From an uncultured delta proteobacterium (lineage in GTDB: Bacteria; Desulfobacterota; Binatia; UBA9968): a DNA stretch of 64,000 nt. Position numbers and translations under genes: made by a program. The notes below the pieces were generated by a model. It saw nothing but the letters and a program-made list of their open reading frames with translations, was not told the origin of the DNA and did not search any database. Positions 1 to 64,000 of this stretch are shown here, one piece after another. The stretch lies in the NCBI GenBank assembly GCA_963745035.1, contig CAVUVW010000013.1, positions 544,001 to 608,000 of the forward strand, given 5' to 3'. The stretch's first letter is position 1, and every line of letters begins with the position of its first letter.

Positions 1-482
1 GAAGAAAAATCTACCATGTCCAATAAGGCGCGGGCGGCTCGAACTGTGCCTGGATTGATATTTCGAAGAAAGCGTTCCAATTCCTCTGGTGGAGAATTGG
101 AGAAGTCCAGCTTCGCCTTTGGCTCCCCGCTGCGAATCGATTCAGCGGTTTTTAAAAGAACAGCAAAACTATTTGCAATCGCCCCATGTCTATCCCCGAT
201 ATACGAAGGCTCGCCTTTAACAAGAAACTGATTGGCTTCAGGGGTGTTCGAGAACTGTCCGTCCCGTTCAGTTAAAAGTCCGGCTACAACAAGGGCGTAG
301 AGAAGTGGGCGTAATCGAGTAGAACCTACTCCCATTGCGGCGGCGAGTTGCTCGGCGGTCATCGAACCCGCCTTTAGAGGCGTGAACACATCTAGCTGAA
401 TACCAGCCAGCATCGCGAACGCTGCATCGGCACCGACTCGTAGTTTGTTGAAGGTGTCTGGTTTAGACGTGGCGTTCGTCAT
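1..482 (-). CDS. O-methyltransferase family 2 with N-terminal dimerisation domain (5' part; runs off the window start)
   Basis: Not in the ORF track. Manual translation from ATG at 482 (GGAGG RBS upstream) gives MTNATSKPDTFNKLRVGADAAFAMLAGIQLDVFTPLKAGSMTAEQLAAAMGV...RLRPLLYALVVAGLL...FSNTPEANQFL, a typical winged-helix dimerisation domain; the frame is open to the window edge. Confidence 0.75.
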   Translation of the reverse strand, partial: MTNATSKPDTFNKLRVGADAAFAMLAGIQLDVFTPLKAGSMTAEQLAAAMGVGSTRLRPLLYALVVAGLLTERDGQFSNTPEANQFLVKGEPSYIGDRHGAIANSFAVLLKTAESIRSGEPKAKLDFSNSPPEELERFLRNINPGTVRAARALLDMVDFS

Positions 483-772
483 GGGTTACCTCCGGCAGTC
501 GACGGGCGACTTGACTACAATTCGGTGAAATCTGTCAAGCCTGAGAATAGCGGACAATCGCGGTCCACCGCAGCATTGAGCGCAGGTCGGAATACTCATT
601 GACACTGGAGTAGGGATGGAAATAGGCTCCTGCTCGAAAAGATTGGCGAATGAATCAACGCTCGTGATAGGAACCCACTTTCCCGGTCCAACGGCAGGTC
701 ACGTAATCAGGGATGGCGAAGTTTCGCGATTCGAGACTTCTATTCAAGTGATGAGGCAGGTGGGGAGGCATT

Positions 773-1879
773 ATGCCACTGGTTGAGCAAAACAAAATCA
801 AACGCTCCGGGATCGGACTACGCGCTTTTGATCGAGACCGGGCGTTTCCGGGATTTACGCTGTTCGCGCCGTTGACGGCGAATGGCACGGTTTACCTGAT
901 TGATCTGGATGGTACGGTCGTTCACACGTGGCAGATGCCTTATCCCCCAGGCATGTACGGATACCTCACCGATCGCGGGACACTTTTCTATAACGGAAAA
1001 ACATTCGACGCTTCGACACACCTGATCGATAAGCGTGGGAAAGGCGGTTCGGCACTGGAAGCCGACTGGAACGGTCGCGTTCTTTGGGAATTGCGCCATC
1101 CAGACCATCATCATGACGGATTGCGGTTAAGAAATGGCAACGTCCTTTTGATCTGTGTCGGACCACTGCCACGCGAACTCATCCCTAAAATTCAGGGCGG
1201 ATTGCCGGGTACAGACCATAACGGCCAGATATCTGCGGATTATCTCATCGAAATGACTACCAGCGGACAGTCCGTTTGGGAGTGGCGAAGCTGGGAACAC
1301 CTTGACCCTGAAACGGACCGCATCACAGCAGTCCAAGATCCTCGTGCCGAGTGGACACATGCAAATGGATTTGCTGAGCTACCGGACGGCAACATCGTTC
1401 TAAGTTTTCGCCACATTTCTACTGTGATCATCATCGATCGAAAGACAGGAAAAATCGTTTGGAAGCTTGGAGCACCGCCGTTATCAGGGCAGCATGCTCC
1501 AACGCCACTGCCTAATGGAAATCTCTTGCTCTTCGACAACGGTCCACACCGCTTGGATCATTCCATGTCGTTCTCGCGTGTAATCGAAGTCGAATTAGCG
1601 ACAAAGCAATTAGTTTGGAAGTACCAGGAACAGCGCGAATATGAGTTTTTCAGCCCTCGTATGTCAAACGCACAGCGATTACCGAACGGCAACACTTTGA
1701 TCTGCGAGGCAGATTTCGGTCGTCTTTTCGAAGTGACGGCTCAGAGTGAATTGGTCTGGGAGTATGTCAACCCATATTTCAATGAAGGTCCAAACGGGCT
1801 TAATAATCGCGTGTTCCGTGCGTACCGCTATAGCGCGGAGGATATCGATAGAGCTAGAGCAACGGCAAACGTTCTGTGA
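773..1879 (+). CDS. Arylsulfotransferase (ASST) family beta-propeller protein, no obvious signal peptide
   Basis: GFTLFAP, HHHD, EWTHANG, GQHAP, LFDNG, SNAQRLPNGNTLICE and VWEYVNP motifs; GGAGG RBS. Confidence 0.85.
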   Translation: MPLVEQNKIKRSGIGLRAFDRDRAFPGFTLFAPLTANGTVYLIDLDGTVVHTWQMPYPPGMYGYLTDRGTLFYNGKTFDASTHLIDKRGKGGSALEADWNGRVLWELRHPDHHHDGLRLRNGNVLLICVGPLPRELIPKIQGGLPGTDHNGQISADYLIEMTTSGQSVWEWRSWEHLDPETDRITAVQDPRAEWTHANGFAELPDGNIVLSFRHISTVIIIDRKTGKIVWKLGAPPLSGQHAPTPLPNGNLLLFDNGPHRLDHSMSFSRVIEVELATKQLVWKYQEQREYEFFSPRMSNAQRLPNGNTLICEADFGRLFEVTAQSELVWEYVNPYFNEGPNGLNNRVFRAYRYSAEDIDRARATANVL

Positions 1880-1991
1880 AGTCTGAGCAGCCGATTTCGC
1901 AGATTAGAGCGAGAAGCTTTCACGCGAGCACATAAGTCTCGGCGTTCATGAATCGTTCCACCTAAAAGTTTCTTGCAAGAGGGAGGGATCG

Positions 1992-2978
1992 ATGAGACAA
2001 ATGTTTGCCGTTTTCTCCTTAATGCTCGCGTTTGCATGCCCTCGTACAGTCATCGGCGAGCCAAGCATAAAAGATCTCGCAGTCCGAACAGAATTATACC
2101 CCATAGAAACGCTCACTGTATCAGTCCGCCAGTTTTTGACCGGAGACAAAAATGGTAGGCCCTCAACAATCGCTGGTCAGTTGCGATTTCCCCAAGGCTT
2201 CGTTGGTCAGTTGCCAGCCGTTATTCTTCAGCATGGATCAGCCGGTTCCAATGCCCGCGACGAGTTTTGGGCAAAAACTTTCAACGAAATGGGGATCGCG
2301 TCATTCCTCGTCGATAGTTTTTCTGGGCGGGGGCTGAGCCGTACTTCTACGAACCTCGCGCAGCTCACCCCGTATAATCTAATGCTCGATGCTTATCGTG
2401 CCTTCGATGTACTGGCGACCAAACCGCGCATCGATCCGGCCCGTATCGCGATTATGGGATTCTCCCTGGGCGGCGTTTCCGCACTTTACACGAGTTTAAA
2501 ACGGTTTCAGCAGATGTGGAATCCTCGGGCGGCGTTCGCTGCCCACATTCCATTCTATCCCGCATGCGCCACAACTTTCATCGACGACACCGAGGTACTT
2601 ACCGCGCCTATACGACAATTCCATGGGGCGTCGGATGATTACACTCCGGTGGTTCCGTGCCGCGTGTATTTCGAGCGCCTCCGAGCTGCCGGACGCGATG
2701 CTGTACTAACGGAGTACCTCGAAGCGCATCACAGCTTTGACAATCCCCTCGGCAATAAGACACCAACGATATCGAAGGGTGCGCAAAGCTTTCGCGCATG
2801 CAAGCTTAAAGAAGAGCCGCTTGGCACGATCATCAATGCCGAATCCGGTGAGCGGTTCACATGGAAGGACCCCTGCGTGCAAAGGGATGCTCACACCGGC
2901 TACAATGACGCTGCGGCAAATGCGGCACGTGTAGCGGTAAAGGATTTACTCCGATCGGTATTCAAGTTGGAACTATGA
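1992..2978 (+). CDS. Dienelactone hydrolase family alpha/beta hydrolase, probably exported
   Basis: Signal-peptide-like N-terminus; HGS, GFSLGG nucleophile elbow, HGASDDYT and AHHSFD. Confidence 0.85.
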   Translation: MRQMFAVFSLMLAFACPRTVIGEPSIKDLAVRTELYPIETLTVSVRQFLTGDKNGRPSTIAGQLRFPQGFVGQLPAVILQHGSAGSNARDEFWAKTFNEMGIASFLVDSFSGRGLSRTSTNLAQLTPYNLMLDAYRAFDVLATKPRIDPARIAIMGFSLGGVSALYTSLKRFQQMWNPRAAFAAHIPFYPACATTFIDDTEVLTAPIRQFHGASDDYTPVVPCRVYFERLRAAGRDAVLTEYLEAHHSFDNPLGNKTPTISKGAQSFRACKLKEEPLGTIINAESGERFTWKDPCVQRDAHTGYNDAAANAARVAVKDLLRSVFKLEL

Positions 2979-3050
2979 ATCGTCTTCCCTAGTAATCAGG
3001 ACGAAGTAAACCCGCAGCGACAGTCGGTGCTCTAACGAATGGGGAAAGAA

Positions 3051-3266
3051 ATGGCGCAAAACCAACCGCAGGAATACAAGCACGGTGGACTCGTTTTTGA
3101 GTATTACACGTTAACCGTGGCGGGAACGAATACCTGGGTAGCAGATGGTTATCTTAAATCAGATCCGAATGTAACGATACGGACCCAAGCATTGGACACC
3201 GAGAGAGAAGCCCGCCTTGCATTCATAGATATGGCGACGGAGATTGCTCGCAGCAAGAATCAATAG
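3051..3266 (+). CDS. Small hypothetical protein (alternative start 3039)
   Basis: 71-75 aa ORF with purine-rich RBS and natural globular composition. Confidence 0.5.
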   Translation: MAQNQPQEYKHGGLVFEYYTLTVAGTNTWVADGYLKSDPNVTIRTQALDTEREARLAFIDMATEIARSKNQ

Positions 3267-3344
3267 AAACCAAGTCGTTCATTCTTTCACGCCTGACCGA
3301 GCTGAGATCGAGGGCTTGTTAGCAAAATCCTGAGATAAATACCT

Positions 3345-3527
3345 GAGGGAGGCGACCCACACATAGTGATGGGCCATAAAGACTCGGTGATCACCCGGCA
3401 GACTTATGCGAAATTTCTAAAGAACGAATCTACCTACAATCCAGACGTGATCTTCGAGAAGTCGCCTGTTCTAGTGCCGAACGTTCCGCTCGTCGAGCTG
3501 GAGCCGGTGTCGGAGCTGTTGAACTGA
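3345..3527 (+). pseudogene. C-terminal remnant of a tyrosine recombinase/integrase
   Basis: Frame reads EGGDPHIVMGHKDSVITRQTYAKF...LLN*, matching the box II G-D--V--(L/M)GH----T---Y catalytic end; an in-frame stop lies just upstream. Confidence 0.6.
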
Positions 3528-3681
3528 CCTGGAGTTAAGCTGGTAAGTAAAGTTTGCGCGATTTTAAGTATGCAATGGAAAGGAGACCAAAGAAGAACTG
3601 AGAAATTAAGCGGTTAGGTGCTGGACCGGATTACAGCTACATGATTCCTCCTCATCGTTCGCATGATGCGATACTGCGCTT

Positions 3682-4779
3682 TTATATTTTCATCCCAAAT
3701 AGGCGGGCAGCGTTGCCGCCGAGAATTTTTTCCTTGTCCCCTTCGGAAATCCCTTTCATCGCTTTGATCGGCGCGACGGTGTTGGGCCACGTCGAAATCG
3801 CGTCGCCGTGATCGAAGTCGCTGCCGATGATGATGTTGTGCTTCGGCCACATCTCGACGATGTGCGGCAGGTAATCTTCCCAGGCGATCGCCGCGACATA
3901 GATTTGATCGAAGTAAGCGCTGGGCTCTTTCTTCAACCGGTCGCGCTTGCGGAAAAAGTCGTTGACCGAAGTCGTCCCCGGCGATTCGCCGAGGGTGTGG
4001 TGATTGAGCGTGCGCATGAGCCACGGCACCCAGCCGACGCCGCCTTCGAACACGGCGATGCGCAAGGTTGGAAAGCGGTCGAAGACTCCGCTCATGATCA
4101 GGCGCGCAGCGCTGACCATGTAGGTCAGCGGAAAGCCCAGAGCAGTGGCGAGCATCTTGAAGCCGTCGTAGCGCTCGCTGCCGACCAGCCACGGGTGGCA
4201 ATCCTGCGCTTCGAACACGCGCGTGCCCGGGTGGACGAGAATCGGAACGTCGAGCTTGCAGACCTCTTCGTAGAACGGCCAGAGCACTTCGGCGTCGAGA
4301 TCGCAGTTCTCGTGCCCGCCCATGAGCTTCACGCCCTTGAACCCGAGCTCCGTGACCGCCCTTCTCAATTCGCCGATCGCTTCGCCGACGTCGGGAAGAT
4401 AAACCCAGGCGATGCCGATGAAGCGCTCTCTGCCGGCGATGTCCTCCGCCACGGTGTCGTTGTACGCGCGGGCCATCTCGACGCCGAGATCGTGATCGAC
4501 TTCATAGATCAGAGGCCGGTTGTCGGCGATGACGACCTGGTAGTCGAAACCTTCCCGCTCCATGACTTCGTGGTGCATGTCTAGGTTCCAGCGGGTCTCG
4601 CTGAACGAGTGAATTTTCTTGCCGTCGCGATAATAGGTCGCGGCGTCGCCGGGAAAAGTCTCGCCGTAGCGAACCATCGCGCCGGCGCCCTTTTGAAATT
4701 CGAGATGGCCGCGGCCGGAATGCTTTACGCGATCGAGGAAGCGCACGGGCCAGTAATGGGTGTCGCCGTCGATGTACAT
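3682..4779 (-). CDS. Amidohydrolase-2 family protein
   Basis: IDGDTH, ARAYND, LVHPG, FEGGVGW and GSDFDHGD motifs. Confidence 0.9.
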   Translation of the reverse strand: MYIDGDTHYWPVRFLDRVKHSGRGHLEFQKGAGAMVRYGETFPGDAATYYRDGKKIHSFSETRWNLDMHHEVMEREGFDYQVVIADNRPLIYEVDHDLGVEMARAYNDTVAEDIAGRERFIGIAWVYLPDVGEAIGELRRAVTELGFKGVKLMGGHENCDLDAEVLWPFYEEVCKLDVPILVHPGTRVFEAQDCHPWLVGSERYDGFKMLATALGFPLTYMVSAARLIMSGVFDRFPTLRIAVFEGGVGWVPWLMRTLNHHTLGESPGTTSVNDFFRKRDRLKKEPSAYFDQIYVAAIAWEDYLPHIVEMWPKHNIIIGSDFDHGDAISTWPNTVAPIKAMKGISEGDKEKILGGNAARLFGMKI

Positions 4780-4896
4780 GGGAGACCTCGCGGTAACAAA
4801 AGATGATGCGCGATCTTATGCCGCGACCCGCGCGAGGTCAACGAGGTTTGACGCCGCCGAATCGAACCGCTACAGTGCGGGCACTTCCTCCGATCG

Positions 4897-6177
4897 TTGC
4901 AAGGACTCCGTTCACGAGTGTCAGCGCCGTCAGACAATCAACCCGCCGAGCCGCACGGCGCGCCGGTCATCCGCCCCTGGTCCTCACTGCTGATTCGCGA
5001 TTACCGCCTCATCTTCATCACGATTCTCTGCGGCAACACGGCCAACCACATGCGCAACGTGGCGAGCCTGTATCAGGTCTACCAGCTATCCGGCTCCTCG
5101 ATTCAGCTCGGCTTCACCGGCTTTTTCCAAGCGATGCCGTTCATTTTTTTCGGTCTTTTCGGCGGTGTTCTGGCAGACACGCTGAATCGCAAGAAACTCA
5201 TTTACATTACCCACTCGCTCAATATGTTGCCCGGCTTGGCTTTGGGCATCCTGACCGTCACCGGCGCGATACAAGTCTGGCACATCAACGTGTTGAGCGT
5301 ATTGGCCGGAGCTCTTCAGGTCCTCGGCGGCCCGGCGCGCCAAGCCATCATCCCAAGCCTCGTGCCGTCGTCGCATCTCCTCAACGCGGTCACCATGACG
5401 AGCCTCATGATGCAGGGCACGCAGCTCACGGCACCGGTCATCGCGGGATTTCTCATCGACTTTTACGGCGTCGAAGTTTCCTATTTCACCGACGCCGCAT
5501 TGCTCGCGCCCTCCGTTGCCGCCGTCTTACTCATCCGCGCCTCCGGACAGCCCCAGGGCCAGCGACGCACGATCGGCTGGCGCAGCCTGATCGAAGGCTT
5601 CGAATTTCTCTGGCATACACGCATCATTCTCTCGCTGTTCATCCTGGATTTCTTCGCGGTGCTGTTCGGCTTCTACCGGCCGATATTGCCCATCTTCGCC
5701 GACACCATCTACGGCGTCGGGGCCCGCGGCCTGGGCATGCTCTATGCGGCGCCGGCCATCGGCGCCATGATCGGCTCGGCGCTGGTTCTGGCAGCCGGGC
5801 ACATAGAACGCCAGGGCGCTCTTTCGGTTCTTGCCACCCTGGCGTTCGCCCTTAGCTTGGGATTTCTCGGCCTGGCTCCATGGTTTTGGATGGGACTCAT
5901 CGCCCTCGCCTGTCTCGGCATCAGCGACGCGACCAGCGTCGCGATTCGCCGCACCGCCGTGCAAGTCCTGGCACCGGACAACATGCGCGGGCGAGCGACC
6001 AGTTTTCTGACTGTGTTTGCGCAAACTACGAATGGTCTCGGCGCGGTTATCGCCGGGGCAGGCGCCGCGCTCCTCGGCGCGCCCAACGCCGCGTTGGTCG
6101 GCTGCCTTCTCTGCACCGTCACGATCATCGCAACCTGCTGGGCGATTCCCCAGCTCTGGCACTACCGGTCGGATTGA
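4897..6177 (+). CDS. MFS transporter (EntS/DHA3-like)
   Basis: About 12 hydrophobic segments; GGVLADTLNRK motif A; PDNMRGRA in the second half. Confidence 0.9.
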   Translation: MQGLRSRVSAPSDNQPAEPHGAPVIRPWSSLLIRDYRLIFITILCGNTANHMRNVASLYQVYQLSGSSIQLGFTGFFQAMPFIFFGLFGGVLADTLNRKKLIYITHSLNMLPGLALGILTVTGAIQVWHINVLSVLAGALQVLGGPARQAIIPSLVPSSHLLNAVTMTSLMMQGTQLTAPVIAGFLIDFYGVEVSYFTDAALLAPSVAAVLLIRASGQPQGQRRTIGWRSLIEGFEFLWHTRIILSLFILDFFAVLFGFYRPILPIFADTIYGVGARGLGMLYAAPAIGAMIGSALVLAAGHIERQGALSVLATLAFALSLGFLGLAPWFWMGLIALACLGISDATSVAIRRTAVQVLAPDNMRGRATSFLTVFAQTTNGLGAVIAGAGAALLGAPNAALVGCLLCTVTIIATCWAIPQLWHYRSD

Positions 6178-6269
6178 ATAGTTCCGCGCTTAAACGTGCA
6201 GTTTACGTGTCTTTCTCAACCGAAACTCCAAATCCAACCAGTATGAGTTTCTTCCCAACAAGCCGCGCC

Positions 6270-7271
6270 TTAGCGTGCGAGCCCCAGGCGATCAAACGTT
6301 CCGTCCTTCTCCATCTCCTCGAGAAAGCGTCGGTCAATCAACTGCTCGGCTTTAATTTGCTTGGCGCGCGGATCGGTCTTGGCGATTTCGTCGAGGGTTG
6401 TCTGAATGGCGAGGGCTTTGATGTCGAGGCGCGGTTCCAGAACTTTGAGCTCGGCGGTGTATGCCGTCTCGAAGATTTTGCGGTCGGTGAGGCCGATTTT
6501 TTTCGCCATCAAACGAAACGCCAGATCGCGATCGGTTCTCATGATTTTGTAGGACTCGGCCATCATGCGCATAAATTGACTGATGACCTTCGGACGCTTG
6601 GCGATCACCGAGCGCAAAGTAACGAACCCTGTCGCGACGTATGGAGGCTTGATCTCGCGTCCGTCAATGACGTAGTTGAATCCCTGAAACGCCGCGCGTG
6701 TGTCCTGTGGCGTGGTGATCGAGGCGGCGTCGACCGCCCCCGTCGCGAGTGCCAGATAGGTCTCGGGGGCGCCTCCAGTTTGAATCAGATTTGCGTCCTT
6801 GAGCGGATCGAGACCTTTCAGGCGCATCGCCAATTGCGTGAAGTAGTGCGAGTTCCCGCCGATGCGGCCGACGCCGATGCGCTTGCCTTTGAGGTCCTCG
6901 GGACGCTTGATCTCGCCCTTGGCCATGATGCTGTGGGTAAGGACGTTTTTCACCGAGCCGATGAAAACGAAATCCGTGTTGCCGCTCAAATAGGCGCGGA
7001 TCGGTCCCTCGCCGCCCGCCAAAGCTACCGAACCATTGCCGCCGCTCATCGCCGCGGTGACGATACCGGACGAGGCGATGTAGACTAGCTGAAAATCCAG
7101 ATCGTATTTCGAATACAGGCGGGCTTCTTCGGCAAACCAAGGCACGGCCATGGCGATGCTCGGCGCCGATTGAAGACCGACGAGCTTTTCCGCGGCGATT
7201 GCAGCGCGGCCGATGAATAGCGCAAAGAGCAGGCTGAAACAGAAGCGCAAACAGGTAGAAACTGCCGGCAT
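6270..7271 (-). CDS. ABC solute-binding protein, SsuA/NMT1-like
   Basis: Signal peptide; EDLKGKRIGVGRIGG motif; start placed at ATG 7271 after GGAGG. Confidence 0.9.
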   Translation of the reverse strand: MPAVSTCLRFCFSLLFALFIGRAAIAAEKLVGLQSAPSIAMAVPWFAEEARLYSKYDLDFQLVYIASSGIVTAAMSGGNGSVALAGGEGPIRAYLSGNTDFVFIGSVKNVLTHSIMAKGEIKRPEDLKGKRIGVGRIGGNSHYFTQLAMRLKGLDPLKDANLIQTGGAPETYLALATGAVDAASITTPQDTRAAFQGFNYVIDGREIKPPYVATGFVTLRSVIAKRPKVISQFMRMMAESYKIMRTDRDLAFRLMAKKIGLTDRKIFETAYTAELKVLEPRLDIKALAIQTTLDEIAKTDPRAKQIKAEQLIDRRFLEEMEKDGTFDRLGLAR

Positions 7272-7407
7272 AGAACCTCCAACCGCGTCCGCCAGCCCTA
7301 CCAAGATTCATCGAGGCAAGTCAACTTTTGACATTTCGTCCCGGTCCGCGGCTTCGCGCCGGCCTCGAACAGAGAAGTTACTCGCTCGACGACCGGGTCC
7401 AAGCGGC

Positions 7408-8562
7408 TTAACCCGGCCGCCCGTCGATTCTCGGTTGCGCGAGAATGGGAGCATAAACGCCGACAAAAATCACAAATGCCGCGACCCACAGGAAGCCGCT
7501 TGCCACAATGAGCTGGGGAAACCATTGCGGGTGCAAAATCGGCAGCAGACCGCGCGCTACTGCTGCAAGGTTAACCATGCCGAATGCGATGGCCATGGCG
7601 GACCCGATCGTTAGGGCTCTGGCCGTATGGCCCAAAGAGACCCGCGCCATCATGCCGATGGTCAGTACGCCGATACCGCCCACTGTAAATGCATGGATGG
7701 TAAATTGCGGCGGAACAAAGCCGGCCGGCATCCCGGCTTTCAAGGCAAAGCCAATGACAATCCAGGCATAGCCGAGATGCAGCACCCAAAGCAGCGGAAC
7801 GCGCCAATAGCGATGCGTATACCAACCCGCGAGGCGAACGCCGTTGGCGCAAGCGGCAAGGGCAGCAAAGCTTGCAGACCAGGCTGAATCCGGGAAAAAA
7901 AACTCCGCTAGCAAAAATATCAAAACGCTGAGCGGCGAAAGCCACTCGATGATCGGCCAGCGCTTCATCGTCACACCGGTTAGAGCACGTTCCGTGAAAA
8001 ACGGGATCACTCTCCCGCCCATGATCACGATCAATAGAACAATGAGATCGAGCCCGAGAAAGATGCCTTTACGCGCGAGATTCGTCGCCAGTCCCAAGAG
8101 CTCGGCATGAACCAAGCAATTCGCCGCCCACAAGCAGGCTAAAAGAGGCAAAAACATCAAGTTGCGATTTGCGCCGGCGCGCACCAGCGGCACACCGATA
8201 CCGACAGACAGGGCCGGCAAGAACGCAAGGTCGATGAAAGCAACGAACCAGGTCGGAACAATGTCGGAAAAAAATGGCAAGATTCTGCCGAGAAGCCATA
8301 ATACGGCCAAGGCGGCTAAATAGCCGCCGGTAGGTGTCGCCCTCTCCGTCCAATTGCGCACCGCGGTCAGAAGAAATCCGGCGACCACCGCGAGCGTGTA
8401 GCCGAAAACCATCTCATGGCTATGCCAGCCGATCTGCCCGTAGTAGGTGTTGAAAACAAACCCACCGACAAAAGCCGGCACCCATAGCGTCACCAAGGCC
8501 ACGGCGAAAAGTCCCGCCAAGAGAAAAAACGGCCGAAAACCGAGCGCAAACAAGACCGGCAT
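7408..8562 (-). CDS. nnrS: NnrS family membrane protein
   Basis: LGFRPFFL, WHSHEMVFG, GFLLTAVRNWT, GGRVIPFFT and RVSLGHT signatures. Confidence 0.92.
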   Translation of the reverse strand: MPVLFALGFRPFFLLAGLFAVALVTLWVPAFVGGFVFNTYYGQIGWHSHEMVFGYTLAVVAGFLLTAVRNWTERATPTGGYLAALAVLWLLGRILPFFSDIVPTWFVAFIDLAFLPALSVGIGVPLVRAGANRNLMFLPLLACLWAANCLVHAELLGLATNLARKGIFLGLDLIVLLIVIMGGRVIPFFTERALTGVTMKRWPIIEWLSPLSVLIFLLAEFFFPDSAWSASFAALAACANGVRLAGWYTHRYWRVPLLWVLHLGYAWIVIGFALKAGMPAGFVPPQFTIHAFTVGGIGVLTIGMMARVSLGHTARALTIGSAMAIAFGMVNLAAVARGLLPILHPQWFPQLIVASGFLWVAAFVIFVGVYAPILAQPRIDGRPG

Positions 8563-8621
8563 TTTTTTTAGTCTGGGTTACGCGAGCTCAAATTTGTCGA
8601 CAAAGCGGGAGCCCGCGCGTG

Positions 8622-9608
8622 TCAACGTTTCTGCAACTGTTTGATGAAGCCCGACGCCTCCATCTCTTGAACGAAACTTGCATCGACGAAACTCTTCGGA
8701 TCTGCCGCGGCGGCTTTGGGAGTGCGCGGCGCCATGTCATCGAGCAGGGTCTTGATACCGATCGGATCCGGATACGGCGCATCCAACAGAACCCCCATAT
8801 GATTTCTATAAGTGCGCTCCAGACCTTCGGCATCGCTGAATCGCGTGTACTTCCCGATGATCGCCTTGGTCGCTTCCTTGTCGTGCTTGATAAAGTGAAT
8901 CGCTTCAGTGATGCCGCGGACGAATCGCGCGACCATCGGCCTCTTGCTCTTGATGATCGCCTCCCGGGTGACCACGCCGTTGCCATGGAGCGGGATCTTC
9001 AGATTGGCCATGCTGACCAGATTGCGCAGGCCGAGTCTCTCCGCCTCTCTCACGAAGGGCTCGCTCATGATCGTGAACTGCGAGATTCCCCTGGAAATGG
9101 ACGCGAGCCGTTCGGGATTGCCGCCCGCGGGCACGATCTTCACGTCCTTTTCCGGATCGATGCCCAGACGGCGCAGCGACAGCCGCAACCCCATTTCCGA
9201 AATGCTGCCGAAACGGTTGACCGAACCGATCTTGCCGCGCAGCTGCTCGGTGGTCGTGATGTTCGCCGCGCTGACGATGTGATCGATGAAGGTCGGGATG
9301 ATCGACAGGATCATCACCGTATCGGCGCCGCCGAGGCGCGGATTGACCACATTGGGCGCGGAAGTGACGACGATATCGAGGTCCCCAGCCACCAGGGCTT
9401 GCATCGCCGGCGGCCCGGCGCCGAAAAATATCGATTCGACGGCGAGCCCCTGCTTGGCCAGGAAACCTTTGTCTTGCGCCACCCAGAGCGGCGTATGCGA
9501 CGACGTCATCGCCGCCCAGCCCACCCGCACCCGTTCTTGGGCGAGAACGGTCGACGCCCCGCATGAAAGCCATACGATGGTTAGCGCGGCCACAAGAACC
9601 TTGAACAT
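8622..9608 (-). CDS. ABC solute-binding protein, SsuA/NMT1-like
   Basis: Signal peptide; LRGKIGSVNRFGS; C-terminal ADPKSFVDASF; AGGAGG RBS. Confidence 0.9.
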   Translation of the reverse strand: MFKVLVAALTIVWLSCGASTVLAQERVRVGWAAMTSSHTPLWVAQDKGFLAKQGLAVESIFFGAGPPAMQALVAGDLDIVVTSAPNVVNPRLGGADTVMILSIIPTFIDHIVSAANITTTEQLRGKIGSVNRFGSISEMGLRLSLRRLGIDPEKDVKIVPAGGNPERLASISRGISQFTIMSEPFVREAERLGLRNLVSMANLKIPLHGNGVVTREAIIKSKRPMVARFVRGITEAIHFIKHDKEATKAIIGKYTRFSDAEGLERTYRNHMGVLLDAPYPDPIGIKTLLDDMAPRTPKAAAADPKSFVDASFVQEMEASGFIKQLQKR

Positions 9609-9642
9609 TGATCCTCCTACACCGACTTAATGCGACGAGCGT

Positions 9643-10681
9643 TTATCTTGTCGTCCCTAGTTTTTGAAAAAACCCCGCCTTCTCCAGCGCCAGAACGAAA
9701 GAGTTGTCGTAGAAATCGTTCGGATTGGCTTTCGCCGCCTGGGGATAATCCTTCTCGTCCAGGTAGCTGAACCAGACCTGCAGCTGTTCCCGGCGAACGG
9801 TCAGATTCGTGACCAAATAGGGCGCGTAAAACTCATAGGTGTCGTCGAGAACCTTGCCGTCGTCTGTCTTCGTAAATCTGCCGACGGCGCGCTTGGCCGA
9901 TCGCCGGATCGCTTATTGTCCGCGCTACGCCTTCGGCGACGCCTTTCAGGAAGGCCGACACGGTGTTGGGGTTGCTGCTGATGAATTTTTCGGTGAACCC
10001 ATACGCCAGCGGCAAACCCGGAACATTCAGCTTGGCGATATCGACGAGCATGTTCAGCCCGGCATCCTTCGCTTTCAAGGTCGTCGGCGCCGACATCGCG
10101 CCGGCTGACGCTTTGCCGCTGGAAATCGCCGCCAAGATCGCCGGCACGCTTTGCATGTAGAGCAGTTTGTAATCCGTGTCGAAATTCAGCCCATGCCTCT
10201 TGAGCGCTTCTCGGGTGGCGATTTCCAACACGGAACGGGGCGTCGTGCCGGCAAGCATCTTGCCCTTGAGCTGCTGCACGCCGGTGATCTCCTTGGCTGA
10301 CCACAATTGAAACACCAGCTGCGACATCGAGCTGCCGACGAGCTTGATGCGAGCTCCCTGGAGGCTCGCATTCACCAGATCGCCGGCCGCAACCGAGACA
10401 TCCGCAGAGCCCGATACAACCGATTGCACGGACAGCTGCGGATTGAGTTGCTGAAGCTTGACATCGAGGCCGTACTTTTTGAAAAAGCCTGCTTCGTCGG
10501 CGACGAAGACGGGCGTAAACACACCGCTCGCCTGCGGATAAGCGAGCACGAGCTCGACTTTCTCGGGCTTGCCGCCGATATCCGCGGCCGCTCCAACATC
10601 AGCCGCGCCCGAGAGCGCAAGTACAGTGAGCGCCACAACGCGGAGCCCGGCTCGTTGAGCTCGTCTTGCACGTCTATCCAT
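9643..10681 (-). CDS. ABC solute-binding protein, SsuA/NMT1-like, with a +1 frameshift near 9896
   Basis: Removing one G restores DPAIAKRAVGRFTKTDD...ANPNDFYDNSFVLALEKAGFFQKLGTTR*, the C-terminus shared with paralogs. Confidence 0.8.
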
Positions 10682-10727
10682 CCAACACTCCATTTCGTTC
10701 TGCATCACTCCGTCACTCCAGCACTCT

Positions 10728-11264
10728 TCACTTAACGATCGCGTAACAGTGAGAGTCACGCGGTTCCGGACTGATATTCGGATGAACCGACCACCGCCGC
10801 AAAGTACCTTCGAGCTGCATCCCCGCCTTTTCCATGACTCGCGCCGACGCGAGGTTATCGACATCGCACACCGCCCAGATCCGGTAGATGTCCTTCTGCT
10901 TCAACGCCCAGTCAATCAGCTCCTTGAGCGCCTCGGTCATGTAGCCCCGTCCCCAGTAGGCGCGTGCGAGCACGTAGCCCAGCTCCCATTTCTCTTCGCT
11001 CGATCGCGCGATGATCATGCCGATCGCATGCTTGTCCTCGCGCCGCTCGATCGCCCAGTGAAATGCTTTGCCGACGTCCCATGCGAGCAAACACATTCTC
11101 ACGTACTCGCGCGTCTCTTCGATATCGCGGTGCGCGCGCCAACTCACGTATTTGGTGACTTCGGGATCTTGCGCGTACTGGCGAAAGATCGCGTCGGCGT
11201 CGGCCAACTTTACTTTTCTCAGTCGTAGACGATCGGTCTTGAGTGTTTTAGGTGGGTTGATCAA
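10728..11264 (-). CDS. GNAT N-acetyltransferase (RimJ/RimL family)
   Basis: LKTDRLRLR, ELGYVLARAYWGRGYMTEA and NLASARVMEKAGM. Confidence 0.92.
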   Translation of the reverse strand: MINPPKTLKTDRLRLRKVKLADADAIFRQYAQDPEVTKYVSWRAHRDIEETREYVRMCLLAWDVGKAFHWAIERREDKHAIGMIIARSSEEKWELGYVLARAYWGRGYMTEALKELIDWALKQKDIYRIWAVCDVDNLASARVMEKAGMQLEGTLRRWSVHPNISPEPRDSHCYAIVK

Positions 11265-11336
11265 TCCGTCCGAATCCAGCGAGACTTGATCGCTGATTTA
11301 TAAGGTCACGCCGAAAAATATTCAAGGGAGAGAAAA

Positions 11337-11428
11337 AGGCAGTGAGGCTTAGGCAAGAGGCGAGAGGCAGATCAGGAAGTCAGGTTTGAACGGAGCAAGC
11401 GGTTGAACGGCTGGAGCGTTTGGAACGG
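11337..11428. repeat. Short intergenic tandem repeats (AGGC-core heptamers and TTGAAC-core nonamers)
   Basis: aggcagtg aggctt aggcaag aggcgag aggcag followed by tttgaacgg...ttgaacgg...tggaacgg. Confidence 0.6.
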
Positions 11429-11440
11429 TACTCTTCTGAT

Positions 11441-12469
11441 CTATTGTGGCGTGATGATCTGCTTCAGCTTGCCTAGAAGCGCCGGCGGAGTTTTGAGAAT
11501 GCCGTGAACGGTCTTTTCCAGCTCTTCACCCGTGAGCGGGCTGATGTCGAGATTGGCTTTTTCGGCGTCAGCGAGAAATGACGGATCGCTCATCGTCGCC
11601 GTGAACGCCCGGCGCAAGATCTGCACGCTGCTCTTCGGCGTGCCGGGAGTCATCACGAAGGGCCGAGCGATTGCGGCCACATCGTGCGCGCCGATTTGCA
11701 AAAGCTGGCGTGACTCGTCGTTTTTCGCATAGGTGACAGCGAGCGGAACCTTCGGCAGGTCGGGATGCGGCTTCGCCAGCACCTGGAGAATGATCGCGAA
11801 CTCGCCGCTGTCGATTTGCTTTTTCCACAACGAGCGAAAACTTTCCCAGCCGGTGCATAGCCCGTTAAGCTCGTTGCGCTCGATGGCCAAACGCATCTCG
11901 CCGGTGCTCTTGTAGCCGAGCACAAGCTGCATGGGCGCTCCGATGGTCGCCGCGAGTAGCCGTGACGTATCATGTCCGCCGGTGCCCGGCGCCGTCCCTC
12001 CAAGTCGCGGCGGCGTCTTGGCGGCCAGCCATTTTTCAGGACTGTCGATGCCGCCGGCTTTGGGAAAGCCGCAGACGATCTCGACTTTGGCAACCGCCCC
12101 GATGTATTCGAACCGCGCCGAGTCGAAACTGATTTCCTTTTGCCCCATCGCTTGGAGCGGGAAAAGCGAGCCGCTGAAGTGGCCCAAAGTAAGACCATCC
12201 GGCTTGGCGACCTTGTAGAGATAATTCGCCGAGGCGAGACTGCCTGCGCCCGGCATGTTCTCGACCACGAATGCCGGATTGCCAGGAATATGCTTGCCGA
12301 TGTATCGCGCTACCGCCCGTGCATAAAAATCGTAGCCGCCGCCGGGCGCGTAGCCGACGATGAGGCGAATCGTTTTGCCGCTATAGAAATCGTGATTGTT
12401 CGCCTGCGCGGCCGGCGTTACGGCAGTGAAAACGATCATTGCCCAAATGACAATCAGCGCTGGCTTCAT
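11441..12469 (-). CDS. Bug/TctC tripartite tricarboxylate transporter substrate-binding protein
   Basis: FYSGKTIRLIVGYAPGGGYD, VENMPGAGS and KPDGLT; the signal peptide begins at ATG 12469. Confidence 0.9.
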   Translation of the reverse strand: MKPALIVIWAMIVFTAVTPAAQANNHDFYSGKTIRLIVGYAPGGGYDFYARAVARYIGKHIPGNPAFVVENMPGAGSLASANYLYKVAKPDGLTLGHFSGSLFPLQAMGQKEISFDSARFEYIGAVAKVEIVCGFPKAGGIDSPEKWLAAKTPPRLGGTAPGTGGHDTSRLLAATIGAPMQLVLGYKSTGEMRLAIERNELNGLCTGWESFRSLWKKQIDSGEFAIILQVLAKPHPDLPKVPLAVTYAKNDESRQLLQIGAHDVAAIARPFVMTPGTPKSSVQILRRAFTATMSDPSFLADAEKANLDISPLTGEELEKTVHGILKTPPALLGKLKQIITPQ

Positions 12470-12508
12470 CAAGGATTCATATCCGCGCACATCCGACCAA
12501 CCCTTTCT

Positions 12509-12877
12509 AACCACAAAGTGATCCATGAGCTTCGCTCGCCCGCAGACAATCAAAAATAGAAAGTCCCCAGGGCACGATTTTCCCTCCACTCGTCATTCCC
12601 GCGCACGCGGGAATCCAGGTTTGTTTTCGCCGAATTAGCCTGGATACCCGCTTTCGCGGGTATGACGGAACCCACCGCTACCCCGCCAGTTGCTACCATT
12701 CCGCACCCGTACTTCGTGACTTCCGTCGAAAATAACAGGTAGAGAAAGATTTCTCACTTCGTTCGAAATGACAGATGCGTATGCCTAATTGTCATTTCGA
12801 ACGGATGCGAGAAATCTTCTCCGATGTTTTTTCATTATCTGTGGGCGAGCATAAGCTCATGAATCACTTCCGTGGTT
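12509..12877. mobile_element. MITE-like composite: ~50 bp imperfect terminal inverted repeats enclosing two different REP-like palindrome pairs
   Basis: Left AACCACAAAGTGATCCATGAGCTTCGCTCGCCCGCAGACAATCAAAAA versus reverse complement of right AACCACGGAAGTGATTCATGAGCTTATGCTCGCCCACAGATAATGAAAAA; internal pairs at 12591-12667 and 12746-12818. Confidence 0.7.
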
Positions 12878-12884
12878 GGCGTTT

Positions 12885-13868
12885 TCATCGGCCGCCCAGT
12901 TCCTTCAGCGCCTCCCGCAGATAACTTTGATCGGCGTACTTGGTGGCCTTTGGCACCGGCCCTTTTGACTGCGTTTGCTCCCAGTAAATCTGCGTGACGA
13001 TTTGTAGCCCGTCCACATTAATATCGCCGTCGGGATGCCACGTGCGCGTGGAGCTGTAGAATTCCCAGCCGCGCCGCGCATGCTCGGGCTTGAGCCGCAT
13101 TTCTTTGGCCAGGAAATCGACAGCGGCCTCTTTGTTCTGGTGCATCCAGCGCATGGTTTGCGCCATGGCTTTCATCACGCGCACGACCACGGATCGATTC
13201 TTTTCCGCCCAGGAGCGTTTGGTCGAGAGCGCGGCGAGCTGGTAGTTCGGGATCACGTCGACGAAGCGGCCGATCTCGTTGAAGCCCTGCTCCTCCGCGG
13301 CGTAATTGACCGGCAAAGACAGCGCCGCCGCGTCGATCTGCCCCGCAACCAATGCCGCATAGGTCTGCGGCGTGCCGCCGATCACGAGCAGCTTGTAATC
13401 GCGCGGATACTCGAGCCCCTTGGCTTTGAGCACCTGGCGCAGCGCGAATGTTACCCCTGAGGTAAGACTGATGGCGCCGAAAGTCGCGCCGCGCAGATCC
13501 GCGTAGGTTTTGAACTTCTTCGCAGCCATGATCGACTGGCTAAGGCCGTTGATGATGCCGCCGATAATAACGAGATCGAGCCCTTTCTCCACCGCGGCGA
13601 TCGGCGCGTCGGAAGCGCTGCCGGCGATTTCCAAAGAGCCGCCGGCTAGAGCTTGAACTCCGACATCCGAGGCTCGAATCACCAGCAGTTCGACATCAAG
13701 TCCCTGCCGGTCAAAAAACCCCATCTTCGAAGCGACCCAAAGCGGACCATAGCCCAGTGTTTTAGTAGCGGAACTGATCCGCAGCTTGACTCGTTCCTGA
13801 GCGAGTCCGTAAGCTGGCTGGAGCACAAAAACCGTTAAGAGTACGACGGAAAGTTTTCTCACCATCAT
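12885..13868 (-). CDS. ABC solute-binding protein, SsuA/NMT1-like
   Basis: Signal peptide; KTLGYGPLWVA and YADLRG; close paralog of 23325-24326. Confidence 0.9.
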   Translation of the reverse strand: MMVRKLSVVLLTVFVLQPAYGLAQERVKLRISSATKTLGYGPLWVASKMGFFDRQGLDVELLVIRASDVGVQALAGGSLEIAGSASDAPIAAVEKGLDLVIIGGIINGLSQSIMAAKKFKTYADLRGATFGAISLTSGVTFALRQVLKAKGLEYPRDYKLLVIGGTPQTYAALVAGQIDAAALSLPVNYAAEEQGFNEIGRFVDVIPNYQLAALSTKRSWAEKNRSVVVRVMKAMAQTMRWMHQNKEAAVDFLAKEMRLKPEHARRGWEFYSSTRTWHPDGDINVDGLQIVTQIYWEQTQSKGPVPKATKYADQSYLREALKELGGR

Positions 13869-13906
13869 ACGTTTGTCCTTCCGTGGACTGCGCAGAATCT
13901 TAGCTT

Positions 13907-15121
13907 CTACGTGAGAATTTCTTCTTGGCGCCAGCCATCGATCGTCGCTTGATCATAGCCAAGCAGCTCGCGCAGGATGGAATCGTTGTCGGCGCCGAAG
14001 CGATTGGGCAAGCGCAGCGGTTCCTCGACAGTGCCGCGAAAGGTGATGCCGGCGCGCGGAATTTCGAACGGTCCGATCAGCGAGTCGGCGAAGGAGGCGA
14101 AGTAATCGCGATGACGCAGTTGCGGGTCTTTCAATAAATCCGCGCCGGTCTGCACTACGCCCGCTGGCACGCCTGCCGCCTGTAGTTTGGTCATGACTTC
14201 TTCGGCGGGCCGTGCACGGGTCCACTCTTGAACAATCGCGTCGAGCTCTCGCCGGTGCGCAAGCCGCGATTGAAGGTCCATGAAGCGCGCATCGCTCGGC
14301 AATTCTGCGCGGCCGATGACGCGGCAGAAAGCGCGCCACTCCGCATCGTTACGCACAGAGATCGCGCACCAGCGATCTTCACCTTGGCATGGATAGCAGC
14401 CATGCGGCGCCGCGAGCGCGTAGTGATTTCCTTTCGGCTGCGGATCGTCGCCGTTGACGGATGTCTCGAGGTAGGTCGCGCCAAGGGTGTAAGCGGTTCC
14501 CTCGATCTGCGCCAAGTCGATGGTCGCGCCTTTACCCGTGCGCCGGCTATTCAACAGCGCCGCAACGAGGACCGTCGGTCCCATGACGAAGCCCAGATGA
14601 TCGGGATAGACGCCTTGGCTGCCGATCGGCCGATCCTGCTCGGGATGATTCCAAAGATAGGTCATGCCGGAAAAAGCCGTGAGATTGAATCCCCAGGTAC
14701 CGTAACCGCTTTTCGGCCCTTCGGAGCCGAACCCGGGGAGCTTTACAATCACAAGCTTAGGATTAAATTTTCTAAGCTCGTCGTCGCCTAAACTGAGCTT
14801 ATCCAGCACCCTCGGGCGGAAATTTTGCAGAATTGCATCCGATTTACTCGCAAGCTCCCGGACGAGCTTGGCGCCGGTCGGATGTTTCAGGTTGACGGCG
14901 AAGGAGCGCACCCCGAGGTTGCACTCGATGAATCGCGGCGCCGCGTCGATGTCTTTGTGCTGGCCGTAATGGCGAAACGTATCGAGCCCGCCCTTTTTCG
15001 ACTCGATCTTGATCACTTCCGCACCGTAGCCGGCGAGCAATCGACCGGCATACGGGCCGGCATAGCCGGTGGTGAATGCGAGAATGCGGACGCCTTTTAG
15101 AATTTGACTAGGGGTTTCCAT
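13907..15121 (-). CDS. Class III CoA-transferase (CaiB/BaiF family)
   Basis: LKGVRI, AGPYAGRLLAGYGAEVIKIES, QNFRP, GFGSEGP, APHGCYPC and DPQLRHR. Confidence 0.92.
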   Translation of the reverse strand: METPSQILKGVRILAFTTGYAGPYAGRLLAGYGAEVIKIESKKGGLDTFRHYGQHKDIDAAPRFIECNLGVRSFAVNLKHPTGAKLVRELASKSDAILQNFRPRVLDKLSLGDDELRKFNPKLVIVKLPGFGSEGPKSGYGTWGFNLTAFSGMTYLWNHPEQDRPIGSQGVYPDHLGFVMGPTVLVAALLNSRRTGKGATIDLAQIEGTAYTLGATYLETSVNGDDPQPKGNHYALAAPHGCYPCQGEDRWCAISVRNDAEWRAFCRVIGRAELPSDARFMDLQSRLAHRRELDAIVQEWTRARPAEEVMTKLQAAGVPAGVVQTGADLLKDPQLRHRDYFASFADSLIGPFEIPRAGITFRGTVEEPLRLPNRFGADNDSILRELLGYDQATIDGWRQEEILT

Positions 15122-15128
15122 GGACTCG

Positions 15129-15245
15129 AATCAATTGAGAATTGATAATGGATAATTGAAAACTTTCGGATGAAGCACCTGATTTCTTAAGTCAGCTTCC
15201 ATCTAGTTTTTCATTATCCATTTTCAATTATCAATTATGAATTTT
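15129..15245. repeat. AT-rich inverted heptamer arrays (AATTGAN / NTCAATT)
   Basis: aattgag aattgat aatggat aattgaa ... ttcatt atccatt ttcaatt atcaatt between the two CoA-transferase genes. Confidence 0.7.
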
Positions 15246-16454
15246 CTAAATCACTTTTTCCGCCGCCAGCACTGCCATCTCATTCGGACTCAATCCTAGC
15301 TCGCCGCATAGACACTTCGTTGTTGTGTTGTCCCAGCAGCGGCGACGGCGACGGTGCCGCACGTCGACCATCCACCATGAACGGAGTGCCGGGTTGCGCG
15401 AATGAACCGAGCACCGGATGATTCACGTTGGCGAAAAAACCCCGCGCCTGGATGTGCGGGTCCTTCATGAAATCCGACGGCGAATTGACCGGCAATCCGG
15501 GGATGCCGTGTTTCTGCATCAATTCCGCCAGATCTTCTTTGAGAAATCTTGACGTAAAGGCCGTCACCTGCGCGTTGATGTAATCGGCGTGCTGCCGGCG
15601 CAGGTTGCTGTTGATCCACTTGGGATCGTCGAGCGCCGGGTCATGATCCGGCCAGACTTTCAGCAGAAGCGGCCAGTGGGTCTGGGTGACAAAGAGAGAA
15701 ATCCAACCGTTCTTGCACTGGAACAGATTGGCCGGCGCATTGTGCTGGTGCTGGCTGCCGGCGCGCTTCATCACACGGCCTTCGGCCGAATAGTTGAACG
15801 CCACGTGCTCGTGCAGCGCCATGCTCGCTTGCACCGAGGCGTCGATCCATGCGCCGATCCCGCGGGTCTCGCGCTGCCAGAGGGCGAGCATGACGCCGTA
15901 CGACGCAAACAAGCTCGCATAGTAAAACGACTGAGTCTCGGGCGGATTGCACGGCGTCATTTTTGGATCGCCGCTGATGTAGAGTAGGCCGCCCATCGCG
16001 TTGCCGATTAAATCCGTAGTTTTGTAATTCGCGTACGGACCATCCTGTCCAAAGCCGCTGACCGACACCAGAATCAACTTGCTCCGTTTTTCGATAAGCG
16101 TCTCGTAACCGATCCCGACTTCGGCGAGGTACCCTGGAGGGAAATCTTCCACGACGATATCCGCACGAGCGACCAGTTCGAGCAATAGCTTCTTACCGCT
16201 CGCTTTCGTAATGTCCAGCGTGACGCTCCGCTTGCCGGCATTGAGATACGCGAAGCGCAAACTTCCCTCCCGATGCGCATGACCTTTGGCGAACGGCGGC
16301 TCACTCCGCGCAAGGTCGCCGCCCGGCGGCTCGACCTTGATCACGTCCATGCCGAAGTCGCCGAGCAGCTTGCCGCAAAGCGCGCCGACGGAAGACGTGA
16401 GGTCGAGGACTCGGTAGCCGGCGAGCAAGTTGTAGATTGTGCAGTATCGGTCAT
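15246..16454 (-). CDS. Class III CoA-transferase (CaiB/BaiF family), with a frameshift near 15316 and possibly near the start
   Basis: LAGYRVLDL, VIKVEPPGGD, LNAGKRSVTLD and SGFGQDGPY; removing one base restores HNNEVLCGELGLSPNEMAVLAAEKVI*; ATG 16454 is out of frame with TTG 16428. Confidence 0.85.
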
Positions 16455-16554
16455 AGTGCGCTTCGTTATAGCTCGAGGTATCGACGATCGAGGATAGAAT
16501 GATCGCACGAATCGCGATCGCTCAATCCTCTATCCTCTATCACTCGACGCTAAG

Positions 16555-17718
16555 TCACCCTTTGTGATTCTTGATGATGTGCTGCGCCAAACGCCAGCGG
16601 AGAACTTCCGGCGTGCCCTCGGTTATCCGGATGCTGCGCACCTGGCGGTACCACCATTCGAGCGGCAGCTCGCGCATCAGGCCCAACCCGCCGTGCACCT
16701 GAATCGAGCGGTCGACCACACGGCTGGCCATCTCGGCGCATTGTATTTTTGTCATATACGAAAGCTGGCGCACGTCTTCGCCGCGATCGTGCCGCCAGGC
16801 GCACTCGTAGACCATCAAGCGGCAGCCGTGAAGCTCCATCGCCGAGTCTGCGATCATGAACTGGATCGCTTGGCGGTCCGCCAGCGGCCGGCCGAAAGTC
16901 GTGCGGACTTTCGAATACTCGATCATCATGTCCAAAGCACGCGAGGCAATGCCAACCGGCCGCGCACCGTGGCCGCGAATGCGACCTTCCTGAATCCAAC
17001 CTTGCGCGATGGAAAAGCCCTCGCCCTCCTTGCCGATCCGATCCGCCACGGGCACCCGAACGTTCTCGAAATGAATCTGTCCCGGCGTGTCGCCCATCAT
17101 CGTCGGCCATAGCCGCTCCAATGTGACTCCGGGCGCCTTCATGTCGACAATGATGCAGCTCACGCCGCCGCGCGCGCCTTTTTCGGGATCGGTGACTGCG
17201 ATGACCTGCGCGTAGTCCGCGTTCTTCGCCGCGGTGATGAACCGCTTCGTGCCGTTGATCACGTAATGATCGCCGTCGCGCACCGCGCGGGTTTTCATCC
17301 CGGAAGGATCGCTGCCGGCATCCGGCTCGGTTTGCGCAAAGCAAATTCTTTTCTCGCCACGAATGACCGGGAGGAGAAAGCGGGGTTTCTGTTCTTCGTT
17401 GCAATGAAAAAGCACCGGCCGGACTTCCGGCCCGAAGATCGGCGCATAGCGAAACGGAATCGCCACCGTGCGCGCCACCTCTTCCATGATCACGCACCGG
17501 CTCATCAGATCGAGACCCGCCCCGCCGTACTCTTGGGGCACATCGAGCAGCCAAAGGCCGATCGCCTTGGCTTTCTCTTGCAGCGGCTTGATGTACTGCT
17601 CGGGCATATCCTCCCCTTCGGGGCGGCACTCGCGCTCGAGCGGGATCAGCTCGCGGTCGACGAATTTTCGAACCGTTTCTTTTAGAAGCTGTAGCTCCTC
17701 GGGAAGATTGAAATCCAC
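16555..17718 (-). CDS. Acyl-CoA dehydrogenase
   Basis: GTG start after GGAG; FAQTEPDAGSD, INGTKRFIT, QVHGGLG and RITEGTPE. Confidence 0.93.
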   Translation of the reverse strand: MDFNLPEELQLLKETVRKFVDRELIPLERECRPEGEDMPEQYIKPLQEKAKAIGLWLLDVPQEYGGAGLDLMSRCVIMEEVARTVAIPFRYAPIFGPEVRPVLFHCNEEQKPRFLLPVIRGEKRICFAQTEPDAGSDPSGMKTRAVRDGDHYVINGTKRFITAAKNADYAQVIAVTDPEKGARGGVSCIIVDMKAPGVTLERLWPTMMGDTPGQIHFENVRVPVADRIGKEGEGFSIAQGWIQEGRIRGHGARPVGIASRALDMMIEYSKVRTTFGRPLADRQAIQFMIADSAMELHGCRLMVYECAWRHDRGEDVRQLSYMTKIQCAEMASRVVDRSIQVHGGLGLMRELPLEWWYRQVRSIRITEGTPEVLRWRLAQHIIKNHKG

Positions 17719-17822
17719 CGCTACTCCATTTTGGATTTTTGGATTGCGGATTTTGGATTGACGATAAACATCAACCCAAAACCCGAACCCGTTTCGAACG
17801 TTGAACTTTTGGACCCCGAGCC

Positions 17823-18662
17823 TTATTTCGCGTCGCGGTTGTATTCGCCGAGGCCGGGACGGTAGGTTTTCTTGTCGAGGAACTGCTCCATGCCGGTTTC
17901 GCGGCCCTTTTCCGGATCGGTGAGACGGAGCGCCGTGCCTTTCGCGCCCATGTAATCTTCGGCTTGGCCGTAGTCCATCGTACGGCAATATTTGTAGACT
18001 TCCTTCGCCGCGCGCAGCACTGCCGGATTTTTCTTCATCAGTTTCTGCGCCAGACCGATCGTCTCCTCGCGCAACTTCTCTTTCGGCACGGCGTAGTTGA
18101 TGAGCTTCATTTCCGCGGCCTTTTTGCCATCGAACGGATCGCCGGTCATGATGTACCACATGGCGTCGCGGTAACACATCGCATCGGCCAACACGCGGCT
18201 CACCAAACCGCCGGGGAAAATACCCCAGTTCACTTCACTCAATCCGAAAGTAGCGTCCTCCGCGGCAATCGCAAAATCACAGGCGATGAGCGGCGTGAAA
18301 GCGCCGCCGAAACAGAAGCCATTGACCATCGCGATCGTCGGCTTGGGAAAATAGAAAAGCCGCCGCCAGCGCCATTCCTGCGACGCCCAGCTCGCCTTGC
18401 GCCGCTCGAGCGGGTTATTGTCCGTGCCGCGGAAATATTCCCTCAGGTCCTGACCCGCGCACCAGCTCGGTCCGGCGCCTGTGATCACCAGCACTTTGGT
18501 GTCTTTATCGACTTCCAATTCGGTCAGTGCTTCGAGCATGTCGTAGTGGAGCTGCGGATTCATCGCGTTGCGCTTTTCGGGGCGGTTGAGAATGCACCAG
18601 GTGATTCCATCTTCCTTTTCGACTTTGACGGTCTTGTAATCTTTCCATAGAGTTGCTGCCAC
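17823..18662 (-). CDS. ech: p-hydroxycinnamoyl-CoA hydratase/lyase (feruloyl-CoA hydratase/lyase)
   Basis: NRPEKRNAMNP, WCAGQDLREYFR, FGLSEVNWGIFPGG and C-terminal KTYRPGL, characteristic of the HCHL crotonase subfamily. Confidence 0.85.
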   Translation of the reverse strand: MAATLWKDYKTVKVEKEDGITWCILNRPEKRNAMNPQLHYDMLEALTELEVDKDTKVLVITGAGPSWCAGQDLREYFRGTDNNPLERRKASWASQEWRWRRLFYFPKPTIAMVNGFCFGGAFTPLIACDFAIAAEDATFGLSEVNWGIFPGGLVSRVLADAMCYRDAMWYIMTGDPFDGKKAAEMKLINYAVPKEKLREETIGLAQKLMKKNPAVLRAAKEVYKYCRTMDYGQAEDYMGAKGTALRLTDPEKGRETGMEQFLDKKTYRPGLGEYNRDAK

Positions 18663-18891
18663 GATCCTATACCTCCTTGGGAAATTTGAGTTGACCTTAG
18701 TTGAGCCAAGAACCCGTTGTCAAGCGAAGCTGCCGCACGGTGATGCGGTCGGACATTCGCGCCGCAGCAATCGATCGAAAAGTGGAGCGCGTCCGCGGCG
18801 AAGCCAGGCCTCAGGCGTGGCGCAGCGGCTCCCGGGAATGATCGCGTATCAATATAATATGGAAGGAAATCGAGAAGCGGCGCTCACGATG

Positions 18892-21612
18892 CTAAAGGTC
18901 GGGCTTCATGCCCCATTTCGAGTATCGCAGCCAGCGCTCCAACTGATCGGCGGGAAGCGGCTTGCTCATGAAATAGCCCTGCGCTTCGTCGCACCCCAAG
19001 GCCCCAAGCATATTCCACGTCTCCTGGTCCTCTACGCCCTCGGCGGTAACCGACAGCGCGAGGTTGTGGCCGAGCTCGATCGTCGAGCGCACGATCGTGG
19101 CGGTGTCCGCGTCGCTCATGAGCCTGGAAACGAAGAGTTTATCGATTTTGATCTCGCTTACGGGCAGGTGCTTGAGGTACGCTAGCGAGGAGTATCCGGT
19201 GCCGAAGTCGTCAATGGAAAATCGAAAACCGTGCCGGCTTAGAAACATCAAGACGTTTCGCGCCTTCGCCGGATCGGCCATCAGAGCGCTTTCGGTGATC
19301 TCCATGGTGATCGCGTCGGCGTGGGCGCCGTCTCCGTTCAGCATGGCGAGCACGTGGTTGGGGAACGACGGCTCGAGCAAGTTGCGCACCGACAGATTGA
19401 GTGAAACACTGAATCGATAACCGGCGCGCCTCCAGACGGCCGCTTGCCGAACGGCATTTTTGACTACCCACTCGGTGAGGCGCTGGATCGCGCCGGTCTT
19501 TTCCGCCAGGGGAATGAATTGATCGGGCGCGATCATGCCGCGCTCCGGATGCTGCCAACGCAGCAACGCCTCCACGCCGACGATCTGGTTGGTCTTGAAA
19601 CTCACCTTGGGCTGATAAAACAGCGCAAGCTCGTCATGATCGATGGCGGAGCTGAGCTCTCCCATCAGGGTCAGCCGATGCGGCTCGTATTGATCGATGG
19701 CGGAGGTGTATGCGGAGTATCCGGTGGCCGACCGCTTGGCGGCGCGCATCGCCATATCGGCGCGGCGCAGCAGGTCCTCGGCATTGCGCGCGTTTTCAGG
19801 AGCCAAGGCGATGCCGATGCTGGCGTGCACATCCAGCGGCAGATCGTCAATCGTAAACGGCGGTTCGAGCGCGCTGATGATCGAACGCGCTTGGTCCACC
19901 GCGTGCAGCGACATACCGTACCCGAGAAACAACAACGCAAACTCGTCGGCGTGCAACCGCGCCAGCATGTCGGCGCCGCTTACCGCGTCGCCAAGCCGCC
20001 GGGCGAATTGCCGCAGCAGCTTATCCCCTTTCTGGTAGCTCAGGGCGTTGTTGATCTCCTCGAAACCGTCGATGTTGACCCGCAGGAGCGCCATGGAGGC
20101 CGGACCTTCCTGGCGATCGAAAAGCTCGCGCACTCGCTCGATCAAACGCGATCGGTTCGGCAGCCCGGTGAGCGGGTCGTTGCTGGCGAGATACTTGAGT
20201 TCGGAGATCGTCTGCCAGAGAGCGACGGCTTGGCTGATCTGGCCATTGATGAGCTTGGAGAAATGAATCCACTCCGGGTAAAGCCCCCGCGTGTCCGAAA
20301 ACAACACGATCACGCCGAGCGCACGCGCGTCGAAGATCAGCGGCGCTATCAGCACCGAGCGCACCGAAGCCCTGCTCAGCAGAGATTGAAAACGCTCTTC
20401 ACCCGCGGGCGAGCTGAAAACCACCGGCTCGGCGCCGGCCATGGTTTCATGCAAGAGCTCTGCGGCGCCGTAGAAATTCGCCAAGGCAACCGTGTCCGCT
20501 TCCGAGAAGCCAATTTGGCTCGATAACTTCAAGCCGGCGCTTGGGTCCAGAAGGTACAACGCGCCGCGTGAGAAGCCGATAACCGCCAGATAGTGCGCAA
20601 GAATTTCGGACAAGAGACTTTCGATGTTTTGCCCGGAGCGCAGGAAATTCTGCGCCGCGCTCGCGAGCACGGAAATTTGCGCGCTCTGCGCCGCGCAGCG
20701 CCGCGCCAGATCGACGCTCAGTCTCGCCTGGCGGTTGAGCTGGCGCATCAAGCTCTCTTTGTGTCCGGCCTCGAATGTTTCTTCATTGGGCGCGGGCGCC
20801 GGCGCAGGCTGATTCAAACTGGCAAGCAGGATCTCCACCGCATCTTTGCAATCCGGCGTGCGCGCCACCAACGCGTTCGCGCCGATATCCGCCGCCAGTT
20901 GCTTGTCGGCGGCGTCGTCGTAGCTGTTGGTCAACAACACCACCGGGATTCTCTTCAGCCGCTCGTGCTTGCGAATCGCCAGGCAAAGCTCGAAGCCGTC
21001 GATCCGCGGCATCAGCACGTCGGAAATCACCGCGTCGGGAAACGTGGTTTCCGCCTTGGCGAGCGCTTCGGCGCCGTCTTTGGCGGTGGCCACGCCGAAG
21101 CCGAGATTGGCGAGATACGTCGCCAGCAGTTTGAGCTGCTTCGCGTCGTCGTCCACCGCGAGCACCACGCGTCCCTGCCCCGGCATGCTGATCGATGTTT
21201 TGCTGGCGGCCAGATGCGCCCGCACCGTGGTGACAAGAAACGAAGGTTCCACGGGCTTGAACAGATAATCGGCGAAATTCGCCTGCGGCAGCTTTGCTTC
21301 GTCGCCTTTGGAGATCAATCCAACGAGCGCCAGAATGGGAATTTTTTCCGCGCCGTCCACCGCGCGTAAACGGCCGACAAGATCGAAGCCGTCGATATCG
21401 GGAAGCAGGATGTCCTGCAAAATCAGATCGGGGAGCTCGCGCGACACGCTGGCAATCGCCGAGCGGCCATCCGCCGCTTCGGCAACGATGAATCCGTCGG
21501 CCTCGAGCGCCACCCGCGTAAGCTTGCGCGAAATCGGGTTGTCTTCGACCACCAGAACTTTCATCGGAGCCGCAAAGCCTTTCGCCGGGTCGGGCGCTTT
21601 ATATTGGGTCAT
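18892..21612 (-). CDS. REC-REC-GAF-GGDEF(degenerate)-EAL c-di-GMP phosphodiesterase
   Basis: Two receiver domains (VVEDN...QDILLP; AVDDD...SDVLMP); DPLTGLPNR; the A-site reads HADEF; intact EAL and DDFGTGYSS; start uncertain. Confidence 0.9.
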   Translation of the reverse strand: MTQYKAPDPAKGFAAPMKVLVVEDNPISRKLTRVALEADGFIVAEAADGRSAIASVSRELPDLILQDILLPDIDGFDLVGRLRAVDGAEKIPILALVGLISKGDEAKLPQANFADYLFKPVEPSFLVTTVRAHLAASKTSISMPGQGRVVLAVDDDAKQLKLLATYLANLGFGVATAKDGAEALAKAETTFPDAVISDVLMPRIDGFELCLAIRKHERLKRIPVVLLTNSYDDAADKQLAADIGANALVARTPDCKDAVEILLASLNQPAPAPAPNEETFEAGHKESLMRQLNRQARLSVDLARRCAAQSAQISVLASAAQNFLRSGQNIESLLSEILAHYLAVIGFSRGALYLLDPSAGLKLSSQIGFSEADTVALANFYGAAELLHETMAGAEPVVFSSPAGEERFQSLLSRASVRSVLIAPLIFDARALGVIVLFSDTRGLYPEWIHFSKLINGQISQAVALWQTISELKYLASNDPLTGLPNRSRLIERVRELFDRQEGPASMALLRVNIDGFEEINNALSYQKGDKLLRQFARRLGDAVSGADMLARLHADEFALLFLGYGMSLHAVDQARSIISALEPPFTIDDLPLDVHASIGIALAPENARNAEDLLRRADMAMRAAKRSATGYSAYTSAIDQYEPHRLTLMGELSSAIDHDELALFYQPKVSFKTNQIVGVEALLRWQHPERGMIAPDQFIPLAEKTGAIQRLTEWVVKNAVRQAAVWRRAGYRFSVSLNLSVRNLLEPSFPNHVLAMLNGDGAHADAITMEITESALMADPAKARNVLMFLSRHGFRFSIDDFGTGYSSLAYLKHLPVSEIKIDKLFVSRLMSDADTATIVRSTIELGHNLALSVTAEGVEDQETWNMLGALGCDEAQGYFMSKPLPADQLERWLRYSKWGMKPDL

Positions 21613-21998
21613 AGAGCTTGCCGTCACAATTCGAGATAGCCCTGGATGACTCCCGGCAGGGTTCGCGTGTCGATCGGCTTGGCGATATAACAATCGCGTG
21701 TCCGGCAACATGCCGGGCGCAAAAAGCGTCGGATGGCGCAAGACTTCTCGACACGACAGCCGTCAGAAAGAAAAAATTCTCCAAAGCGTTGGTCGATCGT
21801 TTCTGTGCAAAAATCGTCGAGTTCTGTTCACGCGCGGAAGCGAAACCTCCGTCCTCATGCTCGTGCCCGTCTGCGACCTTAGGCGGGTAACCTAGCTAGA
21901 TTTCAGCCCTTAACAGTCAATCTGACTGTCAAAAGCGGCGGCACGGTTGTTTTCTCCGATGCCGCGGCGTGCCTTTACCTATTTGTGGAGCGAATTTG

Positions 21999-22014
21999 AG
22001 CACTTTTCATGCCA
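21999..22014 (-). promoter_or_regulatory. Putative sigma-54 -24/-12 promoter facing the phosphodiesterase gene
   Basis: Minus strand TGGCATGAAAAGTGCT, with GG-N10-GC spacing, inside a ~660 bp intergenic region. Confidence 0.45.
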
Positions 22015-22274
22015 TAGCGGTCATCGAACGTCGTTGTGCTGCGCAGGACGGAAAACTGCGCTCGCGGAAACAAATTCGCAACAAATATTGCCAACCGCAA
22101 CCAAATCCTTGCCATTGTCCGTCAACAATGACCGGAAAATGTCAAAACTCCACGAGAATAAATTGCTGGTCTGGTATAGACGTCTACGACAAAAAGGATT
22201 TGGCCCCGCGGCGCAGTCACTCCCGACTGTGGATTTCGGCTTTAACGCGAGTCAACGCAATCGCGCGCCGAGCA

Positions 22275-23276
22275 TTATCGTTCGTAGAGTTTTTTAACGA
22301 AGCCGCTCTGTTCGATCTCACGCAGCAAGCTGTCATCGACAAACGCTTTCGGATCTGCGGTCTTGGCTTTCGGATTGTCTTTCTCGATAAAGCCGAGCAC
22401 GGTTTCGACGCCGCGCAGCGAAGGATACGGCGTGTTCTCGTAATACTTTGTGACCAATAGATCGAGCGAGCGATCCAGGTTTCGTTCCTGCTCGGGACCG
22501 ATGCGAAGCTTCTTCTTGACGATGTCTAAACTCTCCTGCTTGTTGTGCTTGACGAAAGCAATTCCTTCGACGTAACCCCTGAGAAATCGCAGCACCTTGT
22601 CACGATTGTTCTTGATATATTGGCGCGTCGTCGCAACCATCGTATGCAGGTAGTAAATGTCGGTATCGGCCATATCGAGCAACACTCGGTAACCGCGGTC
22701 TTCGGCAACGAACATCGAAGGAATCGTTACCACAGCGCCTTCGATACCCCCTTTGTCTAGGCTCGCCAGCATGCTCGGCGACGAGCCGAGTTGCATGACC
22801 TGCACATCGTTGACGCTCATCTTCCAGCGCTGCAGCATCATCAACAACACGGAATGGGACACCGCGCCGATGCGAGTGACGCCGACTCGTTTGCCCTTTA
22901 GATCCGCTGGAGTCTTTATATCGGGCTTGGTAATCAAGCGCTGTAGTCCCTTATTGACGACACTGGCGACCATCACGGTATCGCCGCCGCGCAGCGAAGC
23001 CGCGACCAAGACATCGCCCGCTGAGTTTACCATCTGTACGTCGTTGGCTATCAGCGCGCTGATGCCGGCGGTGCCACCTTGGCCAGTGACGATTACTTCG
23101 ATATCGATACCGTGCTTGCGAAACAGCCCCTTTGTTTCAGCGACCCACACTGCGCTGTGCAAGCCGCTCACTGAACTCAATCCCATGCGCATCTTGTCTT
23201 GCGCGCCCGCAGAAGCGGCCAGACATGCCGCGCTCAACAAGGAAATCAAAGCAGCCAAGCCAACTGATTTACCCAT
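22275..23276 (-). CDS. ABC solute-binding protein, SsuA/NMT1-like
   Basis: Signal peptide; ADLKGKRVGVTRIGA; PYPS; ADPKAFVDDS. Confidence 0.9.
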   Translation of the reverse strand: MGKSVGLAALISLLSAACLAASAGAQDKMRMGLSSVSGLHSAVWVAETKGLFRKHGIDIEVIVTGQGGTAGISALIANDVQMVNSAGDVLVAASLRGGDTVMVASVVNKGLQRLITKPDIKTPADLKGKRVGVTRIGAVSHSVLLMMLQRWKMSVNDVQVMQLGSSPSMLASLDKGGIEGAVVTIPSMFVAEDRGYRVLLDMADTDIYYLHTMVATTRQYIKNNRDKVLRFLRGYVEGIAFVKHNKQESLDIVKKKLRIGPEQERNLDRSLDLLVTKYYENTPYPSLRGVETVLGFIEKDNPKAKTADPKAFVDDSLLREIEQSGFVKKLYER

Positions 23277-23324
23277 GCTTACTCCTGTTTCTCTATCTCG
23301 CCCCTCAAGCCTTCGCCTCGGCCC

Positions 23325-24326
23325 TCACCGCTTGCCCATTTCCGCGAGTGCCTGTTTGAGATAGCCGGGATCGATGTATTTCGAGGGCTGGGGCAGAGGT
23401 TCCTTGAGAACACCCTGATCGGCCGTGAGATTGATGATCGTACGCACGCCTTCGACGTTGAGATCTGCGTTGCGGTCCCAAATACGGTTTTTCCAGTTGT
23501 AATCGTAGGCATAGCGGCAGTGATCCATACTGATCGACATTTCCTTGGTCAGGTATTCGCACGCCGGATCTCGGTTATTTTCCATCCAGCGCATGGTCGC
23601 GACCATCGCTTTCATGAAACGCACTACCAGCGGACGATTTTTTTCAGCCCACGATCGTTTGATGATGTAAACGTTGAACTGAAAGTTGGGCTGATCGTCG
23701 GCGAAGTAACCGATGACGTTGAAGCCCTGTTTTTTGGCGACGAGATCGAGAGGCACGCCGACGGGAGCCGCCGCGATTTGACCCGAAGTCAGAGCTTGGA
23801 ACCGATCGGGCGCGCTGCCGATGTTCAATAGCTTATAGTCTCGCGGATATTCAAGGCCGTGGACTTTCATGACGAGGCGCAAGGCAAACCCGGTGCCGGA
23901 AGTAAGCGTCTGCGATCCTATGGTCGTGCCGCGCAGATCAGCGTAGGTCTTGTATTGCTTGGCGCCGATCATGCTCAGTCCAAGTCCATTGATCAGTCCA
24001 CCGATCATGGTGATATCCGCGCCGCGCTCGTAGGCGTTGATGAGCGTGTCGACGGTAGCGCTTGCGACGTAGATAGAATCGGCCGTCAGTGCCTGAATGG
24101 TCAACGGCGAGCCGCGCATGGTGACGATCGGCACTTCCAGCCCCTCGCGCTCGAAAAATCCCATCTTCGCCGCGACCCAGAGCGGCCCATAACTCAGCGT
24201 CTTCGAGGACTCGCCGATGGGAAACCGAATCTTCTCCTGTGCGGCAGCAGGCGTCGCAAACGCCACCGCGAGCAGAAGACTCGCCACAGCCCGCGCGATC
24301 CACAATCCTCCATCCTCGATCCTCAT
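23325..24326 (-). CDS. ABC solute-binding protein, SsuA/NMT1-like
   Basis: Signal peptide; KTLSYGPLWVA and YADLRG; paralog of 12885-13868. Confidence 0.9.
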   Translation of the reverse strand: MRIEDGGLWIARAVASLLLAVAFATPAAAQEKIRFPIGESSKTLSYGPLWVAAKMGFFEREGLEVPIVTMRGSPLTIQALTADSIYVASATVDTLINAYERGADITMIGGLINGLGLSMIGAKQYKTYADLRGTTIGSQTLTSGTGFALRLVMKVHGLEYPRDYKLLNIGSAPDRFQALTSGQIAAAPVGVPLDLVAKKQGFNVIGYFADDQPNFQFNVYIIKRSWAEKNRPLVVRFMKAMVATMRWMENNRDPACEYLTKEMSISMDHCRYAYDYNWKNRIWDRNADLNVEGVRTIINLTADQGVLKEPLPQPSKYIDPGYLKQALAEMGKR

Positions 24327-24390
24327 GACCAGAAGTCCCTTCCTACTTACGCACTACTCCATCACTCCAACACTCCATTTCTCCAATTGT

Positions 24391-25474
24391 TTACCCAATC
24401 CCCTTGATCACGCACAGCGTATTGCGTCCGGTCCACATCGGCAGAAATACCGAATGGCGGTGCTTGCCGCCGACAACGATGACCATGATGTCCTCGGCCT
24501 TCGTGGAAAGATGAACCACGCCGTCAGGCGTGACGTTCGGCGACTCGCGCAGCAATTCGTCGTCGTTCTTGTGACCTTTGCGCCGCGCCGGTATTTCAGA
24601 AAATTTGAGCGACGCATGTTCCCAGAGATAATCTTTCACCTGCTTTTTCGTGATGCCGTCGCGCGCCATGATCTCCGCGTCCTCGACGCCGAGAGCGATG
24701 AGCGGGGTGCCGCCGCCGAAGCTGCCGACGTCGAGGTGGCTCACGCCATGGTGCATGCGGATGACTTCGGCGAGAGAAGAAAGCGCCTGCTCGCCGCGAC
24801 TGCCGGCGGTGTGGATCGGCAGAAAGCCGTTGATGCCGAAGACCGTCACCGCGTTGTCCTCCGGCTTGAAACCGAACTCCACGTGATACGGCTCCCAGGG
24901 GCTCTTTTCCTGATTTTCGCCGAAGCACATCGTGTACTTGCCCGGCCAGCCCAAAGGTCGATCGATCGGTGTCGCCCGGATAACCGCCGCCGACGGTAAT
25001 CAAAATCAAGCGCATCGCGCGTCCGATCGTCGCGTTCGAGCGAAAGCCTGGACCGAAAACGCCGGCGTCACAATTGACGTTGAGTTGTTTTCTGATCGGC
25101 CCATTCAGCAACAGGGCCGGACCAACATAGCCGGTAGTCGCCTGCACGCCGTAGAGATTGAACCGCGGCTCGCAGATCGCTTCGACGGCAGCGATCACGA
25201 CCGGCAAATATTCCGGCAAGCAGCCGGCCATCACCGCGTTGACGGCGATCTTCTCGATCGAACACGGCGCCCACTTGGGCGGGATCGGTCCGATGATCTC
25301 CTGCGGATCGCGGTTCGTCCCGGACAGCATGCGCTCGACCCGCTCCGGCGTCGGCGGCACGATCGGCAACCCATCGCTCAGCTTTTGGTTGCAAAACCAA
25401 TCATTGACCGCTTCCCAGCTGTCTTCGACTTCGATGAGGTTTGAGGTGAGGTTCACGTATGAAAGCTCCGACAT
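24391..25474 (-). CDS. Conserved partner protein of the UGSC selenoprotein (copy 1), with a +1 frameshift at 24953-24955
   Basis: DGLPIVPPTPERV, KIAVNAVMAGC and RSNATIGRA; removing one T gives STLGWPGKYTMCFGEN..SPWEP, colinear with the intact paralog 28771-29814. Confidence 0.85.
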
Positions 25475-25477
25475 TGT

Positions 25478-25894
25478 TCACGCCCTGATTTGTGTTCGAC
25501 GCTTTGCCTTTCCGCTGTTCCGCTTCCTTCCCCCTTGCGGGGAAGGATTGAGGTAGGGGGTGTTTTGCAGACTATTCGAAATAACTTCCATAACTCCATC
25601 AATGTTTTGGATCACATCATTGTTCCAAAACCTCAACACAATGAATCCCTGATTACGCAACCACGCATCACGACCAGCATCGTAGCTCTCCCGTTCTGCA
25701 TGCTGTCCGCCGTCGAGCTCAATGATCAACCTTTTTTCCAAACATACAAAATCGACGATATAACTGCCCAATGGCTGCTGGCGGCGAAACTTGTAACCAT
25801 TGACTTGCCAGAAACGGAGTTTTTGCCAAAGCAACTGCTCGACGTCAGTGGGATTCCTCCGCAAACGTCTGGCTCTCAAGCGGGCTGGATCCAT
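25478..25894 (-). CDS. DUF559 / Vsr-like PD-(D/E)XK endonuclease
   Basis: ARRLRRNPT..E..LW, FRRQQPLGSYIVDFVC, IELDGGQH, DAWL and GFIVLRFWN. Confidence 0.92.
   Translation of the reverse strand: MDPARLRARRLRRNPTDVEQLLWQKLRFWQVNGYKFRRQQPLGSYIVDFVCLEKRLIIELDGGQHAERESYDAGRDAWLRNQGFIVLRFWNNDVIQNIDGVMEVISNSLQNTPYLNPSPQGGRKRNSGKAKRRTQIRA
25524..25561. repeat. REP-like inverted repeat at the 3' end of the DUF559 gene
   Basis: Reverse complement ACCCCCTACCTCAATCCTTCCCCGCAAGGGGGAAGGAA; pairs with 25895-25933. Confidence 0.8.
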
Positions 25895-25933
25895 ACCCCC
25901 TATCCTTACCTTTCCCCGCAAGGGGGAAAGGAA
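25895..25933. repeat. REP-like inverted repeat directly upstream of the DUF559 ATG
   Basis: ACCCCCTATCCTTACCTTTCCCCGCAAGGGGGAAAGGAA with an internal hairpin. Confidence 0.8.
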
Positions 25934-26028
25934 TCGGAAGCAAACGGCTTCGGGTCAATCTCAGGTTTCAGAAGACCATTCCCTTGTATCGATTACTGTT
26001 TGTTCATTTAAAGCTCACCCAGCCTGAC

Positions 26029-26566
26029 CTACTGCCCCAACACCAACGTTCTCCCCACCAAATCCACCGCCCCTTCCGCATCCGCGCGATGCTCACCGGG
26101 GCGGGCGCCGCCGCTTGGGTGATGCGGTATCTCCACCAACGGCAGGTTCGCCCTGGCCGAAAAATTTGGCCTCCGTGCGCGCCAGCTCCATGAAAATCGA
26201 CTGGCATAAGGTCACCGTCGGCTTTCCCCTTTTCTGCAGCTCGATGGCGTCGTGGACACTCCACGACGTGCACGACCCTCAAGCGCCCAGACCGGTGATG
26301 ACGGCATCGCACCGGCTAAGCATTTCCTCCATGATGGGCTTCGGCGCGCCCTGCATATGGGTTGGCTTCGTTCTAAAGACAACTTCCTTCGTTTGATATT
26401 TTTCGCCCATGAGCTTTGCCAGTTCTTGAAACATCGTCGTCGAATTCGCCTGGCCGTTATCGATGATGCCCACGGTTTTCCCTTCGAGCGTTTCCAGACC
26501 CGGCACAAGCGGTCGGTCTTTCGGGTTCACTGTTGCTCTGGGATCGAGAAATTTGATAGTCGCCAT
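26029..26566 (-). CDS. UGSC-family selenoprotein (copy 1); Sec at TGA 26279-26281; 3' part has apparent indels
   Basis: DAVITGLGA-TGA-GSCTSWSVHDAIELQKRGKPTVTLCQ continues in frame after the UGA and aligns with copy 2; frame disruptions at about 26060-26155 make the end approximate. Confidence 0.8.
26249..26267 (-). promoter_or_regulatory. Bacterial SECIS-like hairpin (copy 1)
   Basis: GUCGUGGA-GUG-UCCACGAC starting 11 nt after the UGA. Confidence 0.8.
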
Positions 26567-26679
26567 GCAAAACACCTTTCGGTCGTCTGGACTTTACTGG
26601 CTCGAGCGAATGTATATCGAAAGCCCGGCGAGTCTCAAGGCTGATTTGCCGACAGCATTAACACGACAAAAGAGTCCGG

Positions 26680-27675
26680 CTACCTGTACAATCCGTCGAT
26701 GTATCCGGATTTGTCGAGCTCTTCGATGAATCGCGTGTCGACAAAATCCTTAGGATTGGCGTTCTTCGCGGCGGGTACGCGCTTCGCCAAGTCGTCGAAG
26801 ATCGTCTTGAAGCCCTCCAGCGTTGGATAGGGCTTGACCTGGACGAAGCTATTGAGCAGCTGATAAGTATCGTCGATCTCTTTTTCGTCTTTGATCTGCA
26901 TGCGCCTCGACAGCGCGCGCTTGGCAACGGCCGGATTGGTGCGCATGAGATGAATGCCTTCGATCACCGACTTCACTACGCGCCGTGTGATATCGGGGTT
27001 CTTCGCAATAAACCTTTGCGTCGTATTGAGGCCGGTTTGTTGCACCGGAATATTCATCTCTTGCATGTTCACCAAAACGCGCATGCCGGAAGCGACGGCC
27101 TTCACATAATAGGGCGGCTGAATGATCGCGCCGTCGATGATTCGGCCCGTAGATAGCGAAGCCAGTAGAACCGGCACGTCGCCGACCTGCACGTAGGAAA
27201 CGTCTTTGTCCGGATCCAGGCCGAGCTTGCCAACCAAGAGCCGCGACATCGAATCCGTAACCGTGCCGAAGCGCGTGATACCAAGTCTTTTGCCCTTGAG
27301 ATCCGCGACAGTCTTGATCTCCGGACGCACGACAAGTCGATACAAAGGCTTGTTGAGGAAACTCGCGACCATCACGACGTCGACGCCCTGCAACCGTGCA
27401 GACGAGAGCAGACTGCCGGAGTACACGCACATATCGATTTCACCGGCGATCATCGCCGTCTGTCCGAGAGTGGTTTGCAAATAAAGAATCTGCGGGTCGA
27501 CGCCGTTTTTCTGAAAGAGCCTGCCCTCGTCGGTCACCCACAACATCGCGTTGCTCACCGTTGCCCCGGAGTAACCGATGCGAACCTTGTCGGCTGCCGA
27601 GGCGAACTGCCGAGGGGAGAGGACCAATGTCACTACGGCAACGATGAATAGAAGATGAAATCGAAAATTGCTCAT
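26680..27675 (-). CDS. ABC solute-binding protein, SsuA/NMT1-like
   Basis: Signal peptide; ADLKGKRLGITRFGT; KPYPT; DFVDTRFIEELDKSGYID. Confidence 0.9.
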   Translation of the reverse strand: MSNFRFHLLFIVAVVTLVLSPRQFASAADKVRIGYSGATVSNAMLWVTDEGRLFQKNGVDPQILYLQTTLGQTAMIAGEIDMCVYSGSLLSSARLQGVDVVMVASFLNKPLYRLVVRPEIKTVADLKGKRLGITRFGTVTDSMSRLLVGKLGLDPDKDVSYVQVGDVPVLLASLSTGRIIDGAIIQPPYYVKAVASGMRVLVNMQEMNIPVQQTGLNTTQRFIAKNPDITRRVVKSVIEGIHLMRTNPAVAKRALSRRMQIKDEKEIDDTYQLLNSFVQVKPYPTLEGFKTIFDDLAKRVPAAKNANPKDFVDTRFIEELDKSGYIDGLYR

Positions 27676-27681
27676 GGGGAC

Positions 27682-28662
27682 CTAGCGAATTGAATCGATG
27701 TATCCAGATTTGTCCAGTTCTTCGACAAACCGGAGATCGGCAAAGTCTTTCGGATCGGCATTTTTTGCCGCAGGCATACGCTTGGACAGGTCATTCAAGA
27801 TCGCTTTGAAGCCTTCCAAGCTGGGATAGGGTTTGATTTGCGTGAAGCCGCGGAGTTGCTGATAGGTTTCTTCCAAATCCTTCGGATCTTTAAGGCGCAT
27901 GCGGAGAGAGAGCGCGCGTTTCGTGGTCTCCGGATCTCTGCGCACAACCGCGGCGCCTTCCACCACCGCTTTGACTACGCGTTTAACGATGTCCGGCCGG
28001 GCGGCGACGTACTTTCTCGTCGTGATCAAACCGGCATGTTGGTAGGGGATCACCGTTTCCTCCAGGTTCATCATGATGCGACCGCCATTCTCGACCGCCC
28101 TTTTATGATCCGGCGGATCGAAGATCGCGCCATCCACGGATTTCGCCATCAGCGCCGCGACACGGGTCGGCGTATCGCCGATCTGCAGGATTGTAACATC
28201 CGTGTCAGGATTCAGTCCGAGCTTCGACACCATCAAACGCGTGCCGAAATCCGACGCCGTGCCGAAGCGTGACACACCCAATCGTTTGCCTTTCAAATCT
28301 GCCGCTGTCTTGATGTCCGGGCGCACGACTAAGCGCGAGACTAGATAATTTAGGAAACCAGCGATCATCGTCACATCGGCGCCCTGAAGCCGGGTGGGCG
28401 TCATCAATAGACCTGTATAAACGGCGAACTGCGTTTCCCCGGCGATCAACGCGGTCTGGCCGAGCGACGCGGCCAGGTAAAGCACCTCGGCGTCGATACC
28501 GTTCTTGTCGAAAAGTTTCGCTTCCTTGGTCACCCAAAGGAGCGCGTTGCTTGTCGTCGTGCCGGAATAACTGATGCGCAGTTTGTCGGCGGCGGACAAG
28601 TTGCTAGCCCACACCAGACCAAGGAAGCAATACAGGATGATGAGTGATGATCGTCGGCGCAC
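27682..28662 (-). CDS. ABC solute-binding protein, SsuA/NMT1-like
   Basis: Signal peptide; ADLKGKRLGVSRFGT; tandem paralog of 26680-27675. Confidence 0.9.
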   Translation of the reverse strand: MRRRSSLIILYCFLGLVWASNLSAADKLRISYSGTTTSNALLWVTKEAKLFDKNGIDAEVLYLAASLGQTALIAGETQFAVYTGLLMTPTRLQGADVTMIAGFLNYLVSRLVVRPDIKTAADLKGKRLGVSRFGTASDFGTRLMVSKLGLNPDTDVTILQIGDTPTRVAALMAKSVDGAIFDPPDHKRAVENGGRIMMNLEETVIPYQHAGLITTRKYVAARPDIVKRVVKAVVEGAAVVRRDPETTKRALSLRMRLKDPKDLEETYQQLRGFTQIKPYPSLEGFKAILNDLSKRMPAAKNADPKDFADLRFVEELDKSGYIDSIR

Positions 28663-28768
28663 GCCCTCACCCTTCCCTCTCCCGCAAGCGGGCGAGGGTA
28701 AGAATAAGTGAAGAATGTCTTCGATCCGAAACGATTTGAACGATTTGAACGGCTTGAACGTTTTGAAC
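28663..28768. repeat. REP-like CCCTCACCC..CTCCC..GGGCGAGGG unit plus TTGAAC nonamer array
   Basis: gccctcacccttccctctcccgcaagcgggcgaggg; aacgatttg aacgatttg aacggcttg aacgttttg aac. Confidence 0.7.
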
Positions 28769-28770
28769 TC

Positions 28771-29814
28771 TTAGTCCCGAATTAGTTTCGTGACCGATCT
28801 CGTCGAACCGCCTTCCGGCGTGCTCTGTCCCCAGACGTGAATGTATTGCGACTGCGAGCCGTCGCCGCCGGCGACGACCACGAGAATATCTTCCGGTTTA
28901 TCGGTCACCGGGATCACGCTGTCGCGGGTGAGTTTCAGATCGCTGCGCCGTTTGACCCGCTGGTCAAAAGTTTCGTCCGGAAGATCCTTCATGCGATAGG
29001 CTGCGCGCTCCCATATAAATTTCTGAACATCTTTTTTGCTGAATCCGTCGTCCGCGATGATCTTGGCATGCTCCGGGCAAATCACCATGATGGCCTCGGG
29101 GCCGGAGGGTCCATCCATCTTCTGGGCGAAATTGATGAGCACGCCCTCCGCCTTGCTGCTGTCAAGATCCGAAGCTCGGATGGAAGCGTCCGCGCTGATC
29201 GCCGTCACCGTGCTTTGCTCCTTCTTGAAGCCGCGCTCCACGTGCAGCGGCTCCCACGGGCTCGCTTCCTCGTTCTCGCCGACACAGATCGAATATTTTC
29301 CCGGCCAGCCGAGTGTGGCCTTGCACGTCGTACCGGGATACGAGCCGCCGATATTGCGCTTCACCAGTTGCACGAAGCGGCCGATCGTCGCATTGGCGCG
29401 CCACCCTTCGCCCAAAGCGTTAGACCCGCCATTGATGTCGATGGTCTTTCGGATCGGACCGTTGACGATGATCATCACCGCCGGCCCGCCGGTGGTTGCT
29501 TGCAATGCATAAAGATTAAGCTTGGGATCGGTGATCGCCTCCACCGCGGCGATCAGCACCGGCATGTATTCGGGCTTGCAGCCCGCCATCACACCGTTGA
29601 TGGCGATTTTCTCGACAGTTGCCTGCGCCCAGCGCGGCGGCACCGCGCCGATAACATCCTGCGGATCGCGCTTGGTGGCGGCGAGCATCTGGCCGACCCG
29701 CTCTTCGGTCGGTGGAATGATCGGCAAGCCGTCGGACCAGCCCTTTTCTTCAAAGAAAGTCTGCGCCGCCCAGATATCGTCCGGTATCTCGAATCGCTCC
29801 GCTTGGAGTGCCAT
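28771..29814 (-). CDS. Conserved partner protein of the UGSC selenoprotein (copy 2), function unknown
   Basis: GWSDGLPIIPPTEERV, KIAINGVMAGCKPEY, QATTG, RANATIGR, TLGWPGKY, ENEEASPWEPLHVERGF and CPEHA. Confidence 0.88.
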   Translation of the reverse strand: MALQAERFEIPDDIWAAQTFFEEKGWSDGLPIIPPTEERVGQMLAATKRDPQDVIGAVPPRWAQATVEKIAINGVMAGCKPEYMPVLIAAVEAITDPKLNLYALQATTGGPAVMIIVNGPIRKTIDINGGSNALGEGWRANATIGRFVQLVKRNIGGSYPGTTCKATLGWPGKYSICVGENEEASPWEPLHVERGFKKEQSTVTAISADASIRASDLDSSKAEGVLINFAQKMDGPSGPEAIMVICPEHAKIIADDGFSKKDVQKFIWERAAYRMKDLPDETFDQRVKRRSDLKLTRDSVIPVTDKPEDILVVVAGGDGSQSQYIHVWGQSTPEGGSTRSVTKLIRD

Positions 29815-29831
29815 GTTTCCGTCCTCGAGGC

Positions 29832-29869
29832 AAAAAAAATCCCCGCCGAACGTTCTCGTCCGGCGGGGA
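29832..29869 (-). terminator. Intrinsic terminator between the UGSC selenoprotein gene and its partner gene
   Basis: Minus strand TCCCCGCCGGAC-GAGAAC-GTTCGGCGGGGA followed by T8. Confidence 0.8.
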
Positions 29870-29880
29870 AGACGTAAATA

Positions 29881-30435
29881 TTACGTTCCAGTAGCTGCCC
29901 GGCGCGCTTGCGGCTCGAGCAGGATATCAACGAGCTTGGCAAACGCCGCGTCCGCGCGCTTGTTGACATCCTCCACCTTCACCGTGCCGATCGGATGCTG
30001 CACGACCAGCACCGGATGATCCGGCGCGCCGAAAGCCTCCTTCTCGGACTTTGCCAGCGCGTCAAAGGCGTGGGTGATCAACGTCACCGCAAAGCGGCCG
30101 CGCTTTTGTAATTCGATCGAGTCGTGGACACTCCACGACGTGCACGAGCCTCAATCTCCCAGGCCGCTCAGGACGAAATCCGCCTGGGCCGCCAACTCGT
30201 CCAGATATTCCTTCGGCGCGCCTTGCTGCGCCGTCAGCTTGCGCCGCGAAATCACTTTGGCGACGCCGTACTCTTTTTTGAGCAGGTCCGCGAAACGCTC
30301 CGCCAGCTTATCCGCATTGGGCTTGCTGTTATCGAGCAGGCCGACCACTTTACCGTGCAGATCCTGGAAGCGCGGCACAGCGGCGACCTTGGCGGCCGAT
30401 GTCTGCGCCTTTCCCTCCGGACTGAGAACAATCAT
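29881..30435 (-). CDS. UGSC-family selenoprotein (copy 2), 184 aa with Sec95 at TGA 30151-30153
   Basis: ORFs 30151-30435 and 29881-30087 share a frame; read-through gives DFVLSGLGD-U-GSCTSWSVHDSIELQKRGRFAVTLITHAF...VVQHPIG; AAGGAGG RBS. Confidence 0.9.
30121..30139 (-). promoter_or_regulatory. Bacterial SECIS-like hairpin (copy 2)
   Basis: GUCGUGGA-GUG-UCCACGAC starting 11 nt after the UGA; identical to copy 1. Confidence 0.8.
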
Positions 30436-30509
30436 TCATGCCTCCTTAAACTTGAAGCCAAACAAACCTATCCCCTTTCCACCACGTCTCCTTCGAAAAT
30501 AGGAGTGAA

Positions 30510-30633
30510 GAAAGATCTCTCACTTCGTTCGAGATGACAGAGACTTGTACCGCATTGTCATTTCGAGCGGATGCGAGAAATCTTTCCTTGGCGGCCCTCA
30601 CCCATTCCTTCTCCCGCAGAGCGGGCGAAGGGC
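30510..30633. repeat. REP-like pair (AGATCTCTCACTTCGTTCGAGATGACA / TGTCATTTCGAGCGGATGCGAGAAATCT) plus a CCCTCACCC-type REP
   Basis: Near-identical to 12746-12818; the second unit at 30594-30633 resembles 28663-28698. Confidence 0.75.
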
Positions 30634-31721
30634 TACAACCCGTAAAATGCCTTCGGGTTGTCATAAAGAATCTTCTGCACGGCCGCCTGGGGAATGTCCC
30701 CTTTGTCCGCTCGCGCTTGAAGTTCCTTGCGAAATTCGAGCTCCATCGATGGATCGCGATGCGTGTAGTCCGATCCCACCATCAGATTATTTTCGCCGAC
30801 GGTTTTGATGATATACGGAAGGTCTTCGTCGACCTGGCACGTGATATAGATGCGGTTCTCCTCGAACACATTCTGAGGCAGCTCGATCAGCGGGACACCG
30901 AGCACGCTGGTGCTCTCGCGTCCCTGCTGGCGCAACTGCTGGCGCCGCAGATCGTAGGCCACGAACGGCGCCCACATGGAACCCGCCTCGATACAGCCGA
31001 AGCGAAGCTTGGGAAACTTTGCCGGAACCTTGTGCAGAATAAGCCCGAGCACACCGTTGATCGCCGCGCCCTTCGTGCGCATGAATTGGCCGTGCGAAAA
31101 CTCCCGCGCGGGTGAGAAGTCCGGCACACCCGAACCGGTGTGGATACAGATCGGCAAATCGAGTTTCTCGGCTTCGGCATAGAAAGGTTCAAAGTACGGA
31201 TCGGCCGGATATTTGCCCGCCTCGCGATCGCCCTTCTTCAATACACCGCAGGCGCCATGATCTTTGGCCCAGCGTATTTCCGCCAGGGCGTCCTCCATAC
31301 TTTGCAGCGGCGGCATGCAAACCCAGCGCAGCCGTCCGCCCGATTCGGCGCAGCGGTCGCCCAGCCAGCGGTTGTAACTGCGCCGCATGGCCGCGTTGAT
31401 CTCCGGCTTTTCCGTCGCTTCCATCAGGAAGAGCGTGGGATAAATCACTTGTATGTCCGTGCCCAACTCATCCATGTGCTTCAGGCGCGCCTTGACATCG
31501 AGCAGCTCGCGCGTTTCCACGGTCGTGCCTGAATCCTTGTCGCTGCGAACAAAGCGAATCTGACGTTTGCCGTCGATCACCCAGTAGCGCGCCGGCGGCA
31601 GCTTCGGATCAGGATTGGACGGAAAAGCAGTCGACGGCTTAAAAGGCGCGTCGGCGTCCGGCATATACTCCCAGGTGGCGTCGGTTTCATCGATATGTGT
31701 GTCTGCGTCGATAATTCCCAC
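30633..31721 (-). CDS. Amidohydrolase-2 family protein
   Basis: IIDADTH, QVIYPT, SYNRW, CIHTG, IEAG and GSDYTHRD. Confidence 0.9.
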   Translation of the reverse strand: MGIIDADTHIDETDATWEYMPDADAPFKPSTAFPSNPDPKLPPARYWVIDGKRQIRFVRSDKDSGTTVETRELLDVKARLKHMDELGTDIQVIYPTLFLMEATEKPEINAAMRRSYNRWLGDRCAESGGRLRWVCMPPLQSMEDALAEIRWAKDHGACGVLKKGDREAGKYPADPYFEPFYAEAEKLDLPICIHTGSGVPDFSPAREFSHGQFMRTKGAAINGVLGLILHKVPAKFPKLRFGCIEAGSMWAPFVAYDLRRQQLRQQGRESTSVLGVPLIELPQNVFEENRIYITCQVDEDLPYIIKTVGENNLMVGSDYTHRDPSMELEFRKELQARADKGDIPQAAVQKILYDNPKAFYGL

Positions 31722-31951
31722 TGCAATTTCTCCTTAATATGATCTTCATTCGCGGCGCATCTTCCTGTTTCTTAATACAAACCCGCGGTGCGGTCAAAAC
31801 CTCGAGCCGGCACAGACGGTGAATTCAGCAGGAACGATGTAAATGGACGTCAACGCATCGTCGCACGAGTTCGATCTTCGGCATCATCGAAATCGGCGAG
31901 ATACACCCGGCGCAGAACTGCCGTTTGGAGACGACGCGCCCGTTGCGGTTG

Positions 31952-33610
31952 CTAATCGCCGCCCTGCAGCGGTTTTCCGGAAAGCTCGGTCAGCGTCGCG
32001 CCGGGAGTGACGAACTCCAAATCGGTCGTGACTTCGATCAGCGCCGAGCGTTTCGCCGCCATCGCCTGGCGCAGCGCCGGCAAAAATTCTTCATCGCGCG
32101 TCACCTTCAAGCCGAGCGCGCCGTAGGCGGAGCCCAGCCCGGCGAAATCCGGGTTTACCAAGTCGTTGCCGTACTGGCGTCCGGGATACTGCGCTTCCTG
32201 GTGCATGCGGATCGAATTGTAGCCTTCATTGTTGTACACGATCGTGATGATGTCGGCGCCGTACTGCTTGGCCGTCGCCATTTCCTGGCCGGTCATCAGA
32301 AACCCGCCGTCGCCCGCGTGCGCCACCACCAATCGATCGGGATGGGCGAGCTTCGCCGCCACCGCCGACGGCACTCCCGGCCCCATGCAGCCGAGAGCGG
32401 GCGAGATGTACGAATCGGCGTAGTCGAATTCCAAAAAGCGCTGGTGCCACTGGCCGAAGCTTCCCGCATCGGTCGTCGTAATCGCATCGGCCGGCAGCGC
32501 GGCTTTGAGATCGGTCATCACGCGCTCCATCGACACGCGCCGTGTCGGCCGCTCGGCCGGCGTACTGTAGCGCTTTTGCGCGGCGTGATGCTCCGCCACC
32601 CATCCTGCCCGGTTCTCGTTCGGCCGCGGCCCTTGTAACTTGAGGGCGGCCGCGAGCGCCGCCTTGGCATCGGCGACGATGCCGGTGTCGGGACGCAAGT
32701 TCTGACCGATGGTTTGCTCGTCGGGATAAATTTGGATAAACGGCTGGCCGGGCCGTGGAAAGGCGAAAGACGCCGTGGTTTGCTGATTCAAGCGGCTGCC
32801 GATCACGACGACGAGATCGGCCTCGTTGGCTACGAGATTTCGCGTGTGCTTGTTCGCGTTCGCCAGGTTGCCGATGTAGTTCGGATGGCTGTTGGGAAAT
32901 GCGTCCTGGCGTTTGTAGCTGGTAAGCACGGGAATCTGAAACTTCTCCGAGAAATCGATCAGCTCCTGCCGCGCGTTCGAATATTGCGTGCCCGAGCCGG
33001 CGATCAGCACCGGCTTCTTCGCCGCATTGATGCGATCGATCATCTCTTCGATCGACTTCGGATCGGGACTGGGCCGGAGCGGCGGATACGGATCGATCAT
33101 CGAGATCTGCGCGTCTTCTTCGAGCATGTCGCGCGGCAAGGAGACGACCACCGGGCCGGGGCGGCCGCTGCGCGCGATGTGAAAGGCGCGCGCCATGGTG
33201 CGCGGAATCTGCTTGGCGTCGTTGATCTCGATCACCCACTTGGCGAGGGTGCCGAAGAAGTGCGTGTAGTCGATTTCCTGTCCCGCCTCCCGGCCCCGAG
33301 CCGAGCGGCCCACCTGTCCCACCAGCAAAACCAGCGGCACGGAATCGTATTTCGCGCTGTGCACCGCGATGCTCGCATTGGTCGCTCCGGGCCCGCGGGT
33401 GACGATGCAGACGCCCGGTGTGCGCGTGGCCTTGGCGTAGCCTTCCGCCATGAAACATGCGCCGCCTTCCTGGCGGTTGGTGATCAGTTGGATTTCCCCC
33501 GTGTCGCAAAGCCCGTCGAGCACCGCGACGTAACTTTCCCCCGGCACACAGAAAACGTGCCGCACACCCTCATTGCGCAGACACTGCGCCACTGCATGAC
33601 CGGCAATCAT
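31952..33610 (-). CDS. Thiamine-diphosphate-dependent enzyme (acetolactate synthase-like)
   Basis: FCVPGESY, RQEGGA, TRGPGATN and the GDGGF...NN ThDP motif. Confidence 0.92.
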   Translation of the reverse strand: MIAGHAVAQCLRNEGVRHVFCVPGESYVAVLDGLCDTGEIQLITNRQEGGACFMAEGYAKATRTPGVCIVTRGPGATNASIAVHSAKYDSVPLVLLVGQVGRSARGREAGQEIDYTHFFGTLAKWVIEINDAKQIPRTMARAFHIARSGRPGPVVVSLPRDMLEEDAQISMIDPYPPLRPSPDPKSIEEMIDRINAAKKPVLIAGSGTQYSNARQELIDFSEKFQIPVLTSYKRQDAFPNSHPNYIGNLANANKHTRNLVANEADLVVVIGSRLNQQTTASFAFPRPGQPFIQIYPDEQTIGQNLRPDTGIVADAKAALAAALKLQGPRPNENRAGWVAEHHAAQKRYSTPAERPTRRVSMERVMTDLKAALPADAITTTDAGSFGQWHQRFLEFDYADSYISPALGCMGPGVPSAVAAKLAHPDRLVVAHAGDGGFLMTGQEMATAKQYGADIITIVYNNEGYNSIRMHQEAQYPGRQYGNDLVNPDFAGLGSAYGALGLKVTRDEEFLPALRQAMAAKRSALIEVTTDLEFVTPGATLTELSGKPLQGGD

Positions 33611-33784
33611 GATCTTCCTCCAAGCGTTGTTTTTTCGCGCGACTCTCTGTCGTATAACGCCCGCCTGCTCCCGCTGTCAATGTCGCTCCGAGCAAACTTT
33701 TCAACCGTTGCCCGTTGCCTTCTCCACCATTGACAGCCTCGAATCACTGGTGCTAACCCGAAGTAGAAGACGAGGAACACAAAC

Positions 33785-34897
33785 ATGACCGGAATCATCG
33801 ACGCCGACACGCACATCGCCGAATCGGAAAGCATGTGGAGCCTGATCGACGAGATCATGTACCACCGCCGTCCCGTGATGCTCTCGGTGCCGGACGACAC
33901 GCTTTACCGCGACTTCAACGTTGTCTGGCTCATCGACGGAAATATTTTTCCCAAAGCCGCGGGCAAGGGCGGCTTTCGCCTGATCACGCCGGCGGCCTCG
34001 ATGCGCGAAACGGGACGGACCGACATCCATCGCGTCAGCCGGGAAATCAGCGACGTCGATGCGCGCCTGGCCGACATGGACAAGGCCGGCGTCGCCGCGC
34101 AGGTAATCTATCCCACATTGTTTCTCGTCCAAGTAACCGACGATCCTGCTTTGGAAGCGGCGCTCTGCGCCGCCTACAACAAATATCTCGCGCAGGTTTA
34201 TCGTAAGGCAAACGGGCGGCTCCGTTGGGTCGCCGTGCTGCCGCTTCATTCCGTAGACAAATCCATCGAGCAGATGCACCAAGCCAAGCAAGACGGCGCC
34301 GTCGGATTGTTCTTCAGCGGCATCGTCGGATCATTGACCCTCAACAATCCGCACTTTCATCCGATCTACGCCGAAGCCGAAAAGCTCGGCCTGCCGATCT
34401 GCGTTCACACGGGACAAAGCTGCCGCCATCTGCTGGACTTTTTCGATTTGGAATTGAACGGAACCTTCGCCGCTTCGCAGCTCCCGCCGGTCATCGGCTT
34501 CCGCGACCTCGTGGCGAGCGAGATTCCCGAAAGATTTCCGGAGTTGAAGTTCGGCTTTCTCGAAGCCTCGGCAAGTTGGGTACCGTACCTTTATCATCAC
34601 CTGAAGCGCTCCGCCCGCCCCCGCCCGTCGTTTCCCAACGCGCGTTGGAAGCACGCCTCGTGCGAAGACCTCTTCCGCGACTACCGCATCTACGTCGCCT
34701 GCGAAGCCGACGAAGATATTCCTTATCTCGCGGAATTCATCGGCGAGGATCATTTGATGATCGGGTCCGACTACGGCCACAATGACCCGGCGGAAGAGAA
34801 ATTGTTAGTGCAAACGATGCGATCGCGCGAAGATCTTTCACCAGAATTGGTCGATAAAATTCTGATCCACAATCCCAAGGAGTTCTATTCGCTGTAA
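33785..34897 (+). CDS. Amidohydrolase-2 family protein
   Basis: IIDADTH, QVIYPT, AYN, CVHTG, LEAS and GSDYGHND; TTGACA upstream at 33730. Confidence 0.9.
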   Translation: MTGIIDADTHIAESESMWSLIDEIMYHRRPVMLSVPDDTLYRDFNVVWLIDGNIFPKAAGKGGFRLITPAASMRETGRTDIHRVSREISDVDARLADMDKAGVAAQVIYPTLFLVQVTDDPALEAALCAAYNKYLAQVYRKANGRLRWVAVLPLHSVDKSIEQMHQAKQDGAVGLFFSGIVGSLTLNNPHFHPIYAEAEKLGLPICVHTGQSCRHLLDFFDLELNGTFAASQLPPVIGFRDLVASEIPERFPELKFGFLEASASWVPYLYHHLKRSARPRPSFPNARWKHASCEDLFRDYRIYVACEADEDIPYLAEFIGEDHLMIGSDYGHNDPAEEKLLVQTMRSREDLSPELVDKILIHNPKEFYSL

Positions 34898-34986
34898 CGT
34901 CCGTTGTATGCAATGGCCGGTGGCGAAAGAAGCGCAAACGAAAAACGACACCCTGAATCAATGAATCTCTCTGAAAGAAAGCATTT

Positions 34987-36012
34987 ATGAGAAGGCATCT
35001 GGTGTCTTTGGCTATCGTTCTCTGGATCACCGAAGCCTCGGCGCAAAGTCCATTTTACCAGGGGAAAACAATTACGGTCGTGGCCGCCGCAAGCGCGGGG
35101 AGCGCCTACGATCTCTATGCGCGGCTGATGGCGCAGTTCATGGGCAGGCATATCCCGGGCAATCCGAGCTTCATTGTCCAGAACATGACCGGGGCGGGCT
35201 CGATCATCGGCGCCAACTACATTTACAATGTTTCCAAACCGGACGGCCTGACCATCGGCGCGATCCAGCCGTCGATCTACTTCAACCAGCTCATGAAGCA
35301 GAAGGAAGTGAAATACGATTGGGCGAAGTTTACCTGGATCGGCAGCTCGGATAAATCCGATTATCTCCTCTACATGCGCGCCGATCTTCCCTATAAGACC
35401 TTGGCCGATGTGCGTAAGGCGAAGGAGCCGCCGAAGTGCGGCTCGACAGGAGCGGGAACTTCGGGCAGCTACATGCCAAAACTGCTGGAAGAAACTCTCG
35501 GCACGAAGTTCACCATCGTCGCCGGTTATCAGGGCGGCGGCGAGATCGATCTCGCCGTCGAGCGCGGCGAGCTTCACTGTCGGGCTTTCACGATCCAGGC
35601 CTATCATTCGCGAGAGCCTTACCACACTTGGCGCAAAAAAGGCTTTGCGCGCATCCTGATGCAGACCGGTCAGACGCGCGATCCGCGGCTGGCCGATGTG
35701 CCGACGCTGCGCGAGTTGATGGACGAGCAAAAAACTCCGGAAGCCGATCGGCGAATGGTACCGATGGTTTTAGCCGCGACGGATTTCGGCAGGCCCATCA
35801 TCGCGCCGCCCGGCGTACCGGTCGACCGAATGAAAATCCTGCGCGAGGCGTTTCTTAAGACGATGAAAGATCCAGAGCTTTTGGCCGAAGCCAAAAGAAA
35901 GAACTTCGACATCACGCCGTCCTCCGGAGAGGAGCTCGAAGCGCTGGCGAAACAGGTCATGTCGCAGCCGCCGGAGATCGTGAATCGGGTTAAAATTCTG
36001 ATGGAGCAGTAG
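34987..36012 (+). CDS. Bug/TctC substrate-binding protein
   Basis: FYQGKTI, QNMTGAGS, KPDGLT and GYQGGGEIDLAVERGE. Confidence 0.9.
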   Translation: MRRHLVSLAIVLWITEASAQSPFYQGKTITVVAAASAGSAYDLYARLMAQFMGRHIPGNPSFIVQNMTGAGSIIGANYIYNVSKPDGLTIGAIQPSIYFNQLMKQKEVKYDWAKFTWIGSSDKSDYLLYMRADLPYKTLADVRKAKEPPKCGSTGAGTSGSYMPKLLEETLGTKFTIVAGYQGGGEIDLAVERGELHCRAFTIQAYHSREPYHTWRKKGFARILMQTGQTRDPRLADVPTLRELMDEQKTPEADRRMVPMVLAATDFGRPIIAPPGVPVDRMKILREAFLKTMKDPELLAEAKRKNFDITPSSGEELEALAKQVMSQPPEIVNRVKILMEQ

Positions 36013-36041
36013 GTCGCGTACCGCTCGCATCGGTGCTCGCC

Positions 36042-36071
36042 TTGACAATCGAAACCGCCTCGCCGTAATTT
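36042..36071 (+). promoter_or_regulatory. Putative sigma-70 promoter of the VOC gene
   Basis: TTGACA-N18-TAATTT, followed by AAGGAGG RBS and ATG 36111. Confidence 0.5.
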
Positions 36072-36110
36072 CGGGCAGAGCAAGTCACCAAATGACTCAA
36101 GGAGGTTTCC

Positions 36111-36506
36111 ATGTTCGATATCAAAGGAATCAGAACCTTTGCCACGAGCGCCAAGGATCTCGACAAGGCAGTGGAGTTCTATACCAAGGTGATCGGCGGC
36201 CAGATCGTGAAAAAAGTCGATCCAACCGAAGAGCAGAAAAACGCCGGCCAGGTGAAGGAAGTCGACGTGCGCCTCGGCAACTTCGAAGTGCATCTGTTCG
36301 ACGCGTCGATCAAGCCGCGCCCGGTCGATCCACACCACACGTTGAATATTCCGTGGCAGGAGCAAGAAAAGGCTTTGACAGCGCTGAAGCAGATCGGCGC
36401 CAATATCGAAAAAATACGGCCGCACCGCGACGGCGTAAGCTACTCGATCAACGTCTTCGACCCGGACGGCAATCGCTGGGAGCTATCGTTCGCGCAGGGA
36501 AACTAA
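36111..36506 (+). CDS. VOC (glyoxalase/bleomycin resistance) family protein
   Basis: DLDKAVEFYTKVIG and FDPDGNRWEL. Confidence 0.88.
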   Translation: MFDIKGIRTFATSAKDLDKAVEFYTKVIGGQIVKKVDPTEEQKNAGQVKEVDVRLGNFEVHLFDASIKPRPVDPHHTLNIPWQEQEKALTALKQIGANIEKIRPHRDGVSYSINVFDPDGNRWELSFAQGN

Positions 36507-36517
36507 CAAAATAAACT

Positions 36518-36608
36518 CGTTCAAACTGTTCAAGCCGTTCAAAACGTTCAAATCGTCCGAACCTCCGGAAACGTGTTGAACCACTTGAACGGCTTGAACG
36601 TTTTGAAC
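36518..36608. repeat. Inverted nonamer arrays (GTTCAANNN x4 / TTGAACNNN x4) between convergent genes
   Basis: gttcaaact gttcaagcc gttcaaaac gttcaaatc ... ttgaaccac ttgaacggc ttgaacgtt ttgaac. Confidence 0.8.
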
Positions 36609-36611
36609 CTC

Positions 36612-37766
36612 TTAGTTGTACTTTCTCAGCACTTCCCGAGCGATCACCATCCGCATCACCTCGGATGCGCCTTCGGTGATCATGCGGCTCCGCTGATCGA
36701 CGAACCATTTCGCCAGCGGCAAATCGAGGGTAAGGCCGATACCGCCGTGGATCTGCAGCACGCGGTCGACGACGCGGAAGGACATCTCGTCGGCGAAGAG
36801 CTTCGCCATGTACGCTTCGTTGCGGATGTCCTGTTTCTGATCGTTCTTCCACGCCGCCTGATAGACCATCAAACGGGCGGCGTGCAGCTCGACGTAGGAA
36901 TCGGCGAGCTTGAACGTGATGCCCTGCCGCTCCGATAGCGGCTTGCCGAAAGTAACTCGCTCCTTCGAGTAACGCGCGCCCATCTCGATGCAGCGCTCGG
37001 CGACGCCGAGTGCGCGCGCGCCGTGTTTTAGCCGGCCGATGCCGAGCCATTTTTGCGCCAGCTTGAAACCTTCGCCTTCCTTGCCGACGAGATTCTCCGC
37101 CGGCACCTTCATATCGTCGAAAGTGATGTGCCAGGGTTCTTCGCCCATCATTGTTTTGTAGCGCGTCACCAGATTGAGTCCCGGCGTCTTCATATCGACC
37201 ATGAAGCACGAGATGCCGCCGTGCGCGCCTTTCGCCGGATCGGTCACCGCCATCAACTGGCCGATGTCGGCGTCGCCCGCGCCGGTGATAAAACGCTTGG
37301 TGCCGTTGATGACGTAGTGATCGCCCTGGCGCACCGCGCGGGTTTTCATTGACGCGGGATCGGAGCCGGCGTCGGGCTCCGTCTGCATGAAGCAAAGCTT
37401 CTTTTCACCGCGTAGCACCGGATCCATGAAGCGCTTCTTCTGCTCCGGATTGAGCGCGTAAAGAATCGGCCGCACTTCCGGCCCGAAGATGCCCTGCCCC
37501 CGCGACGGCAGCGCCACGGTGCGCGACAGCTCTTCCCACACCAACACCTGCGCCAAGCTGCCGAGTCCGCCGCCGCCGTACTCTTCCGGCACGTCGAACA
37601 TCCAGAGCCCCATCTCTTTGGTTTTCTTTTCCAAGCGCTCGCGGATATCCGGCTTCAGTTCCATATTCTCGATCGTGTGCATCTCCACCGGAATGAGTTC
37701 CTTATCGACGAACTTCCGCACCGTGTCTTTCAGCATCTGCAGTTCTTCGGGCAAATTGAAATCCAT
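36612..37766 (-). CDS. Acyl-CoA dehydrogenase (paralog of 16555-17718)
   Basis: MDFNLPEEL, QTEPDAGSD, INGTKRFIT, QIHGGIG and ITEGASE. Confidence 0.93.
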   Translation of the reverse strand: MDFNLPEELQMLKDTVRKFVDKELIPVEMHTIENMELKPDIRERLEKKTKEMGLWMFDVPEEYGGGGLGSLAQVLVWEELSRTVALPSRGQGIFGPEVRPILYALNPEQKKRFMDPVLRGEKKLCFMQTEPDAGSDPASMKTRAVRQGDHYVINGTKRFITGAGDADIGQLMAVTDPAKGAHGGISCFMVDMKTPGLNLVTRYKTMMGEEPWHITFDDMKVPAENLVGKEGEGFKLAQKWLGIGRLKHGARALGVAERCIEMGARYSKERVTFGKPLSERQGITFKLADSYVELHAARLMVYQAAWKNDQKQDIRNEAYMAKLFADEMSFRVVDRVLQIHGGIGLTLDLPLAKWFVDQRSRMITEGASEVMRMVIAREVLRKYN

Positions 37767-37819
37767 GCTCCTCCTCCGAAACGGAACTGAGAACGTTCAA
37801 TTGCTGTGCGCGTCAAGTT

Positions 37820-37903
37820 CCCCCGTCTTCATCTTCCCCCGCGCCGCGGGGGAAGACAGAGATGGGGGCTTGAACGTTTTGAACTATTTGAGCGGTTTGA
37901 ACG
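37820..37903. repeat. REP-like hairpin plus TTGAAC nonamer array
   Basis: ccccgtcttcatcttcccccgcgccgcgggggaagacagagatggggg followed by ttgaacgtt ttgaactat ttgagcggt ttgaac. Confidence 0.7.
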
Positions 37904-37906
37904 CGT

Positions 37907-38725
37907 TTATTTCTTTTCCTCGACCTTATAAGACCCCAGCCCCGGCCGGTATTCTTTACGCGCGAACTGCTGCAATCCCGGCCGGCCGCCGATCGCCTGT
38001 TTGGCCTTGTCGGAAATCAAGTTTGAAAGCTCATAAGCCACGTCCGGATTGGAATAGAACGTGTAGTACCACGCTTCCTTGACGGCGTTCAGCGCGGACG
38101 GCGCCTTTTCTTTCAGGTTATTGGCGATGTCCATGACCTCTTTATCCAAATCAGCGCGCGGCACGGCTTTGGTGATCAAGCCGATGCGCTCCGCCTCTTT
38201 CGCATTCATTGTCTTTCCCGTCAGCGCGTAATACAGCCCATGTTTCGGTTGCAGATGCTCGGTCAACACGATGGTCACTTCGCCGCCCGGGAAGTGGCCG
38301 AAGTTGACTTCCGAGAGGCCGAACTGCACGTCGTCGGCGGCGATCGCGATATCGCAGCCGGTCACGACCGTAAATCCGCCGCCGAACACCCAGCCGTTGA
38401 TCCTGGCGATCACCGGCTGCGGCATCTTGCGCAGGATTTCGTTGCGCCACTGGCGCGATTTCTCCCGCACTTCGTCGCGCACGCGGTCCGGCTGCGAATC
38501 CATCTCGATGAAATACTGCTTCAAGTCCTGCCCCGCGCAAAAGCTCTCGCCGGCGCCGGTAATGATGATCACGCGCGTTTCTTTGTCGTAGCGGAGATCG
38601 TTCAGGCAGTCGTACATTTCCCGGTGCAGCTGCGGGCTCATCGCGTTGCGTTTCTCCGGACGATTGAGCGTGATCGTGGTCACGCCGTCTTTCTTGTCGA
38701 CCAACAGAGTCTGATAACTGGCCAT
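37907..38725 (-). CDS. Enoyl-CoA hydratase, hydroxycinnamoyl-CoA hydratase/lyase-like (divergent paralog)
   Basis: NRPEKRNAMSP, FCAGQDLKQYF, FGLSEVNFG and C-terminal EYRPGL. Confidence 0.85.
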   Translation of the reverse strand: MASYQTLLVDKKDGVTTITLNRPEKRNAMSPQLHREMYDCLNDLRYDKETRVIIITGAGESFCAGQDLKQYFIEMDSQPDRVRDEVREKSRQWRNEILRKMPQPVIARINGWVFGGGFTVVTGCDIAIAADDVQFGLSEVNFGHFPGGEVTIVLTEHLQPKHGLYYALTGKTMNAKEAERIGLITKAVPRADLDKEVMDIANNLKEKAPSALNAVKEAWYYTFYSNPDVAYELSNLISDKAKQAIGGRPGLQQFARKEYRPGLGSYKVEEKK

Positions 38726-38886
38726 GGTTTCCTCCTGACCCTTTCAATTTTGTGCACTTCAGGTGTTACTCTAGATGCGGCGAAGGTGTCAAACGTGGAG
38801 CGTGATAAGCGATGCTCCGACTGAGTTCTGATTTACGTTTTTGGCGCGGTTTCGAAAGCGAAAAAGTTCATGCTAACTTGCGGTCA

Positions 38887-40077
38887 ATGAGCTCGCTCAA
38901 GCGCGGCCCTGCTCATCGGAGATCGAGGTTCGCGAGGAACACCGTGGCAACATTGACGCGACAACCGTCCCGCCCTTTTCGCTACCGCATGGATCGCTGG
39001 ATCCGCGGCGTTGTCACCCGTGTGATCGGCTGGATCGCGCCGCAGCCGCCGCACACAGAGCTTGACCCGGGCGATTCCTCGATCCAAAGAATTCTTCTGG
39101 TTCGAGCCAACTTCCGCATGGGCAACGCCATTCTCACTCTTCCCGCGATCGCTGCGTTCCGTAAGAACTTTCCCGGCGCAAAAATCGATTTTCTGGGCTC
39201 GCCGATTTCGAGCCTGCTCTTTCGCCATCAGCCGTTGAGCGAGCATTACGTCGCGCCGCGCCGCTTTCCCCACGTGCTCTGGCAATACCCGCGCCTGCTC
39301 CACCGGTTGCGCGCCAATCGCTACGACCTTGCGGTGGACCTAAGCTGTTCCCAGTCGGGCGCCGCCGCGTTTATTATCGGTCTCTCGGCGGCGCGCATCC
39401 GCGTCGGCATCGCCGGCAAAGGCGATCGGGTTTTGAATCTGAAAGTGGCCAAGCTGCGGGAGTCGAACAAATATCTCAAGCTGACCGAATTTCTAGGCGC
39501 TTTAAAGCTCGGCCAGATCGCCACGGTCGGCGCCCTCGAATTCTCCGCCGAGGAAAAAATCGCGGGACGCGACCGGCTCGAGTCGCTGGCGGCGCGCAAC
39601 AACGGCAAGATCGCCGGCGTGTTTGTCGGCGGCCGCAAGCTCCGCGGCAAGCGCTGGCCGCTTGAGAATTTTTTGCGCGTGGTCACCGGCCTGCGGCAAA
39701 GCGGCGCCGCGGTGGTAGTGTTTCTCGGCCCCGAAGAAACCGACATGGTCGATGTTTTTAGGAGCTCGCTCTCTCCCGCGATCCCGCTCATTTTCGAGCC
39801 CGCGGTGCGCAAGTTTGCCGCCATGCTGGCGCATCTCGATGTGCTGATTTGCTGCGATTCAGGCCCCATGCACCTCGCCTGCGCCGCCGGCGTCCCGGTC
39901 GTGGCGATCTTTCAAGAGCGCCATGTGAAGCGCTGGGCGCCGCCCCGGAGTGCCGCGCGCGTCCTGTCGGACCCCGGCCCTGCTCAAGTATTGGCCACCG
40001 CCCTGGAGGAGATCTCGCGCGGTATGCCTGCCAAGACTTTGGCAACGCCGCCCGTCAACATCACGGCCGACGCTTAA
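38887..40077 (+). CDS. Glycosyltransferase family 9 (heptosyltransferase-like); start uncertain (38887 or 38989)
   Basis: RILLVR..RMGNAILTLP, YDLAVDL, KRWPLENF and DSGPMHLACAAGVPVVAIF. Confidence 0.88.
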   Translation: MSSLKRGPAHRRSRFARNTVATLTRQPSRPFRYRMDRWIRGVVTRVIGWIAPQPPHTELDPGDSSIQRILLVRANFRMGNAILTLPAIAAFRKNFPGAKIDFLGSPISSLLFRHQPLSEHYVAPRRFPHVLWQYPRLLHRLRANRYDLAVDLSCSQSGAAAFIIGLSAARIRVGIAGKGDRVLNLKVAKLRESNKYLKLTEFLGALKLGQIATVGALEFSAEEKIAGRDRLESLAARNNGKIAGVFVGGRKLRGKRWPLENFLRVVTGLRQSGAAVVVFLGPEETDMVDVFRSSLSPAIPLIFEPAVRKFAAMLAHLDVLICCDSGPMHLACAAGVPVVAIFQERHVKRWAPPRSAARVLSDPGPAQVLATALEEISRGMPAKTLATPPVNITADA

Positions 40078-40257
40078 GACCGCTGGCCGACAGACCAGCG
40101 ATTTGCCCAACGACGAGCTTTTCTCCGGTATCCGCGGCGGGCGCGTCCAGCCTCTCACGCTTAGCTTTTCCGATGACTCCGATAGCCAAATTGGCTAGAA
40201 TGAGCGGCCTAAAAGAAGGCTGGCGCTGCGCGCAGCACAAATAGCGAGGTATTGATC

Positions 40258-40941
40258 ATGAAAGCCCGCTCGGCATTGCTTTACGGCATCTTCGTTTGGT
40301 TTCTTCTGCTGGGCGCGCCCGCGCGTCCGGCCGGCGCCGCCGATGCTCCTCCCAGCCTCACCGCGAGGGCGACCGGAGTCGCCTTGTACGCGCAGCAAGA
40401 CGCCGAAGCCAAGCCCATCGCGACCTTGGAAGAAGGCGAAACGCTCTTCCCGATGCTCGAAGCGATCGGCAGAGAAACCTGGTATATGGTGCGGACCCGA
40501 CGGGGACTCACCGGCTGGGTGCGCGCGAGCGACGTAGTTGCGAGCGCCGAGACCCGGGAAGCGTTCAAAGAAAGAGAAACCACATCGACCTGGAGCGCGC
40601 GCAGCGCCGACGGCCGGACCTTTACCGGCACCTGGAGCGTTGCGCCCGACTCCACTCCGCGATCGGCTGCGGGCGGCTGGAGTTTGAGCGACGGGAAAGG
40701 CGCTACCGTGATGCGCGGCAGTTGGTCCGCCGACAAACACGAAACCGGCTGGAACGGCGTATGGCGCGCGACCCTGGAAGGCGGAAAAGGCGAATACAGC
40801 GGCAGTTGGTCCGCCGATCTTCCCCACTTGCGCAACGCCGCCTTTGCCGAGCTGTTCGCCGCCGCGGCCAAGGAAACGGTTCGCGGTCTGTGGACCGGCG
40901 GCAGTGCTTCGGGCAGTTGGTCGATACGCTACGTCAAGTAG
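40258..40941 (+). CDS. Exported SH3b-domain protein with GxW(S/R/T) beta-strand repeats
   Basis: Signal peptide; WYMVRT..GLTGWV (SH3b); seven GxW motifs in the C-terminal half. Confidence 0.7.
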   Translation: MKARSALLYGIFVWFLLLGAPARPAGAADAPPSLTARATGVALYAQQDAEAKPIATLEEGETLFPMLEAIGRETWYMVRTRRGLTGWVRASDVVASAETREAFKERETTSTWSARSADGRTFTGTWSVAPDSTPRSAAGGWSLSDGKGATVMRGSWSADKHETGWNGVWRATLEGGKGEYSGSWSADLPHLRNAAFAELFAAAAKETVRGLWTGGSASGSWSIRYVK

Positions 40942-41184
40942 CCGACCTCAAGGAAACTTGCGCGCCGGCGGCGCCGGTCTTTTCCTCGGCGCCAAGCGGC
41001 TGTGTTATAATCGCGCGACCGCTCTGGGCGCAATTGAGGTAGGGGCGAGCGGCGCTCGCCCTCGAAGCACGTTGTAACCGCGAGCGCCTGGGCGGCGCAT
41101 AGAGAGAAAGTTCTATGGCGGAAAGAGAGCGAGCCATACCCGCCGCGCGCGTCTCTCCCATCCGCTGGGGAGGCTCAGGAAATT

Positions 41185-42009
41185 ATGGATGCGGCTACAT
41201 CTCCGCGCTTCGAACCGATGACCACGGGCGTGCTCCTCGATCGCGCGTTTCGCCTCTATACCGGCAACTTCGCTCTGATGCTCGGCATCACCGCGGCCGC
41301 CTACGTGCCGTTTTATCTGATCATGCTCGTGATCGAAGCAAGCGTCGGCGGCCATGGGCCCGGCGGCGCGGGCGGCCTCTCCATGCTGCTCTTCCAAATC
41401 GTCTTCATGATTCTCTGGGCGAGCATCGCCTTTCCGATCGCCAGCGGCGCCACGACCTATGCGATCAGCGAGCGCTATCTCGGCAACGAGGTGACCATCG
41501 GCGAGGCCATGCGCCGCGGCTTGAGCCATTTCTGGTCGTTGTCCATCGCCCAGATCAGCGCGACGATCCGCGTGATGCTTGGATTCCTGCTGCTGATCGT
41601 GCCGGGAATTCTCTGGATGCTTTCCTATGCCTTGATCGTGCCGGTGATTCTGATCGAGGGGCAAAAAGCTCTCCCGAGCCTGCGCCGCAGCCGCGACTTG
41701 GTAAAGGGCTACCGCGGCAAGGTGTTCTGCATCCTGCTCGTGGTCAATTTCCTCCAGGTCGTTCTGACCGCCGGCGTGCGCATGATCGGCGGCGTATTTT
41801 TCGCCGGCGCGACGGCCGGCGGCGGTATTCTCAACTCCGCCCTGATCAATCTGCTGTCGATCTTTCTCACGCCCCTCGGCATCATTGCGGCCATCCTATT
41901 GTACTACGACATGCGCATTCGCAAGGAGGGATTCGATCTCGAGATGCTCAGCCGCGCGCTTGCGAGCGAGCCACAAGCCCTGGCGGCTCAGCCGACGCCG
42001 AGCCGCTGA
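41185..42009 (+). CDS. Integral membrane protein of the MoxR/DUF58/RDD/SpoIIM operon (copy 1)
   Basis: PMTTGVLLDRAFRLY ... LLYYDMRIRKEGFDLE; multiple TM helices. Confidence 0.85.
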   Translation: MDAATSPRFEPMTTGVLLDRAFRLYTGNFALMLGITAAAYVPFYLIMLVIEASVGGHGPGGAGGLSMLLFQIVFMILWASIAFPIASGATTYAISERYLGNEVTIGEAMRRGLSHFWSLSIAQISATIRVMLGFLLLIVPGILWMLSYALIVPVILIEGQKALPSLRRSRDLVKGYRGKVFCILLVVNFLQVVLTAGVRMIGGVFFAGATAGGGILNSALINLLSIFLTPLGIIAAILLYYDMRIRKEGFDLEMLSRALASEPQALAAQPTPSR

Positions 42010-42153
42010 GCTTGCGATGACGGTCGCTGCGCGGATCCGGCAGATTGCCGCTTCACTCGGCGGAATGGGTCGTCATCGCAAGCCGCCCATGCGGCGACTC
42101 CCCGCTCAAACCCGACCGCGCAGCCTCGCTTCCCGAAAGGAACCGCACGATCC

Positions 42154-42969
42154 ATGACCGTTGCCGGCGGCCGTTTCGAGCCCATGACCACCGGCGTTCT
42201 GCTCGATCGCGCCTTGCAGCTTTACACGGCTAATTTCGCGCTGATGCTTGGCATCAGCGCCGTAGCGTACGTTCCCTTTTACTTGATCATGCTCGTGGTC
42301 GAATCCGCGCTCGGTTTCAATGCCGCAAGCGACGCCCTCACGGCGGTATTGTATTTTGTGGCCTTTATCATCCTTTGGTCGAGCGTCGCCTTTCCCATCG
42401 CCGGCGGCGCGGCAACCTACGCGATCAGCGAAAGATACCTGGGCAACGCCGTCACCATCGCCGACGCGCTGCGCCGCGGCCTGGCCTGCTTTTGGCGGCT
42501 ATCGTTGGCAGAGCTTGCCGCCACCCTTCGCGTGCTCTTCGGTTTTCTTCTGTTGATTGTGCCCGGCGTTCTTTGGACGCTATCTTACGCTCTGATTGTT
42601 CCGGTCATTTTGATCGAAGACCTCAAAGCGATGCCGAGCCTTGCGAGAAGCCGCGACTTGATGAGTGGTCACCGCGGCAAGGCGTTTTGCATCATGATCG
42701 TGCCGCTCACGTTGCAGATCGTGGTCAGCCTGGGACTGGGCATGATCGCCGACTGGATTTTTCCCGGGGAAGCCGGCGAAAACACTCTCCTCGGCTCTGC
42801 GCTCGACGGTTTCCTTTCCATTCTCTTTACTCCGTTCTTCGAGATCGCGACGATTTTGCTTTACTACGACATGCGCATCCGCAAGGAAGGTTTCGATCTC
42901 GACATGCTCAGCCGCGCGTTTGCGCTCGAGCCGAAATCCTTGGCGGAGGCGCCTATGCCGGGCCGCTGA
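42154..42969 (+). CDS. Integral membrane protein, tandem paralog of 41185-42009 (copy 2)
   Basis: PMTTGVLLDRALQLY ... LLYYDMRIRKEGFDLD. Confidence 0.85.
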   Translation: MTVAGGRFEPMTTGVLLDRALQLYTANFALMLGISAVAYVPFYLIMLVVESALGFNAASDALTAVLYFVAFIILWSSVAFPIAGGAATYAISERYLGNAVTIADALRRGLACFWRLSLAELAATLRVLFGFLLLIVPGVLWTLSYALIVPVILIEDLKAMPSLARSRDLMSGHRGKAFCIMIVPLTLQIVVSLGLGMIADWIFPGEAGENTLLGSALDGFLSILFTPFFEIATILLYYDMRIRKEGFDLDMLSRAFALEPKSLAEAPMPGR

Positions 42970-42975
42970 ATTTCG

Positions 42976-43635
42976 ATGCCGTCCACTTCACCCGTCCAGC
43001 AGATCCCCACCCCCGAAACGATTCGCGCAGCGACGCGGTCCGTGCTCGATCGGCCGGAGTTCGCCGAGCCGCCCCGTTGGCACCAGACTCTCGTGGACAT
43101 GATGCTGGCCGTCAAGGAATGGCTCGACCGGCTGTCCGGCTGGTCGGAAGCCAATCCCACTCTGGCAAAAGCTCTCTTTGTTCTTGCCGTGGTGATCCTG
43201 CTTGCCTGCCTCGGCCACGTGCTCTATCTCATGTTGGCGGACACCCCGCTGTTTCGGCGCGCGCCAGCGGATGCGTCCCGGAGGTCGGCGCGCTGGGAGA
43301 TTTTGGAAGGCGCCGCAACCGATTGGCGCGAAGCGCTCCAGCTCGCTCGCGCCAAGCTTGCCGAAGGCGATCTCAAGCGCGCGGTCTGGATCGCCCATCG
43401 GGTATTGCTCGGATTGCTCGATCAACAGGGAGCGGTTCACTTCGCCGGTTGGAAAACCAATTCGCACTATCTGCGCGAGTGCGCTCCGGCGCATCCGTGG
43501 CACAAACCGTTTGCCGAGCTCACCGATCTTTACGAGCAGATCGTTTACGCTAGCCGCCAGGTGCCCGCCGCCCACGTCGAAGCGTCGGTGGCGCAGATCG
43601 ACCGATTGTGCGCCGAGTCGGACGCGCAGTCATGA
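42976..43635 (+). CDS. DUF4129 domain membrane protein
   Basis: VLDRPEF, one TM, A...AEGD..RAV, KTNSHYLRE and F..LT..YEQIVY; operon position. Confidence 0.8.
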   Translation: MPSTSPVQQIPTPETIRAATRSVLDRPEFAEPPRWHQTLVDMMLAVKEWLDRLSGWSEANPTLAKALFVLAVVILLACLGHVLYLMLADTPLFRRAPADASRRSARWEILEGAATDWREALQLARAKLAEGDLKRAVWIAHRVLLGLLDQQGAVHFAGWKTNSHYLRECAPAHPWHKPFAELTDLYEQIVYASRQVPAAHVEASVAQIDRLCAESDAQS

Positions 43636-44876
43636 CTTCCCAGACCATCAATCGCCTGACCGCCGGCCTAGCGACGGGAATTTTTTTGATTCTCTCGCTG
43701 CTGCTCGCAAATCTTTCCACCCCGCAGAGCAGCGATACGCTGCTCCGCCGGCCGTCGACCTTTTTTACCGATCCGAGCGGCGCGCGCGCCCTGCTGCTGG
43801 TCATGAAACAGCTCCTGCCCGCCGCCGAGCAGTGGCGCCGCCCGTTCCATCTGCTGCCGGCGCCCGCGGAAGCGAGCACCTTGATCATCGCCGGACCGCA
43901 GCGCCCGCTGGCGAGCCGCGAAGTCGAAGACCTCGAGCGCTGGCTCGACGCCGGCGGTCAATTGATTTTGCTCACGGCCAACGGCTGGCCGATAGGCCGC
44001 AGGGCGGCTTCCGGCGAGCGGACGCGGACGAACAAGATGTAGCGCGCGGCGCCGCGCCGGTCGCGGCGCCCACGTTTTTGGCGCGCCACGAGCCGCGCTT
44101 GGCCTGGACAAAACCCGAGAAAAACATGATCACCGGCCGCGCCGCGGGCGCTTCGATCCCTTCCGGCGAAATCACCTTCGCTTGGCGCGCTGGCTTCAGT
44201 CGCACGGGCGGCGCGCGAGTGATCGCGACCGCGGGCAATAACGCCATCGCCGTGGAAATTCCGGTAGGTCGAGGACGCATCGTTGCGGTCGCTGATCCGG
44301 CGATGGCAAGCAACGGCGCGCTGCGCCGCTCGGACAACGCGGTATGGCTGATAAGGCTTGTCACGAGCTGGCGCAGTGGCAAAGTTCTGTTCGACGAGTA
44401 TCACCACGGCTTCGGCCAGAAGCGCGGCACGATGGAATTGACCCGAGCGTTCTTCCTGACGCCGTGGGGCTGGTGCGTGCTTCAGCTTGCCGCGGCGGGA
44501 CTGCTTTACGTGTTTGTTTACCGGCGGCGTTTTGGACGGATTCGCGAGCCGCTCGCGCCGGCGCGCGCCAGTCCCTTGGAGTTGATCGGAGCGCGCGCCG
44601 GAGTTTTTCAAACCGCCGGGGCGCAGCGCCTGGCGGCGGATTTGATCGTGCAGCACCTCTGCCAAGATCTGGGCAAAGCGCACAGCAAGACCGTCGACAG
44701 CGCCAACCTGGATCGCGAGCTGCAGATCGCAGCTCAAAGGAGCGGCGCGGCGGCGCGCGCGCGCGGCCTTCAAGATTTGTTTGGCAAGAGTACGGCAAGG
44801 CGAGCGGCTCAGCGATCGAGAATTCATCGAGCTCGGACAAACCGCGGGAGAAATCATTAAAGGATCAAAACCATGA
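43632..44876 (+). CDS. DUF4350 domain protein, with frameshifts near 44017 and 44789
   Basis: [39 protein letters not shown] and RRFG; the corrected frame ends in an ATGA overlap with the moxR start. Confidence 0.8.
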
Positions 44877-45842
44877 GCGACAATGGCATTCCCTCCGATA
44901 TCCTCAACATCGGCCGCGCCGTGCAGACAGAGCTGCAGCGGGTGATTTACGGCCAGCCGACGGCGATTCAGAGCTTGCTCGTCGCCGTCACCGCCGGCGG
45001 GCACGTGCTGCTTGAAGGCGTGCCGGGAGTCGCCAAGACGCTGCTCGCGCGCAGTCTTGCCGCCGCTTTGCGCTGCGGTTTCTCGCGCATTCAGTTTACC
45101 CCCGATCTGATGCCCGCGGACATCACCGGCGTGAGCGTCTTTGAATCGGCGACGCGCGAATTCAGCTTCCGCCCCGGGCCGTTGTTTTCCGACGTCGTGC
45201 TCGCCGATGAAATCAACCGCGCGCCGGCCAAGACCCAGGCCGCGCTGCTCGAAGCGATGCAGGAGTATCAAGTCAGCGTGGACGGCCAGAGCCGCGCGCT
45301 ATCGCGCTGCTTCACCGTCGTGGCGACCCAGAATCCGATCGAGTACGAGGGCACCTATCCCCTGCCCGAGGCGCAGCTTGATCGCTTTCTCATGAAGGTG
45401 ATCGTCGATTATCCGGGCGAAGAGGAGGAGCGCGCGATGCTGCGGGCGATGCACAGTTCTGAGCGACCGGGCGTCCCAGGCCCATGCGATCATCCAGCCG
45501 GTGGTCGGCCCCGAGGAAATCCTCAAGCTCCGCGCCGCGACCCACGCGATCCGAGTCGACGATTCCGTGCTCGATTACACGCTCCGGCTGATTCGCCAGT
45601 CGCGCGCTTTTCCGAGCCTGACCCTCGGCGCGAGCCCGCGCGCGGCGATCATGCTGCTCCAGGCGGCCAAGGCGCTTTCCTTGCTGCGCGGCAAAGATTA
45701 CGTCACGCCGGATGAAATCCAGCTCATGACCCTGCCCGTGCTGCGCCATCGCATTCGCCTGACGCCGGAGGCGGAGATCGAAGGGCTCACGCCCGACGGC
45801 TGCATTCAGGCGCTGCTCGCCCAAGTCGACGTGCCGCGATGA
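44873..45842 (+). CDS. moxR: MoxR family AAA+ ATPase, with a +1 frameshift near 45470
   Basis: [43 protein letters not shown] and [11 protein letters not shown]; the C-terminus GASPRA...VLRHR lies in the next frame. Confidence 0.9.
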
Positions 45843-45947
45843 CAGAGACAGAGAGGGAGGCTTGGAGACAAGGAGACTAAGCCGTTAAAAGATGGACTCG
45901 GATAGAGAATATTTTCGCCGTGGAAACGGAGTAGCGCCATTTCATTC

Positions 45948-47255
45948 TTGCCGACTTTGCGCCTGATCCGACTGCTCGTCCTCGGCGCGCCGCTCTGGCT
46001 CCTGGCGCTGTTTCTTCCCGCCGGATGGCTCGTCGGGCTTTTATACTTCGCGCTGCTGGCGATCCTCTGCTGGCGCGACGCGCGCACTATCCCGGCGGCG
46101 GCGCAGCTCGGCGCAGCGCGCCGCCTGCCGCCGCGTTTCGCCCTCGACGTCGAACAGCCGATCACCCTGGTCTTGGCCAATCACTCCGAGCGGCCCGTTC
46201 AGGCCGCCGTCCGCGACGAGCTTCCGGATGCGGTCGAGTCTGCGGACGCCTTGCCCGCCGTCGTCATTCCCCCGCACGGCGAGGCGCAGTTGAGCTACAC
46301 CGTCCGGCCGGTCCGCCGCGGTGCTCATGATTTCGGCGCCGTCGTCCTGCGCGCGCGCGGCCGGTCCGGCTTCGTTGAAAAGCAGCTTTCCCTCGCCACG
46401 CCGGATACCATCAAAGTCTACCCGAACTTCCGCGGCGCCGATCGCTATCAACTGCTTGCGCAAATCGACCAGCGCGAGGAGACCGTGCGCAAGCCGCGGC
46501 CCTTCAAAGCCGCCGGCACCGACTTCGAAAGCCTGCGGCCCTATATTGCGGGCGAAGATCCGCGCAACATCGACTGGAAGGCGACCGCGCGGCGCGGCGC
46601 GCCGATCAGCCGCAACAAGCAGGTCGAGAAAGGCCAGCAGCTCGCCGTGCTGCTCGATGCCGGACGGCTGATGGCGGAAACCGTCGGCGCGTATTCGAAG
46701 CTCGAGCACGCGCTCAACGCCACGGTGATGCTGAGCTACGTCGTGCAAAAGCGCGGCGACGCCCTTGCGGTGGCCTCGTTTTCGAACAAGATCGAATCGT
46801 TCCTGCCGACCGTGCGCGGCCCCTCGCTCATGCCGCGCGTGCTCGAATCGCTCTACGCCGTCCAGGTCCGCCCGGTGGAGTCCGATTACTGGCAAGCGAT
46901 CGCCCAGGTGATGACCCTTCTCAGCCGGCGCAGCCTGGTGGTTCTCCTGACCGACGTGCTGGACGCCTCGGCGAGCGCGGGGTTGATCAATAATCTTTCC
47001 CGCGCGGCGGAAAAGCACCTTGTGCTCTGCGTCGTGTTGAGCGAGCCGGCGATCGGTGAAATCGCCCGCATGATCCCCGGCAGCGTGGAAGAAACTTATC
47101 GCAAAGCGGCCGCCTGCGACCAGCTCCGGCGCCGCCGGCTCGCGCTGGAAAGCATGCGCGCGCGCGGTATTCTGGTGCTGGAAACCGACCCGGCGCACCT
47201 GAGCGTTCAGTTGGCGCAGCGCTACTTGGAGATCAGACAGGCCGACTTGCAATAG
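45948..47255 (+). CDS. DUF58 (vWA-like) protein
   Basis: PVRRG, GTDFESLRPY..GEDPRNIDWKATAR, LDAGRLM and RRSLVVLLTD. Confidence 0.9.
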   Translation: MPTLRLIRLLVLGAPLWLLALFLPAGWLVGLLYFALLAILCWRDARTIPAAAQLGAARRLPPRFALDVEQPITLVLANHSERPVQAAVRDELPDAVESADALPAVVIPPHGEAQLSYTVRPVRRGAHDFGAVVLRARGRSGFVEKQLSLATPDTIKVYPNFRGADRYQLLAQIDQREETVRKPRPFKAAGTDFESLRPYIAGEDPRNIDWKATARRGAPISRNKQVEKGQQLAVLLDAGRLMAETVGAYSKLEHALNATVMLSYVVQKRGDALAVASFSNKIESFLPTVRGPSLMPRVLESLYAVQVRPVESDYWQAIAQVMTLLSRRSLVVLLTDVLDASASAGLINNLSRAAEKHLVLCVVLSEPAIGEIARMIPGSVEETYRKAAACDQLRRRRLALESMRARGILVLETDPAHLSVQLAQRYLEIRQADLQ

Positions 47256-47260
47256 ATTTT

Positions 47261-48130
47261 ATGGACGAACGAGTTCACATATCGACCCCCGATCACGTGA
47301 GCCTCGAGTTCGAGCTCGCCGGTGCCGGCTCGCGCTTCTCCGCCTATTTGATCGATTTTGTCTTCAACGTTTTGTTGATTATCGCCGTCGTCCTGGCCGC
47401 CTATCTGACCGGCGGCTGGATCGCGCTCAGAGCGTTTGCCGGCAGCGCCGGCGCCTCGGCCGGCTCATCGTGGCTCTGGGCGATCGTCGTGCTGATGATT
47501 TTTTTGATCAACTGGGGCTACTATGTTTTCTTCGAGGGTTTGGGCAAAGGTTCGACCCCGGGCAAAAAGCGCATGGGCATTCGAGTCATTCGCCAGGATG
47601 GGCTGCCCATCGGGCTGCGCGAGGCTGCGCTGCGCAATCTGGTGCGCGCCGCCGACATCTTGCCGCCGCCGAGCTATATTTTGGGTGGCCTGGTGATGCA
47701 CTTCGACCGCTACGGCCGGCGCCTCGGCGATATGGTGGCGGGGACCTATGTGGTCGTCGAGAAGTTCGACTTGGCCGCCCAAGGCGCCAGCGGCGCGGCC
47801 TGGGCCAAACGGGTCGAGCAGGGAGGATCGCGCCAAGCGCTCACCCTGCCGCGCGGCGCGATCTCGGCGCAGCAGCTCGCCTTGATCGAGCAGTTCCTCG
47901 CCCGCTCGCATGAGCTTTCGCGGGAGCGCCGCGAACAGTTGATCTGGCAAATCACCGAGCCCCTCTTGCCTTTGGTGAACGAAGATCGCGACAGCCTGGC
48001 GCGCAGCGCCGAGCGCGCCGAGCGCTGCCAACGGCTGCTCTTGCAAATTCTCGATCTGGCGCGGGAGAGAAAGCCGGCGGTAGCGGGGAGCGCCGCCGCC
48101 AAGAGCGCGCCGCCGCCGTCTTTATTTTAG
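47261..48130 (+). CDS. RDD family protein
   Basis: TPDHV.LEFELAGAGSRFSAYLID, GSTPGK, LRNLVR and RRLGDMVAGT. Confidence 0.9.
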   Translation: MDERVHISTPDHVSLEFELAGAGSRFSAYLIDFVFNVLLIIAVVLAAYLTGGWIALRAFAGSAGASAGSSWLWAIVVLMIFLINWGYYVFFEGLGKGSTPGKKRMGIRVIRQDGLPIGLREAALRNLVRAADILPPPSYILGGLVMHFDRYGRRLGDMVAGTYVVVEKFDLAAQGASGAAWAKRVEQGGSRQALTLPRGAISAQQLALIEQFLARSHELSRERREQLIWQITEPLLPLVNEDRDSLARSAERAERCQRLLLQILDLARERKPAVAGSAAAKSAPPPSLF

Positions 48131-48142
48131 ACACAACACGCC

Positions 48143-49114
48143 ATGGAAGACAGCGGAGAAAAACTCGAACAGTGGACGCGCTTTTACCAGCGCGCCCAAG
48201 CACTGCTGCGCGGCGGGCCGCGGGCGCTGCGCAAGTTGAGCGCCGCGGAGCTGGCGCGCCTGATCGACGACTATCAGGCGCTCACCGCCGACTTGGCGCG
48301 CGCCCGCTCCCTCGGCGCCGCGCGTGAAACGGTCGATCAGCTCAATCGCATCGCGGTCGCCGGGCACAATCTGCTCTATGGCCGGATTCGCCTGCGCGAC
48401 CACAGCGGACCGTCATACGGGCTTGGCGGCTTCGCGCGGGTCGTGCGCCGGCACGCCTGGGCCGTGGCGCTGTCGGCAATGGTTTTTTTCGGCGCCGCTC
48501 TGGCGAGCTTCGCCGCGGTGCAGCTCTATCCGTCCCTGGGCTACGATCTGCTCGCCGATGAGTTTCTCGACTTCGATCCCGCCAGCAAGGACAATCTGCA
48601 CGAGATCCCCAGCCTGGCGCGCCCGGTGATTTCCTCGCTCATCATCTCCAACAACATCCAGGTCACCTTGCTCGCCTTCGGCTTGGGGCTGACCGCCGGC
48701 ATCGGCACCACCGTGCTGCTGATTTTCAACGGCATCCATTTGGGATCGGTCGCCGGCTGGATGACCTTGCACGGCAAGGATCGAGCGCTGTGGGGGTGGA
48801 TCATGCCGCACGGCGGCACGGAGCTGTTGGCGATCTGTCTGGCGGGCGCGGCCGGCTACCTGCTGGCTGCCGCCATCGTCGCGCCGGGGCAAGTGCGCCG
48901 GAGCACCGCGCTCAAAAATATCGGCGGCGACGCGCTGGTGATCGAGCTCGGCTGCATGGTGATGTTGGTGATCGCCGGCGTGATCGAGGGTTTCGTCTCG
49001 CCGAGCGCCATCGACTACCCAAGCCGGATCGGCGTGCTGGCAGCGAGTCTGGGGCTCTGGGCGGCCTATTTTTTGGTCGCGGGCCGCAAGCCGCTGTCGC
49101 GCTCGCGTTCGTGA
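48143..49114 (+). CDS. Stage II sporulation protein M (SpoIIM/DUF95) family membrane protein
   Basis: Y....ADLARAR, NNIQV, PHGGTEL and AGVIEGFVSP. Confidence 0.9.
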   Translation: MEDSGEKLEQWTRFYQRAQALLRGGPRALRKLSAAELARLIDDYQALTADLARARSLGAARETVDQLNRIAVAGHNLLYGRIRLRDHSGPSYGLGGFARVVRRHAWAVALSAMVFFGAALASFAAVQLYPSLGYDLLADEFLDFDPASKDNLHEIPSLARPVISSLIISNNIQVTLLAFGLGLTAGIGTTVLLIFNGIHLGSVAGWMTLHGKDRALWGWIMPHGGTELLAICLAGAAGYLLAAAIVAPGQVRRSTALKNIGGDALVIELGCMVMLVIAGVIEGFVSPSAIDYPSRIGVLAASLGLWAAYFLVAGRKPLSRSRS

Positions 49115-49154
49115 CCCGTCGCCGTTTGTTGATCTGTCCGCGAGAGGAAAGCCC

Positions 49155-49793
49155 ATGGCCCATCGACCTGTGAAGAAAAGGCGCGCACACTTTTCCATGC
49201 TGCGAAACTATCAGCCGGCGGACCTGATCACTCTCGCTAACGGCGCGGCCGGCACGGCGGCAATCTTTGCGACGATGAGCTACTTGGTCGCGGCGGAAAT
49301 CTGGCGGCTGTATCTGGCCATGGCGCTTCTCGCGGTGGCGCTGCTCTTCGATATCGCCGACGGCAAGATCGCGCGCCGGCGCGGCGAGCACTCCCCCTTC
49401 GGCCAGGAGTTGGATTCCCTCGCCGACATCGTGAGCTTCGGAGTCGCGCCCGCCGCGCTCGCCTACGGCCTCGGCATGCGCGGCTTTCTTGACGCAATCG
49501 TTCTGGTCTACTTCGTCGCCTGCGGCATCAGCCGGTTGGCGCGCTACAACGTGACCGCCGGCGATCTCGCCGACGACTCCGGCAAAGTGAAATATTTCGA
49601 GGGCACGCCGATCCCGTCGAGCTTGATCCTCGTCGCCATTCTCGCCACCTGCGCCTATCTCGGCCGCATCGGCGACAATCTCCCTTTCGGCACGGTGGAA
49701 ATCGCCGGCGCCCGCTGGCATCCATTCTCGCTGCTGTTTTTCGTGAACGGCTCCACGATGATCAGCAAAACGCTGCGCATTCCGAAATTGTAG
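49155..49793 (+). CDS. pssA: CDP-diacylglycerol--serine O-phosphatidyltransferase
   Basis: DIADGKIARR...FGQELDSLADIVSFGVAPA, RLARYN and FEGTPIP. Confidence 0.85.
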   Translation: MAHRPVKKRRAHFSMLRNYQPADLITLANGAAGTAAIFATMSYLVAAEIWRLYLAMALLAVALLFDIADGKIARRRGEHSPFGQELDSLADIVSFGVAPAALAYGLGMRGFLDAIVLVYFVACGISRLARYNVTAGDLADDSGKVKYFEGTPIPSSLILVAILATCAYLGRIGDNLPFGTVEIAGARWHPFSLLFFVNGSTMISKTLRIPKL

Positions 49794-49880
49794 CGAGGTC
49801 CGAATTCGGCGTTGAAATTTGGCTCAGCGCCTGCGGGATACGATCCTGGAGTCGTGAAGACACTCGAGCGTGCGGTGACC

Positions 49881-50942
49881 TTATCCCTTGGGCGCCAGAA
49901 TCGGCCGGAGCTTTTCCTTGAGCGCGGCGGGCATGGACAAGCCTTCGACGATCATCTTGTGCAGCGTGGTACCGGCGATCGGGCTCACGGTCATTCTCGC
50001 CTTGTCGGCTTCGGCGATAAACTCCGGATCCTGCAACGACTTGAGAAACGCCGCTTCCACGGCGCGCACTCGATCCGGCGGCACGCCGGGCGGCATCGCG
50101 TACGGGCGGGCGTAGCTGTTGGGCTTGACGAGCCCGAGCTTGAGCATCTCGCGCTGCTCGTCCGTGCGCGCGTATTGGTAGATCGACGGCACGTTTTTCT
50201 GCGGCAGATCGGTCAGCGGCTCGTCCACCCACTGCGAGAGGATCAGCCATTCGCCGCTCTCGAAGTCCTTGTAGTTCGACGCGCCGAGAGTTTCCCAGCC
50301 GGTGATCACGCTGTTGACCTCGCCCGACTGCATGGCGAGACGAATCTCCGCGGTGCCTTTGAATCCGGTTACCAGCTTCACCTTCGCGCCCAACACGTCT
50401 CGCAGAAACGTCGCCGAATGCTGGATGCTGGTGTTGGGCACCGCGCCAACGACGACTTCCTTGCCGCCGCTCATGAAATCTTCCATCTTGGCGATGCCGG
50501 ATTTTTTCGTGACGACCATGATGTATTTGAAGATGTCCGGCGCGCCGATGTAGTTGAATTTCGTCATGTCGAACTGCACGGCCGAGGAGCCGTAGAGCTG
50601 CGAGGGCCAAATACCGCCGTCGAAGCTGTTGATCACCGTGCCGTCTCTCGGCGCCTGGCTGTAGGTGTAGTTGGCGGAGACCATAGTGCCGGCGCCGACC
50701 ATGTTGTTGACGAGGATCGCCGGATTGCCGGGGATGTATTTGCCGATGTGCCGGGCGATCGCGCGGGCATAGCGGTCAAAGCCGCCGCCGGCCGAGTGGC
50801 CGACGACGATGGTAATGGTCTTGCCGCGGTAAAAATCCGCCACGGCCTTCTCATCGTAGGCCGGCGCCTGTCCCGCCGGCGCCGCGCCCGCGAAACAGAG
50901 CGGCAATACAAAGCCGAGAACGATGGCAAATAGTCTAGTCAC
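49881..50942 (-). CDS. Bug/TctC substrate-binding protein
   Basis: GTG start after GAGGAGG; FYRGKTITIVVGHSAGGGFD, NMVGAG and PRDGT. Confidence 0.9.
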   Translation of the reverse strand: MTRLFAIVLGFVLPLCFAGAAPAGQAPAYDEKAVADFYRGKTITIVVGHSAGGGFDRYARAIARHIGKYIPGNPAILVNNMVGAGTMVSANYTYSQAPRDGTVINSFDGGIWPSQLYGSSAVQFDMTKFNYIGAPDIFKYIMVVTKKSGIAKMEDFMSGGKEVVVGAVPNTSIQHSATFLRDVLGAKVKLVTGFKGTAEIRLAMQSGEVNSVITGWETLGASNYKDFESGEWLILSQWVDEPLTDLPQKNVPSIYQYARTDEQREMLKLGLVKPNSYARPYAMPPGVPPDRVRAVEAAFLKSLQDPEFIAEADKARMTVSPIAGTTLHKMIVEGLSMPAALKEKLRPILAPKG

Positions 50943-51014
50943 GGCAGCCTCCTCGAAGAATTGGATCTGGAGTAATGGATTGAAAACCCAACACTCCAAT
51001 ACTCCACCACTCCA

Positions 51015-51656
51015 TTACTCCAGTTCTTTCTCCCCCAACTTCGCGACCAACGTTTGCGAATCCATCACCACGCCGAAGTGCTTGTCAAAGTTTTTAAGGG
51101 TTGCATCCTGTTCCTCTCGGGAGAAAGAGGCGTTGCAGTCCGATAAAAACAGGACTTTGAAATCGCGCATGGCACCGTCGCGCGCCGTGCTGTCGCAGCA
51201 GACGTTGGTCGCCACGCCGGTGACCGCGATCGTGTCGCGGCCGAGAGCGCGCAGCAGATTCTCGAGCTGCGTGCCGTAAAAGCCGCTGTAGCGAAATTTT
51301 TTCACCAGAATATCGGCCTGCGCCGGCTTTACCGGCTCGTAGATCTCCGCCCCCGGGCTGCCCTCGAAGTTGCTCCATTCGTCGTCGGCGTCATGGGTCT
51401 GCGGCTTGATGTCGGCGAAGATGCCGGCGTCCGCGAAGTCTTTGCGCTTGGTCGTGTGCAGATAGATGACCGGCACGCCGCGCGAGCGGCAAAAGCGCAG
51501 CAGCTCCTGAATGCGCGGCACGATATCTTCGGACATCGGCAGATAGCGCGCGCCGCGCGGGTGCACCCAGATGTTTTGCATGTCGACGACGATGAGCGCC
51601 GTATTGTTGACGGTCACCGGCCAACGCTCGGCGCCGCGGCCTGCAAGCTCAGCCAT
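51015..51656 (-). CDS. Isochorismatase-family cysteine hydrolase
   Basis: ALIVVDMQN, KFRYSGFYGT and GVATNVCCDSTARD. Confidence 0.9.
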   Translation of the reverse strand: MAELAGRGAERWPVTVNNTALIVVDMQNIWVHPRGARYLPMSEDIVPRIQELLRFCRSRGVPVIYLHTTKRKDFADAGIFADIKPQTHDADDEWSNFEGSPGAEIYEPVKPAQADILVKKFRYSGFYGTQLENLLRALGRDTIAVTGVATNVCCDSTARDGAMRDFKVLFLSDCNASFSREEQDATLKNFDKHFGVVMDSQTLVAKLGEKELE

Positions 51657-51784
51657 GTCTTTCCTCCCCCGGGCAGTTAGCCAGTGCTTACACAGTCCCT
51701 GCCCGGCCGTCAATCGGTAAACCATGTAGCTGCCTGCGAAAAACGCTTTGCGTTGTTCGCCGAGATTGTTGTAAGAACGCTCGC

Positions 51785-52756
51785 ATGAAGATCAAGCTCG
51801 TCGCCGGCTTTTTGGCACTGGCCGCTTATTTCGCTGCCCTCAATTGCGCCCGAGGCCAGGAAAAGGTGCGCGTCGCCATCTCCAATTTCTCGGCGTCGTA
51901 CATTTCCATGCACATCGCGCAGAAGCGCGGCTATTACGCCGAGGAAGGCATGATCGTGGAGGTCATTCTCATGGCCGGCCTGACGAGCACGCGCGCGCTC
52001 ATCGGCAACAGCGTCGAGCTCGGCTCGGCCAGCAATCCCACGGCGGCGGTGCAGGGCGCAAAGCTGAAAATTTTGATGGTCTTCAACGACAAGCCGCCCG
52101 GCATGCTGGTCGCACAGCCGGCGATCAAGAGCGTGGCCGATCTGCGCGGCAAGCGCATCGGCGGCTCGACGGTCGGGAGCTTGGAATACGGCTGGATGAA
52201 AGAGCTGCTGCCCAAGTTCGGCCTGCAACTCGAGAAGGACGTCACGTTCGTCCCGGTGGGATCGACCAGCACCCGCTTCACCGCGCTACGAGCGGGCACC
52301 ATCGACGCCTCGCCGCTCAGCCCGCCGTCGAACTTTCTGGCGCAGGACGCCGGCTTTCCCGTGCTGCTGCGCACCGCCGATCATCTCGAAGACATCCAGG
52401 CATCGATCGTCGCCACCGACGAGCGCCTGGCGCGCCAGGGCGACATGGTGCGCCGCTTCATGCGCGCGACGGTCAAAGGAAAAGATTATTACTTGGCGCA
52501 TCGCCAGGAGGGCATCACCGCGATCATGGAATTCACCCGCCACAAAGATCGCGAGCTCATGGCGCGGGTATACGACGACCATATGAAAACCATCGCGCGC
52601 GACGGAACCATCCCCGAGCGACTGCAGCAAATCGTCATCGACCGGAGCAAACGCCTCACCGGCGTTACCCGCGACGTGCGGCCGGAAGAGATTTTCGACT
52701 TTTCGTTCATCCGCAAAGCCCAAGCCGAAGTGACGCAAAGCGGCTGGAAGCCGTAA
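51785..52756 (+). CDS. ABC solute-binding protein, SsuA/NMT1-like
   Basis: Signal peptide; SVADLRGKRIGGST; IFDFSF. Confidence 0.9.
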   Translation: MKIKLVAGFLALAAYFAALNCARGQEKVRVAISNFSASYISMHIAQKRGYYAEEGMIVEVILMAGLTSTRALIGNSVELGSASNPTAAVQGAKLKILMVFNDKPPGMLVAQPAIKSVADLRGKRIGGSTVGSLEYGWMKELLPKFGLQLEKDVTFVPVGSTSTRFTALRAGTIDASPLSPPSNFLAQDAGFPVLLRTADHLEDIQASIVATDERLARQGDMVRRFMRATVKGKDYYLAHRQEGITAIMEFTRHKDRELMARVYDDHMKTIARDGTIPERLQQIVIDRSKRLTGVTRDVRPEEIFDFSFIRKAQAEVTQSGWKP

Positions 52757-52807
52757 TGTAGGCTATTTCACCTTCGATAAACCTCAGTCATGTTGGCTGA
52801 GCCTGCA

Positions 52808-53012
52808 TGTCATTCCGAGGAGCATCGCGACGAGGAAGCTGCTTTTCCTCGAGTGTCTGAGCGTGAGCAAGCAGAGAACAAGCAGATCCTTCGGCTCCGC
52901 CTCAGGATGACACCAAGAAAAGACTGTGAAAGCACTGTAATCCAATCACAAACGTGTGCTCTATTCTTCGCCTCGCGCTCTGGGAGAGGCCGCCGCGAAG
53001 CTGCGGTGAGGC
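52808..53012. repeat. REP-like pair (TGTCATTCCGAGG / AGATCCTTCG..CTCAGGATGACA) plus a degenerate GGGAGAGG..GGTGAGG REP
   Basis: Inverted TGTCAT/ATGACA ends at 52808 and about 52912; second unit at about 52968-53012. Confidence 0.6.
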
Positions 53013-53016
53013 AACT

Positions 53017-53916
53017 CTACTTCAACCATCCCCGTTCTCGATAAGCCTTCACCGCTCCCGGGTGCAGCGCCACGCCGCCGAACTCGAAAGCCGAAGCGCC
53101 GTTTGTGCGCAGCGGTTCGAAAAGATCTTTTAGCCCTTTGAACAGCGGATTCATCCGCGGCAGCTCATCGAGATTGCCGCTGATCGCCTTGGCCATGTCA
53201 TAGACGACGTTTTCGGGGATGCGCTGGTGCGTGACGATGACGTTGATCACCCCCACCTGCGTCACGTCCTCGACGACGCCGCGAAAAACATTCTTCTCCA
53301 TCACCACCGGCCGATAAAACGGCACCTGCGCAAGAATCTTGTCCATTTGGCCCGGAGCGAAGGGAACGACTCGGATATCGGCGCGGCGGCTGAGATCGGT
53401 CAACACTTTATTCGGGATCGGCGGATGAAACTGCGCGTCGATCTTGCCGGCGACCAAGGCATCCGCGCCCTCCGCGAAGCCCATGTGCGCCGGCGCGAAG
53501 CTGGCCAATGAAATTCCCAACACGCCGAAGATCGTGTGGATGTGCTGCTCCATGCCGCTGCCCCTGGTGCCGATCGCGATTCGTTTTCCCTTGAAGTCGG
53601 CCACGGACTCGATCGGCGAGCTCGCGAGCTTGACGAAACACATGGGTCCGGCATTGGCCGGCGCGACCATGCGCACCGCGATCGGCCTGGTGAACGGCGC
53701 AGCTGCGTCCTTGGCGCGGCCGATCCAATTCGACGCCATGAAACCGAACTCGAGCTCGCCGCGATCGAGCTGCTCGGCGTTGTGAATGCTCGCGTCGGTG
53801 GTCTGCACGACGCACTTGTCGCTTTCCGCCCGCCCGCGATTGAACAGCTCGACGATTGCCTGGCCTTGAGTGTAAAACGTGCCGCCGTGCTCCGAAGTGC
53901 CGATTCTGATTGCCAT
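53017..53916 (-). CDS. TAXI family TRAP solute receptor (no signal peptide evident)
   Basis: IGTSEHGGTFY, ASIHN, DFKGKRIAIG..GSG and LHPGAVKAYRERG; GGAGG RBS before ATG 53916. Confidence 0.85.
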   Translation of the reverse strand: MAIRIGTSEHGGTFYTQGQAIVELFNRGRAESDKCVVQTTDASIHNAEQLDRGELEFGFMASNWIGRAKDAAAPFTRPIAVRMVAPANAGPMCFVKLASSPIESVADFKGKRIAIGTRGSGMEQHIHTIFGVLGISLASFAPAHMGFAEGADALVAGKIDAQFHPPIPNKVLTDLSRRADIRVVPFAPGQMDKILAQVPFYRPVVMEKNVFRGVVEDVTQVGVINVIVTHQRIPENVVYDMAKAISGNLDELPRMNPLFKGLKDLFEPLRTNGASAFEFGGVALHPGAVKAYRERGWLK

Positions 53917-54071
53917 CCGTGTTCCTCCGTTTACTCGAACGAGCTCATTTCCCTTTACACCACGCCGCCGTCGACGCTGCAAATTGGCATCTTCTCGGCT
54001 TCCGCGACCGCCCAAAGCGGATCGTGGACTTCCCGGTGAGCTTGCGCTACAAGCCATCGCATGGCGCCTTT

Positions 54072-55205
54072 GTGAATCCGCAAAGACAACAGGATCGGCA
54101 CTTTTATAATTGGTTAAAGAACGTAAAGCCCAGTCGGCTTGGCTTGTTGTGGTTCTTTCTTGTCTCGATTTTGCTTCACGCCGGTCTACTTTGGCACCTC
54201 CGTTTCATTTCCCGCCACGTCCCGCGCCCTTTGATCTTTTCTAAAATTGCCATCGTTGCCGGTGAAGCCGAAACGCTCCCACCGGCGCAAGCGACGACTC
54301 AAACACCGTCGCCCGCTCGGACCTTCGCTGTGCCGCGCGATAGAAACGTCGCCTCGTCAGGAGTGAAAGATCCAGCGGCTTCCCGCAGCGAATCGTCTGC
54401 CGGGACCGGCAACACGGCAACCGGCGGGGAAGTTTCAGCGGGATCCGGCAACGTAGTCACCGACGACGGCGGAGTCGGTTTTGCCGGATCGGATTCCTCC
54501 GGCGGCGCCGTTAAACCGCTGGAAAGCGGACCGGGAAGCGGCGGCAGCGGACCGGCGAAGGGCAAAGGACAGCCTGCGCCCGCCAGAGGCGCTCCTTCCG
54601 CCGCCGAGAGCTCGGTGATCGCCATTCCGCCGGCGATCCAGCGCACCACGTCGCCCTACGAAAGCGAGGTTTACGCGGAAGCCGACTTCTACACGCTGTT
54701 TACTCCGGACCTGCGCGTTAGCGTCAACGTTCCAGGCAACGAGGTCTGCCTGGACGGAGAGATCCTGCGCACCCATGAACAGAAGATCCTGACTCAGCGG
54801 GTCACCGATATTTCCAAATGTCGCTACGAACTCCAGGGCGACGATCAGGAGCGGATGCGCTGCCCCCCGGAGGCTCATACGACAATCGTTACCTACGATC
54901 ATTATTTCTCCTCACCGATCAAATACATCGTGAATGTTTGCGCGGCTTACGACCAGTCGAGTTGTTATATTAACATGCGCGATGACGGACCGGACCAGGA
55001 AGTCTGCCGCGTCCGCGGAAATTACGAAGGGATCTGGGCCGCCGGCACGATGTTCCATTATCCCTGCATGAAATCCTCGAGCCAGTCGTTCAGTCATCCT
55101 CTGCAATACGAAGTTCGCTTTGTGCAGAACATCGAATTCCCCGATGCGCGGATGCGCCGCAGAGTATTGCTGCGAGAGAAGCGGCCGGTCGCGCCGTGCC
55201 GATAG
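54072..55205 (+). CDS. Hypothetical membrane-anchored protein: TonB/TolA-like anchor, low-complexity linker, Cys-rich C-terminal domain
   Basis: TM WFFLVSILLHAGLLW, Gly/Ser/Pro linker and 8 cysteines in the C-terminal half; start uncertain. Confidence 0.65.
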   Translation: MNPQRQQDRHFYNWLKNVKPSRLGLLWFFLVSILLHAGLLWHLRFISRHVPRPLIFSKIAIVAGEAETLPPAQATTQTPSPARTFAVPRDRNVASSGVKDPAASRSESSAGTGNTATGGEVSAGSGNVVTDDGGVGFAGSDSSGGAVKPLESGPGSGGSGPAKGKGQPAPARGAPSAAESSVIAIPPAIQRTTSPYESEVYAEADFYTLFTPDLRVSVNVPGNEVCLDGEILRTHEQKILTQRVTDISKCRYELQGDDQERMRCPPEAHTTIVTYDHYFSSPIKYIVNVCAAYDQSSCYINMRDDGPDQEVCRVRGNYEGIWAAGTMFHYPCMKSSSQSFSHPLQYEVRFVQNIEFPDARMRRRVLLREKRPVAPCR

Positions 55206-55339
55206 CCGTGGTCCCCTGCGCCCGGTAAGGGATCGCCGTATTGACGTAGCAACTCGAACTGTACTAAGCCTTCGAGCATAGAGCCCCACGATTCGGGACG
55301 TCTCGCACAACGTTCTAAGTCAACCCGAAAGGACACGCT

Positions 55340-56458
55340 ATGGCCATCATCGATTTGGATTCTCACCTGCGCGACGGCTGGATGCTCGACGACATTTATC
55401 GATTGCCCGAGCCGTTCGCGAAATACTCGCCCAAGCGGATCGGCGACGGCAAATATTTTTACTCCAAGTTCGAGCACGATCTTTCGCCGATGGAAGATCC
55501 GGTCGCCAACGCCAACTTCAAAAAGCCGGTGACCCACCAGGTATTTTACAATCCGGAGGCGAACCAGCGCGGCAACGAGGTCATGCGCTGGCAGCAGGGC
55601 GGCTACGACATGGAATACCGCCTGAAAGACAACGCCCGCGAAGGCGTCGACTTTCAATTAATCTTTCCCACGCAAATCGACATTCCGTCGCAGAATCCCG
55701 GCGCGCTGGGAGCAACGGTCGCTCGCGCTTACAATGATTGGGCGCACAAGCTCGTCGCCGGCCATCGCGATCAGCTCTCACCCGTCGCCATGATGCCGGC
55801 GGGCTGTCCCGAGCAGATGGCAAGCGAATTGCGCCATTGCGTCAACGATTTGGGCTGCAAGGCTGCCCATCTCGTGAGTTACACCAAAGAGCGGCAGATG
55901 GACGATCCCGTCTTCTTTCCCTTCTACGAAGCGGCGCAGGAGCTCGACATCCCGCTTTTCTGCCATCCGAGCACGCTCGGCGACTCCGGCACGCTGATCA
56001 ACCGACAAACTCATTTTTTCCCGATGCACATCCTCGGCCGGCCGCTCAACTGCGTCGCTCCGCTCGTCGCCATGGTGCTCGGCGGAGTCTTCGAAAAATA
56101 TCCACGCCTCAAAGTCGTGTTCTTCGAGGTCACGGCCGAGTTTTTGGTCTTCTGGATGCACCGCATGGACGACGACTACGAGGTTATAAAGGACGCCGGC
56201 ATGTGCCCGCAGCTAAGCATGACGCCGTCCGAATACGTGAAGCGAAACTGTTACATCACCTGCGAGTCCGACGAGAAGTGGCTGCCGCTCGCGCTCGCCG
56301 AAGTCGGCGAGACCCACGTGCTCATGGCGACGGACTATCCCCACTTCGATTCGACTTTCCCCAACACCGTGAGCGGCATCCGGGAGCGGCCGGATATTTC
56401 GCCGAAGCAGAAAAAATTGATTCTCGAAGACAACGCGCTGAACTTGATCCGTCTTTAA
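55340..56458 (+). CDS. Amidohydrolase-2 family protein
   Basis: IIDLDSH, IFPT, ARAYNDW, FCHP and ATDYPHFD. Confidence 0.9.
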   Translation: MAIIDLDSHLRDGWMLDDIYRLPEPFAKYSPKRIGDGKYFYSKFEHDLSPMEDPVANANFKKPVTHQVFYNPEANQRGNEVMRWQQGGYDMEYRLKDNAREGVDFQLIFPTQIDIPSQNPGALGATVARAYNDWAHKLVAGHRDQLSPVAMMPAGCPEQMASELRHCVNDLGCKAAHLVSYTKERQMDDPVFFPFYEAAQELDIPLFCHPSTLGDSGTLINRQTHFFPMHILGRPLNCVAPLVAMVLGGVFEKYPRLKVVFFEVTAEFLVFWMHRMDDDYEVIKDAGMCPQLSMTPSEYVKRNCYITCESDEKWLPLALAEVGETHVLMATDYPHFDSTFPNTVSGIRERPDISPKQKKLILEDNALNLIRL

Positions 56459-56471
56459 CCGACGAGGTTGT

Positions 56472-56571
56472 TCACCACGAAGGACGTAAGAGCACCAAGT
56501 CTTGTGTAGGGGCTGATTTTAAACCCGCCCCTACATCCAATTCTTCGTGCTCTTCGTGACCTTCGTGGTGA
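56472..56571. repeat. Inverted TCACCACGAAGG / CCTTCGTGGTGA element with a nested GTAG-type REP
   Basis: Perfect 12 bp terminal IR; internal TGTAGGGGCTGATTTTAAACCCGCCCCTACA at 56505-56535. Confidence 0.75.
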
Positions 56572-56596
56572 GAAATTTTCTCCAGGAGAACTATCA

Positions 56597-57601
56597 ATGA
56601 CTCGCCAAGCGATGCTCGCGCTCTCCCTCAGTCTATTCTTTCCGATTACCGCTGACGCTCAGGATGCCAAGCTCGTCGACGCCGCTAAGAAGGAAAGCGG
56701 CGCGATCGTCGCCTACGGCTCACTGGAATCGAACACGGTCGAGCCGATCATCGAAGCGTTCAAGAAAAAAACCGGGTTGACGGTGGAATACTGGCGCGCG
56801 TCGGCGACCAAGGTCATGGACCGCGCTCTCGCCGAGTTTCGCGCCGGCAAATCGGTCTTCGACGTCATGGTGAACAACAGCGGCGCAATTCACGTGATGA
56901 AGAAAGACGGCCTGTTTGCGAAATACATCTCGCCCGCTGCAAAAGCTTTCCCCACAGAAGTCATCGATCCGCAAGTCGGCCCGGTCTATCGCAACACGCC
57001 GGTCGGGATCGTTTACAACAAAGGCCAGGTCAGCGCCGCCGACGCGCCAAAATCCCTCGAAGATCTGCTCAATCCCAAATACAAGGGCAAGTTCGTCATG
57101 CCCGATCCGACCCAGCACACGACCACGCTCCAGTGGCTGTCGAGCTTGTACAAGATCATGGGTAAGGAAAAAGCCGACAAATTCATCCGCGATCTAGGCG
57201 CAACCAAGCCGCTGATGGTCGAATCCTTCGCGCCGTCGGCAGAGCGCGTGTCGACCGGCGAGACGCCGATCGCGATCAGCCTCATCCGCTACACGGTGAC
57301 CTACGGCGAGAAAGGCGCTCCGGTGGATTACGTGCGCCTCGGCAAAATGCTGAGCACCGGACAATATTTGGCGCTCAGCAGCAAGGCGGGTCGTCCCAAC
57401 GGCGGCAAAGCCTTTATCGATTTCTTTCTCGGCGACGAGAGCATGAGAATCCTCGCCAAGATGGGCGAGTTCGTGAATCGCAAAGGAATCTACCCGCCGC
57501 TGCCCGGTGCAGACAAAGTTCAATCGGTGGAGATGGACGACTTCGACGCGAATCAGTTCAAGGAAAAGGCTCAGGAGCTGCAAAAGATCTTTTTGAAGTA
57601 G
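56597..57601 (+). CDS. Extracellular solute-binding protein (AfuA/FbpA-like cluster D)
   Basis: Signal peptide; AAKKE...VAYGS, YNK, PKSLEDLLNPKYKGK and KAFIDFFL. Confidence 0.85.
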   Translation: MTRQAMLALSLSLFFPITADAQDAKLVDAAKKESGAIVAYGSLESNTVEPIIEAFKKKTGLTVEYWRASATKVMDRALAEFRAGKSVFDVMVNNSGAIHVMKKDGLFAKYISPAAKAFPTEVIDPQVGPVYRNTPVGIVYNKGQVSAADAPKSLEDLLNPKYKGKFVMPDPTQHTTTLQWLSSLYKIMGKEKADKFIRDLGATKPLMVESFAPSAERVSTGETPIAISLIRYTVTYGEKGAPVDYVRLGKMLSTGQYLALSSKAGRPNGGKAFIDFFLGDESMRILAKMGEFVNRKGIYPPLPGADKVQSVEMDDFDANQFKEKAQELQKIFLK

Positions 57602-57612
57602 GAGGCATGGCC

Positions 57613-58008
57613 ATGGCTACTCGAGAATATCTCAAGAGCGACGCGCGCCAGCGCGAGCGCGCCTATTCACCCGCGGTCAAGATCACCGGCGGCACGACGA
57701 TCTATCTGGCCGGCCACACGGGTTATCAGGATGAGCGCGGCGAGACCTACCCCAATAACTTCGATGGCCAAGTGCGCGTCGCTTTCGAGCGTATGCGCAA
57801 GACTCTCGAAGCCGCTGGCGGTAAACTCGAGGATGTCGTGACCATGACCGTCTTTGTCACCGACATGGCCAACGGCACCCGCTTCACCCAGCTACGCAAG
57901 GAATTTTTTCAGGAGGACCGCTACCCCGCCAGCGCGCTCATCGGCATCAAAGAGCTTGCGCGCCCGGAAATGATGATCGAGATTCAAGCCATCGCGGTCG
58001 TAAACTGA
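57613..58008 (+). CDS. RidA/YjgF family protein (alternative start 57607)
   Basis: YSPAV, IYLAGH, LEAAGG, YPASALI and IEIQAIA. Confidence 0.9.
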   Translation: MATREYLKSDARQRERAYSPAVKITGGTTIYLAGHTGYQDERGETYPNNFDGQVRVAFERMRKTLEAAGGKLEDVVTMTVFVTDMANGTRFTQLRKEFFQEDRYPASALIGIKELARPEMMIEIQAIAVVN

Positions 58009-58127
58009 CAATCATACATCGCTTTTGTCATTTCGACCGTAGGGAAAAATCTTTCTTATCCCTCAAATGCGTTCGCATGACGCTTTGTGTCTCGAGCAAC
58101 TACCACCCTTTCAAGCAGGAGGTATCC

Positions 58128-58496
58128 ATGGAATCCCCGTTCAAAGTCACCGGCATCGATCACGTAGTTCTCCATGTCAAAGATTTGCCTCGCGCGAGAA
58201 AGTTCTACGTCGACTTTCTCGGCCTGGAAGTCGACCATGAACGCGATTGGCAGTGCTTTTTAAAGTGCGGCAGTCAAGGCATCGCGCTCTTCGAAGTCGA
58301 AGAAGGCGAAGACGTCCACGGCGGCAGCGAGGTGAATCATATGGCCCTCCAGTTGGTTTCAGGCGACTACGCGCGCGTCAAAAAGACTCTGGAAAACGCC
58401 GGCATCGAAGTTCACGGCCGCCAGGGCGACCCGCACTGCGTCTACTTCCGTGACCCTGACGGCCATCAACTGCAACTGTTGATGCCGAATGATTGA
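58128..58496 (+). CDS. VOC family protein
   Basis: GIDHVVLHVKDL, FYVDFLGL, NHMAL and YFRDPDGHQLQL; AGGAGG RBS. Confidence 0.9.
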   Translation: MESPFKVTGIDHVVLHVKDLPRARKFYVDFLGLEVDHERDWQCFLKCGSQGIALFEVEEGEDVHGGSEVNHMALQLVSGDYARVKKTLENAGIEVHGRQGDPHCVYFRDPDGHQLQLLMPND

Positions 58497-58663
58497 GGAT
58501 CGGAGTTCGCCTGGATTCCCGTTAAAAACATGGGGAATGACGGGATGTGAGAAGACGAAAACACGGCGGAACCTGTCGCAGAATACAGTTATCTGATCAA
58601 ATAATGACAAGTTAACCACTTATCCTTGCTTTTCTTTCCTCAAAGCCGGACGCTTGACCCGGC

Positions 58664-60385
58664 ATGAACAAACAGCACGACGCTCTGACCGTCGCCCTTA
58701 CCGGCCAGCTTTCGCTTGTGCTCATCGTCGCTGCCGTCCTCGCTTTGGCGGCGTCACTGTTTCTCCTGCGGCGCTATCGGCGCGTGGTGATCAAGTCCAT
58801 GCAGCGTCGCAGCCGAAGCGAGATCGCAACCCCGACCGGCTTCATGCCGCCGGAAGAGCCGCACAAACCGCCGGAGACGCCGGCGACTTTTAACGTAATC
58901 GACGCGGCAGCGCTCGGCACCGCCGTTGTTAAAACTACTCTGCTCTACCGGCAACTCCGCCGGCAGCCGTGGATTGCCGCGGCAATCTACGCGGTCGCCG
59001 GTCTAGCCTTCGCGGCGACCATGACCGCTGCTTTTCTGTGGGCCGGCAAGATGGCGCTGCTGCCGCTGCGCTTTTCGTATCTGACTTGGGTCAACGCCTG
59101 GCCGGTAGTCCTCACGACCAATCTGGTCGCGACGGCAACGCGCCGCTGCCGCATCATCGGCTTAGTCCTCTATTTTAGCGTCGGAATTGCGCTGGGTATT
59201 CTCCTGCTTCAGCGCAGTCCGGATCTGACGACTTTTCAGCTCGCTTATCTCTGGTCAGACGCCAGCTTGATTCCTTCCGTTCTATTGCTGTTCTTTTTGA
59301 ATCGTCGCATTCGCTCCGTCGGGCCATTGGTTTTGATTTTTATGATCGTCGGCGCCATCGGAGCCACCTTGCTCGTTTCGGTGTCCGGCAGCAGCCCCAA
59401 GCTGCTCCGCGCCATTGTGAATTTCTCGCACACAATCGGCCTCGGCGCGGGCGCCACCGTGGTGAGTTTACATCTGCTCGGTTTCGCGGTTTTCGCCATT
59501 GTCGGCTGGGTGATTTTGGATTCTTTGCGTCAAATGTACGAACGAAAGTATCTGAGCGACCGATCCGTCACTGTCGGCACGATCTGGTTGATTTTCGGTA
59601 TCGTCAATTCGATGGGTCTCGTCTTTCAAGGCGCCTCCTGGATTCTCAGCGGGGTGGTTGCGTTCGTTGTTTTCAAAATGATCAGTGCGCTGGGGTTCTA
59701 TCTGGTGCGCCCAGGCAAGAATGCAATGGGGCCGCGGCTGCTCCTGCTTCGGGTCTTCGCTTTGGGAAGGCGCAGTGAACGCCTCTATGATGCCTTGGGC
59801 AAACACTGGCGCACCGCGGGCAGCATTCAGATGATCGCCGGCCCTGATCTCGCCACCACCACCGTCGAGCCCCATGAATTTCTCGATTTTGTGACCGGCA
59901 AAATGGCGCGCCGCTTCATCGACTCCGGACAAACTCTCGACCTGAGGATCGAGCAGATGGATCTCAAGCACGACAGCGACGCATACTATCGCGTCACCGA
60001 GTTCTTCTGCCACGATGACACGTGGAAAATCACGTTGGCTCGCCTCGCCGACGACAGCGACGCCGTGTTGATGGACTTGCGCGGCTTTTCGCAAGGCAAC
60101 ACCGGCTGTATTTTCGAAATCAACGAGCTTTTCAACCTCGTGCCGCTTCAGCGCGTCGTCTTCGTCGTCGACGACAGCACCGACCAGCAGTTCATGCAGG
60201 ACACCATGCAGGCGGCGTGGCGGCGGATCAAAGAGCGCTCGCCCAACCGGCGCGCCGACGCCGGCCGGATCTCACTCGTCCGACTTTCCCATCTTGGCGG
60301 CAGGGAACTGCGCAACTTGTTCTACGCGGTCAGCGCCGCGGCTGCAGGGACGACCGGCCGGTCATCCCTAGCCATAAATCGCTAG
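58664..60385 (+). CDS. Hypothetical multi-pass membrane protein with a C-terminal alpha/beta cytoplasmic domain
   Basis: About 9 TM segments, then LLLLRVF, IAGPD, FCHDDTW and DAVLMDLRGFS..NTGCIFEI. Confidence 0.75.
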   Translation: MNKQHDALTVALTGQLSLVLIVAAVLALAASLFLLRRYRRVVIKSMQRRSRSEIATPTGFMPPEEPHKPPETPATFNVIDAAALGTAVVKTTLLYRQLRRQPWIAAAIYAVAGLAFAATMTAAFLWAGKMALLPLRFSYLTWVNAWPVVLTTNLVATATRRCRIIGLVLYFSVGIALGILLLQRSPDLTTFQLAYLWSDASLIPSVLLLFFLNRRIRSVGPLVLIFMIVGAIGATLLVSVSGSSPKLLRAIVNFSHTIGLGAGATVVSLHLLGFAVFAIVGWVILDSLRQMYERKYLSDRSVTVGTIWLIFGIVNSMGLVFQGASWILSGVVAFVVFKMISALGFYLVRPGKNAMGPRLLLLRVFALGRRSERLYDALGKHWRTAGSIQMIAGPDLATTTVEPHEFLDFVTGKMARRFIDSGQTLDLRIEQMDLKHDSDAYYRVTEFFCHDDTWKITLARLADDSDAVLMDLRGFSQGNTGCIFEINELFNLVPLQRVVFVVDDSTDQQFMQDTMQAAWRRIKERSPNRRADAGRISLVRLSHLGGRELRNLFYAVSAAAAGTTGRSSLAINR

Positions 60386-61332
60386 TGCCGATCGTGCCCG
60401 AACGTGCTTTTGTAGTCCCGCTGTAGCTCCTTGGGAATGAACTCGTCTTCGAGCTGATGAATTTTTTTGGCGGGAAGAATCGGGTCCTGGGTGCGCGGCA
60501 CCATGCCCCACCGGCTCGCCAGCGCCTGCTTGTTCCACTCTTCGAGCACTACGGGACCGCGCTCTTTAAATTCGTGCAGCAACTCCCAAGTCGCCTGCAG
60601 GCCGTTGGCGGTCGTCAGGCTTGGATAAAGCACCGCCGCGGCGCCGAGCTTTTCGAATTCCTCGAACGTCGGTGACGGGCGTGGGCCGTAGTAGGGCGCA
60701 ATCACCGGCGCGGGAATGCGCCGGCACGCCTCTTCGATTTCCTCGCGCTTGGTCAGCGTGTTTACCCAGATTGCATCGACGCCCCCTTCTTCCACGTAGG
60801 CGATGGACCGCTCGACCGCATCTTGAAAGTTGCCGCCTTCCGAGCCGATCGAATCGCAGCGCGCGCACACCACGAAATCGGGATCGAGCTCCTTTTTCCC
60901 CGCCACCGCGGCTTTGAATTTGCCGATCGCTTCCTCGCGGGAAATCAGGCGCCGGCCCGCCAGCGTGCCGGATTTTTTCGGCGCTTCCTGGTCTTCGATG
61001 TGCAGGCCCGCAGCGCCGGCGCGGATATACGCCTGCACCGTATGATAGACATTCACCGCATTGCCGTAGCCGGTATCGGCGTCCGCGAAGATGGGAATGT
61101 TGCACGCGGTAGTGAGCCGGCGCACCGCTTCGGTCATTTCGCTCAAACCGAGGAGCCCAACGTCCGGATAGCCGTAAACATAGGCGCACACCTGCGAGCC
61201 CGACATGAAGAATGCTTCATAGCCCAACACTTCTGACATGCGCGCGTGCAGCGGGCTGAAGCCGCCGGACATGACGAGCAGCTCGCTCCGCTTGAGCAGT
61301 TCACCGAATCTTGCCGTGAGTTTGTTTTCCAT
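60382..61332 (-). CDS. Isocitrate lyase/PEP mutase superfamily protein
   Basis: MSG, GYPDVG, ADADTGYG, IEDQ, ARCD and GVDAIW. Confidence 0.9.
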   Translation of the reverse strand: MENKLTARFGELLKRSELLVMSGGFSPLHARMSEVLGYEAFFMSGSQVCAYVYGYPDVGLLGLSEMTEAVRRLTTACNIPIFADADTGYGNAVNVYHTVQAYIRAGAAGLHIEDQEAPKKSGTLAGRRLISREEAIGKFKAAVAGKKELDPDFVVCARCDSIGSEGGNFQDAVERSIAYVEEGGVDAIWVNTLTKREEIEEACRRIPAPVIAPYYGPRPSPTFEEFEKLGAAAVLYPSLTTANGLQATWELLHEFKERGPVVLEEWNKQALASRWGMVPRTQDPILPAKKIHQLEDEFIPKELQRDYKSTFGHDRH

Positions 61333-61611
61333 AGAAAAATTTCCATATCACAACCCGGCGACGCGCGGAATGCGCACGTCGAGCCAGCTTAGTACGGCCC
61401 GGAACGCCTCCGAGGAAAACACCAGCGCGCCGGTCAATCTTTTTGACCCGGACGGCCAAAACTGTCATCGAGCCGCGCTAATTCGCCGTGGGGAAAAGCC
61501 GATTCGCCGGTACTTGGCTGTTTTCTGCGTAGCCCGTGAGTTGCTCTCTGCGGGACGAGAAGCGCGGGCTGCGAACTGCTGGCCGGCGCAAAGTAAGAAA
61601 AGGATCCGGCC

Positions 61612-62328
61612 CATGAACGGGACAAACCCACGGCTGACATCGGGAGAGCTCCTGGCGATCCCATACTCCGGCTATGCCGGCGGCGGTCGAGCCGGAACAA
61701 CCGCAATCGGCGCATTTGCATTTCGCGCCGCCGGCGGATTGGGAAGTCATGCCCGCCAGACCGTTCGACGAGGCCCTATTGAGCTCGTTGCAGTCACTGC
61801 TCTCTCTTGACGGCGGCCGCTACACGCAAGCCCTGGAGCGCTATGCGAGCGCCGTAAGTTCCGCTGGCGACGATCTGCGGATTCACAACGGACTGTACTT
61901 GACCAATCTCAAGCAGGGCTGTGGCGAGGCTGCCGCCGCGGCGTTCGGCAAATCGTCGAGTACGGCATGGCGAGAAACCGCTTCGCCATAAATTTTTTAT
62001 TCAAACCCGGGAGCGCAGTCTTTGCCGCGGAAAAGTCGACGAATGCCAATTACACGACGTGGTTGAATGAGATCGCGTGCCACGCGGCCCAGAGCAACGC
62101 CTGACTAGAAGTCGTCGGCCATACAAGCGGCTCCGGTCCCGAGCCCTTGAATGGAGGATCTCATTGCAGCGCGCCGAACACATAAGCCGCATCATCGCGC
62201 AGGGGCCAGGTTTCCGGGAAAATCTCGTCGGTACCGGCAACGACGATATGTCCGACTCGTTGGACCGCCGGGTGGCCTTCCGCGTCGTCTCCTGCATTCC
62301 AACGGACATGCGGACGGCACATCCTTAA
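61612..62328 (+). pseudogene. Degraded OmpA-family (peptidoglycan-binding) protein gene
   Basis: Fragments across frames: PFDEAL; LRIHNGLYLTN..AAFGK; IVEYG..FAIKFLFKPGS..WLNEIA..A*LEVVGHTS; SLQRAE; GFRENLVGTG.DD..D.LDRRV.F.V; contains a stop, frameshifts and apparent deletions. Confidence 0.65.
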
Positions 62329-62437
62329 CCGGCTCCTCCAGCGCCAAACTTTCCCTTGACGGCGCGACCGTCGCGCAATAACTTCTCCGAGCAATCACCG
62401 GCTCATTCCGCGGCCGCAGGCGGCCGGAGGAGGCCTT

Positions 62438-63427
62438 ATGTTTTGCTCGCAAAGAATTGGGCCGTGTTTTCTAATCACTCTGCTCGCGCTGCTTTGGTTT
62501 CACCCACAGCTTAGTGCCGCCGATAAAATACGCATCAGCTACACCGCTCCGGGACCGCAACACGGGCTTCTCTGGCTTGGCGATACCGCCGGGCTGTTCA
62601 AGAAGAACAATCTTGATCTCGAGATTATTTACATGCCCGGAAATATTTCGGCGCCGTCATTGATGTCCGGGGAGATACAATTCGGGCAAATGACCGGCGC
62701 ATTGATGTCGCCGATTCGGCTACAGGGCGGCGACCCGGTCATGCTTGTCAGCGTGCAAGAGCTGCTCGATGACCGGCTGGTCGTGCGGCCGAACATCAAA
62801 GCGCCCGAGGATCTTAAGGGCAAGCGCATTGCGATCTCACGCTTCGGCGCCGCCTCGCACATGCGCGTGCTCAACATGCTCCCGCGCTACGGCTTGAGCG
62901 AAAGAGACGTGACGTTTCTACAAATCGGCGATACGCCGGCGCGGATCATCGCCATGATCGGCAATTCCGTCGACGCGTCGAGCTTCTCGCCACCGGATCA
63001 TCTCGCTGCGGTGCAAGCGGGCATGAGGATCCTTTTAAATATGGCCGAGCTGAATATTTTTTACCAGGGCACCGGGCTGGTGACGACGCAGCGCTTCATC
63101 GCCAAGAATCGCGACGTGGCGAGGCGCATGGTGAAAAGCTACGTCGAAGCGATTCATATCGTGAGGACGAATCCGGAAATGACCAAGCGAGCCTTCGTGA
63201 AGTACCGCAAAACCAAGGACGAGAAGCAACTGGAAGATGCCTATCAAACCCTGCGCGAGGTGGTGAAGCCCAAGCCTTATCCGAACATGGAGAGCTTCAA
63301 GACGATCTTTAAAGACGTGAGCGACCGCATGCCCGCTGCGAAAACAGCCGACCCGAAAGAATTCGTCGACGTTAGCTTTCTTCGGGAACTGGACAAGTCG
63401 GGATATATCGATGGGCTATACCGATGA
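62438..63427 (+). CDS. ABC solute-binding protein, SsuA/NMT1-like
   Basis: Signal peptide; EDLKGKRIAISRFGA; KPYP; ELDKSGYIDGLYR as in 26680-27675. Confidence 0.9.
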   Translation: MFCSQRIGPCFLITLLALLWFHPQLSAADKIRISYTAPGPQHGLLWLGDTAGLFKKNNLDLEIIYMPGNISAPSLMSGEIQFGQMTGALMSPIRLQGGDPVMLVSVQELLDDRLVVRPNIKAPEDLKGKRIAISRFGAASHMRVLNMLPRYGLSERDVTFLQIGDTPARIIAMIGNSVDASSFSPPDHLAAVQAGMRILLNMAELNIFYQGTGLVTTQRFIAKNRDVARRMVKSYVEAIHIVRTNPEMTKRAFVKYRKTKDEKQLEDAYQTLREVVKPKPYPNMESFKTIFKDVSDRMPAAKTADPKEFVDVSFLRELDKSGYIDGLYR

Positions 63428-63481
63428 GAGGCTGCTGGACGGACCTTACCGGATTGTTTTACCTCTAGATTTTCCACCCCA

Positions 63482-63537
63482 TGGAGTGGGGTGTAGTGGA
63501 GTGATGGTTATTCGGACCCATCACTCCAACACTCCAG
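63482..63537. repeat. Inverted TGGAGTG / CACTCCA octamer-like arrays between convergent genes
   Basis: tggagtggggtgtagtggagtgatgg ... ccatcactccaacactcca; the same family occurs at about 10677-10727, 24351-24388 and 50968-51022. Confidence 0.7.
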
Positions 63538-63546
63538 TCTCTCTCC

Positions 63547-64000
63547 CTACTGCCCCAGCAGCTTTTTCATGCGCTCGATGATATCGGGCGGCTGGCTCAT
63601 CACATCTCTGACGATCTTTTCCAACTCTTCCCCGGGCACGGGATCGAGATCGAATTTGCGTTTGTCGAGCTCGGCGAGAAATTCTTTGTCTTCCATCGTC
63701 CTTTTAAACGCATCGCGCAGTATCTTCACACGATCGGCCGGCACGCCCGGCGTCGCCAGCATCGGTCTTCCCAACGCACCGGACGCGAGCATCACGCTGG
63801 CGAGACGGCGAGACGATTCCGGCGTTTTATATCGATCCATCAGCTCCCATAAAGTCTCGGTCTCCGGCAGCTTGCTGTCGCGTTTCTTGCCGGTTTGAAT
63901 GATGTTGCGGACAAAACCCTTCTTGCGCCAGGTGTGGTACGGCTCGCGCGATAGAAACGCTTCGATGGTGAAAGCCCGGCAATGAATCTCGCCTCTCTCT
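63547..64000 (-). CDS. Bug/TctC substrate-binding protein (3' part; starts beyond the window)
   Basis: ERGEIHCRAFTI..SREPYHTWRKKGF...GRPMLATPGVPADRV; close paralog of 34987-36012. Confidence 0.88.
   Translation of the reverse strand, partial: ERGEIHCRAFTIEAFLSREPYHTWRKKGFVRNIIQTGKKRDSKLPETETLWELMDRYKTPESSRRLASVMLASGALGRPMLATPGVPADRVKILRDAFKRTMEDKEFLAELDKRKFDLDPVPGEELEKIVRDVMSQPPDIIERMKKLLGQ

Follow-up and report, generated by a model that had tools for sequence, protein, structure and literature searches.

The UGSC family was described by Zhang and Gladyshev as the 'UGSC-containing protein' (2007 and 2008; PMC1976440, PMC2398784), and in the 2007 report, where Hyphomonas neptunium is among the organisms that have it, it is given as a "selenoprotein of unknown function" (PMC1976440). 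The 2008 survey has UGSC as a major selenoprotein family of the Global Ocean Sampling data (255 sequences with Sec, 21 with Cys) with the motif UxxC, and already includes the fusion "UGSC/Unknown_1" (PMC2398784). UGSC is among the commonest selenoproteins of aquatic and soil metagenomes. A 2026 review places UGSC under NF041046 and describes almost every selenoprotein of this kind as largely uncharacterized in function (PMC13188914). Our full-text literature search found no functional study of UGSC, and no paper was found in a literature search that proposes UGSC and the gene beside it as a selenium-dependent reductase. The enzymes with which we compare the pair below, glycine reductase and D-proline reductase (Grd and Prd), work through a pyruvoyl group and a selenoether intermediate, and their proproteins are cleaved or modified at a Cys.

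We suggest that the locus analyzed here, part of a 64,000-nucleotide stretch of DNA (hereafter the window), encodes a UGSC selenoprotein which, together with the product of the gene that adjoins it downstream, may make up a two-part enzyme; we put the probability of this reading as a whole at roughly 0.85. The segment is one gene of the already described UGSC selenoprotein family and not a new one (Table 1). The first-pass annotation had remarked that this gene is split into two ORFs of the same frame, and so it is: on the minus strand, 30151..30435 encodes 94 aa and ends at the TGA, 29881..30087 encodes 68 aa, and the two ORF starts are 348 bases apart and hence in a common frame. Its expectation of a 184-residue protein if the TGA stands for selenocysteine is likewise borne out by translation, which gives U95 in the context ...FVLSGLGD-U-G-S-C-TSWSVHD..., a UxxC motif. 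The NCBIfam equivalog model NF041046, "UGSC family (seleno)protein", gives the protein 134.1 bits against a curated cut-off of 125 bits, and Pfam PF24696, "UGSC family", the sole Pfam family found at E<=1, gives it 161.6 bits (cut-off 25). What was announced as a hidden selenoprotein is a real selenoprotein gene, but it is hidden only to a naive ORF finder, the family having been published (NF041046, PF24696; PMC1976440, PMC2398784). As a selenoprotein call the locus therefore carries little weight: an ORF finder has split a Sec gene in textbook fashion, and the NCBI family model would name the gene.

Table 1. Features of the UGSC locus and its surroundings, in window coordinates
Feature	Position	Strand	Basis or remark
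Partner-gene paralog, split over two frames near 24952	24418..25450	-	tblastn
Paralogous UGSC gene, frame break near 26150	26029..26566	-	tblastn
Two NMT1/SsuA-like solute-binding protein genes	26680..28662	-	PF09084; TIGR01728 below cut-off
Partner gene, 347 aa	28771..29814	-	adjoins UGSC downstream
Intrinsic-terminator-like hairpin, 13 pairs (10 G-C), then eight T	29840..29869	-	between UGSC and partner
UGSC-family selenoprotein gene, 184 codons and TAA (29883..29881)	29881..30435	-	translation; NF041046, PF24696
SECIS-like hairpin, 8-pair stem, 3-base loop, 11 bases 3' of the TGA	30121..30139	-	folds, pair counts
TGA read as Sec, codon and residue 95, in U-G-S-C	30151..30153	-	translation; same codon TGA in relatives
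Shine-Dalgarno-like AAGGAGG, 5 bases 5' of the ATG (30435)	30441..30447	-	direct sequence reading
Amidohydro_2 gene, upstream of UGSC	30633..31721	-	PF04909

The stop codon within the gene recurs wherever the family does. The organism's own genome has four UGSC copies, which fall into three types (two of the copies are free, the other two are fused), and all four matches contain exactly one TGA. One of these is the paralog that the first-pass annotation had cited as having TGA at the equivalent codon; by tblastn, 26506..26156 is 46% identical over residues 20-136, and its stop at position 95 is TGA 26279-26281. Across 41 genomes, this one and 40 relatives, the family is present in 37, and one TGA was found in 82 of the 84 UGSC matches listed, the remaining two being fragments at contig ends that do not include the site; a chance nonsense mutation is as unlikely as had been supposed, the same TGA having been kept across all these related genomes. 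One relative (G005) gives three of the 84 matches, and its locus L035 is one row of our alignments A2 and A4; we make no claim on that genome alone. In a sample of the phylum the family is found in 18 of 151 genomes, with one TGA in 50 of 56 matches, and at each of the 33 loci that we read out the stop is a TGA preceding G-S-C or S-T-C.

Homologs with cysteine at this position, for which a search had been recommended, do exist, and they align with the Sec position among database homologs, at one genomic locus and in fused forms. Sixteen database homologs could be aligned (those of 47 database matches that cover at least 70% of the query, P0009 left out), and their Sec column holds C in five cases, W in ten and a garbled character in one; we infer that the tryptophans are TGA codons called as Trp by gene callers on short contigs. 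Locus L067 reads C-G-S-C with the Cys codon TGC, and of 13 fused forms, full-length or partial, nine show C at the Sec position and four have neither Sec nor Cys. The first-pass annotation had allowed for homologs that are consistently two separate proteins; those found are single proteins.

The machinery for inserting selenocysteine is present in the same genome. Contig C17 carries selA (592.3 bits), selB (346.9 bits) and selD (384.6 bits), all above their cut-offs, and a tRNA-Sec that scores 76.7 bits with Rfam and is called by ARAGORN as tRNA-SeC with anticodon TCA. That no sel gene is visible within the window, as had been remarked, is correct, the genes all being on C17. The selD gene (C17:318816-319742, L014) has one in-frame TGA of its own and probably encodes a Sec-containing SelD. 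On the sequence evidence, we regard it as very probable that SelA, SelB, SelD and tRNA-Sec of this genome insert selenocysteine at UGA codon 95.

The UGA is followed by a SECIS-like hairpin, which we infer would direct its decoding as selenocysteine. Its apical loop is three bases long, or five if the closing A-U opens, and we take the 11-base spacing and the loop bases to be as in the SECIS of Escherichia coli fdhF. Third codon positions included, 31 of 33 loci from this genome and its relatives have the same bases in the stem (the exceptions are L004 and L026), and the codons flanking the stem vary at their third positions across the 33; the hairpin lies within codons of a conserved peptide, and its conservation is in part protein constraint. 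Pair counts were made on 49 distinct sequences, left from 59 candidate sites once seven exact duplicates and three false motif matches outside the gene had been dropped. In these, 89.5% of 392 cells are paired, against 21-45% with the 3' side slid, a count for which the structure was taken from one of the counted sequences. Changes on both sides occur in six of the eight pairs, and double-sided changes amount to 41 cells as against 8.3 in shuffles, with none of 500 shuffles as high, a test that the kinship of the sequences inflates. An Rfam scan of 22000-34000 at E<=1 gave no match to a SECIS model, only one chance-level match to a CRISPR repeat.

An AlphaFold2 model of the UGSC protein, built on a 23-row alignment, predicts a single domain of five beta-alpha units with a pLDDT of 90.6; one predicted domain across both "ORFs" speaks against two separate proteins. 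Residue 95 is placed between strand 87-93 and helix 96-111, and Sec followed by G-S-C comes after the third strand of the model, the motif position of the UGSC family. Sec95 and Cys98 would thus lie at the start of the helix, one turn apart, where the model would allow a selenenyl-sulfide to form. Foldseek aligns the model with flavodoxin-like proteins at TM 0.4-0.5, and VIA with numerous chains of CheY-, flavodoxin- or Rossmann-like type at Z 9-11; the 40 Foldseek and 50 VIA rows listed contain no chain of thioredoxin fold. Searches of the PDB by sequence with the UGSC and partner profiles returned nothing below E 0.8.

Two other accounts of the TGA have to be set against selenocysteine. The codon might be read in the ordinary way as Trp or Gly, as it is under codes 4 or 25, or be passed by near-cognate readthrough, with no selenocysteine involved, and the ten of 16 aligned database homologs recorded with W would be in keeping with this. 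Yet TGA is an ordinary stop in this neighborhood, where three of 17 genes end in it, none of the other 16 has it internally, and Trp is written TGG; the genome has the complete Sec machinery, and the natural alternative residue, to judge from L067 and the fused forms, is Cys and not Trp. We consider a sense codon or readthrough very improbable. Still less probable, and the least credible of the readings weighed here, is a nonsense mutation or an assembly error that would make the locus a pseudogene or two small genes. Such errors of frame do occur in this assembly, in the UGSC paralog near 26150, in the partner paralog and in two GRDB copies split over frames, but an error at codon 95 is contradicted by the recurrence of the same TGA in relatives, by a predicted fold that spans both halves, by Cys homologs that are continuous and by the hairpin pair counts as well.

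The frame breaks themselves are most readily put down to assembly indels, the likeliest explanation for this genome. At 26150, contigs of all three DNA runs that cover the position have one base fewer, which restores the frame seen in relatives, and the frameshift of the UGSC paralog is probably an assembly error; at 24952, one base is left out in the contig of run X1 and not in that of X6. Other frames are split by single-base indels on C13 near 712964 and in the GRDB copies on C27 and C15. 'Pseudogenes' in this assembly should accordingly be read with care, given the probable indel errors. At the TGA itself, all public runs with contigs listed on this stretch have those contigs end at about 30095-30160, where summed depth jumps at the TGA-hairpin region, and likewise at 26163-26369. 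Since the contigs end where the paralogs share nearly identical sequence, the runs neither confirm nor contradict the TGA independently. Elsewhere in the window, a read-through extension of the GGDEF-EAL gene (18892-21858) was considered as a Sec gene and rejected, its upstream part being junk.

The partner gene matches no Pfam or NCBIfam family, and it belongs to a very large group of proteins: in one collection at least 7997 of 8000 candidates scored at E<=0.001, and in another there are 5605 representatives (at 50% identity) at E<=0.001, 1400 of them at E<=1e-30. In all 32 testable loci it either is fused to UGSC or is its immediate neighbor on that strand, a 33rd locus being cut by a contig end. 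In a survey of fusions among the best 150 representatives of the partner family, the 67 that are at least 385 aa long were scanned with Pfam, and 45 of these have a UGSC domain, in either order. The domain is whole and N-terminal in 12, partial in one, begins just after Sec in 28 and is cut at Sec in four partner-first forms; the 28 and the four, all broken at the Sec position, are gene-caller products of Sec forms. AhpC/Redoxin-type domains are present in three of the 67, one of them weak, and a ferredoxin:thioredoxin reductase beta-chain domain (FeThRed_B) in two, one of which also has UGSC. Six further forms, of about 710-740 aa, match the query in two to four separate stretches without a Pfam match above cut-off and look like tandem copies of the partner domain. 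The redoxin or FeThRed_B fusions and the long forms include P0271, P0283, P0297, P0305 and P0171.

No variation occurs at G78, C79, G119, R146, E180 or G316 across 70 stand-alone partner sequences. The genome itself has four partner copies, two free, both within the window, and two fused (C13:712349-713885 and C11:48290-49843, the latter with U-S-T-C); the fused paralog on C11 has Ala where the partner has Cys79. The partner is predicted with a pLDDT of 95.2 and a pTM of 0.93. Foldseek found no match for this model in the PDB at E<=0.001, and its top rows (class I fumarate hydratase, cyanuric acid hydrolase and selenophosphate synthetase) have TM values of 0.16-0.25 and are distrusted; a wide VIA search of 48,161 chains gave none at Z>=5, the best being at Z 4.0. 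The ESM Atlas clusters nearest the partner bear automatic names such as 'Thioredoxin family protein' and have no Pfam family in common, and they are a lead only.

Two tandem cassettes occupy 22275-30435 of the window, each consisting of UGSC, partner and two genes for NMT1/SsuA-like binding proteins. There are thus four NMT1/SsuA-like genes in 22275-28662 on the minus strand, two after each UGSC-partner pair, and they score below the TIGR01728 cut-off; among the 19 ORFs scanned in 15280-40077 there is no permease or ATPase gene. A DUF559 endonuclease-like ORF (PF04480, E 2.2e-43), at 25478-25921 on the minus strand, separates the UGSC paralog from that of the partner; another genome of the genus (L084) has its two cassettes directly adjoining, with no such ORF. 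The order of genes in the genus is amidohydrolase, UGSC, partner and binding protein, the binding protein being present in all seven and the amidohydrolase in all six loci where they would be visible, and it is only within the genus that the amidohydrolase and NMT1-type context is conserved. A different family of the order has acyl-CoA dehydrogenases nearby, together with a TctC-like gene, and a class-level relative has HpaB and SDR genes; neighbors that differ in this way between lineages give no clue to the substrate.

A strong terminator-like hairpin parts UGSC from its partner, and it argues against simple co-transcription of the two. The hairpin and its T run are found at the same place in six of 11 same-type loci of relatives, with differing sequences, which suggests that UGSC may be made in excess of the partner. 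Short contigs of an RNA run (X19) match parts of the UGSC and partner genes at 90-99% identity; they come from a soil metatranscriptome and are no demonstration of transcription by the present organism.

It is the comparison of profiles that connects UGSC with a known enzyme family. With hhalign, the UGSC profile (A2) aligns to a profile of GrdB-like C-terminal ends (A5, the last ~200 residues of ten GrdB-like proteins from this genome and its relatives) at a probability of 88.8% and E 2.5e-6 over 95 columns, covering UGSC residues 76-177 and placing Sec on Sec. Pairwise BLASTP between UGSC and GrdB-like proteins is weak (E 0.012 and 0.16). Control comparisons with other parts of GrdB and GrdE span probabilities of 0.08-0.34%: UGSC against the N-terminal domain of GrdB gave 0.3%, the partner against 13 GrdE-like sequences 0.2%, and the partner against the GrdB N-terminal domain 0.08%. 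At the level of sequence, this shows homology between the half of UGSC in which Sec lies and the C-terminal end, likewise with Sec, of proteins of the GrdB family. UGSC has the look of a shortened relative of the GrdB Sec module, and its partner that of something else.

Outside the window, the genome has pairs of GrdE-like (PF09338) and GrdB-like (PF07355) genes at C13:702486-703523 (L098) and C11:122680-123735 (L099). Both of these GrdB-like genes read on through a TGA, in U-G-T-S or U-G-T-C, and past the end of the Pfam GRDB model a TGA is found in all 32 loci read, two of this genome and 30 of relatives, in U-G-T-S, U-G-T-C or U-G-S-C. With such a continuation in every GrdB-like locus read, these soil and rhizosphere bacteria carry several GrdB-type selenoproteins.

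What might the pair do? Gene context and fusions are what link UGSC to its partner, and on balance we think it somewhat more likely than not that the two form one enzyme. The pair would then most likely be a GrdB-like selenol/thiol reductase module. For a more specific version we would offer only even odds, namely that UGSC and its 347-residue neighbor may be the halves of an undescribed and very widespread selenium-dependent reductase, with UGSC as a cut-down Sec module of the GrdB type and the partner as a catalytic subunit unrelated to GrdE or PrdA. If the two do form one enzyme, the partner would bind or activate the substrate, and the selenol of Sec95 would attack the substrate so bound; a selenenyl-sulfide with Cys98 would result, to be re-reduced by a thiol system of the thioredoxin type. 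The last of these steps is suggested by the thioredoxin-like, redoxin-like and ferredoxin:thioredoxin-reductase-like domains fused to some relatives. D-proline reductase and glycine reductase proceed in like manner, by selenol attack followed by re-reduction of the Se-S bond.

A different role is conceivable, in which UGSC is a free-standing thiol/selenol oxidoreductase, a general carrier like thioredoxin, which is what the literature had guessed, and the partner is a client or a mere syntenic neighbor. The terminator-like hairpin that parts the genes, here and in six of 11 similar loci, fits such a carrier, as do partner relatives that have a redoxin-like domain in place of UGSC. We nevertheless find the carrier role unlikely: adjacency or fusion in every testable locus, and a fused UGSC domain, before or after that of the partner, in 45 of the 67 long representatives, are more than a general carrier predicts, and the structural matches shown for the model are flavodoxin-, CheY- and Rossmann-like, with no thioredoxin fold among them. 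For work at the bench, the locus offers handles in a partner that is obligate and has an invariant Cys, in the homology with the Sec end of GrdB, which can be measured, and in natural fusions with thiol-reductase domains.

Set beside the published UGSC family, the locus shows essentially nothing different: they have in common the U-G-S-C motif, a TGA where the family has Sec, and Cys forms that are rare, and it is only that the fold predicted here is flavodoxin-like and not the 'Trx-like fold' guessed in 2008. The hairpin resembles a bacterial SECIS of the Escherichia coli fdhF type in lying within the coding sequence right after the UGA and in having G and U in its apical loop, but it differs in its perfect 8-pair stem without a bulged base and in its very small loop. 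With the UxxC and CxxU selenoproteins of thioredoxin fold (Trx-like, Prx-like and DsbA-like), UGSC has in common a Sec-x-x-Cys pair at the start of a helix, and thioredoxin-like domains are fused to some relatives of its partner; its predicted topology, in contrast, is one of five parallel beta-alpha units, and it has no thioredoxin-type Pfam match. Unlike GrdB and PrdB, UGSC has no match to PF07355 and lacks the ~230-residue N-terminal domain of GrdB, the aligned Sec segment of the GrdB-like proteins lying just beyond the end of the Pfam GRDB model. The partner has no detectable relation to GrdE and PrdA (PF09338), so that the analogy with glycine and proline reductase stops short of the partner. 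What UGSC does share with GrdB and PrdB is the UxxC motif, as given in Table 2 of the 2008 survey (PMC2398784), and, as with the GrdB-like proteins and their GrdE or PrdA counterparts, a place beside a larger partner gene.
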